The notes under the pieces are model-generated. The model worked only from the letters and a program-made list of their open reading frames with translations. It made no database searches and was not told the origin of the DNA. The position numbers were made by a program, and so were the translations under genes. 64,000 bases of DNA from Candidatus Moraniibacteriota bacterium (GTDB lineage: Bacteria; Patescibacteriota; Minisyncoccia; Moranbacterales; UBA1568): the NCBI GenBank assembly GCA_052034935.1, contig JBPOIB010000001.1, positions 316,348 to 380,347 on the forward strand, written 5' to 3'. Positions 1-64,000 of this stretch are shown here, piece after piece (position 1 is the stretch's first letter; each line of letters begins with the position of its first letter).

Positions 1-497
1 TGAAGATGCTGAGCAGTCGAAGTCCCTGCACCAGGTGCACCATTCTTCCCACCGGAATAAGCTATGGGTTGGCCAGCAACCACTTCTTGGCCTTCTGTAG
101 CGATGAAACCGCTGAGATGAGCATAGATGGTCCAGTAACCATTATGATGGTCGACTTTGGCAAACCAGCCGAAACCGCCATTCTCGCGGTCATTGGGGTA
201 GATACGCATGGTTCCACCAGCAGCTGCCACAACTATCGATCCGGCAGGCATGCCAAAATCAAGGTCATAGCGAGTAGCAACGTTCTGATGCGTAGGCGTG
301 TCGTTGCTGTTTTGGGTGCATCGATACCTCTGTCCGTCGTAAAACGGAAGCTGTACTTGCATCACAGGGTTCGAGCTTGCCGCAAGAATCCTCACCCTTG
401 AAGTCTCGGAGGAAGCCAAGGGAGCCTCGACTTCGCCGCCACAGGCAAGCAGGAGAATAGTTGCGAAAACGGCAACAATCCAATTCAGAACATTCAT
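1..497 (-). CDS. M23-family metallopeptidase lipoprotein, N-terminal 165 aa (ORF runs off the window start; absent from ORF track because no stop is seen)
   Basis: Own translation from ATG at 497 on minus strand: MNVLNWIVAVFATILLLAC (signal peptide with lipobox LLAC) ... RYDLDFGMPAGSIVVAAAGG ... YSGGKNGAPGAGTSTAQHLH, matching M23/LytM core motifs (the HLH of the HxH site sits at the window edge). The listed ORFs 6..401(+) and 265..504(-) are other frames of this gene. Confidence 0.6.
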   Translation of the reverse strand, partial: MNVLNWIVAVFATILLLACGGEVEAPLASSETSRVRILAASSNPVMQVQLPFYDGQRYRCTQNSNDTPTHQNVATRYDLDFGMPAGSIVVAAAGGTMRIYPNDRENGGFGWFAKVDHHNGYWTIYAHLSGFIATEGQEVVAGQPIAYSGGKNGAPGAGTSTAQHL

Positions 498-574
498 TTT
501 TCACCTCGATTGGAAAAGTACACGAAAGGATTCAGATTGAATCCACCTATGACACTCCCAATACTTTGAAAATG

Positions 575-1315
575 TCAATTGGAGGCCTCACCAGAATCTA
601 GTTTGACGAATCGAATTGATCTCAGAATTTCCGCCAGAATACTCATACTTTCTTGATCACCGCTATCACACAAAACGTACGCGTGATGATGTCTTCCATC
701 TTGGACTTTAGATCCATCCAAACGACGAAGAGGGAAAGAAAATCCAAAGTCACTCGTACAAGCTCCAGTCTTACTAAAAGAATCATAGCTGCGCATAGCT
801 GATTCTAATTCTGCCTTGCTGTCATCGCACATTTCCACCATTTGAGAATTAAGCTGGATATTGTTACATACGCCATTACTCTTGCTAAATAAGTACTTTT
901 CGGTCGGTAAGTTATTCAGTAGTATTCCAATTTTTCCTGGCTTATCAATATCAATCCCGGTACGGCCATTCTTCAAAATTGTTACATAAACTACACCGGC
1001 TGAATCAGAATCTTGTTTGATGTAAAACTGCTTTTCTGGATACCTAAACTCAAACCCATATTCCTCATTTCGATAGATCTTCCAGTCAGAAGTATCAATT
1101 GGAGTTTGAGGCTCGGTCTGAACTGGAGACTCTACGACAGGATCAATTGTCACAGGCTGATTCGTAACTGCATGCCGTTTTTGCATCAACCAAAAGGCAC
1201 CACTAGTAGCGAGAAGGGCGGTGAGAGTAATAGTGAGAAAGACGGGTTTCTGATTCATAGGTTTGACACTCGAATATATTCCCATGGGGAATGTTTGTAA
1301 ATATTGACGATACAA
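575..1315 (-). CDS. hypothetical exported protein with N-terminal membrane anchor (alternative start near 1258)
   Basis: 246-aa ORF; hydrophobic segment VFLTITLTALLATSGAFWLM near the N-terminus; Cys/Asp-rich C-terminal half; no recognisable family. Lies directly upstream of the M23 peptidase on the same strand. Confidence 0.5.
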   Translation of the reverse strand: MYRQYLQTFPMGIYSSVKPMNQKPVFLTITLTALLATSGAFWLMQKRHAVTNQPVTIDPVVESPVQTEPQTPIDTSDWKIYRNEEYGFEFRYPEKQFYIKQDSDSAGVVYVTILKNGRTGIDIDKPGKIGILLNNLPTEKYLFSKSNGVCNNIQLNSQMVEMCDDSKAELESAMRSYDSFSKTGACTSDFGFSFPLRRLDGSKVQDGRHHHAYVLCDSGDQESMSILAEILRSIRFVKLDSGEASN

Positions 1316-1349
1316 TTAAAGTATAGCGTAACTCTAAAGCACCAAAAAA

Positions 1350-1382
1350 CCCTTCATCAGAAGGGTTTGCAATCAAAAAGCG
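1350..1382 (-). terminator. rho-independent terminator after the sugar-transferase gene
   Basis: Minus-strand hairpin AACCCTTC-tgat-GAAGGGTT followed by TTTTTTGG. Confidence 0.55.
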
Positions 1383-1396
1383 AAGGGTTGAGAGTA

Positions 1397-2812
1397 CTAA
1401 TTCTTGCGGCGACGAAGCAGCGTCTGGGCCGTTTTCAGACAGATCACAATATCAAGCCAAAGCGACCAATTCTCGATATAGAACACGTCGAGCCGATACT
1501 CGTCCTCAAAGTCGAGATCGGATCGTCCGGAAACCTGCGCCATCCCCGTCACGCCCGGCTTGATGGTGAGGAGACGGCGATGGTATTCACTGTATTTTTC
1601 TACTTCTCGTTTCTGATGCGGCCGCGGGCCCACCAGACTCATTTCGCCACGGAGCACATTGAAAAACTGGGGCAGTTCATCAAGGGAGTAGCGCTCAATG
1701 AAGCTGCCAATCCTCGTCTTGCGCGGATCATCCTTGATCTTGTAGAGCGGACCCTGGCGAACACTGCGCTCGGCGATGAGCTGCTTCTCATATTCGAGTG
1801 CCTGTTCAAAATTCGGGTTATCCTTATTGATACACCATTTCCACTGCATGTAGCGAAATTTGAAAACTGGAATCTTCTCACCATTCTCCCCGATTCGTTC
1901 ATTGGTATAGATGATCGGACCATCCGGATCTTCAAGTTTAGTCAGGAGGGCAATTACGAGCATTACCGGAGAGGCGATGATGGTCAACGCAAAACCACCC
2001 ACGAGATCGAAAGCTCGTTTCAAAACTTTCCCCCAACCATCGAGCGGCGTATGCTGAAACTCAATAATGGGCTCGCCATTGAAGATACTCATCGTGAATC
2101 GTGACGTTTCGCGCGTCGTCGGGAGATATTTCAGCGTAATGTTATTGATCTGGCAATAGTCGAGCAATTTCTGTTGTTCATCATCCGTCAGCGACGGATC
2201 GCACACCATAATCTCATCGAGTCCTCTTTCTTCTCGGATAGCCTTGATTGCATGGAGTGAAATCGTTTCGATTTGGCCGACCGTCACATACCCGAGATCC
2301 GGCCGAGTGGCGAACAGACTCTTCAACTGTTCGATTTTCCCGTTCGTACCGACCAGGAGAATACGATGTACGCCCACCCCCTTCTTCACGAGGTAGTAGC
2401 GCTGAATGCGCTGGATGAGATAACGAGCAATCGTCACATAGAACACTGCAAAAGACCAGCCGGCGAGAATAATGAAACGCGACGAAAACCATTCCCGCTT
2501 CAAGAATATCGTCACGATAATAAGCACGAGGACAAGTGATGTCGCCCGGAAGACCTTGAAAGCCTCAGAAAGCGGCGTTCTGGTCGCCCGCATCGTGTAG
2601 AGTCCCTCAATTGCATAGACGATGAGGAAAAGTGGCGCCACAGCAAGCGTCACCTGGAGAAAGTCGACCAGATCAATATTATAGAGCTTGGGCCGAAGCG
2701 CGAGAATCTGCGGAACATTGCGAACAGCAAACGCTGAAAGCGCCGCCAGGACAATCATGATAAAGTCCACCGGCAGCTGGATAGCACTGAAATAGATTTC
2801 GGAACGTTTCAC
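1397..2812 (-). CDS. undecaprenyl-phosphate sugar phosphotransferase (WbaP/bacterial sugar transferase family, polyprenyl glycosylphosphotransferase); GTG start
   Basis: 471 aa; N-terminal TM helices; C-terminal bacterial sugar-transferase domain with conserved ...LRGEMSLVGPRPH... motif and KIKDDPRKTRIG segment. Confidence 0.85.
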   Translation of the reverse strand: MKRSEIYFSAIQLPVDFIMIVLAALSAFAVRNVPQILALRPKLYNIDLVDFLQVTLAVAPLFLIVYAIEGLYTMRATRTPLSEAFKVFRATSLVLVLIIVTIFLKREWFSSRFIILAGWSFAVFYVTIARYLIQRIQRYYLVKKGVGVHRILLVGTNGKIEQLKSLFATRPDLGYVTVGQIETISLHAIKAIREERGLDEIMVCDPSLTDDEQQKLLDYCQINNITLKYLPTTRETSRFTMSIFNGEPIIEFQHTPLDGWGKVLKRAFDLVGGFALTIIASPVMLVIALLTKLEDPDGPIIYTNERIGENGEKIPVFKFRYMQWKWCINKDNPNFEQALEYEKQLIAERSVRQGPLYKIKDDPRKTRIGSFIERYSLDELPQFFNVLRGEMSLVGPRPHQKREVEKYSEYHRRLLTIKPGVTGMAQVSGRSDLDFEDEYRLDVFYIENWSLWLDIVICLKTAQTLLRRRKN

Positions 2813-2867
2813 GGCGGTATCGGATTAAAGCTTATGTCTTCTCCAAACCAACCTCTTCAGTATAACC

Positions 2868-3245
2868 CCCCTGTACAAAACAGATCGATAAGCCGGATTC
2901 TGTACCCTTCGATCACTCTCTGGGCGACTATCATTTCTCTTGCTCGACCGTTGCCGGCCGAATCTTTGCAGTTCTCCCGATGTTTTTTGAGCTCCAAAAA
3001 CCATCTGGCACGACCTTGCATCGAGGTAAGGATTTAGCCGTTTCACCCCCGCCTTTCGACAGGATTCTTCCCGAAGGAAGCCGCGGCCTTTCGGCTCTGG
3101 CGTCACTGCTCGCACCTCTCAAATCGCTTTGGACGGGCGTTACCCGCTACCAGCTACCTTTTAGGGGTCGATGTCCGGACTTTCCACACCGCCCCGTTTT
3201 ATATGGGCTAGCGCGATAGTCTGATCTGTTCTGTAAAGGACGGTC
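2868..3245 (-). ncRNA. rnpB: RNase P RNA (bacterial type A)
   Basis: Minus strand carries the universally conserved P4 strands GGAAAGTCCGGAC (plus coords about 3169-3186) and ACAGAATCCGGCTTATCG (about 2886-2904). Complementary P1 strands ACAGAACAGATC (3221-3236) and GATCTGTTTTGT (2872-2890) bracket the molecule. A sigma70-like promoter TTGACA-N17-TTCAAT lies just upstream. Length about 375 nt. No long ORF on the sense strand. Confidence 0.85.
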
Positions 3246-3255
3246 ACACCGTTAT

Positions 3256-3284
3256 ATTGAATCACAAATGTATTGCTTTGTCAA
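3256..3284 (-). promoter_or_regulatory. putative sigma70-type promoter of rnpB (TTGACA-N17-TTCAAT)
   Basis: Minus-strand TTGACA at 3284-3279 and TTCAAT at 3261-3256; the predicted TSS is about 10 nt upstream of the P1 stem. Confidence 0.4.
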
Positions 3285-3289
3285 TATAT

Positions 3290-3326
3290 TTTTCAAACCA
3301 AAAGAAGCTCTGTCTAAGCCTCTTTT
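3290..3326 (-). terminator. rho-independent terminator downstream of pheT
   Basis: Minus-strand stem AAGAGGCT/AGCTTCTT (one G-U pair), loop tagacag, followed by TTGGTTTG. Confidence 0.45.
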
Positions 3327-3330
3327 TGAG

Positions 3331-5700
3331 CTACATTTTCAATCGAAAACCAACTCTCTCCCCGGCTGCTGTTACAATCTTTTCAAAAGTTGCATCCATT
3401 TCCTCTCTGGAGAGGGTGCGCTCGGAAGAACCGAAGGAAAGATGAAGCGAAAAACTCTTTTCCTCGCCGGCCTCAAAGACATCAAAAAGCTCATATGCGA
3501 CCAAAAGCGGCCGGCCGGCCTCACGAAGCACGACTTCGATGTCGTTGAAGTTCACTGACTTCGGGCCAATGAGCGAGATGTCACGTCGCGCCACTGGAAA
3601 ACGCGAGAATTCCCGGTAGAGCGACTGTTCCTTAGCATAGCTCGACAATATCGGGACCGAGAGTTCCGCGAAGTACGCTTTCACCCCTCCGCTCAGTCGT
3701 CGTGACCATTCGGTAGCGACTTCGCCCGCGTAGCCGATATGCTTACCATCTGGTGTGGTGAGATGAGCGACCCGGCCTGGGGCAAATGCTGGGAACGCAC
3801 CAGAGGCCATCTCGTTCCAGACCACGCCAATCTTTACTGTTTCAAAAATTGCCTCGAGCCGGCCTTTGAAGCGAAGAAAGGTCTCGGTATCCGATACCTC
3901 TTTCGGAGAGAGCACGGCAAGGGCAACTTGTTTCTCTTCGAACGGACCGGTTTTTTCATTCCGGTGGATGCTACCGAACTCGAAAAGGCTGGCGCGGCTG
4001 AAATGCTTAGCATTTGTCGCGAGGGCGCGGTAGAGCCCCGGGAACAGGCTCGAGCGAAGGTATGTCTGGTCCGGATTCATCGGATTCGCAATCGTGAGAT
4101 GCAATTCCTTCGGCAGCTCCACCTGACTCAGGCTTTTTTCACCGTAAAATGAGTAGCTCATCACCTCGTCGAAACCCATGGAAGCGAGCATAGTTTTGAG
4201 TCGACGCTCAAAGGCTTTAGCTGGATCCGGTTTTGCCGGAGCGGCTGGACGAGAAAGAGGGACTGGGACGATATTGTGATAGCCATGCATCCGACCGATT
4301 TCTTCGACGAGATCTTCGGGTGCACGGAGGTCGGGGCGACGAGGTGGTATCGTAATCTTCAGTGCAGGACGATTCGGGACTTTCTTCACCGAAAGACCGA
4401 GCCAAGAGCAGCACTGGACGATTTGAAAAAGCGGTATCTTGGTGCCAAGAAGACTCTCGATGAGCGATTGCTCGAGCACGATGACGACTGGTTTCAGGGA
4501 CTTGGCCGCAACATCGCGCACGGCCAGTTTTTCTCCCATCCCCCACTCACTCACGTACCGAGCCAGAAGCTCGGCGACTTCACCAGGACGCTCCGTATCA
4601 ATACCCCGCTCGTAGCGATACGCCGCATCAGTCAAGAGCCGGTGACGTTTCTCCGTCCGCCGGACACTCTGCGCATCAAAGCTCGCAATCTCAAAAACAA
4701 CACGTGATGTCTTATCGGAAATCGCCGAGTGTTTCCCACCCATGACACCAGCCAAGGCGAGTGGTTTCTTCGTATCAGCAATGACAACATCGTCTTTAGA
4801 GAGTGCAACAACCGTACCATCGAGTAACATCAGGTGCTCGCGCGCCTTAGCCTCACGGACGACGATACCGCCCGCCGGAATCGCATCCGCATCAAAAGCA
4901 TGGACCGGCTGCCCGGTTTCAAGCATGAGATAGTTCGTAAGATCGACGAAAGCATTCATCGGCCGAAGTCCCGAGAGGACGAGCCGAGCCTGAACCGAAA
5001 GCGGGCTCTGACCCGAGACAACATTTTCCAAGAGAAGGGCAATGTAACGTTTTGAACGTTCTGTCTTGATACTGACCTTTGGCACCTTGGAACTCTTGCG
5101 GAGATGTGAGGTTTTCTTCTCTTTGGACAGGAACGGCGCAACACCTCCTTCGAGCGCCGCAATCTCGCGCGCCAGTCCCTGATATGAGAGGGCATCGCAG
5201 CTTCGGTCAGGGAGAATCTTTACATCAAGAAGGGTGTCGGCGAGTCCGGCGTAGGTGACGAAATCACGGCCGAGCGGCGCATCCGCTGGCAGCACCAGTA
5301 TTCCCTCATGACTTGAACCAAGTCCGAGTTCTTTCGCCGAACAAATCATCCCGGATGACTGCACGCCCCGAAGCTCAGCTTCTTTAATTTCGATACCGCC
5401 AGGAAGCTTCGCGCCGGGAAGGGCAACCGCCACTTTCTGACCAACGGCGAGATTCGGTGCGCCACAGACAATTTCGCGCACGTTTTTCTTCCCGATCGTA
5501 ACGGTCGCGACGCGTAATCGATCAGCATTCGGATGCTCTTGTACTGCCATGACTTTTCCGATGACGACGCCAGACAATCCGTGCTCGTATGCACTAACCG
5601 ATTCCACTTCGAAAGCATGCGCCATGAGAAGCTCTGCCAGGCGCTCTGGCGATTTTGTGGTTCCGGAAAGTTCTTTGAGCCAGTGATAGGAAAACTGCAT
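3331..5700 (-). CDS. pheT: phenylalanine--tRNA ligase beta subunit
   Basis: 789 aa; N-terminal tRNA-binding (EMAP-like) domain, B3/B4 and B5 segments, C-terminal anticodon-binding-like domain; immediately downstream of pheS (canonical pheST order). Confidence 0.93.
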   Translation of the reverse strand: MQFSYHWLKELSGTTKSPERLAELLMAHAFEVESVSAYEHGLSGVVIGKVMAVQEHPNADRLRVATVTIGKKNVREIVCGAPNLAVGQKVAVALPGAKLPGGIEIKEAELRGVQSSGMICSAKELGLGSSHEGILVLPADAPLGRDFVTYAGLADTLLDVKILPDRSCDALSYQGLAREIAALEGGVAPFLSKEKKTSHLRKSSKVPKVSIKTERSKRYIALLLENVVSGQSPLSVQARLVLSGLRPMNAFVDLTNYLMLETGQPVHAFDADAIPAGGIVVREAKAREHLMLLDGTVVALSKDDVVIADTKKPLALAGVMGGKHSAISDKTSRVVFEIASFDAQSVRRTEKRHRLLTDAAYRYERGIDTERPGEVAELLARYVSEWGMGEKLAVRDVAAKSLKPVVIVLEQSLIESLLGTKIPLFQIVQCCSWLGLSVKKVPNRPALKITIPPRRPDLRAPEDLVEEIGRMHGYHNIVPVPLSRPAAPAKPDPAKAFERRLKTMLASMGFDEVMSYSFYGEKSLSQVELPKELHLTIANPMNPDQTYLRSSLFPGLYRALATNAKHFSRASLFEFGSIHRNEKTGPFEEKQVALAVLSPKEVSDTETFLRFKGRLEAIFETVKIGVVWNEMASGAFPAFAPGRVAHLTTPDGKHIGYAGEVATEWSRRLSGGVKAYFAELSVPILSSYAKEQSLYREFSRFPVARRDISLIGPKSVNFNDIEVVLREAGRPLLVAYELFDVFEAGEEKSFSLHLSFGSSERTLSREEMDATFEKIVTAAGERVGFRLKM

Positions 5701-5703
5701 AGA

Positions 5704-6735
5704 CTAGAATTGGCGGATAAAGCGGAGGTCGCCCGACATGAGGAGGCGGATATCGGAAATCTTGTACTTCATCATGGCGAGCCGGGTCAGTCCGAAACCC
5801 CAAGCGAAACCCTGATACTGATTGCGCTTATAGCCGGCCGCTTCGAGTACGTTCTGATGGACCATACCCGCACCACCGATCTCGAGCCAGCCTGTCCCCT
5901 TGCAGACCGGACAGCCGCGACCATCGCAAAGAAGACAATTTACGTCAAATTCAAACGACGGCTCAGTGAATGGGAAAAAGCTCGGGCGCAGGCGGACGGT
6001 CGTCTCACGTTGAAAGAAGGCCGTGAAAAAGTTCTCCGCTACCGATTTGAAATTCGCAACGGAAACATGATCCCCCACCACCAAACATTCGAACTGATGA
6101 AAGGTGTGCTCATGCGAGGCATCGGTCGCTTCATTGCGGAAAATCCGGCCGGGTATGATGATTTGGAAGGGTGGCTTATGCGTTTCCATATACCGCACCT
6201 GAACCGAGGAAGTATGGGTCCGTGGCAAATATTTTTTTTTGCCCCACGTCTCTCCCAACCAGAAGGCATCCTGCATATCGCGGGCTGGATGATCGGGCGG
6301 AAAGTTCAAAGCATCAAAGTTATACCATTCACTTTCAATCTCCGGACCATCGGCGACGGAGAATCCCATGGAGGCGAAGATATCTTCAATCTCATGTTCG
6401 ATCCGTGTGATGGGATGGAGGTGTCCAGCACGCTCACTTTTGCCGGGTAGGGTCACATCAATCGCATCACTCACAACACCGATATCTTTCGAAAAGACAC
6501 GGTCCTTTGCCGCCTCAAAAGCCTCAAAAAGCTCGCGCTTGATACCGTTTCCGGCGGCGCCGACTGTTTTTCGCTCCTCGGGGGATAACTCCTTCACCCC
6601 TTTCAGCAGCGTGTTGAACTCGCTTTTCCGCCCGAGATACGTGTTTTCCCAGGCATGCAAAGAAGCCTCGTCTTTGGCCTCTGCGAGGGCACTTAGCGCT
6701 TCTTGTTGTATAGCTTTCAGTCGATCAAGGGTCAT
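5704..6735 (-). CDS. pheS: phenylalanine--tRNA ligase alpha subunit
   Basis: 343 aa; class II aaRS core with ...FPFTEPSFEFDV... and C-terminal GWLEIGGAGMVH...; 3 nt from pheT. Confidence 0.93.
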   Translation of the reverse strand: MTLDRLKAIQQEALSALAEAKDEASLHAWENTYLGRKSEFNTLLKGVKELSPEERKTVGAAGNGIKRELFEAFEAAKDRVFSKDIGVVSDAIDVTLPGKSERAGHLHPITRIEHEIEDIFASMGFSVADGPEIESEWYNFDALNFPPDHPARDMQDAFWLGETWGKKKYLPRTHTSSVQVRYMETHKPPFQIIIPGRIFRNEATDASHEHTFHQFECLVVGDHVSVANFKSVAENFFTAFFQRETTVRLRPSFFPFTEPSFEFDVNCLLCDGRGCPVCKGTGWLEIGGAGMVHQNVLEAAGYKRNQYQGFAWGFGLTRLAMMKYKISDIRLLMSGDLRFIRQF

Positions 6736-6766
6736 GCCGTCATTCTATCCATTCCTGTCGTCGCGG

Positions 6767-7975
6767 TCAAAAAACGATTCTAAAGAAGTCTTTCTTCCCC
6801 ACTTTTACTACCGCATCTTTGTGGTCATCGGAAACGACAACAGCAAAGTCTTCCAGTTTTTTTTCATTCACTGACACTCCGCCTTGTTCGATCTTCCGTC
6901 GCGCTTCCGTCTTGCTTGCCGCTACACCAGCCACAACCAAAAGCTCAGTGAATGCCGTACCAACAGACGTCTGTACCGAAGGCATCTCCGTTGGCACATG
7001 GCCTTTACTAAACGTCTCGATGAAATATTGTTCCGCCGCCGCTCCCGCTGTGGCACCATGGTACAGCGTGACGATTTCTTTCGCGAGCCGAACCTTCGCA
7101 TCGCGAGGATTCGCACCAGTCACAATCGCTTCAGCAAATTTGGCGATGTCCTCCATCGGTACGCGCGTACAGTGCACGAAATACTCCATGATGAGCTCGT
7201 CCGGAATGCTCATGCATTTCCCGAACATATCATTCGGCGTATCAAGGAGATTGATCGTGTTCCCCCAGCTCGAGCTCATCTTACGGCCATCGGTCCCGAG
7301 GATGAGGTTGGTCATGAGAATCCCCTGCTCTTTCTGACCGTACTTCGGCTGCATCGTTCGTCCGGCCAACAGATTGAAACGCTGATCGGTTCCGCCGAGC
7401 TCAACATCAGACTTCACGGTCACACTGTCATAGCCCTGCATCAGGGGATAGAGGAGCTCACGGAGAGAAACTCGCTTTCCTGCTTCGAGACGTTTCTTCA
7501 CGTTTTCCCGGGCAATGAATTCAGCGAGCGAGAACGCATCCGCCTGTTCCCCGATTTCCTTATAGGTCAGCGATCCCAGCCATTCGGAATTATGTCGCAC
7601 CTCGACCTTCGAAATATCGAGAATCTTGGCCGCCTGGTCGACATAGGATTGTAGATTTTGCTCGATGACCTCAGTCGAAAGCATTGGTCGTTCCGCTTCC
7701 TTGTCTGAAGTATCGCCGATGATGCCGGTAAAGTCGCCGACAATGAACACGACATCACAGCCCAATTCCTGGAAATCGCGCAGTTTCAAAAGCGGCACAG
7801 ACCGGCCGAGATGAAGGTTCGGGCTCGTCGGATCGATGCCGAGCTTCACCCGGAGTTTTTCGCCAGCAAGAAGCCGCTTCTTCAGATGCTCGCGGTCAAT
7901 CACTTCGGCCACACCGCGAGTCAAAAGCTCTTCAATTTTTTGTTCTCGGTTTTCCATATGTATGTATTCTACCAC
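6767..7975 (-). CDS. tyrS: tyrosine--tRNA ligase (possible true start at 7957)
   Basis: HIGH-region variant GIDPTSPNLHLGR, KMSKS variant KMSSS, C-terminal S4 RNA-binding domain (RRKIEQGGVSVNEKKL). Confidence 0.88.
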   Translation of the reverse strand: MVEYIHMENREQKIEELLTRGVAEVIDREHLKKRLLAGEKLRVKLGIDPTSPNLHLGRSVPLLKLRDFQELGCDVVFIVGDFTGIIGDTSDKEAERPMLSTEVIEQNLQSYVDQAAKILDISKVEVRHNSEWLGSLTYKEIGEQADAFSLAEFIARENVKKRLEAGKRVSLRELLYPLMQGYDSVTVKSDVELGGTDQRFNLLAGRTMQPKYGQKEQGILMTNLILGTDGRKMSSSWGNTINLLDTPNDMFGKCMSIPDELIMEYFVHCTRVPMEDIAKFAEAIVTGANPRDAKVRLAKEIVTLYHGATAGAAAEQYFIETFSKGHVPTEMPSVQTSVGTAFTELLVVAGVAASKTEARRKIEQGGVSVNEKKLEDFAVVVSDDHKDAVVKVGKKDFFRIVF

Positions 7976-8409
7976 CCGTATTCGCTGTATGAGATGTTAT
8001 TCTGAATATTTCCCAGAACCGTTCTAATGTAAGGAATAGTGTTTTCAGGCAAATAATCAATGGCAAACCAAGATAAATCATCACATTTCCCCGGTTCCCG
8101 ATTTTGTACTTCACCCTCCCAATGACTGACTGGGAAAAACGCGTCTACTCGTTCTGAACCATCTTCGCCTTTCCGGTGGAGAATATGCGGTGCAGCTAAC
8201 TCGCCTGGATCAATACGGACTCCAATTTCTTCATAAATCTCCCGAAGCAAGGCGGCCGTAAAACTCTCTCCCGGTTCGACATGCCCCGCCGGCAATGAAT
8301 ATTGACCGTCACAATACCCGGTATTCGCTCGGCGAGCGAGGAGCACCTTTCCGTCCTGAATAAGTACCAGGTAGGAAGCAAGGACATTGGTCGGGAGATG
8401 TTTCCCCAT
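7969..8409 (-). CDS. NUDIX hydrolase
   Basis: Nudix box GHVEPGESFTAALLREIYEEIGV (GX5EX7REUXEEXGU). Confidence 0.85.
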   Translation of the reverse strand: MGKHLPTNVLASYLVLIQDGKVLLARRANTGYCDGQYSLPAGHVEPGESFTAALLREIYEEIGVRIDPGELAAPHILHRKGEDGSERVDAFFPVSHWEGEVQNREPGKCDDLSWFAIDYLPENTIPYIRTVLGNIQNNISYSEYGW

Positions 8410-8414
8410 ACGGC

Positions 8415-8723
8415 CTAGAGTCCAAGCTTCCGTTTCGCCAACCGGTACTGGTCATCCGACATCTGTCCGGCCTTTTTCATTGCGTCGAGCTGAGCCATGA
8501 TTTCGCCCTTGTGTTTCTCGATATTTTTCGGGGTCATCGCCTTCTGCATCACCTTTTGGCGCTCCTCCGGCGACATTTTCAGCACCCGCTTCATGGCGAA
8601 GCGCTGAATCATATTCATATCTTTCGCTCCCGGCATCGCGGCGAGTTCAGCTTCAAGCTTCGCTGCATCTTCATCAGTCTTCTTTTTTTCTTCGTCGTCT
8701 TTTTTGAAGGGATTCCATTTCAT
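8415..8723 (-). CDS. hypothetical small highly charged protein
   Basis: 102 aa, Lys/Glu-rich, no TM; co-directional between secF and the NUDIX gene. Confidence 0.45.
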   Translation of the reverse strand: MKWNPFKKDDEEKKKTDEDAAKLEAELAAMPGAKDMNMIQRFAMKRVLKMSPEERQKVMQKAMTPKNIEKHKGEIMAQLDAMKKAGQMSDDQYRLAKRKLGL

Positions 8724-8744
8724 AACTACGGAAAGATTATGGGC

Positions 8745-9677
8745 TTAGGCTGGCTTCTTGTTTTCGACTATTGCCTGATCAGGAAACTTCATCTTGAACC
8801 GGGTGACCAGGAGCGCCGAAGCGATGAAGATGGATGAATACGTTCCGAAGCCGACACCGATGAGAAGCGCAACCGCGAACCAACGGACGCTTTCGCCGCC
8901 GAGTACCGCGACCGCGATCAGCACGATGATGACCGTGAGTGATGTATTTACCGAACGAACCAGTGTTTCATTGAGCGAGCGATTCACAATCGCCTCAAAG
9001 TTTGTGCCGGCGCGCGATCGGAGGAGATTCTCACGTACTCGGTCATAGACGACGATCGTATCGTTCACCGAATAGCCGAGGATAGTGAGGAGCGCAGCGA
9101 CGAACGGCACACCGACTTCGACGTCAGAGAAATGACCAAGGAGCGCGAAGACACCGACCGTGATAACAATGTCGTGGGCGAGGGCGATGATTGCTCCTGC
9201 ACCATATTCCCAGCTCTTCACCGGGTACGCCACGCGTCGGAAGGCCCAGGCGATATAAAGCGCGATACCGATAAGAGCGAGCAGTGTGCCGGTAAAGGCT
9301 TGGCGCTGCATCTGATTGGACACGGAAGCACCGATAAAGTCGACGCGGAGCTGCGCTACGGCGGGATCAATTTCCTTCATCGCGCTGAAGACCTTTTCGT
9401 TCGTCGTATCATCCGAGGCGAGGTAACGGATGAGCATACCCCACTCGGCGGTCGGTTGTACCGTGAGACTCTGGAGCTCGACCGCGGCCAGCTTTTCCCG
9501 GATCGTATCCGCTGTCGGAGCGACTGCCTCGGTAAAGCGCACTTCCATGAGCGTCCCGCCTTTGAAGTCGATGCCGAGCCGGAGGCCGTAGATGAAGATG
9601 CAGGCGATCGCCGCTCCCGTGACAAGGATGGAGAAGGCGTAGGCGTATTTCCGTTTCTGGATGATGTTGAGCTGCAT
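8745..9677 (-). CDS. secF: protein translocase subunit SecF (ORF track extends to 9752; ATG at 9677 gives a conventional N-terminus MQLNIIQKRKYAYAF)
   Basis: Polytopic membrane protein with SecF-type periplasmic loop; follows secD with a 5-nt gap. Confidence 0.85.
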   Translation of the reverse strand: MQLNIIQKRKYAYAFSILVTGAAIACIFIYGLRLGIDFKGGTLMEVRFTEAVAPTADTIREKLAAVELQSLTVQPTAEWGMLIRYLASDDTTNEKVFSAMKEIDPAVAQLRVDFIGASVSNQMQRQAFTGTLLALIGIALYIAWAFRRVAYPVKSWEYGAGAIIALAHDIVITVGVFALLGHFSDVEVGVPFVAALLTILGYSVNDTIVVYDRVRENLLRSRAGTNFEAIVNRSLNETLVRSVNTSLTVIIVLIAVAVLGGESVRWFAVALLIGVGFGTYSSIFIASALLVTRFKMKFPDQAIVENKKPA

Positions 9678-9681
9678 ATCT

Positions 9682-11367
9682 TTATTCTTTGGGCAGATCA
9701 AGTTTTTTCGGAGTAACGAGAATCCATGGGTGTTGTTCCATCCAATCGGCAAAAAGAAAATTCACCATAATCCGGACAAGCACAACGGCCGTGAAAAGCG
9801 AGAGAAGTACACCGAGCGCCAGAATGAAAGCAAAGCCCTTCACGAAGCCCGTCCCCATGCCCATAAGGATGACCGTGGTGATGATGGTCGAGAGGTGCCC
9901 ATCGCGAATTGACGGCCAGGCGCGGCGAAAACCTTCCTGCAAGGCCTTCCGCATCGACTTACCAAAGGCGAGCTCTTCGCGAGTACGCTCGAAGATAAGC
10001 ACGTTGGCATCGACCGCGATACCGATCGAGAGGATGAATCCGGCGATACCGGAAAGCGTGAGAGTAATCGGAAAGGGTGTAAACGCGGAGAGCTTGAAAA
10101 GCGCGAGAAGCATCGCCGAATAAAGGAGCAGCGCCAGAACAGCAATGAAACCAAGGAAACGATAGAAAAGGAGCATAAAAACCGAAACGGCTGCAAGACC
10201 GATGATACCGGCTCGGACGCTCTGGTCGAGAGCTGACTTGCCGAGCGAAGCGTCGATTGATTGCTGCGAGACGAGTGTGATCGGCACCGGGAGCGCTCCC
10301 TCGTTGAAACGCTTTACTTCAGCATTCGCCTCGGCCAAGGTAAAGTCGCTGGTAATGACCGCCTGGCCATCGCGGATTTCCGCCTGCACGGTCGGCTGAC
10401 TCATGATCTGGCCGTCGATGAAAATCGCGACCGGCTTCCCAATATTGCGCGAAGTGATATCGGCGAACAACTGTTTGCCTTCATCATTGAACCGGAGTGC
10501 GATCTGCGGCGATCCAATCCCCTGACTCTGGTAATCGACAAAGACATCAGTGAGGTGCTTACCCGAGAGTCCAGTCGCTTTGTACTTGAGCTGCGGGGCG
10601 TCATCGAGCGAGTACTTGGGGAAGAGGATATGCGCGATATTCACCTCACGCTCCTCACCCTCGCCCCGTTCATCGAGCTTCTTGATGATATGCCAGCCGA
10701 AAGTCGTCTCGACCAAAGCCGGATGAATCGCACCCTTCCCGAGGTTCGGATCGAAGGCAACCGCATCGAATTCCGGTACATAGGCACCCTGCTTGGCGAA
10801 ACCGAGCTCGCCGCCGGTTTCCTTTGCTCCCGGGTCCTGGCTCCAGGTCATTGCGAGCTCGCTGAAATCACTCCCCGCTTTCGCGTTATCGAGAATTTTG
10901 TCGGCCGTATCCTTCGACTGTGCATTATAGGTATCAATTTCGGTCTGCGCCTCCGGACCGGCCAGCTCCCGGAATTCGAGGAACGGCGTTTCCTTGATGA
11001 GATTCTTCGCTTCTTCGATGTCTTTGATGCCGGGCAGCTCGACGATGATCCGGTTCTCGGTCCCCGAACGCGAGAGCTGGACAACTGGTTCTCCAACACC
11101 GAAAGCGTTCACGCGCCGTTCGATCACATCGACCGCCGCCTGAAGCGCTTCATCCTGCTTCGCTTCGTCCACATCCGAGGTATCCGCCGCGTATTCAAGA
11201 TGGATGCCACCCTGGAGATCGAGGCCGAGATTGATTTGGGCCTGCTCGAAGAACCGCTCAATGGGCGGTACGAAGAAAGCGATTTTCGGGTAGGCAATCA
11301 GACTCGACGCCAGGGCGAGGAGAACGACACCCGCGAACTGATAGCGGAGGCGCTTGATAGCGTTCAT
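9682..11367 (-). CDS. secD: protein translocase subunit SecD carrying an inserted parvulin-type PPIase domain in the periplasmic P1 region
   Basis: N-terminal TM, then LGLDLQGG motif; aa about 140-235 read SDFSELAMTWSQDPGAKETGGELGFAKQGAYVPEFDAVAFDPNLGKGAIHPALVETTFGWHIIKKL, near-colinear with E. coli PpiC (ADFGKLAKKHS...GGDLGEF...MVPAFDKVVF...TQFGYHIIKVL); C-terminal 6-TM SecD core with RND-like motifs. Confidence 0.85.
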   Translation of the reverse strand: MNAIKRLRYQFAGVVLLALASSLIAYPKIAFFVPPIERFFEQAQINLGLDLQGGIHLEYAADTSDVDEAKQDEALQAAVDVIERRVNAFGVGEPVVQLSRSGTENRIIVELPGIKDIEEAKNLIKETPFLEFRELAGPEAQTEIDTYNAQSKDTADKILDNAKAGSDFSELAMTWSQDPGAKETGGELGFAKQGAYVPEFDAVAFDPNLGKGAIHPALVETTFGWHIIKKLDERGEGEEREVNIAHILFPKYSLDDAPQLKYKATGLSGKHLTDVFVDYQSQGIGSPQIALRFNDEGKQLFADITSRNIGKPVAIFIDGQIMSQPTVQAEIRDGQAVITSDFTLAEANAEVKRFNEGALPVPITLVSQQSIDASLGKSALDQSVRAGIIGLAAVSVFMLLFYRFLGFIAVLALLLYSAMLLALFKLSAFTPFPITLTLSGIAGFILSIGIAVDANVLIFERTREELAFGKSMRKALQEGFRRAWPSIRDGHLSTIITTVILMGMGTGFVKGFAFILALGVLLSLFTAVVLVRIMVNFLFADWMEQHPWILVTPKKLDLPKE

Positions 11368-11426
11368 ATAGCCCCCAGTATAAGCCAGATTATCCCCTTG
11401 AGCAAGACGAGGCGAACGAGGTGTTT

Positions 11427-13139
11427 TTACCCTCGTTTTTTGCCGAGACGCTCTTGGAGGCGCTTCAGCCGACGCTTCGCTTCTTGTTCCAATCGCTTGG
11501 CATAGGTGGCATAATCAGCGATTGGCGCCAGCTTACCATCCGCGATGAGATAGGCATGATCGAGTTTCACATGTGAGAGGAAAGTCCGGTCATGTGTCAC
11601 GACAATAAGCGTCCCGGTATAGGCCGAGAGAGCGTCTTCCAACGCTTCGATTGCTTCGAGGTCGAGATGGTTGGTCGGTTCATCGAGCGTGAGAACATTC
11701 GCCCCCTGATGGACGAGCGAGGCGAGGACGAGCCGGACGCGCTCGCCCGGGCTCAGTCGGCCGATCTTCACGTCGGCTTCATCGGGAATGAACCCAAACT
11801 GAGCGAGCATCAGGAGTACACGCTCGCGCTCGAAGACACGATAGCGTTTGGCGAAGTAGGCAATCGGGGTGAGATCGAGCGGCAGATTCTCCCCTTCCTG
11901 CATGAGGTCACCGAAGATCACTCCTTTGCTCAGCCGGACCGTGCCGACAATCGGGTCCAGATGGCCGGTGATTGTTTTTAAAAGTGTCGACTTACCAGCG
12001 CCATTCTCGCCAAGAAGTGCCACGCGAGAACCAAACGGCAGTCGAAGCGTGATACCACTTACAACACGCTTCTCTTTCGCGTAGCCAACAGAAACTCGCG
12101 TCAGAGTCACCGCTGGTGGAGCAATCTTCGTATCGGGTGCCAGCTCGAACTCCAAGGGTGGCCGCTCAAACGGCTTCTCGTGTTCGTTCAATCGATCAAG
12201 CCGGCCTTCAAGCGCTTTGGCTGAACCAGTGAATTTCTTAATGGCACGTTCTTTTTTGTAATTCGAAGCGAGTTTGTCACGGTCCGGTCCGCGTTTTTTC
12301 TTCGTCTCATCGGCCCAGTGGATTTTCTCCGCCGCCGAAGTGACCACTCGGTCGCGCTCACGCTGCTCGGCGCCGTAGAGTTCCTTGGCCCGCCGAAAAA
12401 GATGCGCCTTGGTCTCGGCATAGGTCGACCAGTTGCCATTATAAATCTGGGCCGAATGCTTCATTGGATCGATCGCGAGCACACGCGTCACCACGTGGTC
12501 GAGAAAAGCCCGGTCATGTGATGCGACCAGTATCGTTGTGCCAGAACGGACGAGATAGGCCTCGAGCCAGAGCAGTGCGACCAAGTCAAGATTATTCGTC
12601 GGCTCATCGAGGAGGAGGAGATCGACACCCGAAAGAAGCACAGCAGCGAGACTGAGCTTACGCTTTTCACCACCCGAAAACGTATCGAGTGGACGGTTCA
12701 GATCAAGCGAGACCAAAGCGAGGCCATCGAGTATTCCCTTGGCCCGGTCGAGGAAAGCGTAGCCGCCGAGACGCTCGAAGTTCTCTTGCGCCTTTTCATA
12801 TTCGGCGAGCTTGTCTGGATCAGCGATGTATGGCTCGAGCGCAAGCATTTCCTCCTCAAACCGGCTCACCCCGCTCGAGCGACGGAGAAATTCCAGGGCT
12901 GTCTCTTTTCCTTCGACCTTGGTTTCCTGCGGCAAGTAGCCGACGAGCTTATCTTTTGTGATCGTCACGAAGCCGCGATCCGCTGGCTCGAGACCAGCGA
13001 TGATTTTGAGGAGGGTCGACTTGCCCGTACCATTCTCCCCCACCATCGCCATCCGCATCCCGGCAGGCAGCGCAAACGAGACTTCGTGGAGAAGCCGTCT
13101 GGTACCAAAACTTTTGCGGAGTCGCTTCACCGCGAGCAT
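11427..13139 (-). CDS. ABC-F family ATPase (two tandem ABC domains, no TM; EttA/Uup-like translation factor)
   Basis: Two Walker A motifs (GENGTGKST, GENGAGKST), two signature/Walker B regions, linker between domains, C-terminal basic tail; 570 aa. Confidence 0.88.
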   Translation of the reverse strand: MLAVKRLRKSFGTRRLLHEVSFALPAGMRMAMVGENGTGKSTLLKIIAGLEPADRGFVTITKDKLVGYLPQETKVEGKETALEFLRRSSGVSRFEEEMLALEPYIADPDKLAEYEKAQENFERLGGYAFLDRAKGILDGLALVSLDLNRPLDTFSGGEKRKLSLAAVLLSGVDLLLLDEPTNNLDLVALLWLEAYLVRSGTTILVASHDRAFLDHVVTRVLAIDPMKHSAQIYNGNWSTYAETKAHLFRRAKELYGAEQRERDRVVTSAAEKIHWADETKKKRGPDRDKLASNYKKERAIKKFTGSAKALEGRLDRLNEHEKPFERPPLEFELAPDTKIAPPAVTLTRVSVGYAKEKRVVSGITLRLPFGSRVALLGENGAGKSTLLKTITGHLDPIVGTVRLSKGVIFGDLMQEGENLPLDLTPIAYFAKRYRVFERERVLLMLAQFGFIPDEADVKIGRLSPGERVRLVLASLVHQGANVLTLDEPTNHLDLEAIEALEDALSAYTGTLIVVTHDRTFLSHVKLDHAYLIADGKLAPIADYATYAKRLEQEAKRRLKRLQERLGKKRG

Positions 13140-13415
13140 AGCTACAATTCGCTCAATTAATGATTCCTTACTCTATACTCTTTCTCCAAAAAAATCAAGG
13201 CTTTTATGGCTTAATGAAGCTTCTCCATCATCATTGACCCCGTTAGAAGTCACAATTATTCCCCTTAGTATTTTTTGGCTTAAATATGGGATATTTATGT
13301 TTATTTTATAACACACTACTAACAAACTTCTAACGGGGTTGACTTTTTGATTAAAATTCACTACTGTATTGATTCCATATCTCATGGAAATTTCTTTACC
13401 AACCTGGAGACATTC

Positions 13416-13628
13416 ATGAAGAATCTCCTCATTTTCATCGTGGCGTCCCTCGTCACATGCTGGGGAGCACTCCTCTTTATGGATGCCCTCAATCAACCAG
13501 TCGAAACGGACATTGTTCGCGGTGTCATCGGTTTCGCACTCTTCGTAGTCGGCCAGTGGGTTGCCGCCTACTTCTTCCTTAGACATCACTCCCCTCCACC
13601 AACCGACTCGAAAGGAACCTCATCATGA
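13416..13628 (+). CDS. small two-TM membrane protein (70 aa), first gene of a 3-gene small-protein operon
   Basis: ATG at 13416 preceded by GGAGA 5 nt upstream; predicted helices LLIFIVASLVTCWGALLFM and VIGFALFVVGQWVAAYFFL; the ORF track shows a longer 93-aa version starting at 13347. Confidence 0.5.
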   Translation: MKNLLIFIVASLVTCWGALLFMDALNQPVETDIVRGVIGFALFVVGQWVAAYFFLRHHSPPPTDSKGTSS

Positions 13629-13843
13629 AACTTGACCGTACCGAAAAGGGAGCCCTGACTTCGGTCATCGGTGCTCTGTTCATCGCCTTCATGGGGATCA
13701 TCTACGAAGATCTTCGTCATGATCCAAGTGCGGTCGCCAAGTATTGGCAGAACATCATGTTCTGGCTGATGATGCTCGGCCTCGCACTCTTCGTAAGTGG
13801 CGCCGGCATCGTCTACGGCACTCGCATGCTCACGCACAAGTGA
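13625..13843 (+). CDS. small two-TM membrane protein (72 aa), second gene of the operon (start overlaps previous stop, ATGA)
   Basis: AAAGGA RBS upstream; helices LTSVIGALFIAFMGIIY and IMFWLMMLGLALFVSGAGIVY. Confidence 0.5.
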   Translation: MKLDRTEKGALTSVIGALFIAFMGIIYEDLRHDPSAVAKYWQNIMFWLMMLGLALFVSGAGIVYGTRMLTHK

Positions 13844-13854
13844 AGGAGAACATC

Positions 13855-14088
13855 ATGACGAACAACTTGGCCGATTGGAGGGTTCGACTCATCGAGGCCG
13901 TCACTCAACTCCAGTCCGGAAGTGTTGGCGCGTACGCCATCATCCTCGACGCCGAGAGCTTCGGCGAAGACAGTGCCGTGATGCACGCCTGCCGAGACGT
14001 CCTGGCTGAAATGGCCGTCACAGACGATGAACTCAGACTCTGGTTCCGGAACTACCAGGAACGGATCACGCGACCTGTCCCCGCCTGA
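13855..14088 (+). CDS. small soluble protein (78 aa), third gene of the operon
   Basis: ATG at 13855 preceded by AAGGAGAA (perfect SD) directly after the stop of the previous gene; the ORF track shows an unlikely N-terminal extension from 13744. Confidence 0.5.
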   Translation: MTNNLADWRVRLIEAVTQLQSGSVGAYAIILDAESFGEDSAVMHACRDVLAEMAVTDDELRLWFRNYQERITRPVPA

Positions 14089-14107
14089 CGGCCATGCCCC
14101 GTCACAC

Positions 14108-14156
14108 AAAAGCCGCACCACCGAGAAACCCCTCAACGGTGCGGCTTTTGAATTTT
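14108..14156. terminator. bidirectional rho-independent terminator between convergent genes
   Basis: Stem AAGCCGCACC (14110-14119) / GGTGCGGCTT (14138-14147) flanked by A-run and T-run. Confidence 0.6.
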
Positions 14157-14184
14157 CTCCACCCTATCTATTATCTAAGTACTA

Positions 14185-14745
14185 TCAGCTCTTCACTTTT
14201 TTCAGATAGTCTTCTGTTTCTTGCAGTACACGCTTCGCATTCACGAAGGTCACTTTTTCCAATGCTCGGTTAAATGGGAGCCAGAGTGAACCGATATGCT
14301 CATGAGAGATTTTCACTTCGGTACTCCCATTCGCAAGGGCTGGATAGAAATGGACTATCTTGAAAATCCAAGTGCCCCGGCCTTCGCGCTTCCGACGTTC
14401 ATATTCATTGCCACGTGCCTCGTAGAAATACTTGATACTGACTCGCTCCGGATACACATCGAGTTCACTGATCCCGGTCTCTTCTTCCGTTTCACGCCGG
14501 AGCGTATCAACTTCCGTTTCACCACTCTCGATATGTCCCTTGGGGAAATCAAAATGCCCACTCGGATACTGAAGGATGAGGTATTCCCGCTCACCTTGTT
14601 CCGACCGTCGAAACAGAACGCTGCCAACCGAAACTTCCCAGACCGTCGGGAAGCCGAAAAGGCCAAGTGCCTGGCACAAAAATTTGTTCACAGGAAGGTG
14701 CATATGTCTCCAGATTACAGGGAAAAAAGACGATTGACAAAGCAC
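14185..14745 (-). CDS. NUDIX hydrolase (Ap4A/NudH-like; true start may be Met at 14703)
   Basis: Nudix box GHFDFPKGHIESGETEVDTLRRETEEETGI. Confidence 0.8.
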   Translation of the reverse strand: MLCQSSFFPVIWRHMHLPVNKFLCQALGLFGFPTVWEVSVGSVLFRRSEQGEREYLILQYPSGHFDFPKGHIESGETEVDTLRRETEEETGISELDVYPERVSIKYFYEARGNEYERRKREGRGTWIFKIVHFYPALANGSTEVKISHEHIGSLWLPFNRALEKVTFVNAKRVLQETEDYLKKVKS

Positions 14746-14815
14746 CCTGGATAGGATTAACTACCGCTTCTTCCTCCGATGGTGGTACAACTTCGCTATA
14801 CCGTATAATACAAGT

Positions 14816-16948
14816 ATGTCCTCTGTCTTCTCAATCTTCCGCTGGCTCGCACGCCAAACGAGCTGGCTCATTCTCATCCTCACGCTCGGACTCGTCGTCG
14901 GAGGCTTTTCTATCTATTACTTCGACGCCTCGGAGGCACTCAATCTGGACGAACACCCACTCTCTGAAGCGTCAGTCATCTATGATCGGACTGGTAAGGA
15001 AGTTCTCTATCAGATCTATGGAGAGGAGAACCGGCGCGTCGTGGCGCATGAAGACATCCCCGAATCAATTCGCCTCGCGACGGTTGCTGCCGAAGACGCT
15101 CATTTCTTCACTCATCCCGGTATCGACCTCATTGCAATCGTCCGCGCTGCGATCGTCAATGTCCGAGACAAGGAGATATCCCAGGGCGCCTCGACCATCA
15201 CTCAACAGCTCGCGCGCGCGCTTTTCCTGACCCGAGAGCGAACCTGGGTACGCAAAGTCCGAGAAGTTATCCTCGCGATCAAGATCGAGAAGTCACTCTC
15301 GAAAGAAGAGATTCTTGACCTTTACCTCAACACTGTTCCCTACGGCTCGAACGCGTACGGCGTTGAAGCAGCAGCGGAAACCTTTTTCGGGAAACCAGCG
15401 AAAGAACTGACCCTCGACGAAGCAGCACTCCTCGCCGCAATGCCGAATGCGCCAACTTTGTATTCACCCTATGGTAAGAATCAGAAAGAGCTCGTCGAAC
15501 GAAAAGAATCCATCTTAAAGAAGATGCGCGAACTCGACTTCATCAAGACAGATGAGCTAGACACCGCGCTCGCAGCGAAGACACTCGAAAAAGTCATTCC
15601 GATCGAACGCCGTATCCAGGCCCCGCACTTTGTTTTCTATGTCCTCGAAACACTGAAGCGAGAGTATGGGCTCGAAGCGCTGCAGACAGAGGGGTACGAT
15701 ATCTATACTTCAATCGATCTCGGTCTTCAGAAGGAAGCCGAGGGAATCGTCGCGGACGGAGTCAAGAAAAACCTTCCCCGTGGTGCATCGAACGGAGCGA
15801 TGGTCGCCCTCACCCCGAAGAACGGCGAAATCCTCGCTATGGTCGGTAGCCGCGACTACTTCGATACGAGGATTGATGGCCAGGTCAACGTCGCGATTGA
15901 AAAGCGCCAGCCCGGGTCGACCTTTAAACCGTTTGCGTACGCCACCGCCTTCACGAAAGGTTTTGCGCCCGATACCCGCATTTATGACGTGCCGATTAAC
16001 TTCGGTCCTGATGGTACCGGCAAAGACTATGTCCCGAGTAATTACGATGGTAAGTTCCGTGGACTCCTCACGATGCGGGCAGCATTATCACAATCACTCA
16101 ACATTCCGGCCGTTTCGACGCTCTTTCTCGCCGGGATTCCCGACACAATCGCACTCGCAACTTCCCTCGGCATCAGCACCCTGACCGAGCCGTCGCGTTA
16201 CGGCCTCGCGCTGGTCTTGGGGGGTGCCGAAGTGAAGCTCGTCGATCTGACAAGTGCGTTCGGCGTTTTCGGCCAGGAAGGAAAACGTGTCCCCGCTGAT
16301 GGCATCCTCCGAGTCGTCGACCGCGAGGATCGGGACGTTTATAAGCGCATCACAAATCCCGATACGGTGCTCAAGGCGAACGTCACAAGAGCCATCAACT
16401 CCATTCTTTCCGACAATGCTGCCCGAACGCCAGTCTTCGGTCCTTCGAGTCCGATCGCGTTTCCCAAAGGCACTGGCGTTGCCGCCAAGACCGGAACGAC
16501 ACAGAATTTCCGCGATGCCTGGACGGTCGGCTACACCAGCGATGTCGCCCTCGGCGTCTGGACCGGGAACAACGATAACACCCAGATGGAGGAAGGTGCC
16601 GATGGCATCTACATGGCCGCGCCGATGTGGCGCGCGATGATGGACAAGCTCATCGAGCGCTATCCGCCCGCGCCATTCACCGATTACACCAACGAGGCCG
16701 GATCAATCGAAGGAGCCGACCCGAGCAACATTATTGGCGAGCCGAAAATCGTTTACTATGACCGCAAGTCAGGAAAGAAAATTTCTGAGACGAAAGCCAA
16801 GAAGAAACGGCAGAGTGATGTCGAAACGCGCATCGTCGATGGCGGAACAACGTTTGAATATTCAACTGAAAAAGGCACTGGCGAGCTCCTCTTCAAACCA
16901 TCGAACGCAACTGACCTCCTCAAGATCTACTATCCCGAAGGGAACTAG
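14816..16948 (+). CDS. class A penicillin-binding protein (PBP1A; glycosyltransferase GT51 + transpeptidase)
   Basis: N-terminal TM; GT51 motifs EDAHFFTHPGID and GASTITQQLAR; transpeptidase motifs STFKP (SxxK), SQSLN (SxN), KTGTT (KTG). A perfect TATAAT at 14804-14809 lies only 6 nt before the ATG, which suggests a leaderless mRNA. Confidence 0.9.
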   Translation: MSSVFSIFRWLARQTSWLILILTLGLVVGGFSIYYFDASEALNLDEHPLSEASVIYDRTGKEVLYQIYGEENRRVVAHEDIPESIRLATVAAEDAHFFTHPGIDLIAIVRAAIVNVRDKEISQGASTITQQLARALFLTRERTWVRKVREVILAIKIEKSLSKEEILDLYLNTVPYGSNAYGVEAAAETFFGKPAKELTLDEAALLAAMPNAPTLYSPYGKNQKELVERKESILKKMRELDFIKTDELDTALAAKTLEKVIPIERRIQAPHFVFYVLETLKREYGLEALQTEGYDIYTSIDLGLQKEAEGIVADGVKKNLPRGASNGAMVALTPKNGEILAMVGSRDYFDTRIDGQVNVAIEKRQPGSTFKPFAYATAFTKGFAPDTRIYDVPINFGPDGTGKDYVPSNYDGKFRGLLTMRAALSQSLNIPAVSTLFLAGIPDTIALATSLGISTLTEPSRYGLALVLGGAEVKLVDLTSAFGVFGQEGKRVPADGILRVVDREDRDVYKRITNPDTVLKANVTRAINSILSDNAARTPVFGPSSPIAFPKGTGVAAKTGTTQNFRDAWTVGYTSDVALGVWTGNNDNTQMEEGADGIYMAAPMWRAMMDKLIERYPPAPFTDYTNEAGSIEGADPSNIIGEPKIVYYDRKSGKKISETKAKKKRQSDVETRIVDGGTTFEYSTEKGTGELLFKPSNATDLLKIYYPEGN

Positions 16949-18195
16949 TCGCGACGCAGCGCCTCCATCGGCGTAAGCTCTGAAGCGCGGTATGCCGGAG
17001 CGATACCGAAGACAAGACCAACAAGCATGGAGAAACCTGCGCCAAGAAGGAAGGATTGGAATGAGAACGAAAGCGGCAGAGCGAAGCCGAATGAAGCAAA
17101 AACGAAGCTCAGGGCGACTGTAAGGAGCATCCCGAGCACAATGCCGATGAGTCCGCCAAGGAGCGTAATAATGAGTGCTTCGAAAAGGAATTGACTGAGG
17201 ATACTCCCCGATGTCGCGCCGACCGCCTTGCGCAGGCCGATTTCGGAGGTACGCTCTGAGACTGAAACATACATGACATTCATGATACCAACGCCGCCGA
17301 CCACAAGCGATATGGAGGTAAGTGCCAAGAGGAGGATAGACAGCGATCCAAGCACGTCCCCAAGCGTTTTCTGTGCCTCTTTGGTTGAGGTCACCGAGAA
17401 GTCATCCTTGTCCGGATCATCGATATCGTGCCGCGTGCGAAGCAAAGCGACGATATCCGCGACCGTCCGCACTTCTTGAGTCGGATCAGTCATTTTGACA
17501 GAAATGAATTGGACATAGTCGACACCGAGCAGCTTTTTCTGGAGTGTCCGAACCGGCACATAGGTGAACGTATCGAAATTGAGAAAAGCGACCGCCCCGC
17601 GTGGCTCGAGCACACCGATTACGCGGTACTTCCCCCCCTTCAGGGTAATTGATTCTCCAACAGCATTATTCTGGCCGAAAAAAGTCTCCTTCGTATCACT
17701 ACCGAGAACAGCTACCTGGGCCAGACTTTCATCTTCACTTTCGGTGAAAAAACGCCCACTTTCAAGCTTGAGGTTACCATCAATCTCCGCTACCTGTGCT
17801 CCCGTCCCGAACAGCGAGATACGCTTCCCGGTCGATCCGTATGTCGCCCGTTCTTGACCGATGGTGCCAGCGTAGACTGCAGCGACATTCGGTAGTTTCG
17901 CGATCGCTTCGCCATCTGCAACGGTCAGTGTTGTGATCTGGGTCCCTTGGGCGCGCGAGGTTGCATTTTCGTTCGACATGCTCGTCGTACTTGGAATCTT
18001 CACTTCGACTTGCACCAGGTCTGTCCCAAAGCTTTCGACCTGTCCCAAAATGTATCCTTTTACTCCCTCTCCAAGACTCGTGACAACCACGATCGCAAAG
18101 ACTCCAATCACGACGCCAAGCAAAGCTAATGCCGTCCGGGCCTTGTGCGTACGGATAGTCTTCAGGGCGAAACGGAGCGATTGAGTGTACTTCAT
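16945..18195 (-). CDS. ABC transporter permease, FtsX/MacB family (second of two tandem paralogs; ORF track extends to 18336)
   Basis: N-terminal TM, large MacB-like periplasmic domain, C-terminal FtsX 3-TM domain; ATG at 18195 gives N-terminus MKYTQSLRFALKTIRTHKART, paralogous to the upstream permease. Confidence 0.8.
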   Translation of the reverse strand: MKYTQSLRFALKTIRTHKARTALALLGVVIGVFAIVVVTSLGEGVKGYILGQVESFGTDLVQVEVKIPSTTSMSNENATSRAQGTQITTLTVADGEAIAKLPNVAAVYAGTIGQERATYGSTGKRISLFGTGAQVAEIDGNLKLESGRFFTESEDESLAQVAVLGSDTKETFFGQNNAVGESITLKGGKYRVIGVLEPRGAVAFLNFDTFTYVPVRTLQKKLLGVDYVQFISVKMTDPTQEVRTVADIVALLRTRHDIDDPDKDDFSVTSTKEAQKTLGDVLGSLSILLLALTSISLVVGGVGIMNVMYVSVSERTSEIGLRKAVGATSGSILSQFLFEALIITLLGGLIGIVLGMLLTVALSFVFASFGFALPLSFSFQSFLLGAGFSMLVGLVFGIAPAYRASELTPMEALRRD

Positions 18196-18200
18196 AAAGA

Positions 18201-19442
18201 TTATTCGTAGCGGAGCGCCTCCATCGGACTCACCCGCGCCGCCTTCAACGCTGGATAGAGTCCAAATGTGATTCCAATCACAAGCGAAACTGTGAATCCA
18301 ATCACGACCGATGAGAGCGGTACGAGAAATTGCCATTCGTAGCCGAGGCGCGGAATGATAAGCGCGGCGATATACGCAATTGCGATTCCAAAGAGAATAC
18401 CGATGATTCCGCCGAAGAGCGTGATGCAGGATGACTCAATCAGGAATTGAGTAACAATGTGTGTTGGTCGGGCACCAACCGCTTTCCGCAGCCCAATTTC
18501 ACGGATGCGCTGCGAGACGGAGATGAGCATTGAGTTCATGATTCCGATCCCTCCGACAAGGAGCGAGATCGAAGCAATTGCAATCAGAAAATACTTCAGG
18601 ACATCAGTGATGCTCGTGAGCACACCGAGAGCCGCCTGCGTACTCCGGACGGAAAAATCCGACTCTTCCCCCTCCTCGATATCATGCCGGTCGCGAAGAA
18701 GCGTGGTCATATCAAGAAGTGTCCGTTCGATATTTTCGACCCGATCGACTTTGCCACGGGCGAAATTCAGGTAGTTGATTCCGAGAAGGATTTTCTGGGC
18801 GGTTTCGAGCGGAACAAAAATAAGTACGTCTGGATTAGAAAAGGCCGCCGAACCACGTTCTTCAAGGACACCGATGACTTTGAATGGATTTTTCTTGATG
18901 GTGACTGTCTCCCCAATTGGATTACGGTCAGGAAAAAGGTCTTGTGCTCTAGCTGCACCCAAGACCACAACGCGTGAAAGATCGCTCTCTTCTTCCGGAA
19001 AAAAGAATCGGCCTTGTTCCACCTGAATATTCTCAACCTCGATCATATCTGGCGAGACCCCCTGGAAGCTCATCTCAAAGGAGTCCGCATCCGATTCGAC
19101 CGTCGCCGATCCGCTCACATAGCCGGAAATCGCAGTAAGATGAGGAACATTTCGATTCGAGCGGAGTGCCTTCAGGTCATCATTCTTGAATGTCGTCGTC
19201 ACGATACCAAGCGCCGAAGCGGGCGGCCCTTTTTCCTCCGAGGCGCCGGGCAATACCGCCACCAGATTCGAACCGACATTTTCAACCTGAGAAAGCACGA
19301 GGCGCTGAGCGCTCGCTCCGATTGCCATCACCATAATGACGGCTGCAACGCCAATAACGACGCCGAGAACCGTCAAGAAGAATCGGAGTTTGGACGAAGT
19401 GAGCGAACGATAGGTTATTTTAATCGGATCGGAAAGTTTCAT
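18201..19442 (-). CDS. ABC transporter permease, FtsX/MacB family (first of two tandem paralogs)
   Basis: MKLSDPIKITYRSLTSSKLRFFLTVLGVVIGVAAVIMV...; same architecture as the downstream paralog. Confidence 0.8.
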   Translation of the reverse strand: MKLSDPIKITYRSLTSSKLRFFLTVLGVVIGVAAVIMVMAIGASAQRLVLSQVENVGSNLVAVLPGASEEKGPPASALGIVTTTFKNDDLKALRSNRNVPHLTAISGYVSGSATVESDADSFEMSFQGVSPDMIEVENIQVEQGRFFFPEEESDLSRVVVLGAARAQDLFPDRNPIGETVTIKKNPFKVIGVLEERGSAAFSNPDVLIFVPLETAQKILLGINYLNFARGKVDRVENIERTLLDMTTLLRDRHDIEEGEESDFSVRSTQAALGVLTSITDVLKYFLIAIASISLLVGGIGIMNSMLISVSQRIREIGLRKAVGARPTHIVTQFLIESSCITLFGGIIGILFGIAIAYIAALIIPRLGYEWQFLVPLSSVVIGFTVSLVIGITFGLYPALKAARVSPMEALRYE

Positions 19443-19484
19443 AATTCACGGCTGGGTTCAGACATTCGAAAATGGGCTACGGGA

Positions 19485-20207
19485 CTACTTCAAGAGTTCA
19501 TCCTCGCCCGCCGCAATCCGACGATTCCGCACTGGTTCATCGGCTACAATCTCTCCGTCTACCATACGGAGGATACGCTTGGCGTGCTCAGCCGTTGATG
19601 TCTCATGTGTCACAAGAATGATTGTCCGGCCGGCGTCATTAAGCGCCTGCAGAATCGCCATCACCTGAAGTCCTGATTTTGAATCAAGATTTCCCGTCGG
19701 CTCATCCGCAAAGATAATCTCAGGGTCGTTTACGAGCGCTCGAGCAATCGCCGCGCGTTGTTTCTCGCCGCCCGAGAGCTGATTGGAAAGATAATCTGCC
19801 CGTGGAAGCATACCAACCGCTTCGAGGGCCGCCATCACCCGGTCATCATTCGACACTTCGGCGTTCTCATCATAGAGAAGCGGCAACTCCACATTCTCTG
19901 CTACACTCGTCTTCGGCAGCAGATTGAACGCCTGAAAAATAAACCCCACCTTTTTGTTCCGGAGCCGCGCCAGCTCATCATCAGTGAACTGCGTTACGTC
20001 TTTGCTATCCAAAAAGTATTTTCCGTCGGTAGAACGGTCAAGCAGTCCCAAGACCTGCATCAGGGTAGATTTTCCCGAACCCGACGGCCCCATAATCGAG
20101 AGGAACTCCCCCTTTTCAATCACAAAGCTTGCATCGCGCAGAGCAATCGTCTCGACGCCATCGCTCTCGTATACCTTCCTGAGCCCCTGGACTTGGATAA
20201 GTGACAT
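19485..20207 (-). CDS. ABC transporter ATP-binding protein (MacB/LolD-like)
   Basis: Walker [10 protein letters not shown], signature LSGGEKQR, Walker [13 protein letters not shown]. Confidence 0.88.
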
Positions 20208-20219
20208 GAGGGATTGGAC

Positions 20220-21221
20220 CTATTTCTTTTGCGTTGCACCGATCGTGACTTCGTCGCCCTCTTTGAGGCCGGATTTCACTTCGATTGTTCCTTCGTCGCC
20301 CTCAAGCCCGGTTACGACCTCCACTTTCTCGAACCGATCTAAGTCACGTTTTACCTCAGCGTATGTTTTTGTTCCCTCTTTAACCAGGGCCCGATATGGC
20401 ACCCAGAGCACGCCGGACCGCTTTGCTGTCTCGATATCGATATTTCCCGTCATCCCTTCCCTTAGACGATCGTCGTTTCGTGAAAGACGGAAACGGACCT
20501 CGTACGATACGACGTCCTGAACCACCGTCGCTGCCGGATCGATATGAATTACCTCTCCTTCAAAAAGATCATCGTTCGAGAGTGAGTCAAAGGTAATTTT
20601 TGCTTTCATACCAAGCGCGATTTTGGCGATATCAGACTCTGGTACTCGTGACTCCAGTACCGAGGCGCCCGGTGCAACGACACGGGCGATTATTTGACCA
20701 AGCGTTACCACTTCACCCACACGTGCATCGAAACGGGAAACAAAGCCGCTCATCGGAGCGACGAGAATATCCTCTTTCATCTGAGCCTCTATGGTCCGGA
20801 CTTTTTCCCGAGCCTGGCGCGAAGCAAGCTCTTTTGCCGCGCGCTCCTCCGGCTTCAAGATATCCCAGTTGCGCCGGGCGAGTTTCTCACTCTCTTCGAT
20901 GATGGCCGCCGCGAGACGAGCCTCTTTGAGTTGGGAAAAAAATACCTCTCGATCAATCGAAGCAATCTTGTCACCTGCCTGCACGCTAACACCCGTATCG
21001 ACATAGACAGCATCAATAGTACCTGAAGAAAGGAACGCGACGTCGGCGTATGTCTCTGGAACAAGCTCGCCTGTCACGCTCACGGTCTCGGCGACATCGC
21101 CTCGACGGACCGTCTCGGTCTGAATGGGCTCAGCGGTATCTCGTCCCGTAAAGTAATAGAAAATTCCCCCAACAATGGCGACCGTACCGATGACGAGAAC
21201 GATTTTTTTCTTGAGTGACAT
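20220..21221 (-). CDS. efflux periplasmic adaptor (membrane fusion protein, HlyD/MacA family)
   Basis: N-terminal TM anchor, biotin-lipoyl-like hairpin and beta-barrel signature, coiled-coil segment; first gene of the MFP-ATPase-permease-permease operon. Confidence 0.8.
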   Translation of the reverse strand: MSLKKKIVLVIGTVAIVGGIFYYFTGRDTAEPIQTETVRRGDVAETVSVTGELVPETYADVAFLSSGTIDAVYVDTGVSVQAGDKIASIDREVFFSQLKEARLAAAIIEESEKLARRNWDILKPEERAAKELASRQAREKVRTIEAQMKEDILVAPMSGFVSRFDARVGEVVTLGQIIARVVAPGASVLESRVPESDIAKIALGMKAKITFDSLSNDDLFEGEVIHIDPAATVVQDVVSYEVRFRLSRNDDRLREGMTGNIDIETAKRSGVLWVPYRALVKEGTKTYAEVKRDLDRFEKVEVVTGLEGDEGTIEVKSGLKEGDEVTIGATQKK

Positions 21222-21227
21222 AGTTTT

Positions 21228-21656
21228 TTAGAGCAGAGTACGCTGTTTGGCGGCCAAATCAAGTGCCTTGTTGGCCTCAGCATCCGCCTTCGTATTGAAT
21301 TCGCGCCGGACATGGATGAATTCAACGCGGGAGAAATCAAGCATGAGATTCCAGACCTCGAAAAAGAGTGGCTGCAATCGCTCATTTTCAATCTTGTAGA
21401 TGTGATTGAGCTGCTTGCAAGCCAGTTCACTATCCATCCGGCATTCGACTTCTGTTTTTTTCGCTTTAGCTTTACCGAGCACAGCTTTCACTTTCTTCAG
21501 CCCGGCGACGATGGCTGCGTACTCAGCCTCATTGTTCGTCTTTATACCAAGAAACTCCCCGAAGCCGGTTCCGAAAGTTTCAAGATACACACCGAGAGCC
21601 GCCGGTCCAGGATTCCCCCGAGAACCGCCGTCCGTATACAGAATGACTTTTTCCAT
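21228..21656 (-). CDS. rnhA: ribonuclease HI
   Basis: MEKVILYTDGGSRGNPGPAA...NNEAEYAA...ADAEANKA; the characteristic DEDD catalytic spacing of RNase H1. Confidence 0.88.
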   Translation of the reverse strand: MEKVILYTDGGSRGNPGPAALGVYLETFGTGFGEFLGIKTNNEAEYAAIVAGLKKVKAVLGKAKAKKTEVECRMDSELACKQLNHIYKIENERLQPLFFEVWNLMLDFSRVEFIHVRREFNTKADAEANKALDLAAKQRTLL

Positions 21657-21706
21657 GATTTCAGTATACCAGAGCGATGTCTCAATCGGAAAACCCCGGG
21701 TTACCG

Positions 21707-23410
21707 CTACTTTGTGCGTCTCAGATCAAGCAGTTTTAACTGAAGCGCCGTCCGACCGTTCCAGGAGTTCTCTTCCAGCTGACAGGCGATGGAAAGCCGC
21801 TCACCCGGCGTCAGATCGGCATGTTTGGAAACCATCGACCAGCCCACCGCATCAAATGTTCCCTTTCCTGAAGCGTGACCAAGGGTGAGCTTCCAGTGTT
21901 TCGCGTCTTTGCCAACCATCCGAGCTTCACGTACTTCGAGATTGCTCATCTGGAAGACTGGCTCCGGATTTCCTTCACCGAACGGCGCCAGACCGCTGAG
22001 TGAGCGGGCTAAATCGATAGAAAGGTCATCGGGGTGAATCTCGGCATCGAGGAGTAGTTCCGGCACCGTTTCGACATGTCGAAGCCGATCGTCGACAATT
22101 GCTTTGAACCGCTCGATGAACGCTTCCATCCGATCGTTTCGAATCGTGAGTCCGGCCGCCTGCTCATGGCCGCCGAATTTCTCGAAGAGGTCAGCACATG
22201 TTTCAAGTGCCTCGATAACATTGAATCCCACGATGCTGCGGAATGATCCTGTACTCGTCGTCTCCCCCTGTTGAAACACACCCGTCGGCTTTCCGAGCTC
22301 ATGAGCGACCTTTCCTGCAACGAGTCCAACGACGCCGAGTGGAAACTCCGGACCGGTAGCGATAATGAATTTTTCCTCCGAAAAGCGAAGTTCGGCGACT
22401 GCTCGCACATTTTCCGCAGCGGCTTGGCTTACCTTTTGTCGAGCGACATTATAGCCTTCGAGCTCGAGCGCGAGAAGCCTGGCCTGCACCCGATCAGTCG
22501 TTGCCAAGAGCTCGTGGGCCGTTTCGGCATGAGCCATCCGGCTCGCTGCATTAATCCGGGGTGCAATCTGAAAGGCAATCATTCGCGCAGTCGGAGGCTG
22601 TCGGTCATCAATCGGAATCCGCCCAACAACATACATCTCCTGCAAACCTGGCCGGCGTGTCTTCTGAAGTACGATGAGACCGTACTTCACCAGAACCCGA
22701 TTCTCGCCGATAAGTGGCATCACGTCCGCTACCGTCCCGATGGCTGTCACATCGAGGAGCCATTTGAGTTCGTCCAGTCGTTCAGGCATAAGCCGGCGAT
22801 AGAGAGCTGTTGCCACTTTGAACGAGGTCCCGGCGCCGCAGAGCTCACGGAAAGGATAGGTATCTGTTGGAATCTTCGGATTGATGATAGCGAAGGCTTC
22901 TGGCAATACTTCAGGAACATGATGATGGTCAATCACGATTGTTTCCATACCGAGTGCTTTTGCCTCGGCAATCTCAGCATGATTCATCATCCCGCAGTCA
23001 AGCGTCAGGATGAGCCGCACTCCCTCAGCTGAAAAACGGGCAATCGCTTTGCGACTCAGACCATGTCCCTCATCAATCTTATGCGGAATATGAACAATAA
23101 GATTGATACCGAGACTCTGGAGTGTCTCGCGCATGATGACCGATGACGTGACGCCATCGGCATCGAAATCGCCGAAAACACCAACTTTCTCACCTTCTTT
23201 CCTTGCCACATCTATTCGCCCCACTACTTTCTCCATATCAAGGAACAGGAAGGGGTCGTGCAGATCACGGTCATAATTCGGAGAGAAGAACCGATCCTGT
23301 TCTTTCGGATCAATACCCCGCTGCCGAAGGATATGCGCCACGACAGAAGACGACCCTTGTGGGGTCGTATGGCGGAAAAAACCCGGTTTTTCTTTCCATG
23401 TAAGCGACAT
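21707..23410 (-). CDS. recJ: single-stranded-DNA-specific exonuclease RecJ (ORF track extends to 23548; ATG at 23410 gives a conventional N-terminus)
   Basis: DHH motifs (VGVFGDFDADGVTS, HIPHKIDEGHG), DHHA1 domain (GGGH-type GGHEQAAG), C-terminal OB-like domain. Confidence 0.85.
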   Translation of the reverse strand: MSLTWKEKPGFFRHTTPQGSSSVVAHILRQRGIDPKEQDRFFSPNYDRDLHDPFLFLDMEKVVGRIDVARKEGEKVGVFGDFDADGVTSSVIMRETLQSLGINLIVHIPHKIDEGHGLSRKAIARFSAEGVRLILTLDCGMMNHAEIAEAKALGMETIVIDHHHVPEVLPEAFAIINPKIPTDTYPFRELCGAGTSFKVATALYRRLMPERLDELKWLLDVTAIGTVADVMPLIGENRVLVKYGLIVLQKTRRPGLQEMYVVGRIPIDDRQPPTARMIAFQIAPRINAASRMAHAETAHELLATTDRVQARLLALELEGYNVARQKVSQAAAENVRAVAELRFSEEKFIIATGPEFPLGVVGLVAGKVAHELGKPTGVFQQGETTSTGSFRSIVGFNVIEALETCADLFEKFGGHEQAAGLTIRNDRMEAFIERFKAIVDDRLRHVETVPELLLDAEIHPDDLSIDLARSLSGLAPFGEGNPEPVFQMSNLEVREARMVGKDAKHWKLTLGHASGKGTFDAVGWSMVSKHADLTPGERLSIACQLEENSWNGRTALQLKLLDLRRTK

Positions 23411-23606
23411 GTCCGATTCAGACAATGATGATTTCAGCCTCGAAGTCGTTATGTTTGGACTCAGAGACGGAGCACTTATTTGTAAGCACCCCACACAGGG
23501 TTCACACAGTTTCGGGCAGACCCACATCTCATGCGAACCGTTTCGCACTACATCTAATCTTGAAGTCTTCTTAGTATAGCGTACATTGAAACCGGTCCAA
23601 TAATAG

Positions 23607-24686
23607 TTACCGTTTTGAAGCCCCTTTGAGCGCCTCGATATGCCGCTTCTCTTCGGAAGAAAGCGACCGAGGGATGATAATCGAAGTTTTTACTAAGTGG
23701 TCGCCACGGCCGAAGCGGCCGAGCTTGGGTATTCCTTTGCCGCGGATACGGAAAATCTCGCCCGGCTGCGTTCCGGCCGGAATCTTCATATTCACTTCAC
23801 CATCAATAGTTGTAACCGGAACCTTATCACCCAGCGCGAACTGATGGAACGCGAGCGGAAGTTCTGAAGCGATATCATCTCCTTGCCGAGAGAACCGGCT
23901 ATCGCGTTTCACCCGGACAACAACATAGAGGTCGCCGTTTGGTGCACCGAACTCTCCGGCCGCTCCCTGGCCCGTCAGTGAAAGCGCTTGCCCGTCCTCG
24001 ATACCGGCTGGGATACTGATCTCCTTTGATACTTCTCCTTCCGCTCGGCCCACTCCGCGGCAACGATGACATGCTTCACTCTGGATTCTCCCTCTTGCGT
24101 GGCAACGATTACACGGCACCGACTGGGTAAATGTTCCGAGTATTGTATTGATATTCTGAGCAATTGAACCCCTGCCACCACAATCCGAGCAGGTCTTTTC
24201 ACTCGATCCGGGAGCGCCGCCCGTTCCCTGACAATCAGGACACCGGACAAAGGTCCGAAAATTGACTTGTCGCTTCGCGCCCTGAACCATTTCTTCAAAG
24301 CTGATTGCGATGTCGGTCTGGATATCGCTGCCGCGGCCCGATCGCTCTCGTCGACCGCCGCCGGTAAAAAGATCAGAAAAGAGATCCTCCATATTGGCGC
24401 CGCCGAAATTAAACCCTGCACTGCCATTAAAATCAAAACCACCGAATCCCTGCCCCCGTGACTGGCCAGATGATCCAGAGAATGTCTGCCCGTACTGATC
24501 ATACTGTCGTCGCTTTTCTGGATCACTGAGGGTACTGTAGGCTTCGTTAATTTCCTTAAACTTGGCCTCGTCGCCACTCTTCTTGTCCGGATGATGCGCA
24601 TGAGCAAGCTTCCGATAGGCTTTTTTCAGCTCATCGGGCGAAGCGGTCTTGGAAACCCCCAGAATAGAATAGTAGTCTTTAGGCAT
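23607..24686 (-). CDS. dnaJ: chaperone DnaJ (ORF track starts 21 nt further upstream; [11 protein letters not shown] is the canonical N-terminus)
   Basis: J-domain with HPD (AHHPDK), Gly/Phe-rich region, four CxxCxGxG zinc-finger repeats, C-terminal substrate-binding domains. Confidence 0.92.
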
Positions 24687-24700
24687 ACAGGATAACAAGA

Positions 24701-24742
24701 TTAGCACTCATAATTATCGAGTGCTAATCAATGGCTGTCAAC
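24701..24742 (-). promoter_or_regulatory. CIRCE operator (HrcA binding site) overlapping a sigma70-like promoter of dnaJ
   Basis: Perfect CIRCE TTAGCACTC-ataattatc-GAGTGCTAA at 24701-24727, 15 nt upstream of the dnaJ ATG; minus-strand TTGACA (24742-24737), 16-nt spacer, CATAAT inside the CIRCE left arm. Confidence 0.8.
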
Positions 24743-24880
24743 CCCTCTCGGGTTAGGGCATCATTGTGAGCGGCTATCTAGTGCCCGGTTCTCAGAAAAC
24801 AATCCTCAGGAAGATTTAGATTCTTCGCCTCTGGAACGAATCCCCACACCGCCGCTCCTTCCGCTCCCACACCGGGATTA

Positions 24881-25849
24881 TCAGACAATAATCTCGCGTT
24901 CCGCAGGAACCCGCTTCACCTCGATCATCTTTGCCCGGATGAGAGCGAGAAAAATTACCGTCGCCAGTGATAGGGAAAACGAACCGATAATAGATCCGAG
25001 AGGGTAGACTGTGAAGAAAAGGAGGATTGAGAGGAAAAATGGAAGAAAGGGAACGGGATTTGATGCCTTTTCCTCACGTCCAGAAACAAAAGCAATCACT
25101 TTCTTCCTCAGCACTTCGGAAAGAACAGCATTCATATTTTCTGTACCGGCGACTTCTCGGCCGAGAAGTTTGGAAAGTTCCGCTTTTGAACGGATAATTT
25201 CAGCCTGCCGGAGTACCCCCGTCACCCCCCGCTCAACAACATTCCCATTCTCGAGCATTACGACCGGTCTGAGCTCCTCAAGAAAACTATCAACCGAAAG
25301 ATTGCGGTCCTGCAAAGTCGAAAGAGACGGCGAGAACTGGCTCGCCGTCCGAAGGAGCCATGCCCCCGTCCCCTCCGCGAGGTCGAAGTTCGGAACAAGC
25401 TCATCCCAAGAGAGCGTATTTACATTGTGGTAGTACTGGCTCGATATGACGAGAGTGAGCGCAAACAGTACCTGGGCGAATCCAACTCCTACTGCCCGGT
25501 AGATTGAAATCCGTACTCGCTCACCGATTTCCCTATCGATTCGAATCAAGCCGATAAATACAAATAGTGCTCCAAGCGCAATAATACCGAGATGCGCCAA
25601 TGACGGAGCGAAGAATAGACTCGGAAGAAGAAAAAGAACACTCCCAATCGATCGATAAACACTCTCTTGCCAGAGAATACTTGCCAGGGAGAAGGCCGTT
25701 AGTAATAAGAAAAACCAAATGACCGGTACGATAAAAACACTGGCCGTCTTGGAGAAGACCGCATTCGTCACGGATGAAAAAGCAAACCAGGAAAACAGCC
25801 CCACAAGAAAAAGCAGAATAAGGGCGATAATCTGACGCTTCGATGTCAT
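24881..25849 (-). CDS. hypothetical polytopic membrane protein (ORF track extends to 26035, overlapping mltG; Met at 25849 or 25870 more likely)
   Basis: Six or more predicted TM helices in the N-terminal half, a soluble middle segment, C-terminal TM helices; no recognisable family. Confidence 0.5.
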   Translation of the reverse strand: MTSKRQIIALILLFLVGLFSWFAFSSVTNAVFSKTASVFIVPVIWFFLLLTAFSLASILWQESVYRSIGSVLFLLPSLFFAPSLAHLGIIALGALFVFIGLIRIDREIGERVRISIYRAVGVGFAQVLFALTLVISSQYYHNVNTLSWDELVPNFDLAEGTGAWLLRTASQFSPSLSTLQDRNLSVDSFLEELRPVVMLENGNVVERGVTGVLRQAEIIRSKAELSKLLGREVAGTENMNAVLSEVLRKKVIAFVSGREEKASNPVPFLPFFLSILLFFTVYPLGSIIGSFSLSLATVIFLALIRAKMIEVKRVPAEREIIV

Positions 25850-25859
25850 AAGACTCTTG

Positions 25860-26900
25860 CTAGAGACCATGTTCAGCCCGATTGCGCTGATGCCCCTCAA
25901 AATCCTCAGCAAAATAGGTCGTACGGGTTTTGAGATTAATGAGAAAGTAATAATAGGGATTGCTCGTCGGATGAAGTGTCGCGACAATCGACATAAGACT
26001 TGGATTCCCAATCGGCCCAGGCGGCAGCCCGGCATTCGCGTACGTATTATAAGGCGACGTTGATTTCAAATCCTCAAAGGTCGGCTGATCCTTGGCTGTC
26101 CCATGGATGTAATTGATCGTCGCGTCGCTCTGAAGCGGCTGTCCGATTGCCAAGCGTTTTCGGAATACATCGCTGATATTCTTCCGGTCAGCATCCGTTC
26201 TCCCCTCCTCTTCAACAATAGATGCGAGTGTCAATACCTCATGGAAGGAAAGTCCTCGCGCTGCCATATCCCGTGCGATCAAACCGGAGGCCTTCGTTCT
26301 GAAATTCTTCAAGAACTCACTCACGATAAGCTCGCCAGTCGCCTGAGGTGGAAAGATATAGGTATCAGGAAAAAGATACCCTTCAAGACTCGCACCTTCT
26401 GGAAGATTTTTCAGAAAGTCGAAGCGTTCCCTCCACTTCGGAAATGGTTTCGAAGCAATCGCCAGAAACTCGTCGCCGGCCAATCCGGACTCATTTAAGC
26501 GGTTGGCTATTTCCTTCATCGTCCAACCCTCAGGAAATGTCACTTTCACCCCTGCTGGGACTACTTTTCCCTCAACAATCCGACTGACAATTTCCGGGAT
26601 GGCGAGTCCACCGGAGAGACTATATTCGCCGACCTGAAATTTCTTGTACAGACCCGTTTTGGCCGCATAGACAATGAATGTGAGGCGTCCATCGATAATG
26701 CCTGCCTGTTCCAGGCGTTCCGCAACAGAGACGAGGCCCTCACCACTCCCGACCATAAAGCGCTGACTATCACCTTGTGGTCCCCGGGCCGAATCGGCCC
26801 GAGAAAGCAGATACCAAAAAGAGACCGCCAGAAGAGCAGTGAGAAGAAGGCCAGCAAGCGCAAGTGACTTTGCGATACGAAAAAGAAGTGTCATGATCAA
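25860..26900 (-). CDS. mltG: endolytic murein transglycosylase MltG (YceG-like)
   Basis: N-terminal TM, YceG/MltG domain (...LQSDATINYI..., ...PGPIGNPS...). Confidence 0.85.
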   Translation of the reverse strand: MIMTLLFRIAKSLALAGLLLTALLAVSFWYLLSRADSARGPQGDSQRFMVGSGEGLVSVAERLEQAGIIDGRLTFIVYAAKTGLYKKFQVGEYSLSGGLAIPEIVSRIVEGKVVPAGVKVTFPEGWTMKEIANRLNESGLAGDEFLAIASKPFPKWRERFDFLKNLPEGASLEGYLFPDTYIFPPQATGELIVSEFLKNFRTKASGLIARDMAARGLSFHEVLTLASIVEEEGRTDADRKNISDVFRKRLAIGQPLQSDATINYIHGTAKDQPTFEDLKSTSPYNTYANAGLPPGPIGNPSLMSIVATLHPTSNPYYYFLINLKTRTTYFAEDFEGHQRNRAEHGL

Positions 26901-26902
26901 AC

Positions 26903-27343
26903 TTAATAGCCAATCACCTGAATCACCACATCTCGATCCCGGGCTCCATCGAATTCAACGGCGAAGATATTCTGTCGCTCAGTGAGAAGGAGTAAACCCT
27001 TTTCAACCGGAATCGTTTCACTGTTTCCGAGCAGGATTGCTTTGCAATGCGAATGCCCATTTGATCGGCCGTCGGATTTCGCTTCCCGACGCAGCTCAAA
27101 GAGATCATGAGAATACTGATCGTCAACCGGAACAATCTTATAGAGAACACGCATGAAATCCTGCAGGAGCATCACTTCATTATGATTGATCGCTACGCCC
27201 ATCGTCGTGTGCGGTACATACACGAGCGCCTGCCCTTCACGGATACCGGAGCGCGAAACAATCTCCTGCACCTCGGTCGTGATGTCGATAAATTGAATCT
27301 GGGTCGTGCTCTTGAGATCGATACGCTCTTTATGGATTTTCAT
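26903..27343 (-). CDS. YjbQ/UPF0047 family protein (secondary thiamine-phosphate synthase-like)
   Basis: YVPHTTMGVAINHNE ... NGHSHCKAILLGNS ... EFDGARDRDV, as in the YjbQ family. Confidence 0.75.
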   Translation of the reverse strand: MKIHKERIDLKSTTQIQFIDITTEVQEIVSRSGIREGQALVYVPHTTMGVAINHNEVMLLQDFMRVLYKIVPVDDQYSHDLFELRREAKSDGRSNGHSHCKAILLGNSETIPVEKGLLLLTERQNIFAVEFDGARDRDVVIQVIGY

Positions 27344-27376
27344 ATTTGTTTTTAACCAAGAGAACGGAACGACAAT

Positions 27377-27688
27377 TTAAATCGCGCCGAGAGCCTCCCG
27401 CAAGGCTCCTTCCTCCTGAACCCCTACAAACTCCTTTACCACTGCCCCGGCCTTGAAGACCTTCATCGTCGGAATCGACATCACGCCATACTCACTCGCG
27501 ACTTCCGGATGCTCATCGACATTGAGCTTACCAATCTTCATCGTCACTATTTCCCCAGACAGTTTATCGATGACCGGCCCCATGATTTGGCAGGGTCCAC
27601 ACCACGGTGCCCAGAAATCAACCAACACCGGCTTGTCGCTTTTCAGGACCTCCGTCTCAAAATTCTCTTTCGTAAACTCCATTGCCAT
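27377..27688 (-). CDS. trxA: thioredoxin
   Basis: WCGPC active site; 103 aa. Confidence 0.92.
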   Translation of the reverse strand: MAMEFTKENFETEVLKSDKPVLVDFWAPWCGPCQIMGPVIDKLSGEIVTMKIGKLNVDEHPEVASEYGVMSIPTMKVFKAGAVVKEFVGVQEEGALREALGAI

Positions 27689-27734
27689 AAAGATTTTTTT
27701 CCATCAATTACCTTTTTATTCTACTTTTTTCGTC

Positions 27735-27779
27735 ATAAAAAAGCAAAGAGGCATGCCGATAGTGATTATCGTCATGCCT
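27735..27779 (-). terminator. rho-independent terminator after the small acidic ORF
   Basis: Stem GGCATGCCGATA / TATCGTCATGCC (one mismatch), loop gtgat, then CTTTGCTTTTTT on the minus strand. Confidence 0.5.
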
Positions 27780-27781
27780 TC

Positions 27782-27994
27782 TCAATCATCTGCCGGAAGC
27801 GCCACTGCTTTAGGACAGAGAAACAGCCGAAGTTCCGGGTGGAGCGTAGTCGCTTCATCGGCGGTCAATCCGAGAAGCTCCAGAATAAGCTCAATGAGAG
27901 CGACCGGATCCCCATCTTCTGCTTCTCGCACCGCCTTGGCCAAAAAAGGTACCAGATTCTGGTACCGTAAGAACTCATCATAACGACAGCTCAT
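27782..27994 (-). CDS. hypothetical small acidic protein (70 aa)
   Basis: ATG at 27994 preceded by GAGGGGG 6 nt upstream; own terminator immediately downstream; no family recognised. Confidence 0.45.
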   Translation of the reverse strand: MSCRYDEFLRYQNLVPFLAKAVREAEDGDPVALIELILELLGLTADEATTLHPELRLFLCPKAVALPADD

Positions 27995-28057
27995 GGATAC
28001 CCCCTCAATAAAACATAGTCCTTACCCTAACGGAGCAGGCCGCCTTTGTCAAAAATC

Positions 28058-29866
28058 CTATTTATTCTTCAAGATTTCAAGGAAGGCTTTCGGTGGAATA
28101 TTGACCGTACCGGTATCCTTCATCCGTTTCTTTCCGGCCTTCTGTTTCTCAAGCAGTTTTTTCTTCCGACTGAAGTCTCCGCCATACATATAGCCGGTAA
28201 CATCCTTGCGGAAAGCAGAAATCGTCTCACGCGCAATTACCTTGGCTCCGATTGCCGCCTGGAGCGCTACGGCGAAGTTTTGCCGTGGCAAAATCCCCTT
28301 GAGTTTTTCGACTGTCTTCTTTCCCTCGAGATGAGCCAGCCGTTCAGGAATCATGCGTGAGAATGCATCAATTTTTTCACCGGCGACCAGGATATCGAGT
28401 TTCACCACATCGCTTTCGCGATAGCCAATCGGCTCATAATTCATCGACGCATAGCCGGCGGAAACACTTTTGAGATCATCATGAAAATTCACAATAACAT
28501 CCATGAGCGGCGCTTCGAACGAAAGAAGGACTCGGCCTTCGTCAAGATATTCGGTGTTCTTGTACTCCGATCGGATATTCTGAACCAGACTCATCACATT
28601 CCCCAGATATTCGCTCGGCGCGATAATCGAGAGCGAGACATACGGTTCATAGATCGCTTCGACACCGGCCAGGTCTGGCATATCGGTCGGCGAATAGAGT
28701 AACTCTCTTTCCGGATGGCCTACTAATTTGATTTCATAGACAACCGATGGAGTCGTAATTGTTGGGACGAGATTGAACTCGCGCTCAAGCCGCGCCTGGA
28801 TGATTTCGAGGTGGAGCAATCCGAGAAAACCACAGCGAAAACCGCGTCCGAGAGCCTGATTGCTTTCCGGCTCAAAAACGAAAGCTGCGTCATTCAGCTT
28901 GAGCTTATCCAGAGCGTCGCGCATGAAGGCATAATCCTCGCCATCCGTCGGATACAGGCTCGCGTAGACCGCCGGCTTGATTTCTCGGTAGCCAGGGAGC
29001 GCTTCAACTTTGAGTGCATCCCGGTCTTTCGGTTTCCACGTAATCGTGTCACCGACCCGGCAGTGTGCGACTTCCTTCAATCCAGTCGCGATATAACCGA
29101 TATCACCGGCGACGATGCTCTCTCGCGGTGTGAGCGCCGGCCTGAATGAGCCAACCTCTACCGTGACACTCTCATTCCCGGTTCCGAGAAGATGCAAAAC
29201 ATCGTCACGCTTGATACTGCCGTCAACAACGCGCACATATGCCACGACTCCCTTGTAGGTGTCGTATACCGAATCAAAGATAAGCGCACGCAGTGGGGCA
29301 TCGATATCCCCTCTCGGATGAGGCACTTGATCAATCACCCGTTCGAGCACTTCACGGACACCCTGGCCAGTTTTCCCTGAGGCAAGGAGGATGTCATCCT
29401 CTTTACAACCGATAAGATGGACAATTTCCTTTTTTGCTTTCTCGACCTCCGCGTTCGGGAGATCAATTTTATTCACGACGGGAACAATTTCCAGTCCCTG
29501 TTCAATTGCGAGATACAGATTAGCTAAGGTCTGAGCCTGAACGCCCTTAGTCGCATCAACGAGGAGAATCGCTCCTTCGACCGCCGCGAGTGAGCGAGAG
29601 ACTTCATAGTGGAAATCGACGTGCCCCGGCGTATCGATAAGGTGGAGCAGATATGGTTCGCCCTTGTACTGATATTTCATCTCGACCGGCTGGAGCTTGA
29701 TTGTGATGCCGCGCTCACGCTCAAGATCCATCTGATCGAGTAATTGTTCTTTCATCTTCCGCATCTCGACTGTTTGTGTCAATTCCAAAAGACGGTCTGC
29801 CAGAGTAGACTTGCCGTGGTCGATATGGGCGATGATGCAAAAATTTCGGATGTGCTTTTGGTCCAT
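28058..29866 (-). CDS. lepA: elongation factor 4 (LepA)
   Basis: MDQKHIRNFCIIAHIDHGKSTLADRLL... GTP-binding G1-G4 motifs, LepA-specific C-terminal domain. Confidence 0.93.
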   Translation of the reverse strand: MDQKHIRNFCIIAHIDHGKSTLADRLLELTQTVEMRKMKEQLLDQMDLERERGITIKLQPVEMKYQYKGEPYLLHLIDTPGHVDFHYEVSRSLAAVEGAILLVDATKGVQAQTLANLYLAIEQGLEIVPVVNKIDLPNAEVEKAKKEIVHLIGCKEDDILLASGKTGQGVREVLERVIDQVPHPRGDIDAPLRALIFDSVYDTYKGVVAYVRVVDGSIKRDDVLHLLGTGNESVTVEVGSFRPALTPRESIVAGDIGYIATGLKEVAHCRVGDTITWKPKDRDALKVEALPGYREIKPAVYASLYPTDGEDYAFMRDALDKLKLNDAAFVFEPESNQALGRGFRCGFLGLLHLEIIQARLEREFNLVPTITTPSVVYEIKLVGHPERELLYSPTDMPDLAGVEAIYEPYVSLSIIAPSEYLGNVMSLVQNIRSEYKNTEYLDEGRVLLSFEAPLMDVIVNFHDDLKSVSAGYASMNYEPIGYRESDVVKLDILVAGEKIDAFSRMIPERLAHLEGKKTVEKLKGILPRQNFAVALQAAIGAKVIARETISAFRKDVTGYMYGGDFSRKKKLLEKQKAGKKRMKDTGTVNIPPKAFLEILKNK

Positions 29867-29960
29867 AGTGTATAGTTCAGCGGTTTCGGGCGCCAGACTC
29901 CAATCCTCACTCTAGAAAGCACCTCATGCTAGCAGAATAGTGGTTTCTCCGAAAGAGCGA

Positions 29961-31616
29961 TTACCAATCCCCTTTCTCAGGATGATCCTCGGTCAAGGCG
30001 ACCGTTTCCGGCCGACGGAGCAATCGACACCAGATGAATCGCTTTATCTGTGCATATTCCGGAAGTCTGAAGAAGGCTGAAGCGAATATGTAGGTAGCAG
30101 TACCGATAACAACGCCAAGACCGAGTTTTGCTGCCACCTCGACGAAGGTATCGAGTCGGTCGATGGTGAGCGCGAATATACCCTTGGAGTACTGTGCGAC
30201 AACCGCCGCAAGAAAGGCGACGATAGCGATTTTTATCACGCCAGAAAAAATATCGCGATCATTCCACTCGCTCACCCGGGCCCGAAGCGCTAGGTAGAGG
30301 AGCGAGAAGTTGATGATAGAGCCGATCGAGAAGGCAATCGCAAGACCGGCGACTTCGTAGCGTGGAAGGAGAAATGGGATGAGCGAGAGATGAACCGCTT
30401 CCGCTGCGAGTGCGGCAAAAAGTGGGGTCCGCGTATCTTGAAGAGCGAAGAAAGCTCGGACAAAAAGCGGAACAAGACTCTGGGCAAAGAGCGAGACAGA
30501 AAGCCAGCCTAAGACAGTGAACGTCAGAATAGTATCCTCCCAATTGAACGCTCCCGTCCCTAGGACAATACGGACGATTTCAGCGCGAAAAATGATGAGA
30601 AGAAAAGAGAGCGGCAGTACGAAGTACAATATTCGTTTGACTGTTTGGGAAAATATCTTGAAGAACTCTGCGTACTCTTTTTTGGCAGCGAGGGTCGAAA
30701 GAACAGGGAACGAAGCGAGTGAAAAAGCGATGCCGAACAGGCCAAGTGGGATGCTCTGGATATTTATCGCCAGAGTGAACGCAGCCAGGCTTCCGGAAAC
30801 GAGCGTGGAGGCGAAGATTGTTACGATTACCAAACTCACTTGATTGACAGCGACCGCAAGAGACCGCGGTATCATGAGTCGCACGACTCTTCGCAATGCC
30901 TCATCACGCCAGGCACGAGCAAGAGGGATAGTGTGCATGTTATATCCTGCCCGCCGAAAAGCAGGAATCTGCACCATCATATGGAGAAAAGCGCCAAAAA
31001 CGACTCCCCAAGCGAGGCCAATCGGCCCAAAAAAAGGAAACAGAGCGAGAATACCGAAGATGATACCGAGATTATAAAATACCGGAGCAAACGAATAGGC
31101 GAGAAACTGTTTGAAGGACACGAGCACGCCCCCAAGTACAGCTGAAACCGCGAGAAAAATTGGCGAGAGCAGCATGACTCGCGTCAGAAGAGCGACCAAC
31201 TCCTGCTTCTCCGGACCAAATCCAGGCGCTATCCAAACGGCAATTTTCGGTGCGAAGATGATGCCGAGAAGTGCGGCTCCGCCCAAGAAGATGACAAGCC
31301 ATTGAAGTGCTCCTTGAACAAGTCGCCAGGCCTGCTCGCGCTTATCATGCGCGATAAGTTCCGCGAATACGGGTATGAACGCGGCAGAGAGCGCTCCTAA
31401 GACGAGAAATCCATAGATCAGGTCAGGCAGCCGGAAGGCAGCGTAGTAGGCGTCGAGAATATCTCCGGCGCCGAAGGAGGACGCCAAGAGGCGATCACGG
31501 ATGAATCCGAGAATACGGCTCGCGATGCCGGCGAGCGCAATAACAAAAGCGGCGCCGCCGAGAGTTTCAATCGGGCGCTCGCTCCACTGCCACAAGCGTC
31601 GCGCAATACGTATCAC
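29961..31616 (-). CDS. murJ: lipid II flippase MurJ (MviN family)
   Basis: 551 aa, 14 predicted TM helices, MurJ N-terminal pattern (LGALSAAFIPVFAEL, RRAGYNM...). Confidence 0.78.
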   Translation of the reverse strand: MIRIARRLWQWSERPIETLGGAAFVIALAGIASRILGFIRDRLLASSFGAGDILDAYYAAFRLPDLIYGFLVLGALSAAFIPVFAELIAHDKREQAWRLVQGALQWLVIFLGGAALLGIIFAPKIAVWIAPGFGPEKQELVALLTRVMLLSPIFLAVSAVLGGVLVSFKQFLAYSFAPVFYNLGIIFGILALFPFFGPIGLAWGVVFGAFLHMMVQIPAFRRAGYNMHTIPLARAWRDEALRRVVRLMIPRSLAVAVNQVSLVIVTIFASTLVSGSLAAFTLAINIQSIPLGLFGIAFSLASFPVLSTLAAKKEYAEFFKIFSQTVKRILYFVLPLSFLLIIFRAEIVRIVLGTGAFNWEDTILTFTVLGWLSVSLFAQSLVPLFVRAFFALQDTRTPLFAALAAEAVHLSLIPFLLPRYEVAGLAIAFSIGSIINFSLLYLALRARVSEWNDRDIFSGVIKIAIVAFLAAVVAQYSKGIFALTIDRLDTFVEVAAKLGLGVVIGTATYIFASAFFRLPEYAQIKRFIWCRLLRRPETVALTEDHPEKGDW

Positions 31617-31637
31617 AAATCAAAAAGTCAGTGTCTA

Positions 31638-33617
31638 TTAAGATCCCGAATCAGCCTGTTTTCCGAAAACGACTCCCCAATAGAAATCACGGGAAAGCGT
31701 GCGTTCCGACTGAAATGTACGCTGGTACGGTATCAAATTTTCCGGCGTCTGCCAAACCGGAATGAACGATTCCGGATACCGAATAATTGCCTTCAGGTTC
31801 GAGCCGTTCGAACCTGATTGCTTCTGATACAGCACCGAATATCCTATCGCTCCAGCCGCTTCTCCCATGGATGGGTCGACACGGAATGGTAGCTCATACG
31901 TATAGCGGACAGTTACCGACTCACCCGGACTGACATAGACCCAGTTCCCAAAAACAGTCTTGCCGGCATCGGTCGAAATTCTGGTTCCACTCGTCTCATC
32001 AATGACTGTTTCTCGCTCTTCCCGCTCTATTTCTGGATCGCGACGAAAACCGAGAGCGGTGTAGTCAAGTGGTGGTTCAGGGAATTCTCTGGTCATGCCA
32101 TCAGCCGAAAGAAGCTTTGAGCCGAGCGGGACATACACTCGGAGATAATCAGCATTAACCTTGTTCCACCACTCATACGGAGTCTGGCCACCATTATGCT
32201 TGCGCGTGATAATCACTGTATCGATCACCTTGCCATCCGGGTGTATCTCGGCCTCATGCCAAATCTCTTCTTCGATAACACCATCCGTTTTATATCCATT
32301 GATGTTGGAGTGAATCACTGATACATAGTCATGGGGTGCAGAAAGCACTTCCCCCGACCAGCCAGCCGCACGGATAAGTCGCTCCATGTCAGGATTCTTC
32401 GAATACATCAGGATATGCCGCTCATTGAGGAGATCGGCCAGACTGTTGCCGAGCTCCCACGTTTCTTTCGGGTGACCGAAAGAAAGAAATCTCTGCAAAA
32501 GAACTTCCATCACATCACCAAGTATCCGTTTTGGTTCATTCTCTTCCTTGTCGTACCCGACCTCCACTTCCTCCTGGATGATGGAGATAAAGTTTTCGGT
32601 ATCGATAGTCACACCGTACTCCGGCAAACTTACCGGCCCCACCAGTTCAAGCACGCGCTTCAACACCTCTGGTGTCAGAGTGATGATTCCATCAACTGTC
32701 GGACCGCCGGTCTTCTCATAGAAAAACATGGCTTTCTCGGCCGATGTCGGAAAATCAGGGAACCAGTTGCTATCATGCAGGCTCCAGCCGGCACTAATTT
32801 TTTGAATCGGCTTCGGCGGTACAATATTCTCCTTCAACTGCCCGTCGGGATTAAATATTCCATCGACGAAAAAACGACGGAGCTTTCCGGCGTTCACATC
32901 GAGCAGCGCATAGCTTCCGATAAATCCTCCGGTCGCACGAAGCTCATGATTATTCTGAAAAAGAAAAAGGTAAGTTCTCGGTCCATGAGCACCGAGCATT
33001 TCAGCAAAAAGTGACTGATGCTCGACATAGTTTCCGAGTAGAGCAACCGCAAGCGGCAATGCTTTATTCAGTGTAGAGTATTGGGGCTGAAACTCTCTAG
33101 GAATAACCGACGGATTAATCCGGCCGATTGCTCGCTCTGTCCGAACGAGGTACTCATGCGCGCGCGAAGCATCAAGCTTTGTCGACTCGAAAAGATCAAG
33201 CATGGATAGGGTGTCGTTCCCTGCTATACTGTTTGTCTGCATGACTCTTTCGGCCAAGGAAAGGCCCGCGAAGGCGGCTTCGATTCCATCCGATCCAGAA
33301 GAAAAGACCGCTTCCGCAGCAAGAAGATGAGAACAGCCAGGAATACTCGAACAACCTTTCGGTATCAATGCGATCGGAGAGAGCCAGAAAGCACCTCGGT
33401 CGAATATCTTTTGCGAAACCTGAAGATGTTTCCGGCTCGCTGTAAAATCTTCGCGCCGCATACTCTCGACAGCACTCCCTATCGACAGGATGCCTCTCTC
33501 AAGCTCATTTTTTAAAATACTCACCAGGCACCAGCCAAGAACAATAAAAGAAAGGATCACAGCGAATGCCACGATTGCTTTGCGCGGATATCGGGATGAC
33601 TTCTGGTAACGAGACAT
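31638..33617 (-). CDS. hypothetical large exported protein with N-terminal TM anchor (659 aa)
   Basis: Single N-terminal helix (IVAFAVILSFIVLGWCLVSIL), the rest soluble; no catalytic motif recognised; sits between murJ and a GT4 glycosyltransferase. Confidence 0.5.
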   Translation of the reverse strand: MSRYQKSSRYPRKAIVAFAVILSFIVLGWCLVSILKNELERGILSIGSAVESMRREDFTASRKHLQVSQKIFDRGAFWLSPIALIPKGCSSIPGCSHLLAAEAVFSSGSDGIEAAFAGLSLAERVMQTNSIAGNDTLSMLDLFESTKLDASRAHEYLVRTERAIGRINPSVIPREFQPQYSTLNKALPLAVALLGNYVEHQSLFAEMLGAHGPRTYLFLFQNNHELRATGGFIGSYALLDVNAGKLRRFFVDGIFNPDGQLKENIVPPKPIQKISAGWSLHDSNWFPDFPTSAEKAMFFYEKTGGPTVDGIITLTPEVLKRVLELVGPVSLPEYGVTIDTENFISIIQEEVEVGYDKEENEPKRILGDVMEVLLQRFLSFGHPKETWELGNSLADLLNERHILMYSKNPDMERLIRAAGWSGEVLSAPHDYVSVIHSNINGYKTDGVIEEEIWHEAEIHPDGKVIDTVIITRKHNGGQTPYEWWNKVNADYLRVYVPLGSKLLSADGMTREFPEPPLDYTALGFRRDPEIEREERETVIDETSGTRISTDAGKTVFGNWVYVSPGESVTVRYTYELPFRVDPSMGEAAGAIGYSVLYQKQSGSNGSNLKAIIRYPESFIPVWQTPENLIPYQRTFQSERTLSRDFYWGVVFGKQADSGS

Positions 33618-33675
33618 GGGGAATGATTATAATGACGCTGGTTCGGTAAAGCTCCTCATGAGCAGACCCACTTCT

Positions 33676-34833
33676 TTAGTATCGTCTCGAATGAGCCGTC
33701 TCGTAAAGGCGGAAGGTTTCTTCGGCCATTTTTTTCCAGGAGAACTTTCCCACTCGATGCCATCGCACTTTCCGAGAAACAACAACCTCCTCATAAAGCG
33801 CACGGCGGAGTGCCTCAGCACAGCTCCCGGCTGACCGGGGATCGAAATAATAGGCCGCATCCCCATAAATTTCAGTGAGAGATCCAGCTTCTGCAGCAAC
33901 TACTGGCGTACCATACGTCATCGCTTCAAGTCCGGGAAGGCCGAAACCCTCGTACAGCGACGGGAAGAAATACACACTGGCCCGGCGATAGAGAGCGCCG
34001 AGCGATCGGTCATCGAGATAGTTAGCGAACCGTATATTCGTACAGTCTGCTGATGTGACGTCTCGCTTGAAAGCGCGATAGAAAAAATCTTCTTTTCCAA
34101 CCAAAAGAAATTCGTACTGAGGAAACTTGGCCGCCGTCTCAATGAGCAGCCTGAGATTTTTGTGTGGATAAGCATTACCAACATAGAGAATAAATGGCTT
34201 CATCGTCACATCTTCGCCATCGTGTCCGGACCCATACAACCCTAACGAAGTGAAGAGATTCCTTTCGCTTTTCGGATCAAGCCAGAAGCAGAAGTCATCT
34301 GCTGCTTCGAGCGTCACCGTCACTTTTTCTCTCGCTGCTGGATATACCGTCTCGAGATCTGATTTGGTAAATTGAGAAACGGCAATAATAGCTCGGGAGC
34401 GCCAAACTGCATGTGCGATCACAACCCGGTAAGCTATATATTTGATCCAGTAGAGAAACGGCGATAATTCAGTCGCTTTTACCGTCGGATAGTGAAGCAG
34501 GATCAAATCATGAATCGTTACTATGAACGGTATTGTTACAAATAACGGAACGTTGAAATGAGGAAAATGCATGAGGTCGAGCCGGTGTTCCGCGATGAGC
34601 CGCGGAAAGAGAATCTGTTCTCTCCACCCGTACCACGGATAGTCCGCCAGAACCTTGATGAAGTTCTCTCGTTTCGACTGGTATTCATCGAAGTTCTCGC
34701 GGCGAAGAAAAATGAAAAACGTATGATCCGCACTGCCCGGTATGGATTCGAGGTGAGTAATGAGTTTTTCCGTATATCGGCCAAGACCCTTGCCAAGAGA
34801 TCCGTAGAAACGAGCATCGATACCAATCCGCAT
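33676..34833 (-). CDS. glycosyltransferase family 4 (GT-B, glycos_transf_1)
   Basis: C-terminal EGFGLPGLEAMTYGTPVVAAEAGSLTEI (E-X7-E region) typical of GT4 retaining transferases. Confidence 0.82.
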   Translation of the reverse strand: MRIGIDARFYGSLGKGLGRYTEKLITHLESIPGSADHTFFIFLRRENFDEYQSKRENFIKVLADYPWYGWREQILFPRLIAEHRLDLMHFPHFNVPLFVTIPFIVTIHDLILLHYPTVKATELSPFLYWIKYIAYRVVIAHAVWRSRAIIAVSQFTKSDLETVYPAAREKVTVTLEAADDFCFWLDPKSERNLFTSLGLYGSGHDGEDVTMKPFILYVGNAYPHKNLRLLIETAAKFPQYEFLLVGKEDFFYRAFKRDVTSADCTNIRFANYLDDRSLGALYRRASVYFFPSLYEGFGLPGLEAMTYGTPVVAAEAGSLTEIYGDAAYYFDPRSAGSCAEALRRALYEEVVVSRKVRWHRVGKFSWKKMAEETFRLYETAHSRRY

Positions 34834-34842
34834 AAGGCTGGC

Positions 34843-35568
34843 CTATGAATGTTTTTCTGCAATACCTGATTTTTCTCCCAGATGGAACGGTGAGTGATTC
34901 ACTGTAAAGACAAATAGGGCCTGCGCGGCTAAAATTTGAAAAATGCCAGTTTCCTCAAGCCGATTTTTCATCTTATGAAAGATAATGAAAGCCGTGACGC
35001 CCGAAGCGTCTTCCGGCGATCGGACGAAAAGAAGCCGACCCTCTTCCCAGAGATATTTTTTCGTTTCAAGTAGCGATTGTCCATCCAGGCTCTGAAGCCG
35101 CTCGATATGCTCGCCATCTCCGACGACATACTGCTCGATGAGTTCGCCACTTTCGGTCGAGACGAAATACAAGCCAACGCAATCTGATTGAGCGAGAAGC
35201 CCTGTCGCATCAATAATCGGATCATAGAGCTCCTTGCCCGTCTTTTCAAAAATCGTCGCTTTAGATTGCGGCAGCGAAACGACCATGTTTTTCACGATAT
35301 CGATCCGACGATTCATCTCACCGATATATGAATATGACTGGGAGAGATCTTTCCTGATCTGGTTCGCTTCCTGCTGCAGGGAAAGCTTTTCCCTGACCGC
35401 TCGCAAGAAGGCTGATTCTTTGCCGAGATACAAGAGGAGGCCGAGCATGCCAAAGCAGAAGATGAGCAGCGACTCAAAATCATCCTCGCTGAAGAAGAGC
35501 ACTCCTTCCCCGATAAACTCGGGAGTGACAATCATGCAGAGGAAGAGGATGAGGTAGGCCCAGTACAT
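34843..35568 (-). CDS. hypothetical membrane protein (241 aa)
   Basis: Two N-terminal TM helices, coiled-coil-like middle, C-terminal domain; no family recognised. Confidence 0.45.
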   Translation of the reverse strand: MYWAYLILFLCMIVTPEFIGEGVLFFSEDDFESLLIFCFGMLGLLLYLGKESAFLRAVREKLSLQQEANQIRKDLSQSYSYIGEMNRRIDIVKNMVVSLPQSKATIFEKTGKELYDPIIDATGLLAQSDCVGLYFVSTESGELIEQYVVGDGEHIERLQSLDGQSLLETKKYLWEEGRLLFVRSPEDASGVTAFIIFHKMKNRLEETGIFQILAAQALFVFTVNHSPFHLGEKSGIAEKHS

Positions 35569-35618
35569 TATATAGACGAAGCGAACAGTGCGAATTATCG
35601 TGAGAAATTAAGACCTCT

Positions 35619-36509
35619 TTATTTGCCCGAGCTATCAAGCAGCTCTCGCATATGAGCTCTGACTTGTTCGCCGATATCCGGACGCTCGACCGCGTAAGAG
35701 AGAATAGCTGTCATATAGTTGAGAGGATCGCCAGTAGTCATCCACTGGCCATTTTCAACCGACTTGGCGTAAAAAGTCCCTCCGCCGGCGATGTAATTAT
35801 GAATCGCATCTACCAACCAGAGCTCATTCCCCTTACCGAGGGACGTAGAACGGAGAATATCGATGATTTCTTGATTCAAGATATACCGACCAAAGCCAGC
35901 AAGACGTGAAGGAGCCTCCTCCTGGGTCGGCTTTTCGATGATATTGCGGACCCGCATTGTCTCCGGATCGACATCGACGATACCGTATTTAGAAACTTCG
36001 CTCTCCAGCACCTCCTGAACACCCAGCATCGGTTGACCATGCCGATTATACTCATCGACCATCTGTTTGGTGAAGGAGACCTCCGATTTCACGAGATCAT
36101 CGCCGAAGCAGTAGATGAACGGCTCATCGTCAACGAGGCTCGCAGCCGAAAGCACTGGCGTCCCATTACCGTACGGACCTTTCTGGCGGACATGGACGAA
36201 GTTGGCCATTTCAGCGACCCGATGGACCTGATCGTAGCGATCCTGCTTCCCATTCTTCAATAGATCATCCTCGAGAGCAGTCGAGTAGTCGAAATGGTCC
36301 TCGAGCGGTTTCTTATCCCAGCGCGTAACGAAAATAATATCTTCGATACCAGCCTCTACGAGCTCTTCCACCACCAGCTGAATGATCGGCTTATCGACGA
36401 TTGGAAGCATTTCCTTCGGCATGGATTTCGTCGCTGGCAAGAGCCGTGTGCCGCTTCCCGCGACAGCAATAATCGCTTTCTTGATTTTCTTCGGTGCTGT
36501 ATCTGTCAT
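35619..36509 (-). CDS. galU: UTP--glucose-1-phosphate uridylyltransferase
   Basis: AIIAVAGSGTRLLPATKSMPKEMLPIVDKPIIQ, the GalU signature; 296 aa. Confidence 0.88.
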   Translation of the reverse strand: MTDTAPKKIKKAIIAVAGSGTRLLPATKSMPKEMLPIVDKPIIQLVVEELVEAGIEDIIFVTRWDKKPLEDHFDYSTALEDDLLKNGKQDRYDQVHRVAEMANFVHVRQKGPYGNGTPVLSAASLVDDEPFIYCFGDDLVKSEVSFTKQMVDEYNRHGQPMLGVQEVLESEVSKYGIVDVDPETMRVRNIIEKPTQEEAPSRLAGFGRYILNQEIIDILRSTSLGKGNELWLVDAIHNYIAGGGTFYAKSVENGQWMTTGDPLNYMTAILSYAVERPDIGEQVRAHMRELLDSSGK

Positions 36510-36536
36510 AGTGCGCGTTTTAGAGGTTAAGGGGAT

Positions 36537-37340
36537 TTAGAGCGAAACGATGCGTTTGAACTCCTCGTTGAACTCGATGAGCGCTTCGCTGATCATCGGA
36601 TGGAAACGGTCACGGAATCTCTTCTCACGAACGAAATTACTCGCATCGAGAAGCGAATCATGCGTGCCAACATCGAACCAGGCTCCATCGATACGCCGGA
36701 CATCGAGTGCATCCTTGCCAAGATAATGGCGATGAAGATCGGTAATCTCAAGCTCCCCTCGTCCAGACGGCTGAAGTGATTTGGCAACCGCTACCACTTC
36801 CGCATCATAGATATAGAGTCCGGGAATAGCGAAATTGCTTTTCGGGACCTCCGGCTTCTCCTCGATCGAGATGACACGCCCAGTTTCGTTCTCGAATTCC
36901 ACCACGCCGAAACGTTCCGGATCCGGCACCTCCTTGGCAAAAATACGGCCGCCCCGCTCGAAACTTTTGATTGCCTCGATAAAGTCTCCCTCGAAGAGAT
37001 TGTCACCGAGAATCATCGTCACCGGACCGTTGTCGATGAAATCCTCGCCGAGAATGAAGGCCTCCGCTAATCCGCGCGGCTCCTTCTGAACGACGAATGA
37101 GATATTCACCCCCTGTTTCCGAAGCAATGATCCGAGCAGATTGAGATAGGTCCCTGCATGCTCCGGCGACACGATGATCAGGATATCCTTAATGCCAGCA
37201 GAAACGAGGGTATTCAGCGGATAGAAAATCATCGGCCGATCATAGACCGGTAAGAGTTGCTTCGAAGCGATTGCCGTCAGCGGGAGCAAGCGGGTGCCGT
37301 TGCCGCCGGCGAGGATGATTCCTTTCATAGAACGTTTCAT
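36537..37340 (-). CDS. rmlA: glucose-1-phosphate thymidylyltransferase-like sugar nucleotidyltransferase
   Basis: GIILAGGNGTRLLPLT...KQLLPVYDRPMIFYPL, the RmlA/short-form NTP-transferase fold; 267 aa is short, so substrate specificity is inferred from context (rmlBCD nearby). Confidence 0.65.
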   Translation of the reverse strand: MKRSMKGIILAGGNGTRLLPLTAIASKQLLPVYDRPMIFYPLNTLVSAGIKDILIIVSPEHAGTYLNLLGSLLRKQGVNISFVVQKEPRGLAEAFILGEDFIDNGPVTMILGDNLFEGDFIEAIKSFERGGRIFAKEVPDPERFGVVEFENETGRVISIEEKPEVPKSNFAIPGLYIYDAEVVAVAKSLQPSGRGELEITDLHRHYLGKDALDVRRIDGAWFDVGTHDSLLDASNFVREKRFRDRFHPMISEALIEFNEEFKRIVSL

Positions 37341-38600
37341 TTATCGATACACTGGAAACGCTTTGCAGAGTCTCTTCACTTCCATAGCAAGTCGTTTCAG
37401 CGTCCGGATATCGCCTTTAGCCCGAAGCGCCGCATCGATGACTCGCGCAATTTGCCTCACCTCTTTCTCTTTCATGCCGCGCGTCGTAAGGGCCGGTACG
37501 CCGATGCGCAGACCCGAAGGATCAATCGGTCCGCGCGGATCATTCGGTATGACGTTCTTATTGACCGTAATGCCGATGCTATCGAGCAGCGTCTCACCCT
37601 CCTTGCCGGTCACCCCGTGGCTTTTCACTACATCGATCAGCACCATATGATTTTCCGTCTTGCCGAAAACGATCGTGAAGCCGAGTGCTCGGAATTCTTC
37701 CTCGAGGGCCTTGGCATTCTTCAGGACTTGTTTTCCATAGGTCCGGAAAGATGGCTTGAGCGCCTCGCCGAAGGCCACAGCTTTGGCGGCAACCACCTGC
37801 ATATGCGGACCGCCCTGCGTTCCGGGAAAGACCGCTTTGTCGATCAGTTTAGCTATCGACTCGCGACAGAGAATGATGCCGCCGCGTGGTCCGCGGAGCG
37901 ACTTGTGTGTCGTTGCTGTGACGACATCGAAGTACGGGACCGGATTCGGAAGCGCTTTAGCGGCGACCAGACCGGCGATATGGGCCATGTCCATCATCGC
38001 ATAGGCTTTCACCTTCTTCGCGATGGCGGAAAATCTCGCATAATCAAGCTGTCGCGTATAGGAAGAGAATCCGGCCAAGAGAAGCTTCGGCTTTTCTTTC
38101 AGAGCGAGCGCCTCGAGCTTCTTGTAGTCGATCGTCCCATCCGGCTCAGTCTCGTAACGCACGAAACGGTAAACTTTAGCCGGTAAGGTGACCGGGTGGC
38201 CATGCGTCAGATGCCCGCCGTGGGACAGGTCCATGCCGAGCACGGTGTCGCCTGGCTCAAGGAGCGCCGCATAGACAGCGAGATTGGCCTGCGCACCGGA
38301 ATGCGGCTGGACATTGGCATGCTCCGCATCGAAAAGCTTCTTCGCACGATCAATCGCAAGCACCTCCACTTGGTCAGTATATGTCTGACCGCCGTAGTAG
38401 CGCTTACCCGGATAGCCCTCGGAATACTTGTTGGTCAGGGTTGTTCCAAGTGTCTCCAGCACGGACCTTGAGACGTAGTTCTCGGACGCGATCATTTCGA
38501 TTCCCTCCTCTTCGCGCTTCACCTCACCCATGACCGCCTTCCACACCGCCGGATCAGATTTCTTCAGATTTTTGTAGTCGAACATACGCGGAAATATCAA
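37341..38600 (-). CDS. glyA: serine hydroxymethyltransferase
   Basis: PLP-lysine region TTHKSLRGPRGG; 419 aa. Confidence 0.93.
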   Translation of the reverse strand: MIFPRMFDYKNLKKSDPAVWKAVMGEVKREEEGIEMIASENYVSRSVLETLGTTLTNKYSEGYPGKRYYGGQTYTDQVEVLAIDRAKKLFDAEHANVQPHSGAQANLAVYAALLEPGDTVLGMDLSHGGHLTHGHPVTLPAKVYRFVRYETEPDGTIDYKKLEALALKEKPKLLLAGFSSYTRQLDYARFSAIAKKVKAYAMMDMAHIAGLVAAKALPNPVPYFDVVTATTHKSLRGPRGGIILCRESIAKLIDKAVFPGTQGGPHMQVVAAKAVAFGEALKPSFRTYGKQVLKNAKALEEEFRALGFTIVFGKTENHMVLIDVVKSHGVTGKEGETLLDSIGITVNKNVIPNDPRGPIDPSGLRIGVPALTTRGMKEKEVRQIARVIDAALRAKGDIRTLKRLAMEVKRLCKAFPVYR

Positions 38601-38634
38601 TGGCTCAGAAAATCAGTCATCTCGCCAAAAAAGA

Positions 38635-39555
38635 CTAGAGCATATCGGCAAGATAGTCTTTCAGTGCCTCTTCATATGGACGAAGCTTCGGCCGTTTCGT
38701 ATTGAGGAGTACGGAAGTGTGAGGACGGCGGGCGGGACGCACCAGCCCCTGGGATGGGACCGGAATCACCTCGATCCGGAACTCGGCCTGGCGGTAGAGC
38801 TCAATTGTCGCCTGGAACCAGGTAACCGGATTCTCATTCGGAAGATGATAGATGCCCGGAGCAGCGTCCGAGGAGATGAGCTCGCGCGTCGCGAAGGCGA
38901 GGTCGGGAGCGTACGTGAAGCACCCCCTCTCATCATCGACTACCTCCACACTCGACCCGTTCTTTGCCTTCATGAGCATCGTATCGAAAAAGCTTTTCTT
39001 ACCAAGACTAGAGATCGCCGGCTCGCCGAAGAGTTTCGAGAGTCGGACAAGATATCCCTTGCCGCCAGCCGCGAGAACTGCCTGCTCACCCTCATATTTC
39101 GACAGTCCGTAACGAGAAATCGGATTCGGTACGGCATCCTCGGCATACCCGGCTTCATTCATTCCATCGAAAACATAGTCCGTCGAGTAATGAACAAAGA
39201 TGATGCCCTTTTCCGCGCTATAGCGAGCGAGATAGCCGGGGACATCCCGGTTCAGGACAAGCGCTTTCCGGTACTCGTCGTCATCCGCCTCGCAGGCATC
39301 AACCGCATTGTAAGCCACGGCATTGATCATCATGTCCGGAGCGAAAGCGGCGATTTTTTCGAGCGAAGCTACCTCTTCCGTCAGATTGATTTCAGTCGTA
39401 TCCCAGAGTGCGAGCTCATAGCCCGCCAATCGAAAGTCCTGACCAAGCGCCTGGCCCAGCATTCCTTTCGCCCCGAGAATCAGGGCTTTTTTTCGTGTTT
39501 TTTGTCCGGTATCATTCATAGCCTCCTTATTATAGCAAATCGCTCGTACTGACAA
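38635..39555 (-). CDS. rmlD: dTDP-4-dehydrorhamnose reductase (true start possibly Met at 39519)
   Basis: Rossmann ILGAKGMLG, catalytic region YSTDYVFDG...YGLSKYEGE (YxxxK) typical of RmlD. Confidence 0.78.
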   Translation of the reverse strand: MSVRAICYNKEAMNDTGQKTRKKALILGAKGMLGQALGQDFRLAGYELALWDTTEINLTEEVASLEKIAAFAPDMMINAVAYNAVDACEADDDEYRKALVLNRDVPGYLARYSAEKGIIFVHYSTDYVFDGMNEAGYAEDAVPNPISRYGLSKYEGEQAVLAAGGKGYLVRLSKLFGEPAISSLGKKSFFDTMLMKAKNGSSVEVVDDERGCFTYAPDLAFATRELISSDAAPGIYHLPNENPVTWFQATIELYRQAEFRIEVIPVPSQGLVRPARRPHTSVLLNTKRPKLRPYEEALKDYLADML

Positions 39556-39557
39556 TT

Positions 39558-40214
39558 TTAACCGAGAAAAGGCATGAAGTCATGCATGGTACCCTCGGTC
39601 ATATCGATATATTCGATACCGAGCGGCTCGAGCAGCATTTTCGGGATGCGTCGGGTCGGACCGAGCTGATGTTCTTGCCGCAGCATCCCATCATGGACCG
39701 GAAAGACTGCTTTCGGCTTAATAATTTTCGCATACTCGATTGCTTCCTCAAGCCGCATCCAGGGTCCAGCAACTGGCAGAGCGAGAACGGCGACGTCCTT
39801 CTTCGGATCATGAAAAGAATCGCCCGGGTAAAAGAGCGCCCCGTCGATGTAAAAACCTGTGTTCTGAACCTTCGGCAAATCGTGATGGATGCAGGCATGA
39901 ACGCTCCCGCTACTCTCAATCGACACATCCTTCACTGTCACCGTCTCACCGTCAGCAATCAGTGTATGCGTGATGCTGGCTTCATCCAGTATCCTTCCCA
40001 CGCTCGCATGCGTGATTACCTTTGCTCCGGGATTTTTCGCAAGGATAACCTCGAGACTCTCGGTATGAAGATGGTCCTGATGCTCGTGTGAAATAAGAAC
40101 AGCATCGATATCTGCCACCATTGGCGTCTCATTGTAGTTTCCCGGATCGGTCAGGATTCGTACGCCCTTCACTTCGATCAAGAGGCAGCAATGCCCGAAT
40201 TTCGTGATTTTCAT
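39558..40214 (-). CDS. MBL-fold metallo-hydrolase (ORF track extends to 40259)
   Basis: HxHxDH motif (ISHEHQDHL), downstream His/Asp ligands. Confidence 0.75.
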   Translation of the reverse strand: MKITKFGHCCLLIEVKGVRILTDPGNYNETPMVADIDAVLISHEHQDHLHTESLEVILAKNPGAKVITHASVGRILDEASITHTLIADGETVTVKDVSIESSGSVHACIHHDLPKVQNTGFYIDGALFYPGDSFHDPKKDVAVLALPVAGPWMRLEEAIEYAKIIKPKAVFPVHDGMLRQEHQLGPTRRIPKMLLEPLGIEYIDMTEGTMHDFMPFLG

Positions 40215-40218
40215 AGAA

Positions 40219-40686
40219 CTACTTTCTCTTCTTAAACAAAATTGCGAGCACTTTATCAAAGCCCGGGAGCAACCGTAGCCCCTTCGCCTCGCTTAGTTTG
40301 AGCCATACGTAATTTTTCGCCTCCCAATCAAGTCGCACCTCGTCTGTGTCCACAGTTACGAGGACAGGATGAACAATCCACGTCTTCTTATATTTCGGCT
40401 CTTCCTGATCAAAAATCTCGCCGAGCCGGATAGACACAATATGCTTCTTAGCCAGACCGAGTTCTTCACGAAGTTCTTCCCTCACTTTTTCCTCCAAGCT
40501 TTTCTGGTCATCGAGGAATCCAGAAATACCATTCCAGTAGCCTGGATAGAGTCGTAGTGAAGCACTCCGTTCAACGAGAAGAATTTTTTGCTTATACTTT
40601 ACGACACAATTAATCACAGGCGCCCAGCGGACATTGGTAAAATCCACTTGACCAGGACGAGGTTGAAAAACCTTCTCTTTCTTCAT
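40219..40686 (-). CDS. NUDIX hydrolase
   Basis: Nudix box GFLDDQKSLEEKVREELREELGL. Confidence 0.8.
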   Translation of the reverse strand: MKKEKVFQPRPGQVDFTNVRWAPVINCVVKYKQKILLVERSASLRLYPGYWNGISGFLDDQKSLEEKVREELREELGLAKKHIVSIRLGEIFDQEEPKYKKTWIVHPVLVTVDTDEVRLDWEAKNYVWLKLSEAKGLRLLPGFDKVLAILFKKRK

Positions 40687-40688
40687 AT

Positions 40689-41015
40689 TTACCCTTTATT
40701 CCGTTTTCGAATCTTCTGAATCTTACCGTCGAGCACCGACATGATATCGACATCCATCGCCCTGGCTAGCATGAAGAGCACGATGAGGACGTCCACAAAT
40801 TCACCTTCCAGATCTCCGGATTTCCCACGAGCGAGCTTCTCCTTTCGTTGATCGCCGACCGAAGCGAGCACGGCATCACAGAGTTCGCCGTACTCTTCGC
40901 CAAGCTTGATTGTCCGGGCGAAAATCCGATTCTTTTGTGTCTGCCTCTTCTCCTTTCGGAAGAATTCGTGCTGCTCGTCGATGAATTGTCGAAACTCTTC
41001 AAACGTCATACTCAT
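40689..41015 (-). CDS. MazG-like nucleotide pyrophosphohydrolase (small single-domain form)
   Basis: 108 aa; EExGELxxA-type motif (LGEEYGELCDAV) and second acidic helix (DLEGEFVDVLIVLFMLA). Confidence 0.65.
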   Translation of the reverse strand: MSMTFEEFRQFIDEQHEFFRKEKRQTQKNRIFARTIKLGEEYGELCDAVLASVGDQRKEKLARGKSGDLEGEFVDVLIVLFMLARAMDVDIMSVLDGKIQKIRKRNKG

Positions 41016-41668
41016 TTTTCCAGTTTCAAAAACTCCCCTTCACTTACTACATCAATCTGATCATCAGTAATTTTAAGTGCTGAATCATCATCAAGAGCAT
41101 ACACGGTTGTGGGAAACTTCAGAGCGAGTGAACGGATGAGATTAGTCCGAAGATGGGCGAAATAATCAGAATTCAGATGCGGCAATATCGAAAGATCAAG
41201 CATGTCTAGTCCAGTCTCATCCCCCACAAAAGATTCCTCCGGCCAAAGCTCGCGAGTAAGTTCCGTAGGCAAAAGCTTACCGACGACCATACTCCCTGCG
41301 CTAATCCCCATATACACTCGCGTCTTCAAAAGCTCCGGCAGGACTTCGGCCACGCCGGACTCTCGCATCACTTTCGCCAAATATTGCTCATCGCCACCGC
41401 CGAAACAAAGTACATCTGCCGATTCAAAGCGTGCCAGCCAGTTCTCACGTGGTACAGCGGCAATATCCACGATATCGAAAGATTTCAATCTGAGCCGAAG
41501 GAACTCATTGTAGTTTTCAACGAGCCAGCTCTTATCATCAGCCACCAGGCTTGCAGCTGTCGGAACGAATACAACGGACACTTCGTTCACCGGCTTACCC
41601 AATAATTCAAACAACGACTTTTCAATTGAGGCATTACTCAGCCCATCAGAAGTCAGGAGAAATTTCAT
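41012..41668 (-). CDS. peptidase S51 / type-1 glutamine-amidotransferase-like protein (PepE/cyanophycinase-like)
   Basis: MKFLLTSDGL...VVFVPTAA...ADVLCFGGGD...YMGISAGSMV, the S51 Ser nucleophile context. Confidence 0.7.
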   Translation of the reverse strand: MKFLLTSDGLSNASIEKSLFELLGKPVNEVSVVFVPTAASLVADDKSWLVENYNEFLRLRLKSFDIVDIAAVPRENWLARFESADVLCFGGGDEQYLAKVMRESGVAEVLPELLKTRVYMGISAGSMVVGKLLPTELTRELWPEESFVGDETGLDMLDLSILPHLNSDYFAHLRTNLIRSLALKFPTTVYALDDDSALKITDDQIDVVSEGEFLKLEK

Positions 41669-41669
41669 A

Positions 41670-42215
41670 CTATATGTTTTGACTCAAGTAACGAAGCAAT
41701 ACCAAGGCACTCCGCTCCTCGCTTATAGAACCATCGAGACACATGCCCCTTGCTTTCTCGCAATCAAAATATTCAAAAACAATATCTTCTCCATGCTCTA
41801 GCTGTTGCTCAACCTTACTGAAATCATTTACAACAAAATAGTAGAGATCCCAAACAATTGTTGCACCACAAACAGATTTGTGGAAAAAAGAAATGTCCTT
41901 CACTTCTATCCCTGCTTCTTCATGCGCTTCCTTGATAGCAGCCCGCTGAGCAGACTCATTGATATCTACACCTCTCTCCAATGCGCTATTGTACTCATCG
42001 AGTGAATCATAGACTTTTCCTCCCGGAAGTCGATAGTCATACCCGTCAAGTTCATGACGAAATTCTTTGGTCAAAAGAATTGTCTTACCCTGAGGAATAA
42101 TGAGTCGCGTCCCAGGTGAACGCCGAGCAAATTCAAACATTTTTTTCACACCAGCTTGCTCAACATCCTTCTGTACCACTTCAATTATCTTCCCCTTGTA
42201 AGTGATATTTTCCAT
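41670..42215 (-). CDS. NUDIX hydrolase (ADP-ribose pyrophosphatase-like)
   Basis: Nudix box GGKVYDSLDEYNSALERGVDINESAQRAAIKEAHEEAGI. Confidence 0.78.
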   Translation of the reverse strand: MENITYKGKIIEVVQKDVEQAGVKKMFEFARRSPGTRLIIPQGKTILLTKEFRHELDGYDYRLPGGKVYDSLDEYNSALERGVDINESAQRAAIKEAHEEAGIEVKDISFFHKSVCGATIVWDLYYFVVNDFSKVEQQLEHGEDIVFEYFDCEKARGMCLDGSISEERSALVLLRYLSQNI

Positions 42216-42218
42216 ACA

Positions 42219-42689
42219 TTAACAATCAACAAATCCGCCAATATAACTCGCTTCATAAACACACTCACCGTCTCGATAGATTTTCTCGGTACCGGAAAAA
42301 TTCTCTACCAATCCATCAATATCGTTTTCATACCGCCAATTTTCTTTCTCGAAAACTGCCGGGCCGCGATAGGGAACATCCTCTGTCGTATGGCGAAGTG
42401 CCTCCGTGAGAACGCCATACACTGCAGTATTACCAATTTCAGTATAGACAAATCCGTAGTACACCATCATCCACACAGCTTTGCCTTGGTAAAATACGAC
42501 TTCTCGACCACCATACGGTTCACCGCCGAAGTAATTGTCATGGAACTTGAAATCTCCTTCCGCAAACTCAATGGTTGTTGATCCGTCCAGCTGTTTCACT
42601 TTGATTGATTCATCACCCGACGCATACGTCGCGCGACTCGCAGAATAAATAAACCTTCTTAATTTCTCATGATCAAACCTATTTTCCAT
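42219..42689 (-). CDS. hypothetical conserved protein, possibly DUF5680-like (ORF track extends to 42722, overlapping rmlB)
   Basis: Pattern FHDNYFGGEPYGGREVVFYQGKAVWMMVYYG and C-terminal YIGGFVD resembles my recollection of DUF5680; unverified. Confidence 0.4.
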   Translation of the reverse strand: MENRFDHEKLRRFIYSASRATYASGDESIKVKQLDGSTTIEFAEGDFKFHDNYFGGEPYGGREVVFYQGKAVWMMVYYGFVYTEIGNTAVYGVLTEALRHTTEDVPYRGPAVFEKENWRYENDIDGLVENFSGTEKIYRDGECVYEASYIGGFVDC

Positions 42690-43680
42690 ATTGTTCGGAA
42701 TAGTATTTCTGATACTCCCCACTTTTCACATTCTTCCACCAGGTTTCATTAACTTTGAACCACTCAACGGTCCTAGCCAGTCCTTCTTCCAAATTCACTG
42801 ATGGTTCCCAGCCAAGCTCGGTTTTAATCTTGTCGAAGTTGATGGCGTAGCGACGGTCATGGCCGGGCCGGTCCTTCACGTACTCGATTGATGACTCGTC
42901 TTTGCCAAGGAGCCTGAGAAGTTCCTTCACGATCCAAATATTTTCCCGTTCGCCGTCGCCACCAACACAGTAGGTCTCGCCAATTGTTCCTTTTTCGAGG
43001 ATAAGCGCGATCGCCCGCGCATGATCCTCCACATACAGCCAGTCGCGCACCTGAGCGCCGTCCCCATACACCGGGATTTTCTTTCCATCGAGGAGGTTGG
43101 TAATCGCAAGCGGAATAAGTTTCTCGGGGAAGTGATAGGGGCCATAATTATTGGAGCAATTCGATATCGTAACCGGCAGACCGAACGTATGGAAATAGGC
43201 CCGGACGAGGTGATCGCTCCCAGCCTTGCTCGCACTGTAGGGACTGCGCGGATCATAGGGCGTTGCCTCATCGAACGCTGGGTCGGCTGGCGCAAGCGCA
43301 CCAAAAACCTCATCGGTTGAGACGTGATGAAACCGCTTCATATGTTTCCGCGCTGCCTCAAGAAGCGTAAACGTTCCGAGCACATTCGTCCGGACGAAAG
43401 CCTCCGGACCAAGAATAGATCGATCGACATGACTTTCAGCCGCAAAATGGACAATCGCATCACACTCTGCTACGAGCGAATCAACGAGCGAGACATCAGT
43501 GATGTCGCCTTTCACGAAACGGTAGCGTGAGTCGCCTTCGAACTCCTTTAGGTTTTCCGGATTGCCCGCATAGGTCAGGAGATCGAGATTGATGATTTCC
43601 ACCTCGAGATTACTCCCAAGCATGTAACGGATAAAATTTGATCCGATGAATCCAGCGCCACCGGTAACAAGAAGTTTCAT
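42679..43680 (-). CDS. rmlB: dTDP-glucose 4,6-dehydratase (ORF track extends to 43722; MKLLVTGGAGFIGS is the conventional N-terminus)
   Basis: Rossmann TGGAGFIGSNF, catalytic YSASKAGSDHLV (YxxxK), RmlB-specific C-terminal segment. Confidence 0.9.
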   Translation of the reverse strand: MKLLVTGGAGFIGSNFIRYMLGSNLEVEIINLDLLTYAGNPENLKEFEGDSRYRFVKGDITDVSLVDSLVAECDAIVHFAAESHVDRSILGPEAFVRTNVLGTFTLLEAARKHMKRFHHVSTDEVFGALAPADPAFDEATPYDPRSPYSASKAGSDHLVRAYFHTFGLPVTISNCSNNYGPYHFPEKLIPLAITNLLDGKKIPVYGDGAQVRDWLYVEDHARAIALILEKGTIGETYCVGGDGERENIWIVKELLRLLGKDESSIEYVKDRPGHDRRYAINFDKIKTELGWEPSVNLEEGLARTVEWFKVNETWWKNVKSGEYQKYYSEQYGK

Positions 43681-43684
43681 AATT

Positions 43685-44254
43685 TTACGCTGTAAGGATT
43701 GGGTTTGTGAAAACAAATTCACTCGAGATTTCCGAAAGGAGCGGATGCCGCTGATCCTTTTCTGAAACGATTCGCTCAGTCACACCCCAGTCGATACCGA
43801 CTGCCGGGTCATCGAAGCGGATGCCGCGGTCATACCCCTTGGAATACGCATTCGTGCACTTGTAGGAAAAAATCGTATTGTCCTCGAGCGCCGCAAACCC
43901 GTGAGCGAAGCCAGCTGGGATCCAAAACTGGCGATGGTTATCGGCTGAAAGCTCAACCGCGACATGCTTCCCGTACGTCGGCGATCCGGTCCGGATATCG
44001 ACCGCGACATCCATCACCCGACCGCGAAGCACTGAAACGAGCTTGCCCTGGGCGAACGGCGACGTCTGATAGTGCAATCCGCGAATAACGCCTTTTTTTG
44101 ACACTGAAACATTATCCTGAACAAAGGCATCCGGAATCCCTGCCTCGCGATACCGGCTACTATTGAAGGATTCGAAGAAGTATCCGCGTTCATCCCGGTA
44201 GATATCCGGCTCGATGACAAGTAGTCCTTCGATAGCGGTTCTGGCGACATTCAT
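43685..44254 (-). CDS. rmlC: dTDP-4-dehydrorhamnose 3,5-epimerase
   Basis: LLVIEPDIYRDERGYFFESF ... RGLHYQ ... cupin-fold RmlC motifs. Confidence 0.9.
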   Translation of the reverse strand: MNVARTAIEGLLVIEPDIYRDERGYFFESFNSSRYREAGIPDAFVQDNVSVSKKGVIRGLHYQTSPFAQGKLVSVLRGRVMDVAVDIRTGSPTYGKHVAVELSADNHRQFWIPAGFAHGFAALEDNTIFSYKCTNAYSKGYDRGIRFDDPAVGIDWGVTERIVSEKDQRHPLLSEISSEFVFTNPILTA

Positions 44255-44302
44255 AGGGAAAATCAGATCAATTACCTTTATCCTACCGTATTCGTGGGGA
44301 AA

Positions 44303-44345
44303 ACGAAAAAGCGCCCTGAGCAGAGTCGAAGGGCGCTTTTTGGTT
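44303..44345. terminator. rho-independent terminator downstream of the KH-protein gene (A-run/T-run flanked, potentially bidirectional)
   Basis: Stem AAGCGCCCT (44309-44318) / AGGGCGCTT (44330-44338), loop gagcagagtcga, T-run on the minus strand. Confidence 0.6.
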
Positions 44346-44737
44346 TAAATCTTGATATCGTTCATCACATCTTCGAGCGAACGCGGGGCCGGGGTCGGCT
44401 GGATCACATGCTCGAACGGTTCATTTGGACTCACCACTTCTTCGGCCGGAATCGCCTCGTGGCGCCGTTCCGGACGCTGACCGCCTTCCGGTTCATTGAT
44501 CTTCAGGTTCACGCGAGCATTATTCCGTGCGCCGATAACGCGGAGCAAAGTTCGGAGTGCCTTCGCGGTCATCCCTTCGCGACCGATGACCATGCCCATA
44601 TCGTCCGCATGGACATCGAGCGTGATAAGTACGCCCATCTCATCAATCTTCCGCTCCACTTTCACACTCTCCGGATTATCCACCAACATCTTCACTACGT
44701 ACTCGATAAATTCCTTGTCCCGTGCTTCGTCTGTCAT
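44345..44737 (-). CDS. KH-domain RNA-binding protein (KhpA/YlqC, UPF0109-like) with C-terminal extension
   Basis: VDNPESVKVERKIDEMGVLITLDVHADDMGMVIGREGMTAKALRTLLRV, a type II KH fold with GxxG (GREG). Confidence 0.75.
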   Translation of the reverse strand: MTDEARDKEFIEYVVKMLVDNPESVKVERKIDEMGVLITLDVHADDMGMVIGREGMTAKALRTLLRVIGARNNARVNLKINEPEGGQRPERRHEAIPAEEVVSPNEPFEHVIQPTPAPRSLEDVMNDIKI

Positions 44738-44817
44738 ACACGTCTCTCAAAGTAATGATGGGTTACAGAAACTTCCTCTTTATTCTAGGCGATTGGTCCT
44801 GAAAATTCAATTCCTGT

Positions 44818-46137
44818 CTACCGCCATTCTTCCGGCGGACGGAAAGGGTTAGCGCGCCAAGCAGCCGACTGACGGCAAAGAAGTGATCGATTCTTCTCTG
44901 CTCTTTGCTCGCCCCCGAGCAGCGCTTCGACGACGAGCTCCATCCGCAGCCCCTGCGAACCCTTTACCAGAACAAGATCGTGGGGGCGGACCACCGTATG
45001 TATCCGTTCCAAAGCCGTCACGGGGTCAGGGAAATGGAAGATGTTTTTCTCAGGAAAATTCGTCCCACGGAGCGCATCAGAGAGAAAGTGCATGTGCTGT
45101 CCAACACCTACGAAAACGCTCGCTCCGCTTGAAATGACCGCATCGCGGAGCATGCGATGAACCTCATCCGAAGTCGACCCAATCTCGAGCATGTCGCCGA
45201 GAATGACAACTTTCCTCGGAGCGATCAGCTCGCGCATTGTCGCAAGCGCCGCTTCAGTCGAGGCACGCGAAGCGTTATAGGTATCATCGATGACCCGGAT
45301 ATCCGCATTGCCATCGAGCAGCCTCATCCGGCCCGGAAGCGTCTGGAACTCGACAAGCGCCGCCGCGATATCGACGAGGTTCATCTTGAGCGCTGTGCCG
45401 ACAGCCGCGGCAGCGAGTACCGCCGAGATATGATGCCGACCGATAATACCTGGGAGACGAACCGGGATTGATTTGCCACCCGAATTCAACTTGAAAGAAA
45501 GACCCTCTATCCGATTCCCTTCCTGAAGCAGGCGGATATTGTCAGCACGGAGCGATGCTCCCTCGGTCAGACCGTAGGAAATGACCGCGGCCGTAGTCCT
45601 CCCACTCTGCTGCAGCGCCAAATCATTGTCAGCGTTCACAATTGCCGTCCCCGAATCAGGAATCGCAGCAACCAATTTCCCTTTCTCTTTCGCAATCTGG
45701 TCGATATTTTCGAATTGTGCAAGATGACTTTCCGAAACGTGCGTCAGGACAGCGATATCCGGCTGCACGATACTGAGGAGATAGTCCATATCGCCGGGAT
45801 AATCAACGCCCATCTCAAGAATGAGCACCTCCGGATAAGGACGGAGGCGAAGCATCGAAAGGATAGCTTCGGCACCGGCCTGAACCCAAAGCGAGAACGA
45901 CCGGCCCGGACTCTTGATCCCGAGAATCGCGGCCGGAAGGCCGAACTCATTATTGTAGTTGCCGGGCGAGTAACGGATCGTGAAATTCTTGGAGAGCACA
46001 AGCGCGGTTGCCTCTTTCGCTGAGCTCTTACCAACCGATCCAGTAATACCGACAATGATGGGCTGGTGCGCCCGGAGCACGCTGCGAGCGAGCATTCTGA
46101 GGATTCCGGCGCCTATTTTCTGTAGCCTCTTGTTCAT
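44818..46137 (-). CDS. murF: UDP-N-acetylmuramoyl-tripeptide--D-alanyl-D-alanine ligase
   Basis: Mur ligase P-loop GITGSVGKSSAKE, MurF-type YNNEFGLPAAILG, C-terminal Mur ligase domain; last Mur gene of the dcw fragment. Confidence 0.8.
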   Translation of the reverse strand: MNKRLQKIGAGILRMLARSVLRAHQPIIVGITGSVGKSSAKEATALVLSKNFTIRYSPGNYNNEFGLPAAILGIKSPGRSFSLWVQAGAEAILSMLRLRPYPEVLILEMGVDYPGDMDYLLSIVQPDIAVLTHVSESHLAQFENIDQIAKEKGKLVAAIPDSGTAIVNADNDLALQQSGRTTAAVISYGLTEGASLRADNIRLLQEGNRIEGLSFKLNSGGKSIPVRLPGIIGRHHISAVLAAAAVGTALKMNLVDIAAALVEFQTLPGRMRLLDGNADIRVIDDTYNASRASTEAALATMRELIAPRKVVILGDMLEIGSTSDEVHRMLRDAVISSGASVFVGVGQHMHFLSDALRGTNFPEKNIFHFPDPVTALERIHTVVRPHDLVLVKGSQGLRMELVVEALLGGEQRAEKNRSLLCRQSAAWRANPFRPPEEWR

Positions 46138-46149
46138 AAATCAGACAGT

Positions 46150-47916
46150 CTATTTCTTCATCGGTTCAGTCGTCGGTACTGTAGCATAGGAGAGAAGAAA
46201 CCGCATGATAGAGCCGAAAGTCGGAGCTGCGCTCGATTCTGCCCACTGCACATCTTTCGGATTATCGAATTTCACGATAACAACAAAACGCGGGTCATTG
46301 ATTGGCGCATAGCCAACGAAGGAGCCGATAGTAATATTCTCATCATAGCCTTTCGATCCGGTCTTCGCGACCTGAGCTGTTCCAGTTTTTCCGCCGACGA
46401 GATATCCGGGGACATCAGCTCGCTTGCCATGACCGTTCACAACGACGTTCCGGAGCATCTCTCCGACTTTCTTCGCCGTATCCTGCGAGAGGACACGCCG
46501 CACTTCTTCCGGCTCGACTGTCCGGACTTCGCCCTGAGCATCGATAATCCGGTCAACGATCTGCGGTTTCATCAGGATCCCGTCATTGGCAATCGCCCCA
46601 TAGGCCATCGCCAGCTGGAGCGGCGTTACGGTGATCCCTTGGCCGAACGAGGCAGTCATGAATTGAATCGCTGATTTGGGATTGTCGAGGTTGCGCAGAT
46701 TGCCCGCGTGCTCCGCCGGCAGACGGATTCCCGTTTTCGCCCCGAAACCGAAACGCCGCAGGCTTTCCCGGAACGGCACATGGCCAACGAGCCGCTCGAC
46801 ATGCATGACACCGGTATTGATCGACTCCTCAAGCACCTTCGTCATCGAACTCCGGCCATATACCTTATCCTCAGCATTTCTGATGGAGTAGCCCGCCTCT
46901 TGGACGACTCCCGTATCGACAAATTCAGTATTGGGGTTAACTTTTCCGTCTTCGATCCCGATCGCCATCGTGATTGGTTTCATGACCGATCCAGACTCGT
47001 ACGGCAAACTTACGAGCGGATTCATGAAAAGACTGATATCTTCAGTCTTGCCATACTCGTTCGGATTGAACTGCGGCACACTCGCCATCGCGAGTATTTT
47101 TCCCGTCTTCGGTTCGAGAACAATCGCGGAAGCCGTATCAGCATTGAATTTTTCCTTTGATTCGGAGAGTATTTTCTCCACCTCATACTGGATGACACGA
47201 TCGATCGTGAGAACAAGGCTCTGCCCATCTTCCGGCTCGACATGATCCCGATCCGTCAATGAAATCCAGCGACCGGCCGCATCGCGCTCCTGAGAAATCG
47301 TGCCATCTTTACCGTGAAGCTCTCCGTTCCAGCTCGCTTCGACGCCATAGATCCCAATTTCTCCATCATCGCTCGGGCCAGCGAACCCGATTACCTTGGA
47401 AGATAATTCGCCGCCCGGGTAGTAGCGGTAGATTTCCGGCAAGAAATTCACACCCTTCAGATGGAGCTCGCTAATCCGACTCTCCTCTTCCGGAGTGATT
47501 TTTTTCTTAATCACTTCAAATGGGTCAGCACGATCGGAAAGCCGTTCTCGGATTCTTTCCTCTTCGATACCGAGGATGGAGGATAGGGCAAGTGCTGTCG
47601 CAGGAACATCTTCGACGAGTTTGGGGATGACGTAGACGAGCCTATACTCACGATTGACGGCGATGGGATAGGTCAGATCACCGTCGCGGAGAGAAATACT
47701 GCCTCGTTCAGCTCGGAGCGCCTGAGCGATCGTATGTTGATCCTCAGCCATTGCCACCCACTTTTCACGACCGACAACCTGCAACACATAGAGACGACCA
47801 ATAATGACAACGCCAGCGAAAAAAAGCGCACTACGGAAAAAATACAGCCGCCAATGAGGAGCTGTGCCTGCCGGGTGCGAGAGTTTCTGACGGGAGGCGC
47901 GTCGAGCAATCTGCAT
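46150..47916 (-). CDS. ftsI: peptidoglycan D,D-transpeptidase FtsI (class B PBP)
   Basis: N-terminal TM, PBP dimerisation domain, transpeptidase motifs SVMKP (SxxK), SIN (SxN), GKTGTAQ (KTG). Confidence 0.88.
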   Translation of the reverse strand: MQIARRASRQKLSHPAGTAPHWRLYFFRSALFFAGVVIIGRLYVLQVVGREKWVAMAEDQHTIAQALRAERGSISLRDGDLTYPIAVNREYRLVYVIPKLVEDVPATALALSSILGIEEERIRERLSDRADPFEVIKKKITPEEESRISELHLKGVNFLPEIYRYYPGGELSSKVIGFAGPSDDGEIGIYGVEASWNGELHGKDGTISQERDAAGRWISLTDRDHVEPEDGQSLVLTIDRVIQYEVEKILSESKEKFNADTASAIVLEPKTGKILAMASVPQFNPNEYGKTEDISLFMNPLVSLPYESGSVMKPITMAIGIEDGKVNPNTEFVDTGVVQEAGYSIRNAEDKVYGRSSMTKVLEESINTGVMHVERLVGHVPFRESLRRFGFGAKTGIRLPAEHAGNLRNLDNPKSAIQFMTASFGQGITVTPLQLAMAYGAIANDGILMKPQIVDRIIDAQGEVRTVEPEEVRRVLSQDTAKKVGEMLRNVVVNGHGKRADVPGYLVGGKTGTAQVAKTGSKGYDENITIGSFVGYAPINDPRFVVIVKFDNPKDVQWAESSAAPTFGSIMRFLLSYATVPTTEPMKK

Positions 47917-47924
47917 ACGGGTAT

Positions 47925-48281
47925 TTAACGGAGAGCGACGGCATTTGTTCGAGCATTCAGGACAGTGGTGATTTCCGCTTTCTCCATCCGGAGATCAGCA
48001 CTCCCTTCTTCGACCCGCGAGAGAGATTTTGCTTCAGCCTCACGGACTCGGAGCTCAGCATTCGCTTTTTTCAGCTCTTTCAGCTCCTTCTCCAGGTTTC
48101 GAATCGCGTATCCCTGGACCGCATTCCGGTTCACCGAATAGACATAGAGACCGGCGGAAAGCAGGGAAAGGGCGAGTAAAGCGACAACGGCAACATGGGC
48201 GCTCGCCGCATGCGCCGACCAGAGCCTCCGCTGAAGCTTGGCTGGTTTATTTTGTCTTTTTTCAGCACAGTAGACTCGCAT
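47925..48281 (-). CDS. ftsL: cell division protein FtsL-like (single TM + coiled coil)
   Basis: 118 aa; TM HVAVVALLALSLLSAGLYVY followed by a heptad-like LEKELKELKKANAELRVREAE; positioned between rsmH and ftsI. Confidence 0.6.
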   Translation of the reverse strand: MRVYCAEKRQNKPAKLQRRLWSAHAASAHVAVVALLALSLLSAGLYVYSVNRNAVQGYAIRNLEKELKELKKANAELRVREAEAKSLSRVEEGSADLRMEKAEITTVLNARTNAVALR

Positions 48282-48289
48282 ATTTGTTT

Positions 48290-49234
48290 TTATTTTTTCT
48301 CTTCTCCGATCTTCTCGACGGAGCGGAGTTTGGCGCTCCTCGCTCGGGGATTTTTCCCGATTTCCTCTCGTGTAGGAACAAGTGGTTTTTTTGTCACCCA
48401 GACGAGACGAGGTGTTTCCGATCGGATTTCTTTTTGGAACAGGTGTTTGACGATTGCATCTTCGCCGGAGTGGAAGGAAACAATCACGGCCCGACCGTGT
48501 GGAGCAAGTGTTTCCGGTACGGTCTTGATAAATTCTTCGAGATGTCGACCCTCGCTATTGACCGCAATCCGGAGCGCTTGGAAGACTTTCGTCGCCGGAT
48601 GTGTCTTGCCTTTCCGACGCGCCGCGGCGACATTGAACCAGACGAGCTCGCGGAGAGCAGCAGTCGTTTCAATCGACGCTTTTTTGCGGGCAATGATGAC
48701 GGCAGCGGCAATCCGTTTCGCTTCCCCCTCATCGCCGTAGGTCTCGAAGAGATCAGCGAGAGCGGCTTCGGGAAGTTGATTCAAGAGATGCCGTGCTTCG
48801 ACCCGTTCATCGGTATTGAGCCGCATATCGAGCGGACCATCGACCTGGAAGGAGATGCCCCGTTCTGGGTCAGCGAGCTGGTCGCTGGAGAGTCCGAGGT
48901 CAGCGACAATAGCATCCGCCTTGTCCCAGCCATTTTCACGGATCACCTCCATGAGACGACTGTACGGCGTCCGGATAAGCTTGAGTCGTCCGCTGGCGAG
49001 TGCCAAAGCAAGTAGTGGATCCTGATTCGCTCGCCCTCGGAAACGCTCAATCGCCTTTTCGTCCCAATCGAGCGCGATGAGTTTTCCCTCCGGTCCGATC
49101 CGTTCGAGGATCGCTCGTGTATATCCGCCTCCGCCGAGCGTCGCATCGACAACTCTCATTCCTAGCCGAAGATCGAGCGCAGTGAGAACTTCCTCGAGCA
49201 TGACGGGGACATGTTCTGTATTACCCTGTTCCAT
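48290..49234 (-). CDS. rsmH: 16S rRNA (cytosine1402-N4)-methyltransferase
   Basis: HVPVMLEEVL...VDATLGGGGY...SAM-MTase motifs; classic mraZ-rsmH order. Confidence 0.9.
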   Translation of the reverse strand: MEQGNTEHVPVMLEEVLTALDLRLGMRVVDATLGGGGYTRAILERIGPEGKLIALDWDEKAIERFRGRANQDPLLALALASGRLKLIRTPYSRLMEVIRENGWDKADAIVADLGLSSDQLADPERGISFQVDGPLDMRLNTDERVEARHLLNQLPEAALADLFETYGDEGEAKRIAAAVIIARKKASIETTAALRELVWFNVAAARRKGKTHPATKVFQALRIAVNSEGRHLEEFIKTVPETLAPHGRAVIVSFHSGEDAIVKHLFQKEIRSETPRLVWVTKKPLVPTREEIGKNPRARSAKLRSVEKIGEEKK

Positions 49235-49258
49235 ATTGTTGAGGTACGTATTCGAAAG

Positions 49259-49693
49259 CTAGTAAATACCGAGTTTGCCGAGTTCGTTGGCGATTTTTTC
49301 GGTATTTTTTTCAGCTTGGTGTTTGTATTTCTCCCACTCTTTCGTGTCCCAGATTTCGAGGCGATTGTAGAGACCGACGACGGTCACTTCTTTCGCCAGT
49401 CCGGCCTCCTTCTTCAGGTATTCCGGAATGAGAACACGGCCTTGCGCATCGAGCTCGACATCCGTTGCTCCTGCAAGCATGAGCCGGATGAAGCTTCGCG
49501 TTCCCGTCTCACCGACTGGGAGCGATCCGAGCTTTCCCGCAAGCTCCTCCCACACTTTCATCGGATAGACGAAGAGTGAACGATCGAGTCCTCGTGTCAC
49601 AACGACCCGCGCACCGAGCTCCCCGCGAAACTTCGAAGGAAGCGCCAGGCGCTTTTTGGGATCGATCGAATGTTGGTACTCGCCGATGAACAT
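49259..49693 (-). CDS. mraZ: transcriptional regulator MraZ (ORF track extends to 49741; MFIGEYQHSIDPKKRLALP is the canonical N-terminus)
   Basis: Two tandem MraZ/SpoVT-AbrB halves (DPKKRLALP... and ...DAQGRVLIPEYL). Confidence 0.88.
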   Translation of the reverse strand: MFIGEYQHSIDPKKRLALPSKFRGELGARVVVTRGLDRSLFVYPMKVWEELAGKLGSLPVGETGTRSFIRLMLAGATDVELDAQGRVLIPEYLKKEAGLAKEVTVVGLYNRLEIWDTKEWEKYKHQAEKNTEKIANELGKLGIY

Positions 49694-49741
49694 AAGCGTG
49701 GCAAAAGCGAACAGTTGGAGTGTTTTCGTGAAATTCACCAC

Positions 49742-49772
49742 ATTTCACCACTTCACTGTTCTTACTACCCAT
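49742..49772 (-). promoter_or_regulatory. candidate MraZ-box direct repeats in the mraZ promoter
   Basis: Minus strand reads GTGAAGTGGTGAAATGTGGTGAATTT: GTGGTGAA(A/T)T repeated at 10-bp phasing about 50 nt upstream of the mraZ ATG. Confidence 0.4.
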
Positions 49773-49809
49773 TTTATTCCACTTTCTGAAAAGGTGCAAA
49801 TGGCCCTCT

Positions 49810-49842
49810 AAAAAGCCAAAAACACCTCCTCACAGGTGTTCA
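49810..49842 (-). terminator. rho-independent terminator about 210 nt downstream of bcp
   Basis: Minus-strand stem AACACCTGTGAGGAGGTGTT followed by TTTGGCTTTTT. Confidence 0.55.
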
Positions 49843-50054
49843 TTTTCTTATTCGCTTTGGGAAATTCGTCTTTCACCCTATAAAAAGAAAAGAGAGGGTG
49901 CAAACGTTGTGCATCCTCATCTCGCGAGTGCCGGTCCTTCCACAGGACCAAGAATTGGGGCGTTAGAGCAATTGATGGTATGAGGAGTGGAAGGTTGGCA
50001 CCTCAAATATACACCCTTTACCGGGTGCTCTGCAAGAGTTTTGTCAAGAGTCGC

Positions 50055-50528
50055 CTACTCTTTCGCGGCACCCATGTCAGCCAGCACTTCAGCGACATGC
50101 TCAGCCGGCTTCACTGCATTATAAATTTTTGAAATCTTCCCTTTTGGATCGATGAGGAATGAGACGCGATTCGTTCCCATGTATTCGCGACCCATAAATT
50201 TCTTCTTCCCCCATACCCCGTACAGCTCGACGACTTTCTTTTCTTCATCAGCCAAAAGCGTAAACGGCAGCTCATATTTCTCCGCGAACTTCGCATGCTT
50301 CTTCGCCGAATCGGTCGAAACCCCGAGCACTGCCGCGTCCAGTTTTTTCAACACAGAGAAGTTATCCCGGAAACTACAGGCTTCGACCGTGCAGCCAGGG
50401 GTATCGTCTTTCGGGTAGAAATAGAGCACGACCCACCGTCCTCGGTACTGCTTCAATGAATGCATATCGCCATTCTGGTCAGGCAGTTTGAAATCCGGTG
50501 CCGCTTTGCCAACTATTGGTACAGACAT
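50055..50528 (-). CDS. bcp: thiol peroxidase Bcp (peroxiredoxin, AhpC/TSA family)
   Basis: Peroxidatic Cys context DDTPGCTVEAC; 157 aa. Confidence 0.9.
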   Translation of the reverse strand: MSVPIVGKAAPDFKLPDQNGDMHSLKQYRGRWVVLYFYPKDDTPGCTVEACSFRDNFSVLKKLDAAVLGVSTDSAKKHAKFAEKYELPFTLLADEEKKVVELYGVWGKKKFMGREYMGTNRVSFLIDPKGKISKIYNAVKPAEHVAEVLADMGAAKE

Positions 50529-50571
50529 ACTATTTCCGTGATAAGAAAATTGGATAGGATTAATTCTAACA

Positions 50572-50620
50572 CAAATGAAAAAGCCCGAGACGCTGCACTT
50601 GCGCGCTTTGTCTCGGGCTT
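50572..50620 (-). terminator. rho-independent terminator after the small ORF 50649..50831
   Basis: Stem GCCCGAGAC (50583-50591) / GTCTCGGGC (50610-50618), then TTTTTCATTT on the minus strand. Confidence 0.55.
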
Positions 50621-50648
50621 CACAGTCTTGTCAGCGTTGCTGATTCGA

Positions 50649-50831
50649 CTAATTGGTGACCACTGACTCCTCGGCCGACTGCCCAGACGACTCTTCGCCT
50701 GGAACGTTCACCGCTTCTACCGAATCACCCAAAGGCCGGTGATAGGTCAGGTAGTGGCGAGCCATGCGCATGACCACCGCACGATGATGGGAGAAACCGC
50801 TCGTTGGCGGCGTTTGCTGTGCATCTGCCAT
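50649..50831 (-). CDS. hypothetical small protein (60 aa)
   Basis: ATG at 50831 with AGGA about 13 nt upstream; stop followed within 30 nt by a strong terminator; sequence MADAQQTPPTSGFSHHRAVVMRMARHYLTYHRPLGD..., no family recognised. Confidence 0.4.
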   Translation of the reverse strand: MADAQQTPPTSGFSHHRAVVMRMARHYLTYHRPLGDSVEAVNVPGEESSGQSAEESVVTN

Positions 50832-50956
50832 GTGTAACGAAAATCCTTATTGTGAAGTTACGGAATACCCTTGCCTCGCTGTTGTCTCGACGAACGAAGC
50901 GGAGATAGTGTATCAGGAAATAATGGTTCCGTCAACTTTCGATTAGAAAAAGCTAT

Positions 50957-50985
50957 TTGACACCAAAAAAGAGGCTGTTTATACT
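50957..50985 (+). promoter_or_regulatory. canonical sigma70-type promoter TTGACA-N17-TATACT
   Basis: TTGACA 50957-50962, 17-nt spacer, TATACT 50980-50985; the predicted TSS at about 50992 coincides with an ATG. Confidence 0.6.
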
Positions 50986-50991
50986 GGGCCC

Positions 50992-51096
50992 ATGGAAACA
51001 TATCGGTCCATGTTTATGCGTTTTATCTGTTCCCTCTCCTTTTGGGAGAAGGGAGACCGATTTGTTTTTGCTCTTGAACGTATCCGCCGAAGATAA
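50992..51096 (+). CDS. putative leaderless 34-codon leader peptide ORF (Phe-rich)
   Basis: ATG exactly at the predicted TSS; encodes METYRSMFMRFICSLSFWEKGDRFVFALERIRRR (5 Phe, 1 Trp); spans hairpin 1 and the antiterminator strand. Confidence 0.3.
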   Translation: METYRSMFMRFICSLSFWEKGDRFVFALERIRRR

Positions 51097-51150
51097 GGCA
51101 CCTCGATAGCAGAAAGAAGCCGGTCTCCCAATGGAACCGGTTTTTTGTTC
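51031..51150 (+). promoter_or_regulatory. attenuator-like leader: anti-antiterminator hairpin, 9-bp long-range antiterminator pairing, and terminator hairpin with U-tract
   Basis: Hairpin TCCCTCTCC(51031-39)/GGAGAAGGGA(51045-54); GGGAGACCG (51051-59) is the exact reverse complement of CGGTCTCCC (51121-29), which forms the 5' arm of the terminator CCGGT(51120-24)...ACCGG(51136-40)+TTTTTT(51141-46). Confidence 0.45.
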
Positions 51151-51179
51151 GCTAACAACCTATCGCAAGGAGTAGCATT

Positions 51180-51371
51180 ATGCTCGAAGGAGCCGATTTT
51201 CACGACCTTCGGATGATGGAGATGGGGCCGTTCCACACCCAAAGAACTCCTGTCATTCGACCAGAAGATACCCAAACTCGTTCTACGGAACCACTCTCGA
51301 AAGCGGCTCCTCCTGGTCCGGAGAAAAAGGAAGTGCTTATTTTCCCAAGTCTTTGGGATCAGGGCGACTGA
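51180..51371 (+). CDS. hypothetical small protein (63 aa) downstream of the attenuator-like leader
   Basis: AAGGAG 8 nt upstream of the ATG; followed by hairpin GACGCC...GGCGTC + T-run (51395-51432). Confidence 0.5.
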   Translation: MLEGADFHDLRMMEMGPFHTQRTPVIRPEDTQTRSTEPLSKAAPPGPEKKEVLIFPSLWDQGD

Positions 51372-51394
51372 TCAATCGTCAGCACCACTCTCGG

Positions 51395-51432
51395 CCGGTA
51401 CCAAACACAGACGCCAACGAAATCGAGGGCGT
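51395..51432. terminator. terminator hairpin between convergent small ORF (+) and rarA (-)
   Basis: GACGCC-aacgaaatcgag-GGCGTC followed by TTTACTTTATCCCAAATATTTTTTTT. Confidence 0.5.
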
Positions 51433-51434
51433 CT

Positions 51435-52655
51435 TTACTTTATCCCAAATATTTTTTTTCCTTGTAGCCTCTTCGGAAGATATTCTTGCGTCGCCTCCGT
51501 CGCATCCTTGAAATCAGGCGTATACTTGTACCCTTCACCGTATCCAAGAGACTTCATCAGCTTCGTCGGAGCATTGCGGAGATGGAGCGGTACCGGTTCG
51601 TTCGGATATTTGGCAATATCTTGCTTCACTTGGCCGTAAGCCATGTAGAGTGCATTCGATTTCTTCGACTGCGCAAGATAGACCACGGCCTGGGCGAGGT
51701 TGACTTCGCACTCCGGCATCCCGATGAATTGGCATGCTTGATACGCTGCAACTGCCTGTGGGAGCGCGAACGAATTCCCCATCCCGACGTCTTCGGAGGC
51801 GAAACGGACTAATCGACGAGCGATATAGAGCGGGTCTTCACCAGCTTCGAGCATCCGTCCAAGCCAGTAGAGGCTCGCATCAGCATCCCCGCCGCGCATC
51901 GATTTATGAAGAGCCGAGATGATAGTATAGTGTTCCTCCCCGTCTTTGTCGTAGAGGAGGTGTGATCGCTCAACAATTGCTTCGACGATCTTCACGGTAA
52001 TCTTCTTTCCGAAGCTCGCGCACGCCTCGAGGATATTGTAAGCCGCCCGAGCATCGCCGCCGGAAATCGCCGCGATAAAGTGAAGTGCTTCTGGATCCGC
52101 CTTGGCACGTTTTGTCTTCAATTCCTCATCTTGTTCCAGCGCTTGGGATAAAAGCGTCTCGATATTTTCTGGAGCGTGTCGTTCCAGAACAAGCACCCGA
52201 GTCCGCGAAAGGAGGGCCGCGTTTACTTCGAAGCTCGGATTTTCGGTCGTCGCACCGATGAGTGTCACCGTCCCATTTTCAACATGCGGCAAGAGTGCGT
52301 CTTGCTGCGACTTGTTCCAACGGTGAATCTCATCAATGAAAAGAATAGTCCGCGCGCCGAGCCGCTGTGTCGCTTTGGCTGCTTCGACGACTTGGAGCAG
52401 ATCTTTCTTCCCGCTTTCAACACCGGAAAGAGAAATAAAGTGCGAGCGTGTTTCGGCTGCAATCAGGCGCGCCAGAGTCGTCTTGCCGCTTCCCGGCGGT
52501 CCCCAGAATAAAAGCGAGGGCACGCGATCTTCCTCTATTGCCTGACGGAGAAATGAACCCTCGCCGAGAACTTTTTTCTGTCCCAGAAAATCAGCCAACA
52601 TCTTCGGTCTCATCCGTTCGGCGAGCGGCACCAGCGGTTCTGTTTCAGTCGGCAT
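51435..52655 (-). CDS. rarA: replication-associated recombination protein A (RarA/MgsA AAA+ ATPase; ORF track extends to 52844)
   Basis: Walker [10 protein letters not shown], Walker [10 protein letters not shown], sensor and C-terminal MgsA helical domain; Met at 52655 gives N-terminus [17 protein letters not shown] typical of RarA. Confidence 0.88.
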
Positions 52656-52660
52656 AAAGG

Positions 52661-53464
52661 CTAATTCGAACCGTCTGCATCCGAAAAAACAAGCGAGAGT
52701 CCGACCGGACAGTGGTCCGATCCGATAATGTCTGAGAGCACAATCGACTCTTTCACATTCGGCATGAGAAGCGGATCGACGAAGAAATAATCGATCCGCC
52801 AGCCGACGTTGCGCTCGCGCGAACGGGTCTTCATATCCCACCAAGTATAGGCGACCTCTTTCGGATGGAGATGGCGGAAAACGTCAACGAAGCCCTCTTT
52901 AACCAGACTATCAATCCAAGCGCGCTCCATGGGCATGAAACCTGAAGTTTTTTCATTCTCTTTCGGCCGGGCCAGATCGATTTCCTGATGCGCTGTGTTC
53001 ACATCGCCGCAGACAACGATTTTCTTTCCCTGCTTCTTCAAGTGGAGGAGGTAGTGCAGGAATTCTTCATAGAACTGCATCTTGTACTGAAGCCGGAGAT
53101 CACCCGATCCGCCGTTTGGGAAATAGACATTGAGGAGGGTGAAGTGACGGAATTCCATTTCGATCACCCGACCTTCTCGAGAGAGAAGATTGTCGCCGAA
53201 AAAAGTCTTTACGGAAAAAGGACGTTTTTTCGTATAGATACCGACGCCGCTGTAACCCTTCTTTTCGGTCGAGCAGTTGAAATAGCTGGTATAGCCGTCC
53301 GGATTCCGGAGATCTTCCGATAACTGATCCGGGTCGCTGATTTTGGTTTCTTGGACCGCCACGATCGGAAACTTCCCCTGCTGCATCCAGGCGATGAAGT
53401 CTTTCTTGCCGGCCGAGCGAAGGCCGTTTACGTTCCAGGAGATGAGGGTATATTGCTCTTGCAT
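52661..53464 (-). CDS. xth: exodeoxyribonuclease III
   Basis: MQEQYTLISWNVNGLRS... EEP-family motifs (...GDVNTAHQEID..., ...SDHCPV...). Confidence 0.9.
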   Translation of the reverse strand: MQEQYTLISWNVNGLRSAGKKDFIAWMQQGKFPIVAVQETKISDPDQLSEDLRNPDGYTSYFNCSTEKKGYSGVGIYTKKRPFSVKTFFGDNLLSREGRVIEMEFRHFTLLNVYFPNGGSGDLRLQYKMQFYEEFLHYLLHLKKQGKKIVVCGDVNTAHQEIDLARPKENEKTSGFMPMERAWIDSLVKEGFVDVFRHLHPKEVAYTWWDMKTRSRERNVGWRIDYFFVDPLLMPNVKESIVLSDIIGSDHCPVGLSLVFSDADGSN

Positions 53465-53499
53465 AGGCTCGGATATGCCTTATCCTAGCATTGTTTCAA

Positions 53500-53545
53500 G
53501 GCGAAAAAAAGAAGACCGCCCGGACTCGAAGAGTCTTGGGCGGCG
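53500..53545 (-). terminator. rho-independent terminator after the 43-aa membrane peptide gene
   Basis: Stem CCGCCC/GGGCGG followed by TCTTCTTTTTTTC on the minus strand. Confidence 0.5.
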
Positions 53546-53567
53546 AACGACATCGTGGAGAAGCGGT

Positions 53568-53699
53568 TCAATCCACTTCACTTCCGGGTGTGCCGGCATC
53601 AGCGCACCACAGACGGCCAGTGCCGGTGTGGGGGCGGAACATGAGCCAGAGGACGACTGCAATCACGGCGGCGAGGGATAGATATCCGGCGATTTCCAT
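53568..53699 (-). CDS. hypothetical 43-aa single-TM membrane peptide (below the ORF-track size cutoff)
   Basis: Own translation: MEIAGYLSLAAVIAVVLWLMFRPHTGTGRLWCADAGTPGSEVD; GGAGA 6 nt upstream of the ATG; dedicated promoter and terminator. Confidence 0.45.
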   Translation of the reverse strand: MEIAGYLSLAAVIAVVLWLMFRPHTGTGRLWCADAGTPGSEVD

Positions 53700-53751
53700 G
53701 TGAGTCTCCAAGGGACAAGCGCAGCCAAGACCACCTCAGCTACTTGAAAAC

Positions 53752-53781
53752 ATTATACACCTAAAATTCTTTTTCGTCAAT
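53752..53781 (-). promoter_or_regulatory. sigma70-type promoter TTGACG-N17-TATAAT driving the 43-aa peptide gene
   Basis: Minus strand TTGACG (53781-53776), 17-nt spacer, TATAAT (53757-53752) with TG immediately upstream. Confidence 0.55.
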
Positions 53782-53801
53782 ACCAAAGTACTGACTGGCA
53801 A

Positions 53802-54998
53802 TCAAGATTGTTTTGGTTGCTTTTCCATTTTTGAATCGATGAGATGGCCACGGCCCGAAAGCTTGAGCACAAGATGGTCCAGTTCGGTAAAACGCCGTTT
53901 CTTCTCGTGGATATCGATTTCCTCTTTTATTTTCAAAGCCGCCGTCCCAGGGCGAGGTGAATACCAAGCGATGAAGGCCTTGGAAAATTTCACTCGTCGC
54001 GCGATATCGAGCGTCTCTTCAAAATCCTCCCTGGTTTCGCCCGGGAAACCAACGATGATATCGGTCGTAAATTCGACATCCGGAACCTTGGCCCGAATCC
54101 GATCAATGAGCGCAAGATATTCGTCTCGGGTATACCAACGGTTCATCGCCTTGATGATTTTATCGCTCCCCGCCTGGATTGGAAGATGAAGCAGGCGATC
54201 GATATTTGGATGCTTCGCGATTACCTCGATGAGCTCGTCGGAAAAATCCCACGGATTCGCTGAGAGAAACATCACCTTCTCGACGCCGGGAATTTCTGCG
54301 ACCGCTTCGAGGAGATGCGGGAAGAGCGTCGGGATACGGTGCCGACCAAGATGTTTGACCATCACCGGTTTCACTTTCTTTCCTTCCGGCAACTCGTATT
54401 CCGAACCATCCTTTATTTTTTCTATCAGGAAATCAGCCCCGTACGAATTTACGTTCTGACCAAGCAGCATAATCTCGGTCTTTCCAGACCTGACTGCCTC
54501 ATGTGCTTCATGAAGGATTTCCCCGAACACCCGAGATCGCTCTTTGCCGCGCGAAAACGGAACGATACAGAACGCACAGTAGTTATTGCAGCCGTTCGAA
54601 ATCACAATCGAAGCCATCTTGCCACCCGCTCGTTTCGGCGCGTGCTCGAACCCGACGTCTTCCATCGGCAGAAATTCCTCGTTCGGAAGACGCGATTTCA
54701 TCCGCTTCATGAGCTTACCCGACGGTTCTCGCGCCGCTGCCCCAACCAAACAACCAGTGACGACGATATGGAGATCCTCCGGCCCACGCCCGGCTTTCTC
54801 ACGGAGATTCTGAACAAGACCGTAAACCTTCTCCTCGGCTCGGTCGCGGACGATGCATGTATTTACGACAAGCGTGTCTGCATCATCAAGGCTCGTCGCC
54901 AGCTCAAAGCCACGCGCTTCGTATTGGCTCGCAATCCGCTCCGAATCAGCCGTATTCTGCTGGCAGCCGAAGGTTTGGATGAGGTATTTTTTGGACAT
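53802..54998 (-). CDS. radical-SAM methylthiotransferase of the MiaB/RimO/MtaB family
   Basis: N-terminal MTTase domain (KYLIQTFGCQQNTADSE), radical SAM CNNYCAFC, C-terminal TRAM-like domain; 398 aa. Confidence 0.82.
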   Translation of the reverse strand: MSKKYLIQTFGCQQNTADSERIASQYEARGFELATSLDDADTLVVNTCIVRDRAEEKVYGLVQNLREKAGRGPEDLHIVVTGCLVGAAAREPSGKLMKRMKSRLPNEEFLPMEDVGFEHAPKRAGGKMASIVISNGCNNYCAFCIVPFSRGKERSRVFGEILHEAHEAVRSGKTEIMLLGQNVNSYGADFLIEKIKDGSEYELPEGKKVKPVMVKHLGRHRIPTLFPHLLEAVAEIPGVEKVMFLSANPWDFSDELIEVIAKHPNIDRLLHLPIQAGSDKIIKAMNRWYTRDEYLALIDRIRAKVPDVEFTTDIIVGFPGETREDFEETLDIARRVKFSKAFIAWYSPRPGTAALKIKEEIDIHEKKRRFTELDHLVLKLSGRGHLIDSKMEKQPKQS

Positions 54999-55037
54999 AG
55001 TAGAGCTAGGACAGGATACCGGGGATGAGGAGATAAA

Positions 55038-56027
55038 TCAACGCTCAGCAAATTCAGTTTGGCCATTCGTTTTAAGGAGAATCGGAAGTTCGGCGAACGT
55101 GATGCGCTTCGTCGATAAATCAAACACCGCTCGAATTACCAGCCCAGACTGTGTCTCGGGACGGAAATACTGGTCGAAGATAAGATTGCCAAGCGAGTAA
55201 TAGATCCGTTTCCCGCGATACTCCTCAGTCGCTTGGACGACATGTGGATGCGAACCGATAACGAGATCTGCTCCCGAGTCTACGAATTCATGTCCCAGGA
55301 CTCTCATCTCTCGGGTCGCTTCAACGTATTCTTTTCCCCAGTGGGCGTAAACGACGATAAAATCGGTCTGATCTTTCACGAGAGCAATATCCTCAATCAC
55401 TTTCTCACGACCGCGCCAGATGAACTCATTGTAGTTCACGAACCCGATTCTGATACTAGAGATGGTTCGAATATGGACGCGCTCATCAGTAGAAAGTGGT
55501 GAACCAAAATAATCGACCCCGGCCTGTTCCAAAGATTCCTTGGTCTGACGGACACCATCGTGTTTGAAATTCAGGATATGATTATTCCCGATATTCACGA
55601 GACTGATATTTTCCTGCTTCAAAAGGCCAGCCGTTTCAACCGGAAAGGTAAAGGTATAGTTATTCCTCGACCCCTCGACACTTGCTTCGCTCACCGAGGG
55701 CATATCAGTAATCGGCCCCTCGAGATTCGCTACGACCAGATCAGCCTTCTGAAATTCCGGTCGCAGTCCGTCAAAAACAAAAGTTCCGCCGTGCTTATCT
55801 ATAACATCGCGGATATAGCGATCAAACTGCATATCGCCGCCGAAAAGAATAGTAGCTTTTGATAGCGGAAGGGATGGCTCGCGGCTCTCAAGTTGTGACC
55901 TCTGCCCAAAAAGCTCACTGTTTTTTGGCTGAGGTGTTTGGTTCATTCGCAAGAATAGCCAGCCAGCGAGAATAATCGCCACAATACCGACAATGGCCGC
56001 TAGGAAAAAACGTGGAGGAAGATACAT
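55038..56027 (-). CDS. CapA/PgsA-family metallophosphoesterase (membrane-anchored)
   Basis: N-terminal TM; CapA motifs ...ANLEGPIT..., ...VVYAHWGKEY..., ...DLVIGSHPHVVQ... Confidence 0.72.
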   Translation of the reverse strand: MYLPPRFFLAAIVGIVAIILAGWLFLRMNQTPQPKNSELFGQRSQLESREPSLPLSKATILFGGDMQFDRYIRDVIDKHGGTFVFDGLRPEFQKADLVVANLEGPITDMPSVSEASVEGSRNNYTFTFPVETAGLLKQENISLVNIGNNHILNFKHDGVRQTKESLEQAGVDYFGSPLSTDERVHIRTISSIRIGFVNYNEFIWRGREKVIEDIALVKDQTDFIVVYAHWGKEYVEATREMRVLGHEFVDSGADLVIGSHPHVVQATEEYRGKRIYYSLGNLIFDQYFRPETQSGLVIRAVFDLSTKRITFAELPILLKTNGQTEFAER

Positions 56028-56036
56028 ACTGGTGGA

Positions 56037-57077
56037 CTAACCCTGTTTTGACTTCTCAACGGTAAGCTGGCCGCAAGCAGCAGCGATATCTGCTCCCATG
56101 GTACGGCGGCGCGTCACGTCGATCCGGGCATCAAGCAATTTCTCTTCGAAATGAATCAGCGCCGAACTCTGGCTCGTGGAGTATTTGCTTTTTGTATCGT
56201 TATACGGAATAAGATTCACTTTTACCTTGCCAACTTTTCGAGCGAAAGCGATCAATTTTTCCGCATGACCCGGTGTATCATTCACGCCCGCGAGCATCAC
56301 GTATTCGAATGTCAGGTGCCGGCGGCGGCTTTCGAATTTTTGGAAATACCGGACCGTCCACTCGGCGAGATCGTCGAGGAATTTGGGGTATGAACTCGGC
56401 ATAATATCGGTCCGAGTTTTTGTATCAGCGCTGTGAAGCGAGACCGCCAGGCGGACCGGTGGCCATGTCTCGTCGGTCAAAATTTTCCGTAGCATCGGAA
56501 TAAGACCGACCGTCGAGACGGTCAGTCGCGTGGGCCCCATATCCGTATGGGCGAGAAATGCCTGAAGTGACTGCTTGACATTCTCGTAGTTGGCGAGAGG
56601 CTCCCCCATTCCCATATACACGACATTCGATATCCGCTGGTCCAGATCATGTCGAGTAGAAAGAAAGTGCATCCAGTAGCGGTACTGGTCGATGATCTCA
56701 TCAGCTGTCAAATTCCGGGTAAAACCCATCTTTCCGGTTGCACAGAATGTGCAGGCCATCGCACACCCGACCTGCGAAGAAACGCAGATACTCCAGAAAC
56801 CGCGCGCGTTCTGCATGAGCACGGTTTCAATCCGCTTCCCATCGACTGTTTCAAGAAGAGCCTTGAACGTATCTTTTTTTACACTCTGGAGCAAGGCACT
56901 TTCTTTTAAAGAAATCCATGGGACTTCAGCGGAAAGCCTTTCCCGCCACTCTTTGGAAAGAACGGTAACATCATCCCAGGCTTTCCAGTCGGACCGAAAA
57001 AGCGCAGCCGTAATCTGGCGGCGACGGAAAGCAGGCTCCGCAGCAAGCATTTGTTCAAGTGTTTCGTTTCGAGTCAT
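56037..57077 (-). CDS. rlmN: 23S rRNA/tRNA (adenine-C2)-methyltransferase RlmN
   Basis: Radical-SAM CAMACTFCATG plus the second conserved Cys pair typical of RlmN/Cfr. Confidence 0.88.
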   Translation of the reverse strand: MTRNETLEQMLAAEPAFRRRQITAALFRSDWKAWDDVTVLSKEWRERLSAEVPWISLKESALLQSVKKDTFKALLETVDGKRIETVLMQNARGFWSICVSSQVGCAMACTFCATGKMGFTRNLTADEIIDQYRYWMHFLSTRHDLDQRISNVVYMGMGEPLANYENVKQSLQAFLAHTDMGPTRLTVSTVGLIPMLRKILTDETWPPVRLAVSLHSADTKTRTDIMPSSYPKFLDDLAEWTVRYFQKFESRRRHLTFEYVMLAGVNDTPGHAEKLIAFARKVGKVKVNLIPYNDTKSKYSTSQSSALIHFEEKLLDARIDVTRRRTMGADIAAACGQLTVEKSKQG

Positions 57078-57125
57078 GAAAAATATCGTCTCGAAACTTT
57101 ACACTTTTTCAAGAGAAAAGTCAAC

Positions 57126-57455
57126 CTACTTATCCTCTTTGCGTGCGCCCTCAAAAAGATCGCGTTCAGGTGTTCTTGTCTCCAGATGCCTTGTACGATC
57201 TTCTCCGAGCCGATTCAAAGCATCCATAAATTTTCCCTCCTGGAAGGCGGTTTCTTTAGCGGTCGAATCGAGATATGATTTGCGCTGCTCCGGCGTCCAT
57301 GAATAATGGTACAGGTAACGATACCACTGTTGGCCGGCGAATCCCGTCAACAGCAGAAAGAGGAAAACGAAGAGCAGCTTGTAGTGCCGTATCCAGACAT
57401 AGAATGCCTGACGCCGGATTTTATCAAACGAGAGTTTTTTCATGGAGAGCTTCAT
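57126..57455 (-). CDS. hypothetical single-TM protein downstream of pilO (possible pilus accessory component)
   Basis: 109 aa; TM LLFVFLFLLLTGFAG; operon position analogous to pilP. Confidence 0.4.
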   Translation of the reverse strand: MKLSMKKLSFDKIRRQAFYVWIRHYKLLFVFLFLLLTGFAGQQWYRYLYHYSWTPEQRKSYLDSTAKETAFQEGKFMDALNRLGEDRTRHLETRTPERDLFEGARKEDK

Positions 57456-57465
57456 AGGTCATTTT

Positions 57466-58209
57466 CTAGTCTTTCATATAGACTACGGTTTCAAACACTG
57501 CATCCAGGCGAAGTTTAGGCGCCACAACCGGGGCCGCTGGGATCAAGGCAGTTTCACCAAAAGGATTCAGCGCGCCCGACTCAGGCGCAACGAGGTCTCC
57601 TTCTTCGGGGTGTTCCTTGATATTCAAACCAATGACGTCCAGAGCAAAGGGTATCGTCTCAAGCTGGTGCAAGTACCGCACAATAGAGCGGTACTCGCCC
57701 GTAAGCGTAATCGTCAGCTTGAGGAATTTTTTGATCGGCAGTTCGGCAATAATCCCCGTTTCCTTAACAGCGCCTCGTTTCGTCGGCTCAGCTGGATTTT
57801 CAGATTTTTCTCCGACAACCGGTTTGCTCCCCTCTTTTTTTTCCGCCAGAGTCACCTTGCTTTCCAAAAAAGCATTATCCCTTGACTCAATCTCTATATC
57901 AACTCCGTTGGAAAGCGCTAGTGATTCAAGTTGCTCAATAAAATCAACGAGTCGCTCCTTACTCAAAATGATTTCTAATTCTTCCGCACGCTCTTTGATA
58001 AGCCCATGCTGCTTTTCGAGATCCGGTAAGCGCTCGAGTTGTTTGCCTCGATATTCCTGAGTAACTGAGAGTTTCTGGATAGAATCCATCCGGTCCTTGA
58101 TCACGGAGAGAAAAGGCCGAATACCGAACCAGCCGATAAGCCCGATGAGAGAGAGAAGGGCTATCTGCCAAAGCAGCGGCTTGATTTTTTCCCAGCTAGC
58201 GTTTTGCAT
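57466..58209 (-). CDS. pilO: type IV pilus assembly protein PilO-like
   Basis: Short N-terminus, TM (LLWQIALLSLIGLIGWFGI), coiled coil, C-terminal periplasmic domain; follows pilN with overlap. Confidence 0.65.
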   Translation of the reverse strand: MQNASWEKIKPLLWQIALLSLIGLIGWFGIRPFLSVIKDRMDSIQKLSVTQEYRGKQLERLPDLEKQHGLIKERAEELEIILSKERLVDFIEQLESLALSNGVDIEIESRDNAFLESKVTLAEKKEGSKPVVGEKSENPAEPTKRGAVKETGIIAELPIKKFLKLTITLTGEYRSIVRYLHQLETIPFALDVIGLNIKEHPEEGDLVAPESGALNPFGETALIPAAPVVAPKLRLDAVFETVVYMKD

Positions 58210-58771
58210 AAGAGCTTTCGTAAGTAAGGCACTCTTTCTTCATCTTAAAATCTATCTGAAAATCTATCTCTTTCTGAGAAAAAAGATTCGAAATCGGAAC
58301 CCGCACATCGCTCACGCATTCAGCTGCCTTGAGCGCGGCCTCGAACTCCAAAAACTGGTCCCTCGTCTCGGCCTGCCCGGAAAGTGAAATCGTATAGTCT
58401 TTGGTCAAAAGTTCAATAATCACCACCCCTTTTGGTGTCAACTCGTCAAGCATGAGTAAGAGGGACGTCCAACGTAAACGAGCCTGCTGGTAACGAGTAA
58501 CAACTTCGGTTGTCGCGTTTGCCATCTTAAACTCTTCCTGATACACCACGAGTTTCTTGGCTTCTTCATTATACTGATCGAAGGCAGCAAGCGCCTGACT
58601 GGCTGTCTTTGACTGATAATGCAGAATCATAAAGATACCACCGAGAACAACAACATAATAGAGCTCCAGGATAAGAAGCAGTGTCGTTTGCCACAAGAAA
58701 AATCGGTTTCGGAATTTCCGTATGAGCGCATCCTTTTTTTCCCCAGGAAGAACGTTAAGTAAGATCTTCAT
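58196..58771 (-). CDS. pilN: type IV pilus assembly protein PilN-like
   Basis: MKILLNVLP N-terminus (PilN INLLP-like), single TM, periplasmic domain; overlaps pilM stop. Confidence 0.7.
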   Translation of the reverse strand: MKILLNVLPGEKKDALIRKFRNRFFLWQTTLLLILELYYVVVLGGIFMILHYQSKTASQALAAFDQYNEEAKKLVVYQEEFKMANATTEVVTRYQQARLRWTSLLLMLDELTPKGVVIIELLTKDYTISLSGQAETRDQFLEFEAALKAAECVSDVRVPISNLFSQKEIDFQIDFKMKKECLTYESSYAKR

Positions 58772-59849
58772 ATTCGTCGAGGCCTCGCAAGGCGAGACCG
58801 ATAGCGGTTGAATACTGCACCGAATGTCCTCTATCTATCGGCGGGAGCGTCCGACCAAGCTTGATATTGACCCAGGGATTACCGAATTCAACAGATTGGT
58901 TGAGTCGCTTCGTTAGATAAGGGAGAAGACCCTTCATATTCGATCCGCCGCCGCAAAGTACAATACTGTCGATCGCGGCAGAATAGCCGAGGTTGGTAAG
59001 ATAGAAATTCGCCGAACGCTCTATTTCAATCGCGAGATTCTCGAGTATCGGCTGAGCCGCTTTGAACAGTGGACTCTTCATCGCGAGCGACCCAAGTCCA
59101 TACTTGATCTTCATCGCTTCCGCCTCTTCAAAAGGAATCTTCATCTCTTTGGCGATTGCATCAGAGATCATCTGGGACGACAACGGAACGCTCGAGGTGA
59201 AACAGGGAGTATGACCAATCGCGACAAGAAAACTCGTTCGGCGATCGCCAATATCCACAATAAGCCGCGTCTTATCCTCGTCCTTATCCAGTAGTAGACT
59301 GCGCGCCTGAGCGATTGACTCAGTCTCCAGACCGACAACCTCGAGCCCTGATTTTTCGAGTACGGCATAAATCTGATCAACCATCGTCCGGGCAACCGCA
59401 ACGACAAGCACACTCATCTTCTTCTTTTCATTAGCGATGGTCCGGTCAAGCACTTGATAATCGTAATAGACCTGGTCGAGCGTCAGTGGAATATTGGCCT
59501 CAATCTCCCACTTAATTGCCTCTTTGACCTCGTCAAGCTCCATCAGAGGAAGTGAAACAACGCGCAAAAAAGCCTTGGTCTCAGGGAGGGAACAGATGAC
59601 TTTCCGGGTTCGGACCGGCTTCGGCTGCGTCTTATCAAGCAAGTCCTTGATTGCCTGGACCACTATCGCCTCATTGACAATATCACCATCGACGATACTG
59701 CCAATTGCTATCGGAACAGATCCGAAGCTCGAAACCACCTCTTCCGAACCTTCACGCTCGAGCCACATCGCTTTGACCGAGAGATCTGAGAGGTCAAGAC
59801 CGAACGGTTGCGGGAAAAGATCAAAAACTTTTTTCCGAAAAAAACTCAT
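58755..59849 (-). CDS. pilM: type IV pilus assembly protein PilM (actin-like ATPase fold)
   Basis: 364 aa; FtsA/PilM-type actin fold segments (...GLDLSDLSVKAMWLE..., ...VLCGGGSNMKGL...). Confidence 0.78.
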   Translation of the reverse strand: MSFFRKKVFDLFPQPFGLDLSDLSVKAMWLEREGSEEVVSSFGSVPIAIGSIVDGDIVNEAIVVQAIKDLLDKTQPKPVRTRKVICSLPETKAFLRVVSLPLMELDEVKEAIKWEIEANIPLTLDQVYYDYQVLDRTIANEKKKMSVLVVAVARTMVDQIYAVLEKSGLEVVGLETESIAQARSLLLDKDEDKTRLIVDIGDRRTSFLVAIGHTPCFTSSVPLSSQMISDAIAKEMKIPFEEAEAMKIKYGLGSLAMKSPLFKAAQPILENLAIEIERSANFYLTNLGYSAAIDSIVLCGGGSNMKGLLPYLTKRLNQSVEFGNPWVNIKLGRTLPPIDRGHSVQYSTAIGLALRGLDEYEDLT

Positions 59850-59895
59850 ACAGCAGTTTAGTGTTTGTTTTCCTTTTCAATCATACCACGCAGAA

Positions 59896-61314
59896 TCAAA
59901 GCTCCTCCCAAAGATCAAGTTCATATTGTGTCCCCGTTGGAAAGTATGGTGGCGGGTAGTAGAGGAGATTGTTGTCATAATAGAGGTTTCGTGTCTGATA
60001 CCCAGTACCATCAGTCCACGCAAATCCGTAACGGAGATTCGTCGCGATTGCTCCATAGATCGTAATTACCGATTTGTCATCAGGACTATAGCCTTTACTG
60101 ACATAGTGCTCACGACCAACTCTTCCCTGTTGAGCGAGGAGTGCCGCATCGATACGTAAATCATTTTCGCTCGCCCAGCCAATCTCAATATTATTTTGCG
60201 CCACGATACCGATGATGTCTCGACCATCCGTATTGGTATAACGGATATCGTTCAAGATATAGACCGATGGCGCCGGTCCACCGAGAAGGTCCGCCGAAAC
60301 GATGGTGACTCTTTTCGTATTGACTGTCCCTGACACCCAAACATTGTCTTCGACAAAGATAACCCCATTATCGGGAATGGCGTAATTTGCCCACGCTCCA
60401 TTATACGAAGTAATACTGTACGCCGTATTGAAGTTTCTCACTTGCCGGGCGCGAAATGTCCCATCAGCGCGAAGCTCGATATGCGTTCCCCGATTATTTG
60501 CTCCCGCTCCAGTAAAGTACACTCCCGCCCCGCTCTGAGATTCGCTTTTCATGAAGCTGAGGTCGCCAAGCACACCATTGAAATCGATTGTTGTTGTCGG
60601 AAACTCTCTCCCCGCCTCAAAGACGTCCGTTCTCGTCGGTACTGCTGCCGGCGGTAAGGGATCGGTCGGCGCATCATGAGTATGCACGCCAAATTCATTC
60701 CCACCCGAATGATCTGGATCATTATAGCTCGCCACTCCGCTCGAGATAACATTATGTGCTACCCCATCAAAACGGATGCCGACATTTGAATGGATTTTTC
60801 CGAAAACTTCCGTTCCAGCCCCAAAACGCATGAAATCATTGGCTAAAACGGCACTCTCGCTCCAGGAAGGCCGACGGAGCCGAACCTCAAGAACGCGCTG
60901 CTGATCCGGATAGCGATATGTCCAGCCGGTCGCCTTGATGAGAGCAATGGTCGAGCCGGTATCAGGAGGGGTCACCTCTATCCGATAGCGGCCGACTACT
61001 CCGCCAGAGGGGTCACTATAGTCGTTCTCATAGGGAGCAGCGACGCCATAGGCCGTACCGCTGTTCCAGAAGGTCTGTATCTGAGAAGCTGTTTTCCCCT
61101 CGACATTATGCGCGAGATACCAGCGGTAGAATTCAATCCCCGATTCGGCGATTTGAAGTGCTTGCTCTTTTGAACGAGTCTCCAAGGAATATTTTATATT
61201 CGACGTGATAAATTGCACGACCGAAACAAGAATAACCTGTACGACCGCCATGATAACAAGGCCGTAGACCAGGGCTCCACCCGTTAGCACAGAGGGTCGC
61301 TTATTAGTCTCCAT
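59896..61314 (-). CDS. PilX-like large pilus-associated protein (N-terminal hydrophobic helix, Gly/Thr/Asn-rich beta-rich body; ORF track extends to 61443)
   Basis: Met at 61314 gives METNKRPSVLTGGALVYGLVIMAVVQVILVSV (PilX_N-like anchor without a G|F prepilin site); 473 aa. Confidence 0.5.
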   Translation of the reverse strand: METNKRPSVLTGGALVYGLVIMAVVQVILVSVVQFITSNIKYSLETRSKEQALQIAESGIEFYRWYLAHNVEGKTASQIQTFWNSGTAYGVAAPYENDYSDPSGGVVGRYRIEVTPPDTGSTIALIKATGWTYRYPDQQRVLEVRLRRPSWSESAVLANDFMRFGAGTEVFGKIHSNVGIRFDGVAHNVISSGVASYNDPDHSGGNEFGVHTHDAPTDPLPPAAVPTRTDVFEAGREFPTTTIDFNGVLGDLSFMKSESQSGAGVYFTGAGANNRGTHIELRADGTFRARQVRNFNTAYSITSYNGAWANYAIPDNGVIFVEDNVWVSGTVNTKRVTIVSADLLGGPAPSVYILNDIRYTNTDGRDIIGIVAQNNIEIGWASENDLRIDAALLAQQGRVGREHYVSKGYSPDDKSVITIYGAIATNLRYGFAWTDGTGYQTRNLYYDNNLLYYPPPYFPTGTQYELDLWEEL

Positions 61315-61951
61315 ATGATTCGAGGTTACGCAAGTCGACAAATGATTCGACATTGATATTGTTTGGTGCCCTGATTGGATCGATATTGACGCGAAGCAAT
61401 ACTCGGACAAGCCGAACATCTTCGACAGCGATCGGCGTGACAATCGGATTATTCACCGTATCCCCCGGATAGTTTTCATTGTAGAAATAGAAGATCGGCT
61501 GCGCTGCTTCGTTCACAATATAGTCGGCAATAACGCTTGTTGTTCCATCCCCCGCTGCATAGGTCGGCGGATTCGTAGCGGAAGGTTCTCGAACGCCACG
61601 CATCAGACGGTCGTTGACCGCGTCAAGCCAGTAATGCACTCTCTCAGTCATGCCGTCATTATCGATATCAAGGTACACTTGGATATCGAAATCATCACCG
61701 GATTCGACCGGATAGTCGCCATTATCTGCCTGCCGGACCTTTCGGAGATTATTGATAATCTCCGCAGAAGCACGATTCACTTTGATTGCCGATATCCCTG
61801 TCTCAATGATGAACTTATTACTTTTCCACGTACTACTCAGGAGAAGAGTAAACCCGATCATGCCAGCCGAGATAATAAAGAGTGCGACAAGGGTTTCGAC
61901 GAGCGTCAAGCCACGCAACTTTTTCTTTGGGAGTTGGGAGTGGTGGTACAT
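61304..61951 (-). CDS. type IV minor pilin/pseudopilin (PilW/PilV-like)
   Basis: Prepilin N-terminus KKLRGLTLVETLVALFIISAGMIG (G|LTLVE class III signal). Confidence 0.7.
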   Translation of the reverse strand: MYHHSQLPKKKLRGLTLVETLVALFIISAGMIGFTLLLSSTWKSNKFIIETGISAIKVNRASAEIINNLRKVRQADNGDYPVESGDDFDIQVYLDIDNDGMTERVHYWLDAVNDRLMRGVREPSATNPPTYAAGDGTTSVIADYIVNEAAQPIFYFYNENYPGDTVNNPIVTPIAVEDVRLVRVLLRVNIDPIRAPNNINVESFVDLRNLESYGD

Positions 61952-61959
61952 ATTAATCG

Positions 61960-63336
61960 CTATGGATTCAGGGCCATCGCCTTATTCACTAAGCCAGAAG
62001 TCACATCGACCGTATCAGTATCAGTAACAAATCCGGCCGCTGAGACTTCGATATCATACGTCGCGGTCGTGAGTCCGGGCGATGACGTCGGAAAATAAGC
62101 CTTCCCATACTGGCTTGTCACCAAGGTCTCATCATATGAAAGTGTCGCGTTTGTAAGACGAACCGATGCACCATTGATTGGACTTCCGTCCGCGGCGGCC
62201 GTTACCGTTATGAGGGCTCCATTAATCGTCTTATCGGCTAAAACCATTTCGATTTGCCCGGTTGTGCCCGGCGCGAGCGTTATGAGATTCGGATCGGAAG
62301 GAGACTCGGGTAAAAGACTCACGAATTCATAGCCCGATTCACTCGGATCAAGCGTCCAGGTATAGCTTCCGTAGCTTCTTCCTAAGTATTCTTTCTCGCC
62401 GTTCGTATCAGTCACCGCGTCCTCGCCGAAATCATACACTGGTGTTCCAACACCGGAAATCGTTCCGATCTGCCGGCCGCCATCAATCCGAAAATTGATA
62501 TCGGGCAGTGAATCGCCGAACTGATCGACGGTCCGAAGGTCGAGATCAACATCCGTATCCATCACAAACGATGCCTGATTGACAGTTGCATCAATAACGG
62601 ACGCATGAACATCAGTTGGAATAAAAGCGCTCGTCGGGAACGGTGGATAGGTCGCGCTGCCAAAGTACCCACCCTTTGAAAAAGTTACCTGGTACGATTG
62701 TGAGCTCGCTGGCGCGCCAACAAGGAAGAGGTTCCCACTCACATCGGTGGTAGTCGTGACATCGACAGCGGGAGCAACAGATGCATTCACTATACGCACC
62801 GTCGCATTAGAAACGCCAACCCCTTGGGCATCGAGAATGTTGATTGAAAGTATCCCACCGCCTGCTGGCTGTTCGACTCCGAGCGGGGCAAAGGTGGAAA
62901 AAAGCTGAACTTCTTCTGATTCTCCGCCCGCCCCCCAAGAAACCTCAATTCTTACTCGCTTGTAGTCATTCGGGACAAGATCGTTGGGAACCCCGCCCAA
63001 GGTACCATCGTACGAGTCGTCGACATATTGGATAAAAGTGTGTACATGGTAGGCTGAGTTATTCACTTGAACATCCTCGTCTTGAGCGATATCACCCGAT
63101 GGGACGCCCAAGACCGTACCGATACTATCGTAATCGAGACTTCTCACTATTTCCATTTTTTGATTGGCTAACGAAATTGCTCCAAGCCGGTATTTTGATT
63201 GCTGAATCAGCGCTGTTCCGTAGGCGAACGTCTGAAAAAAAACCGCTGTGATCAGGGCGAAGATAAACAGAAATGCCAAGCCTTCTATGATGGTAAAACC
63301 GGCTTCAGCTCTTTTGTTCCACCCGCCTGTTCGCAT
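61960..63336 (-). CDS. type IV pilin-like protein with large C-terminal Ig/carboxypeptidase-regulatory-like repeats (458 aa)
   Basis: Prepilin N-terminus AEAGFTIIEGLAFLFIFALITAVF; C-terminal beta-sandwich-like repeats (GVSNATVRIVNASV..., GASVRLTNATLSYDE...). Confidence 0.65.
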   Translation of the reverse strand: MRTGGWNKRAEAGFTIIEGLAFLFIFALITAVFFQTFAYGTALIQQSKYRLGAISLANQKMEIVRSLDYDSIGTVLGVPSGDIAQDEDVQVNNSAYHVHTFIQYVDDSYDGTLGGVPNDLVPNDYKRVRIEVSWGAGGESEEVQLFSTFAPLGVEQPAGGGILSINILDAQGVGVSNATVRIVNASVAPAVDVTTTTDVSGNLFLVGAPASSQSYQVTFSKGGYFGSATYPPFPTSAFIPTDVHASVIDATVNQASFVMDTDVDLDLRTVDQFGDSLPDINFRIDGGRQIGTISGVGTPVYDFGEDAVTDTNGEKEYLGRSYGSYTWTLDPSESGYEFVSLLPESPSDPNLITLAPGTTGQIEMVLADKTINGALITVTAAADGSPINGASVRLTNATLSYDETLVTSQYGKAYFPTSSPGLTTATYDIEVSAAGFVTDTDTVDVTSGLVNKAMALNP

Positions 63337-63339
63337 AGG

Positions 63340-64000
63340 CTATTTGATATTTTCAAGAACGCTGTACATTGGTTGAAGCATCGCGACCGCGAAAAATCCA
63401 ACCGACGTACCAATGAGGAGCATGAGGATTGGCTCGATGATAGAAGACATGTTTTTCGTAATCTGAGAGACCTCCTCCTCATAAAACTCAGCCAGCCGCT
63501 GAAGCACATCTTCCGTCTTCCCTGTTTCTTCGCCGACTTGAATAATCTGCGTTACAAGAATCGGGAAGATTCGTGGATGCTGCTCGGTGACCTTTGAAAG
63601 CTCGGTTCCCTTCTGAACCTCTTCAATGCCTTGGATCAGCGCCTCCTTGTAGTAGACATTGCCCAGTGTTCGCGAAACAATCGTCAATGCACTCACCACT
63701 GAGATTCCACTTTTGAGCAGCGAGCTGTAGATACGAGAAAATCGGGCGCAATTCACTTTGACAACGATACTGCCGACAATCGGAAGCCTGAGAACCAGCC
63801 AGTTGAGGAAGTGGCGGCCGGCATCGGTCTTGGCTGCGACCCGGATTCCTATCAGAATGATAATGACGCTGATGACAACGATAATCCAGTGGACTCGAAG
63901 AAGGTCAGAGGCAGCGATAAGGAATCTCGTGAGTGGCGGCAGTTCGACCGCCATATCAACGAACACCGCCGTAATCTTCGGAAGAATATAGGTCAGCATA
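63340..64000 (-). CDS. pilC: type IV pilus platform protein PilC (GspF family), C-terminal part; gene continues beyond the window end
   Basis: GspF-domain repeat with ...LLKSGISVVSALTIV..., ...PILVTQIIQVGEETG..., terminal TM; no start codon within the window. Confidence 0.8.
   Translation of the reverse strand, partial: MLTYILPKITAVFVDMAVELPPLTRFLIAASDLLRVHWIIVVISVIIILIGIRVAAKTDAGRHFLNWLVLRLPIVGSIVVKVNCARFSRIYSSLLKSGISVVSALTIVSRTLGNVYYKEALIQGIEEVQKGTELSKVTEQHPRIFPILVTQIIQVGEETGKTEDVLQRLAEFYEEEVSQITKNMSSIIEPILMLLIGTSVGFFAVAMLQPMYSVLENIK

Follow-up and report, generated by a model that had tools for sequence, protein, structure and literature searches.

The locus between bcp and rarA in a Candidatus Moraniibacteriota genome raises the question of whether a short, translated leader RNA can determine by attenuation whether the small gene behind it is transcribed. 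The stretch of DNA analysed, referred to as the window, comprises 64,000 nt of the forward strand (assembly GCA_052034935.1, contig JBPOIB010000001.1, positions 316,348 to 380,347). The host (GTDB lineage Bacteria; Patescibacteriota; Minisyncoccia; Moranbacterales; UBA1568) belongs to the uncultured, ultra-small CPR/Patescibacteria, whose genomes are tiny, for which hardly any regulators are known, and which lack a genetic system. In a literature search, no description of transcription attenuation in CPR/Patescibacteria was found. The unit looks like an attenuator of a kind not yet catalogued, and the favored reading, to which we assign a probability of about 0.5, is a ribosome-dependent (leader-peptide) transcription attenuator with a leaderless leader ORF. 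If this reading is true, CPR bacteria would use the classical logic of ribosome–RNA polymerase coupling, a leaderless mRNA would be able to serve as a sensor, and a rare zinc-ribbon-like small protein family would be placed under a translation-stress signal, which would be a lead to its function. The unit would also be compact enough for tests in vitro or in a surrogate host.

The order bcp, leader unit, rarA was common to at least nine related Moraniibacteriota-like metagenomic genomes, and the unit was kept on at least nine metagenomic contigs other than the window. Nine copies extended as far as the terminator, namely eight full-length copies and L090, and the copy in L092 ended before it. 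In the close relatives L085 and L086-88, the unit was absent and rarA adjoined bcp directly. When 80 rarA loci of GTDB species representatives (RarA identity at most 67%) were searched using blastn, tblastn, and an nhmmer profile, no leader, peptide, or small ORF was detected, and these loci yielded no data for comparison. Viral contigs and phage genomes gave zero matches to the unit; thus, there was no sign of a phage origin. L093 was considered as a further copy and dropped because the DNA-pattern match there was due to chance.

The conservation of the leader was far above that of the downstream small gene. Between the window and L083, the leader was 98% identical, while the pS values of rarA and bcp were 0.28 and 0.59, respectively. 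At synonymous sites, the pS of the leader was 0.26–0.29 as against 0.6–0.77 for rarA and bcp, so that the leader changed approximately three times more slowly. Judged from these substitution rates, the leader RNA carries an extra constraint beyond the level of its neighbor genes.

Promoter and leader reading frame

A sigma-70-type promoter lies at 50957-50985 on the + strand, with TTGACA (50957-62) and TATACT (50980-85) separated by 17 nt and 11 of 12 consensus positions matched. It was the top-scoring + strand promoter of the window, and the 64 kb contained no more than 10 strong promoter-like sites in total. Among the seven genomes whose -35 region was read (the window, L083, L084, L089, L094, L096, and L098), the two hexamers and the 17-nt spacing showed no variation, while the spacer sequence was variable. 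The -10 box was conserved in all nine copies, and its distance to the AUG was 6–8 nt. The promoter, which a sequence-only reading of the window had already proposed, is phylogenetically footprinted by this alignment.

The leader ATG at 50992 is located 6 nt past the -10 box, and RNA polymerase would be expected to start at this AUG or within 2 nt of it. Of the 10 strong promoter sites, three were followed 5–6 nt later by a start codon, and two of those start codons open ORFs of 343 and 366 aa. As such long ORFs begin 5–6 nt past strong promoters, leaderless genes appear to be normal in this host.

In the ORF list, the ATG opens a leaderless frame of 34 codons (50992-51096, + strand; stop TAA at 51094-96) encoding METYRSMFMRFICSLSFWEKGDRFVFALERIRRR, which contains five Phe and one Trp, as first described. 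This frame, frame 1, was the sole frame open in all nine orthologs, and the position of its stop codon shifted by whole codons among the copies. Synonymous changes were more numerous in frame 1 than in the other frames, and its replacements were milder. In the close subfamily, pN/pS was approximately 0.2 in frame 1 and 0.6–1.5 in the other frames, whereas the contrast over all nine sequences was weak (0.64 vs 0.70). The leader ORF may be translated. The peptide core FFFW[KE]KGDRFVFALER was conserved, with conservative replacements, and a Pfam search with the 34-aa peptide gave no family match. Codons 15–18 read FFFW in six of nine orthologs, FFLW in L089, and LSFW in the window and L083; FFFW is the ancestral form. 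The changes leading to LSFW keep hairpin P2 of the leader RNA at the cost of Phe codons. Two other frames were rejected after stop codons were encountered in the distant subfamily, namely an antisense ORF of 98 aa (50979-51275) and the frame-2 ORF of the + strand.

Alternative folds of the leader RNA and the predicted switch

The 159-nt leader RNA was predicted to fold with a free energy of -55.7 kcal/mol, which corresponded to z = -4.2 relative to dinucleotide-shuffled sequences. On the basis of folding and alignment, a 5' domain acting as a putative anti-antiterminator was placed at 51002-51061 (+ strand), inside codons 4–24 of the leader ORF. It is composed of P1, in which AUCGGUC (51002-08) pairs with GACCGAU (51055-61), and of P2 (51031-40/51044-54). 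P1 was unchanged in eight sequences and weaker in L092. In the case of P2, pair 61/69 was UA in five sequences, CG in two, and UG in two, which is a compensatory pattern; the hairpin noticed earlier within the ORF was therefore present and covarying (C-G to U-A). Variation was highest at the P1-P2 junction (variable columns 27–49), and the unpaired stretch AUGUUUAU showed no variation in any of the nine copies. The RNAalifold consensus also contained a middle hairpin (51065-51115, + strand; stem 51065-77/51103-15), of which 12 pairs were conserved, whereas the apical part varied and contained the leader stop codon.

The intrinsic terminator occupies 51114-51146 (+ strand) and consists of an A-tract, the 5' arm CCGGUCUCC (segment 3, 51120-28), a loop, the 3' arm GGAACCGG (segment 4), and a run of six T at 51141-46, a position that the sequence-only reading had left out. 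Its hairpin was calculated at -16.6 kcal/mol (z = -3.6), and a GC-rich stem of 8–10 bp followed by U5–U8 was present in all nine copies reaching that far. Two pairs, 145/171 and 150/166, covaried, so the terminator predicted from the window was also borne out. In segment 3, 1 of 10 columns was variable; segment 4 had 6 of 9 variable columns, and drift also affected the loop. A nearly invariant segment 3 facing a drifting segment 4 would fit a segment 3 that has to pair with two partners. Genome comparison thus backs the terminator, as it does the promoter, the leader ORF, and hairpin P2.

The second partner would be segment 2 (51051-51064, + strand), which consists of GGGAGACCG followed by AUUUG. 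Its predicted partner is segment 1 when the RNA adopts the terminated fold and segment 3 when it adopts the read-through fold. It was constant across 10 sequences, with A51056G in L083 as the sole exception. The 9-mer GGGAGACCG at 51051-59 has its exact reverse complement, CGGTCTCCC, at 51121-29, in agreement with the original observation. Among 20,000 shuffled sequences, 139 (0.7%) contained a mismatch-free complementarity of 9 nt or more linking the 5' region of the terminator to the upstream leader. The complete antiterminator pairing comprises 9 + 3 + 8 bp (approximately 20 bp) and is stacked onto the middle hairpin; the 3-bp and 8-bp helices had gone unnoticed in the sequence-only reading. 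In the window, the antiterminator fold was nearly isoenergetic with the minimum free energy (MFE) fold (-54.3 to -55.2 vs -55.7 kcal/mol), and the gap between the alternative and MFE folds ranged from 0.0 to 7.2 kcal/mol across orthologs.

The three mutually exclusive pairings suggested for this leader did not fare equally in the alignment. The in-ORF hairpin and the terminator covaried, whereas no compensatory change was found in the antiterminator 9-mer pairing among the nine aligned genomes. Eight of its nine positions were conserved, and the sole variable pair, 79/150, was A·C in L094, L089, and L090 (3/9), where the duplex was weakened from -17.3 to -12.2 kcal/mol; the change behind this mismatch was compensated in the terminator instead. 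Indirect support for the antiterminator is provided by the rarity of the 9-mer complement, the asymmetry of the terminator arms, and the distance of FFFW from segment 2, the FFF codons being 12–17 nt 5' of that segment. As modelled, the antiterminator is a candidate pairing.

Under the attenuator reading, segment 1 (51002-08 plus 51031-40) would pair with segment 2 (51044-61 in this fold) in ribosome-free RNA, the terminator (51114-46) would form, and an RNA of approximately 155 nt would be released. A ribosome that reaches the stop codon at 51094-96 would occupy the middle hairpin and keep segment 2 from segment 3, so that the terminator would again form. A ribosome lingering around codons 5–16 would instead cover segment 1, upon which segment 2, GGGAGACCGAUUUG, could zip onto segment 3 (..GAAGCCGGUCUCCC) and extend the middle hairpin; with segments 2 and 3 paired, no terminator would be formed and transcription would read through into the small downstream gene. 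When ribosome footprints were masked in the computation, a mask at codon 8 or 11 made the antiterminator the MFE structure in six of eight orthologs. A mask at codon 17 or beyond or at the stop codon gave the terminator in nearly every case, L083 with the stop-codon mask being the exception. In L091, the terminator was predicted whatever the mask because its stem is a perfect 10 bp. In most orthologs, a mask mimicking a stalled ribosome thus turned the predicted structure into the antiterminator, and these calculations support the attenuator.

The sensed signal would be slow translation, with the stalling region in the relatives formed by F15-F16-F17-W18. Shortage of Phe-tRNA is the most specific candidate for the signal, but it is safer to assume translation stress in general. 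The idea of Phe-tRNA sensing is favored by the FFFW of the relatives, which is at the canonical distance from segment 2, and is opposed by the LSFW of the window and by a downstream gene for which Pfam, fold, and profile searches found no tie to Phe. Phe sensing is thus no more than suggestive.

The downstream small gene

The Shine-Dalgarno motif AAGGAG (51167-51172, + strand) is located 7 nt before an ORF of 63 aa (51180-51371, + strand), both as originally reported. The motif was purine-rich in all orthologs (AAGGAG, GAGGAG, or AAGGAA). A homologous small gene, encoding 63–77 aa, followed the leader in eight of nine genomes, and the terminator and the Shine-Dalgarno site are separated by approximately 30 nt, which is too short for a promoter; together, these two points support an operon linkage.

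Protein alignment related the 63-aa ORF to a family of 76-aa CxxC...CC small proteins, from which it differs by an internal shortening and by the loss of its cysteines; this kinship had been missed previously. Only the N-terminal ~20 residues (MxEGADxxDLR) and an STxP motif were alignable with the family, and pN/pS between the window and L083 was 0.26. By this alignment, the ORF is a decayed member of the family. Lack of conservation of the 63-aa ORF, which the sequence-only reading had named as counter-evidence, applies in part: the ORF itself is poorly conserved, but a homologous small gene is kept at this position. Pfam searches with the 63-aa, 60-aa, and 76-aa proteins gave no family, and the predicted structure of the zinc-ribbon-like protein (pLDDT 72) had no significant fold match in the PDB. 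An exhaustive profile search for the CxxC...CC family recovered only about 10 clusters, none of them annotated.

After the 63-aa ORF, a hairpin with a U-rich tail is found at 51409-51434 (+ strand), beside the converging rarA stop codon. Its 7-bp stem was calculated at about -14 kcal/mol (z = -1.4), and it was also kept in L083. A second terminator had been proposed here, and the hairpin is indeed there, weaker than that of the leader.

Competing readings and known systems

As the leader is better conserved than the gene that it precedes, it may be asked whether the leader is itself the functional product. It would then be a stand-alone gene for the 34-aa micropeptide, or a structured sRNA or dual-function RNA of approximately 155 nt acting in trans, with an ordinary, possibly leaky terminator and a downstream ORF reached by passive read-through and not by regulated switching. 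This is possible, although we consider it doubtful. The leader was intact where the gene had lost its cysteines (the window and L083) or was unrecognisable or replaced (L084), and in L099 the small gene was present without the leader. The 98% identity between the window and L083 at the given divergence of rarA and bcp, the conservative replacements around the kept peptide core, and the constancy of AUGUUUAU point in the same direction. An attenuator RNA acting in trans also has a precedent in rnTrpL of Sinorhizobium (PMC6614838). However, a plain terminator leaves the alternative pairing of ~20 bp, the nearly isoenergetic fold, and the asymmetry of the arms unexplained, and selection at the protein level alone would leave the synonymous sites unfrozen. 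Independent function is in any case compatible with attenuation and not exclusive of it. A combination of both, in which the terminated transcript of approximately 155 nt and/or the Phe- and Arg-rich peptide of 34 aa serves as a cis attenuator plus a trans sRNA or micropeptide and is selected independently of the decaying gene, is rather unlikely in our estimate; the leader outliving its target gene is what raises it. If it held, CPR bacteria would gain their first described ribo-regulator or micropeptide module.

The layout of a promoter, a structured leader of ~130 nt, a terminator, a Shine-Dalgarno site, and a gene, together with the strong conservation of RNA structure and nucleotides, could also be that of a metabolite- or tRNA-binding riboswitch (T-box-like or of a new class), in which the terminator and antiterminator are the expression platform and the ORF is incidental. 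The AUG frame, however, was open from the predicted start in 9/9 copies with a stop that moves by whole codons, and the P1-P2 junction, where an aptamer core would be expected, was the most variable part. At the gathering threshold, a scan of the whole window with all 4227 Rfam families returned RNase P only, and the leader matched no family, amino-acid leaders included. A permissive scan of 50500-51500 (E ≤ 10) gave only noise; its sole leader-type hit, Thr_leader (E = 1.6), reached 17.8 bits where 55 were required, and covered the terminator alone. Riboswitch and T-box hallmarks (aptamer core, specifier, and T-box motifs) were not found in the Rfam scans and the alignment. The riboswitch is therefore improbable, and of the pair initially offered, ribosome-mediated attenuator or riboswitch, the former is favored. 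SRP, 6S, and tmRNA were dropped owing to the lack of an Rfam match and the wrong architecture. Still less credible, indeed very improbable, is a type I toxin-like peptide whose mRNA is held translationally inert by sequestration of its 5' end. In its favor, the peptide combines a short, aromatic, hydrophobic sequence with an Arg-rich tail, a long helix takes up the 5' end in the terminated fold, and presence is patchy in close relatives, L085 and L086 being without the unit. Nevertheless, no hydrophobic run exceeds 13 residues, and Arg breaks it, leaving no helix of transmembrane length; no antisense promoter was found, and the antisense frames hold stop codons. Neither Pfam nor the phage collection gave a match, and the locus is stable and syntenic.

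Returning to the attenuator, the nearest known systems are the classical leader-peptide attenuators of amino-acid operons in E. coli, such as trpL, pheL/pheA, pheM/pheST, hisL, and thrL. The unit shares with them a short ORF close to the promoter, four segments predicted to pair as 1:2, 2:3, and 3:4, and an intrinsic terminator immediately 5' of the gene that would be regulated. In the relatives, a repeated codon (FFF) approximately 15 nt upstream of segment 2 corresponds to the trp-leader geometry, and the predicted outcomes are likewise read-through upon an early stall and termination upon no or full translation. Unlike in E. coli, the leader ORF is without a Shine-Dalgarno site and, by the predicted transcription start, a 5' UTR, is longer (32–34 codons), and encodes a peptide conserved beyond the candidate regulatory codons, while the antiterminator extends a separate middle hairpin. 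The target, a protein of 63–77 aa, is neither biosynthetic nor an aminoacyl-tRNA synthetase, and the host is a CPR bacterium. Antibiotic-responsive, ribosome-mediated attenuators found by Term-seq, such as bmrB-bmrCD and vmlR of B. subtilis, offer a second comparison. There, too, ribosome slowing of any cause swaps the terminator for the antiterminator, and the target need not be metabolic; however, those leaders have Shine-Dalgarno sites and control resistance genes, whereas the protein downstream of the present leader has no antibiotic link.

In the case of rnTrpL, an attenuator-derived dual-function RNA acts in trans (PMC6614838). By analogy only, the short transcript released at the terminator may be functional in its own right, and the higher conservation of the leader relative to its cis target would then be accounted for. 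Leaderless short ORFs encoding polycysteine tracts in mycobacteria are also attenuators (Canestrari et al., bioRxiv 10.1101/834739). As predicted for the present unit, their first cistron is a leaderless short ORF, and a stall at a homo-codon tract remodels the downstream RNA and turns the next gene on. The tract here is of Phe and not Cys, is eroded in the window, and belongs to another phylum. In the mycobacterial attenuators, the downstream ribosome-binding site is sequestered until a stalled ribosome frees it, whereas the competing element here is a terminator. The Shine-Dalgarno site at 51167-72 lies outside both alternative leader folds and, in a fold of the read-through transcript, is paired to nearby sequence only in part.

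The leader unit and its locus

The window belongs to an uncultured member of the CPR/Patescibacteria near Candidatus Moraniibacteriota, and the best GTDB species match of its RarA was 67% identical. Nearly all genes of the 64 kb are on the - strand, and the leader unit, flanked by bcp (50055-50528, -) and rarA (51435-52655, -), is among the very few + strand units. All features listed by the sequence-only reading were located at their coordinates: the promoter TTGACA-17-TATACT (50957-85, 11 of 12 consensus positions matched), the 34-codon leader ORF with its ATG at 50992, 6 nt past the -10 box, the hairpin TCCCTCTCC/GGAGAAGGGA within this ORF, the complementary 9-mers (51051-59 and 51121-29), the terminator hairpin with T6 (51141-46), the AAGGAG site (51167-72), and the 63-aa ORF (51180-51371). 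The leader RNA of 159 nt was predicted to fold at -55.7 kcal/mol (z = -4.2) into a 5' domain (P0/P1/P2), a middle hairpin (51065-77/51103-15), and the terminator. In the case of rarA, the mechanical ORF (51435-52844, -) begins at a TTG, which gives 469 aa and an overlap with the exonuclease gene upstream; identical contigs were called from the ATG at 52655 (406 aa), the start that all homologues share. The sole Rfam family detected in the window was the class A bacterial RNase P RNA (RF00010, 126 bits; 2873-3232, -).

Distribution and conservation among relatives

No trace of the leader element was found in 80 GTDB rarA loci, and the 63-aa protein had a single homologue, 90% identical, on the syntenic Logan contig L083. 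Closer relatives were drawn as a graded series from a RarA protein search, among which contigs L084 and L089 carried the element and L090 part of it; it was wholly missing from L085 and L086-88, in which rarA directly neighbours bcp. A search of metagenomes with a degenerate DNA pattern, built on the best-conserved codons, gave two more divergent copies (L091 and the cut copy L092), and a profile of the downstream ORFs led to a small family (P0122-P0131), whose loci added L094, L096/L097, and L098. The resulting alignment (A6) comprised eight full and two partial leaders, and the order was always bcp-unit-rarA wherever a contig held both flanks. L099 kept the downstream gene with the leader neatly deleted: a clean deletion (2428-2500) removed the -10 box, leader ORF, and terminator and fused the promoter spacer to CTCCCAACCGAAAGGAG, and the zinc-ribbon-like gene there is extended to 110 aa and overlaps rarA. 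In L085 (3398-3529) and L086 (4212-4274), with RarA 81-82% identical, the whole module is missing and the rarA-bcp gap is 60-130 nt; L098 and L099 (RarA about 80% identity) have the module, so its presence is patchy inside a narrow clade.

Judged from the aligned sequences, the leader is changing far more slowly than its surroundings. Between the window and L083, 3 substitutions were counted in 155 aligned positions, and the same comparison gave pS values of 0.28 for rarA and 0.59 for bcp. Leader identity to L084 and L089 was 89-91% (rarA, 76-80%), with a leader pS of 0.26-0.29 against 0.6-0.77 for the surroundings. The promoter claim was supported: both hexamers and the 17-nt spacing were invariant in the copies whose -35 region was covered, while the spacer and upstream sequence varied. 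In every leader copy, the AUG lies 6-8 nt past the -10 box with no Shine-Dalgarno site ahead of it. Ten strong promoter-like sites were found in the window, three with a start codon 5-6 nt past the -10 box. Since two of these are further cases, namely, a 366-aa ORF with GTG (23607-24707, -; site 24741-24707) and a 343-aa ORF with ATG (5704-6735, -; site 6770-6735), leaderless mRNAs are seemingly common in this genome, and leaderless translation is plausible.

Frame 1 was the sole frame open in all nine leader copies. It had the most synonymous differences (80; other frames, 63 and 29), its replacements were the mildest (mean BLOSUM62 of -0.20; others, -1.18 and -0.95), and its pN/pS in the close subfamily was about 0.2, compared with 0.6-1.5 in the other frames. 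Because the pN/pS contrast over all nine sequences was weak (0.64 vs 0.70), translation of the leader ORF is considered likely and no more. The peptide consensus is M-x-x-Y-R-S-M-F-[MI]-x-[FM]-[IM]-x-x-F-F-F-W-[KE]-K-G-D-R-F-V-F-A-L-E-R, after which comes a short basic tail. The stretch AUGUUUAU (51009-51018; RNA nt 18-27), which covers codons M7-F8 and the beginning of codon 9, stays single-stranded in the consensus fold. It does not vary among the nine leaders, even at the synonymous position, and may be a seed, pause site, or internal start.

The proposed terminator/antiterminator switch and its possible signal

The complementarity was longer than the 9-mers first noticed: GGGAGACCG·A·UUU·G·UUUUUGCU is able to pair with AGCAGAAA·G·AAG·C·CGGUCUCCC, which adds about 12 bp to the middle hairpin and deprives the terminator of its 5' arm and A-tract. 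A perfect complement of at least 9 nt occurred in 139 of 20,000 dinucleotide shuffles. Folding of the alternative structures agreed with the proposed switch, as the antiterminator fold in the window lay 0.5-1.4 kcal/mol from the MFE; the gap across orthologs was 0.0-7.2 kcal/mol. When a 27-nt ribosome footprint was masked at a given codon and the MFE refolded, the antiterminator was the MFE in six of eight orthologs with the mask at codon 8 or 11 and in three of eight at codon 16; from codon 17 onward and at the stop codon, the favoured fold was nearly always the terminator. In L091, whose terminator is a perfect 10-bp stem, termination is always predicted at equilibrium.

The terminator covaries at two pairs (AU 4/GC 3/GU 2 and UA 6/CG 2/CA 1), and one pair of P2 (51031-40/51044-54) is truly compensatory (UA in five sequences, CG in two, UG in two). 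Variable columns numbered 1 of 10 in segment 3, the terminator's 5' arm (51120-28), and 6 of 9 in segment 4, its 3' arm, with a freely varying loop; this is the asymmetry to be expected of a segment with two partners to fit. No compensatory change was found in the antiterminator among the aligned leaders. Its single variable pair is A-U in five sequences, G·U in one, and A·C in three, and the U-to-C change behind the A·C pair is compensated in the terminator but not in the antiterminator. For this reason, the switch is well motivated but short of proof: the terminator and P2 covary and the alternative fold is near-isoenergetic in the window, whereas the 9-mer pairing lacks covariation. The probability of the attenuator reading was estimated at about 0.5.

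The sequence-only reading had also raised sensing of Phe-tRNA availability as a possibility. FFFW (UUC UUC UUU UGG) occupies codons 15-18 in six of nine orthologs (FFLW in L089), 12-17 nt upstream of segment 2 (51051-64), an arrangement known from the trp and phe leaders. The same nucleotides also make up the 5' arm of P2, with UUCUUC base-paired to GAAGAA. The window and L083 have CUC UCC UUU (LSF) there with a compensating AAG-to-GAG change; the hairpin was kept at the cost of two Phe codons. The downstream gene has no tie to Phe. Specificity for Phe is considered doubtful, and slow early translation is preferred as the signal.

The downstream gene, rival readings, and neighbouring units

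In most relatives, the downstream protein has 76-77 aa and the pattern MFE[GA]AD..D.R.L…PC..CGS.N…W/C.R…[FY]GCC..L. The family had no Pfam match, its predicted structure (pLDDT 72) had no significant fold match, and a search of 1.84 billion representative proteins gave only about 10 clusters of it. The 63-aa ORF is a relative of this family, and its conservation is partial: the window's protein keeps the N-terminal ~20 residues and the STxP motif, but all four cysteines have been lost, along with about 25 residues. The ORF is barely recognisable in L084. Its pN/pS between the window and L083 was 0.26, from few changes. The leader thus forms the conserved core, and the presumed target is the part that is labile in evolution.

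Mainly for this reason, a stand-alone or dual function of the RNA or peptide, with rnTrpL of Sinorhizobium as precedent (PMC6614838), is kept as a possible, less favoured reading. For the riboswitch option raised earlier, Rfam gave no match to the element at the curated or permissive threshold. The element did not qualify as a member of the Rfam leader families, as a riboswitch, or as a type I toxin; a riboswitch is considered very improbable, and a toxin slightly more so. The attenuator reading is alike in mechanism to classical leader-peptide attenuation, with the leaderless leader ORF as the unusual feature. Leaderless short-ORF attenuators are known in mycobacteria, where they control translation through the exposure of a ribosome-binding site (bioRxiv 10.1101/834739); the competing element in the window is a terminator. 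No report of attenuation in CPR bacteria was found in the literature search.

In L084, a further unit follows the small ORF (4213-5200, - strand of the locus): a second promoter (TTGCCA-16-TATACT), a near-leaderless 19-codon ORF (MKTFSSHYSMMYMRSPETV), a long hairpin with a T-tract, and a SAM_HAT_C-like gene of 260 aa (PF20257, E = 4.7e-6). In this lineage, a leaderless short ORF in front of a gene may be a recurrent arrangement.

Back to back with the leader promoter lies a - strand unit (50575-50935) with a promoter-like site TTGACG-17-TACACT (50935-50907), a weakly constrained 60-aa ORF (50831-50649; pN/pS 0.28-0.69), and, at about 50620-50575, a strong U5-tailed hairpin (-28 kcal/mol, z = -4.5). 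The ORF has no Pfam match, is frameshifted in L094, and is missing from the distant subfamily. The stretch between the divergent promoters (50880-50945), also the 5' UTR of this ORF, hardly varies among the window, L083, L084, and L094, beside an ORF only about 80% identical. It may serve as an operator or be a structured 5' UTR.
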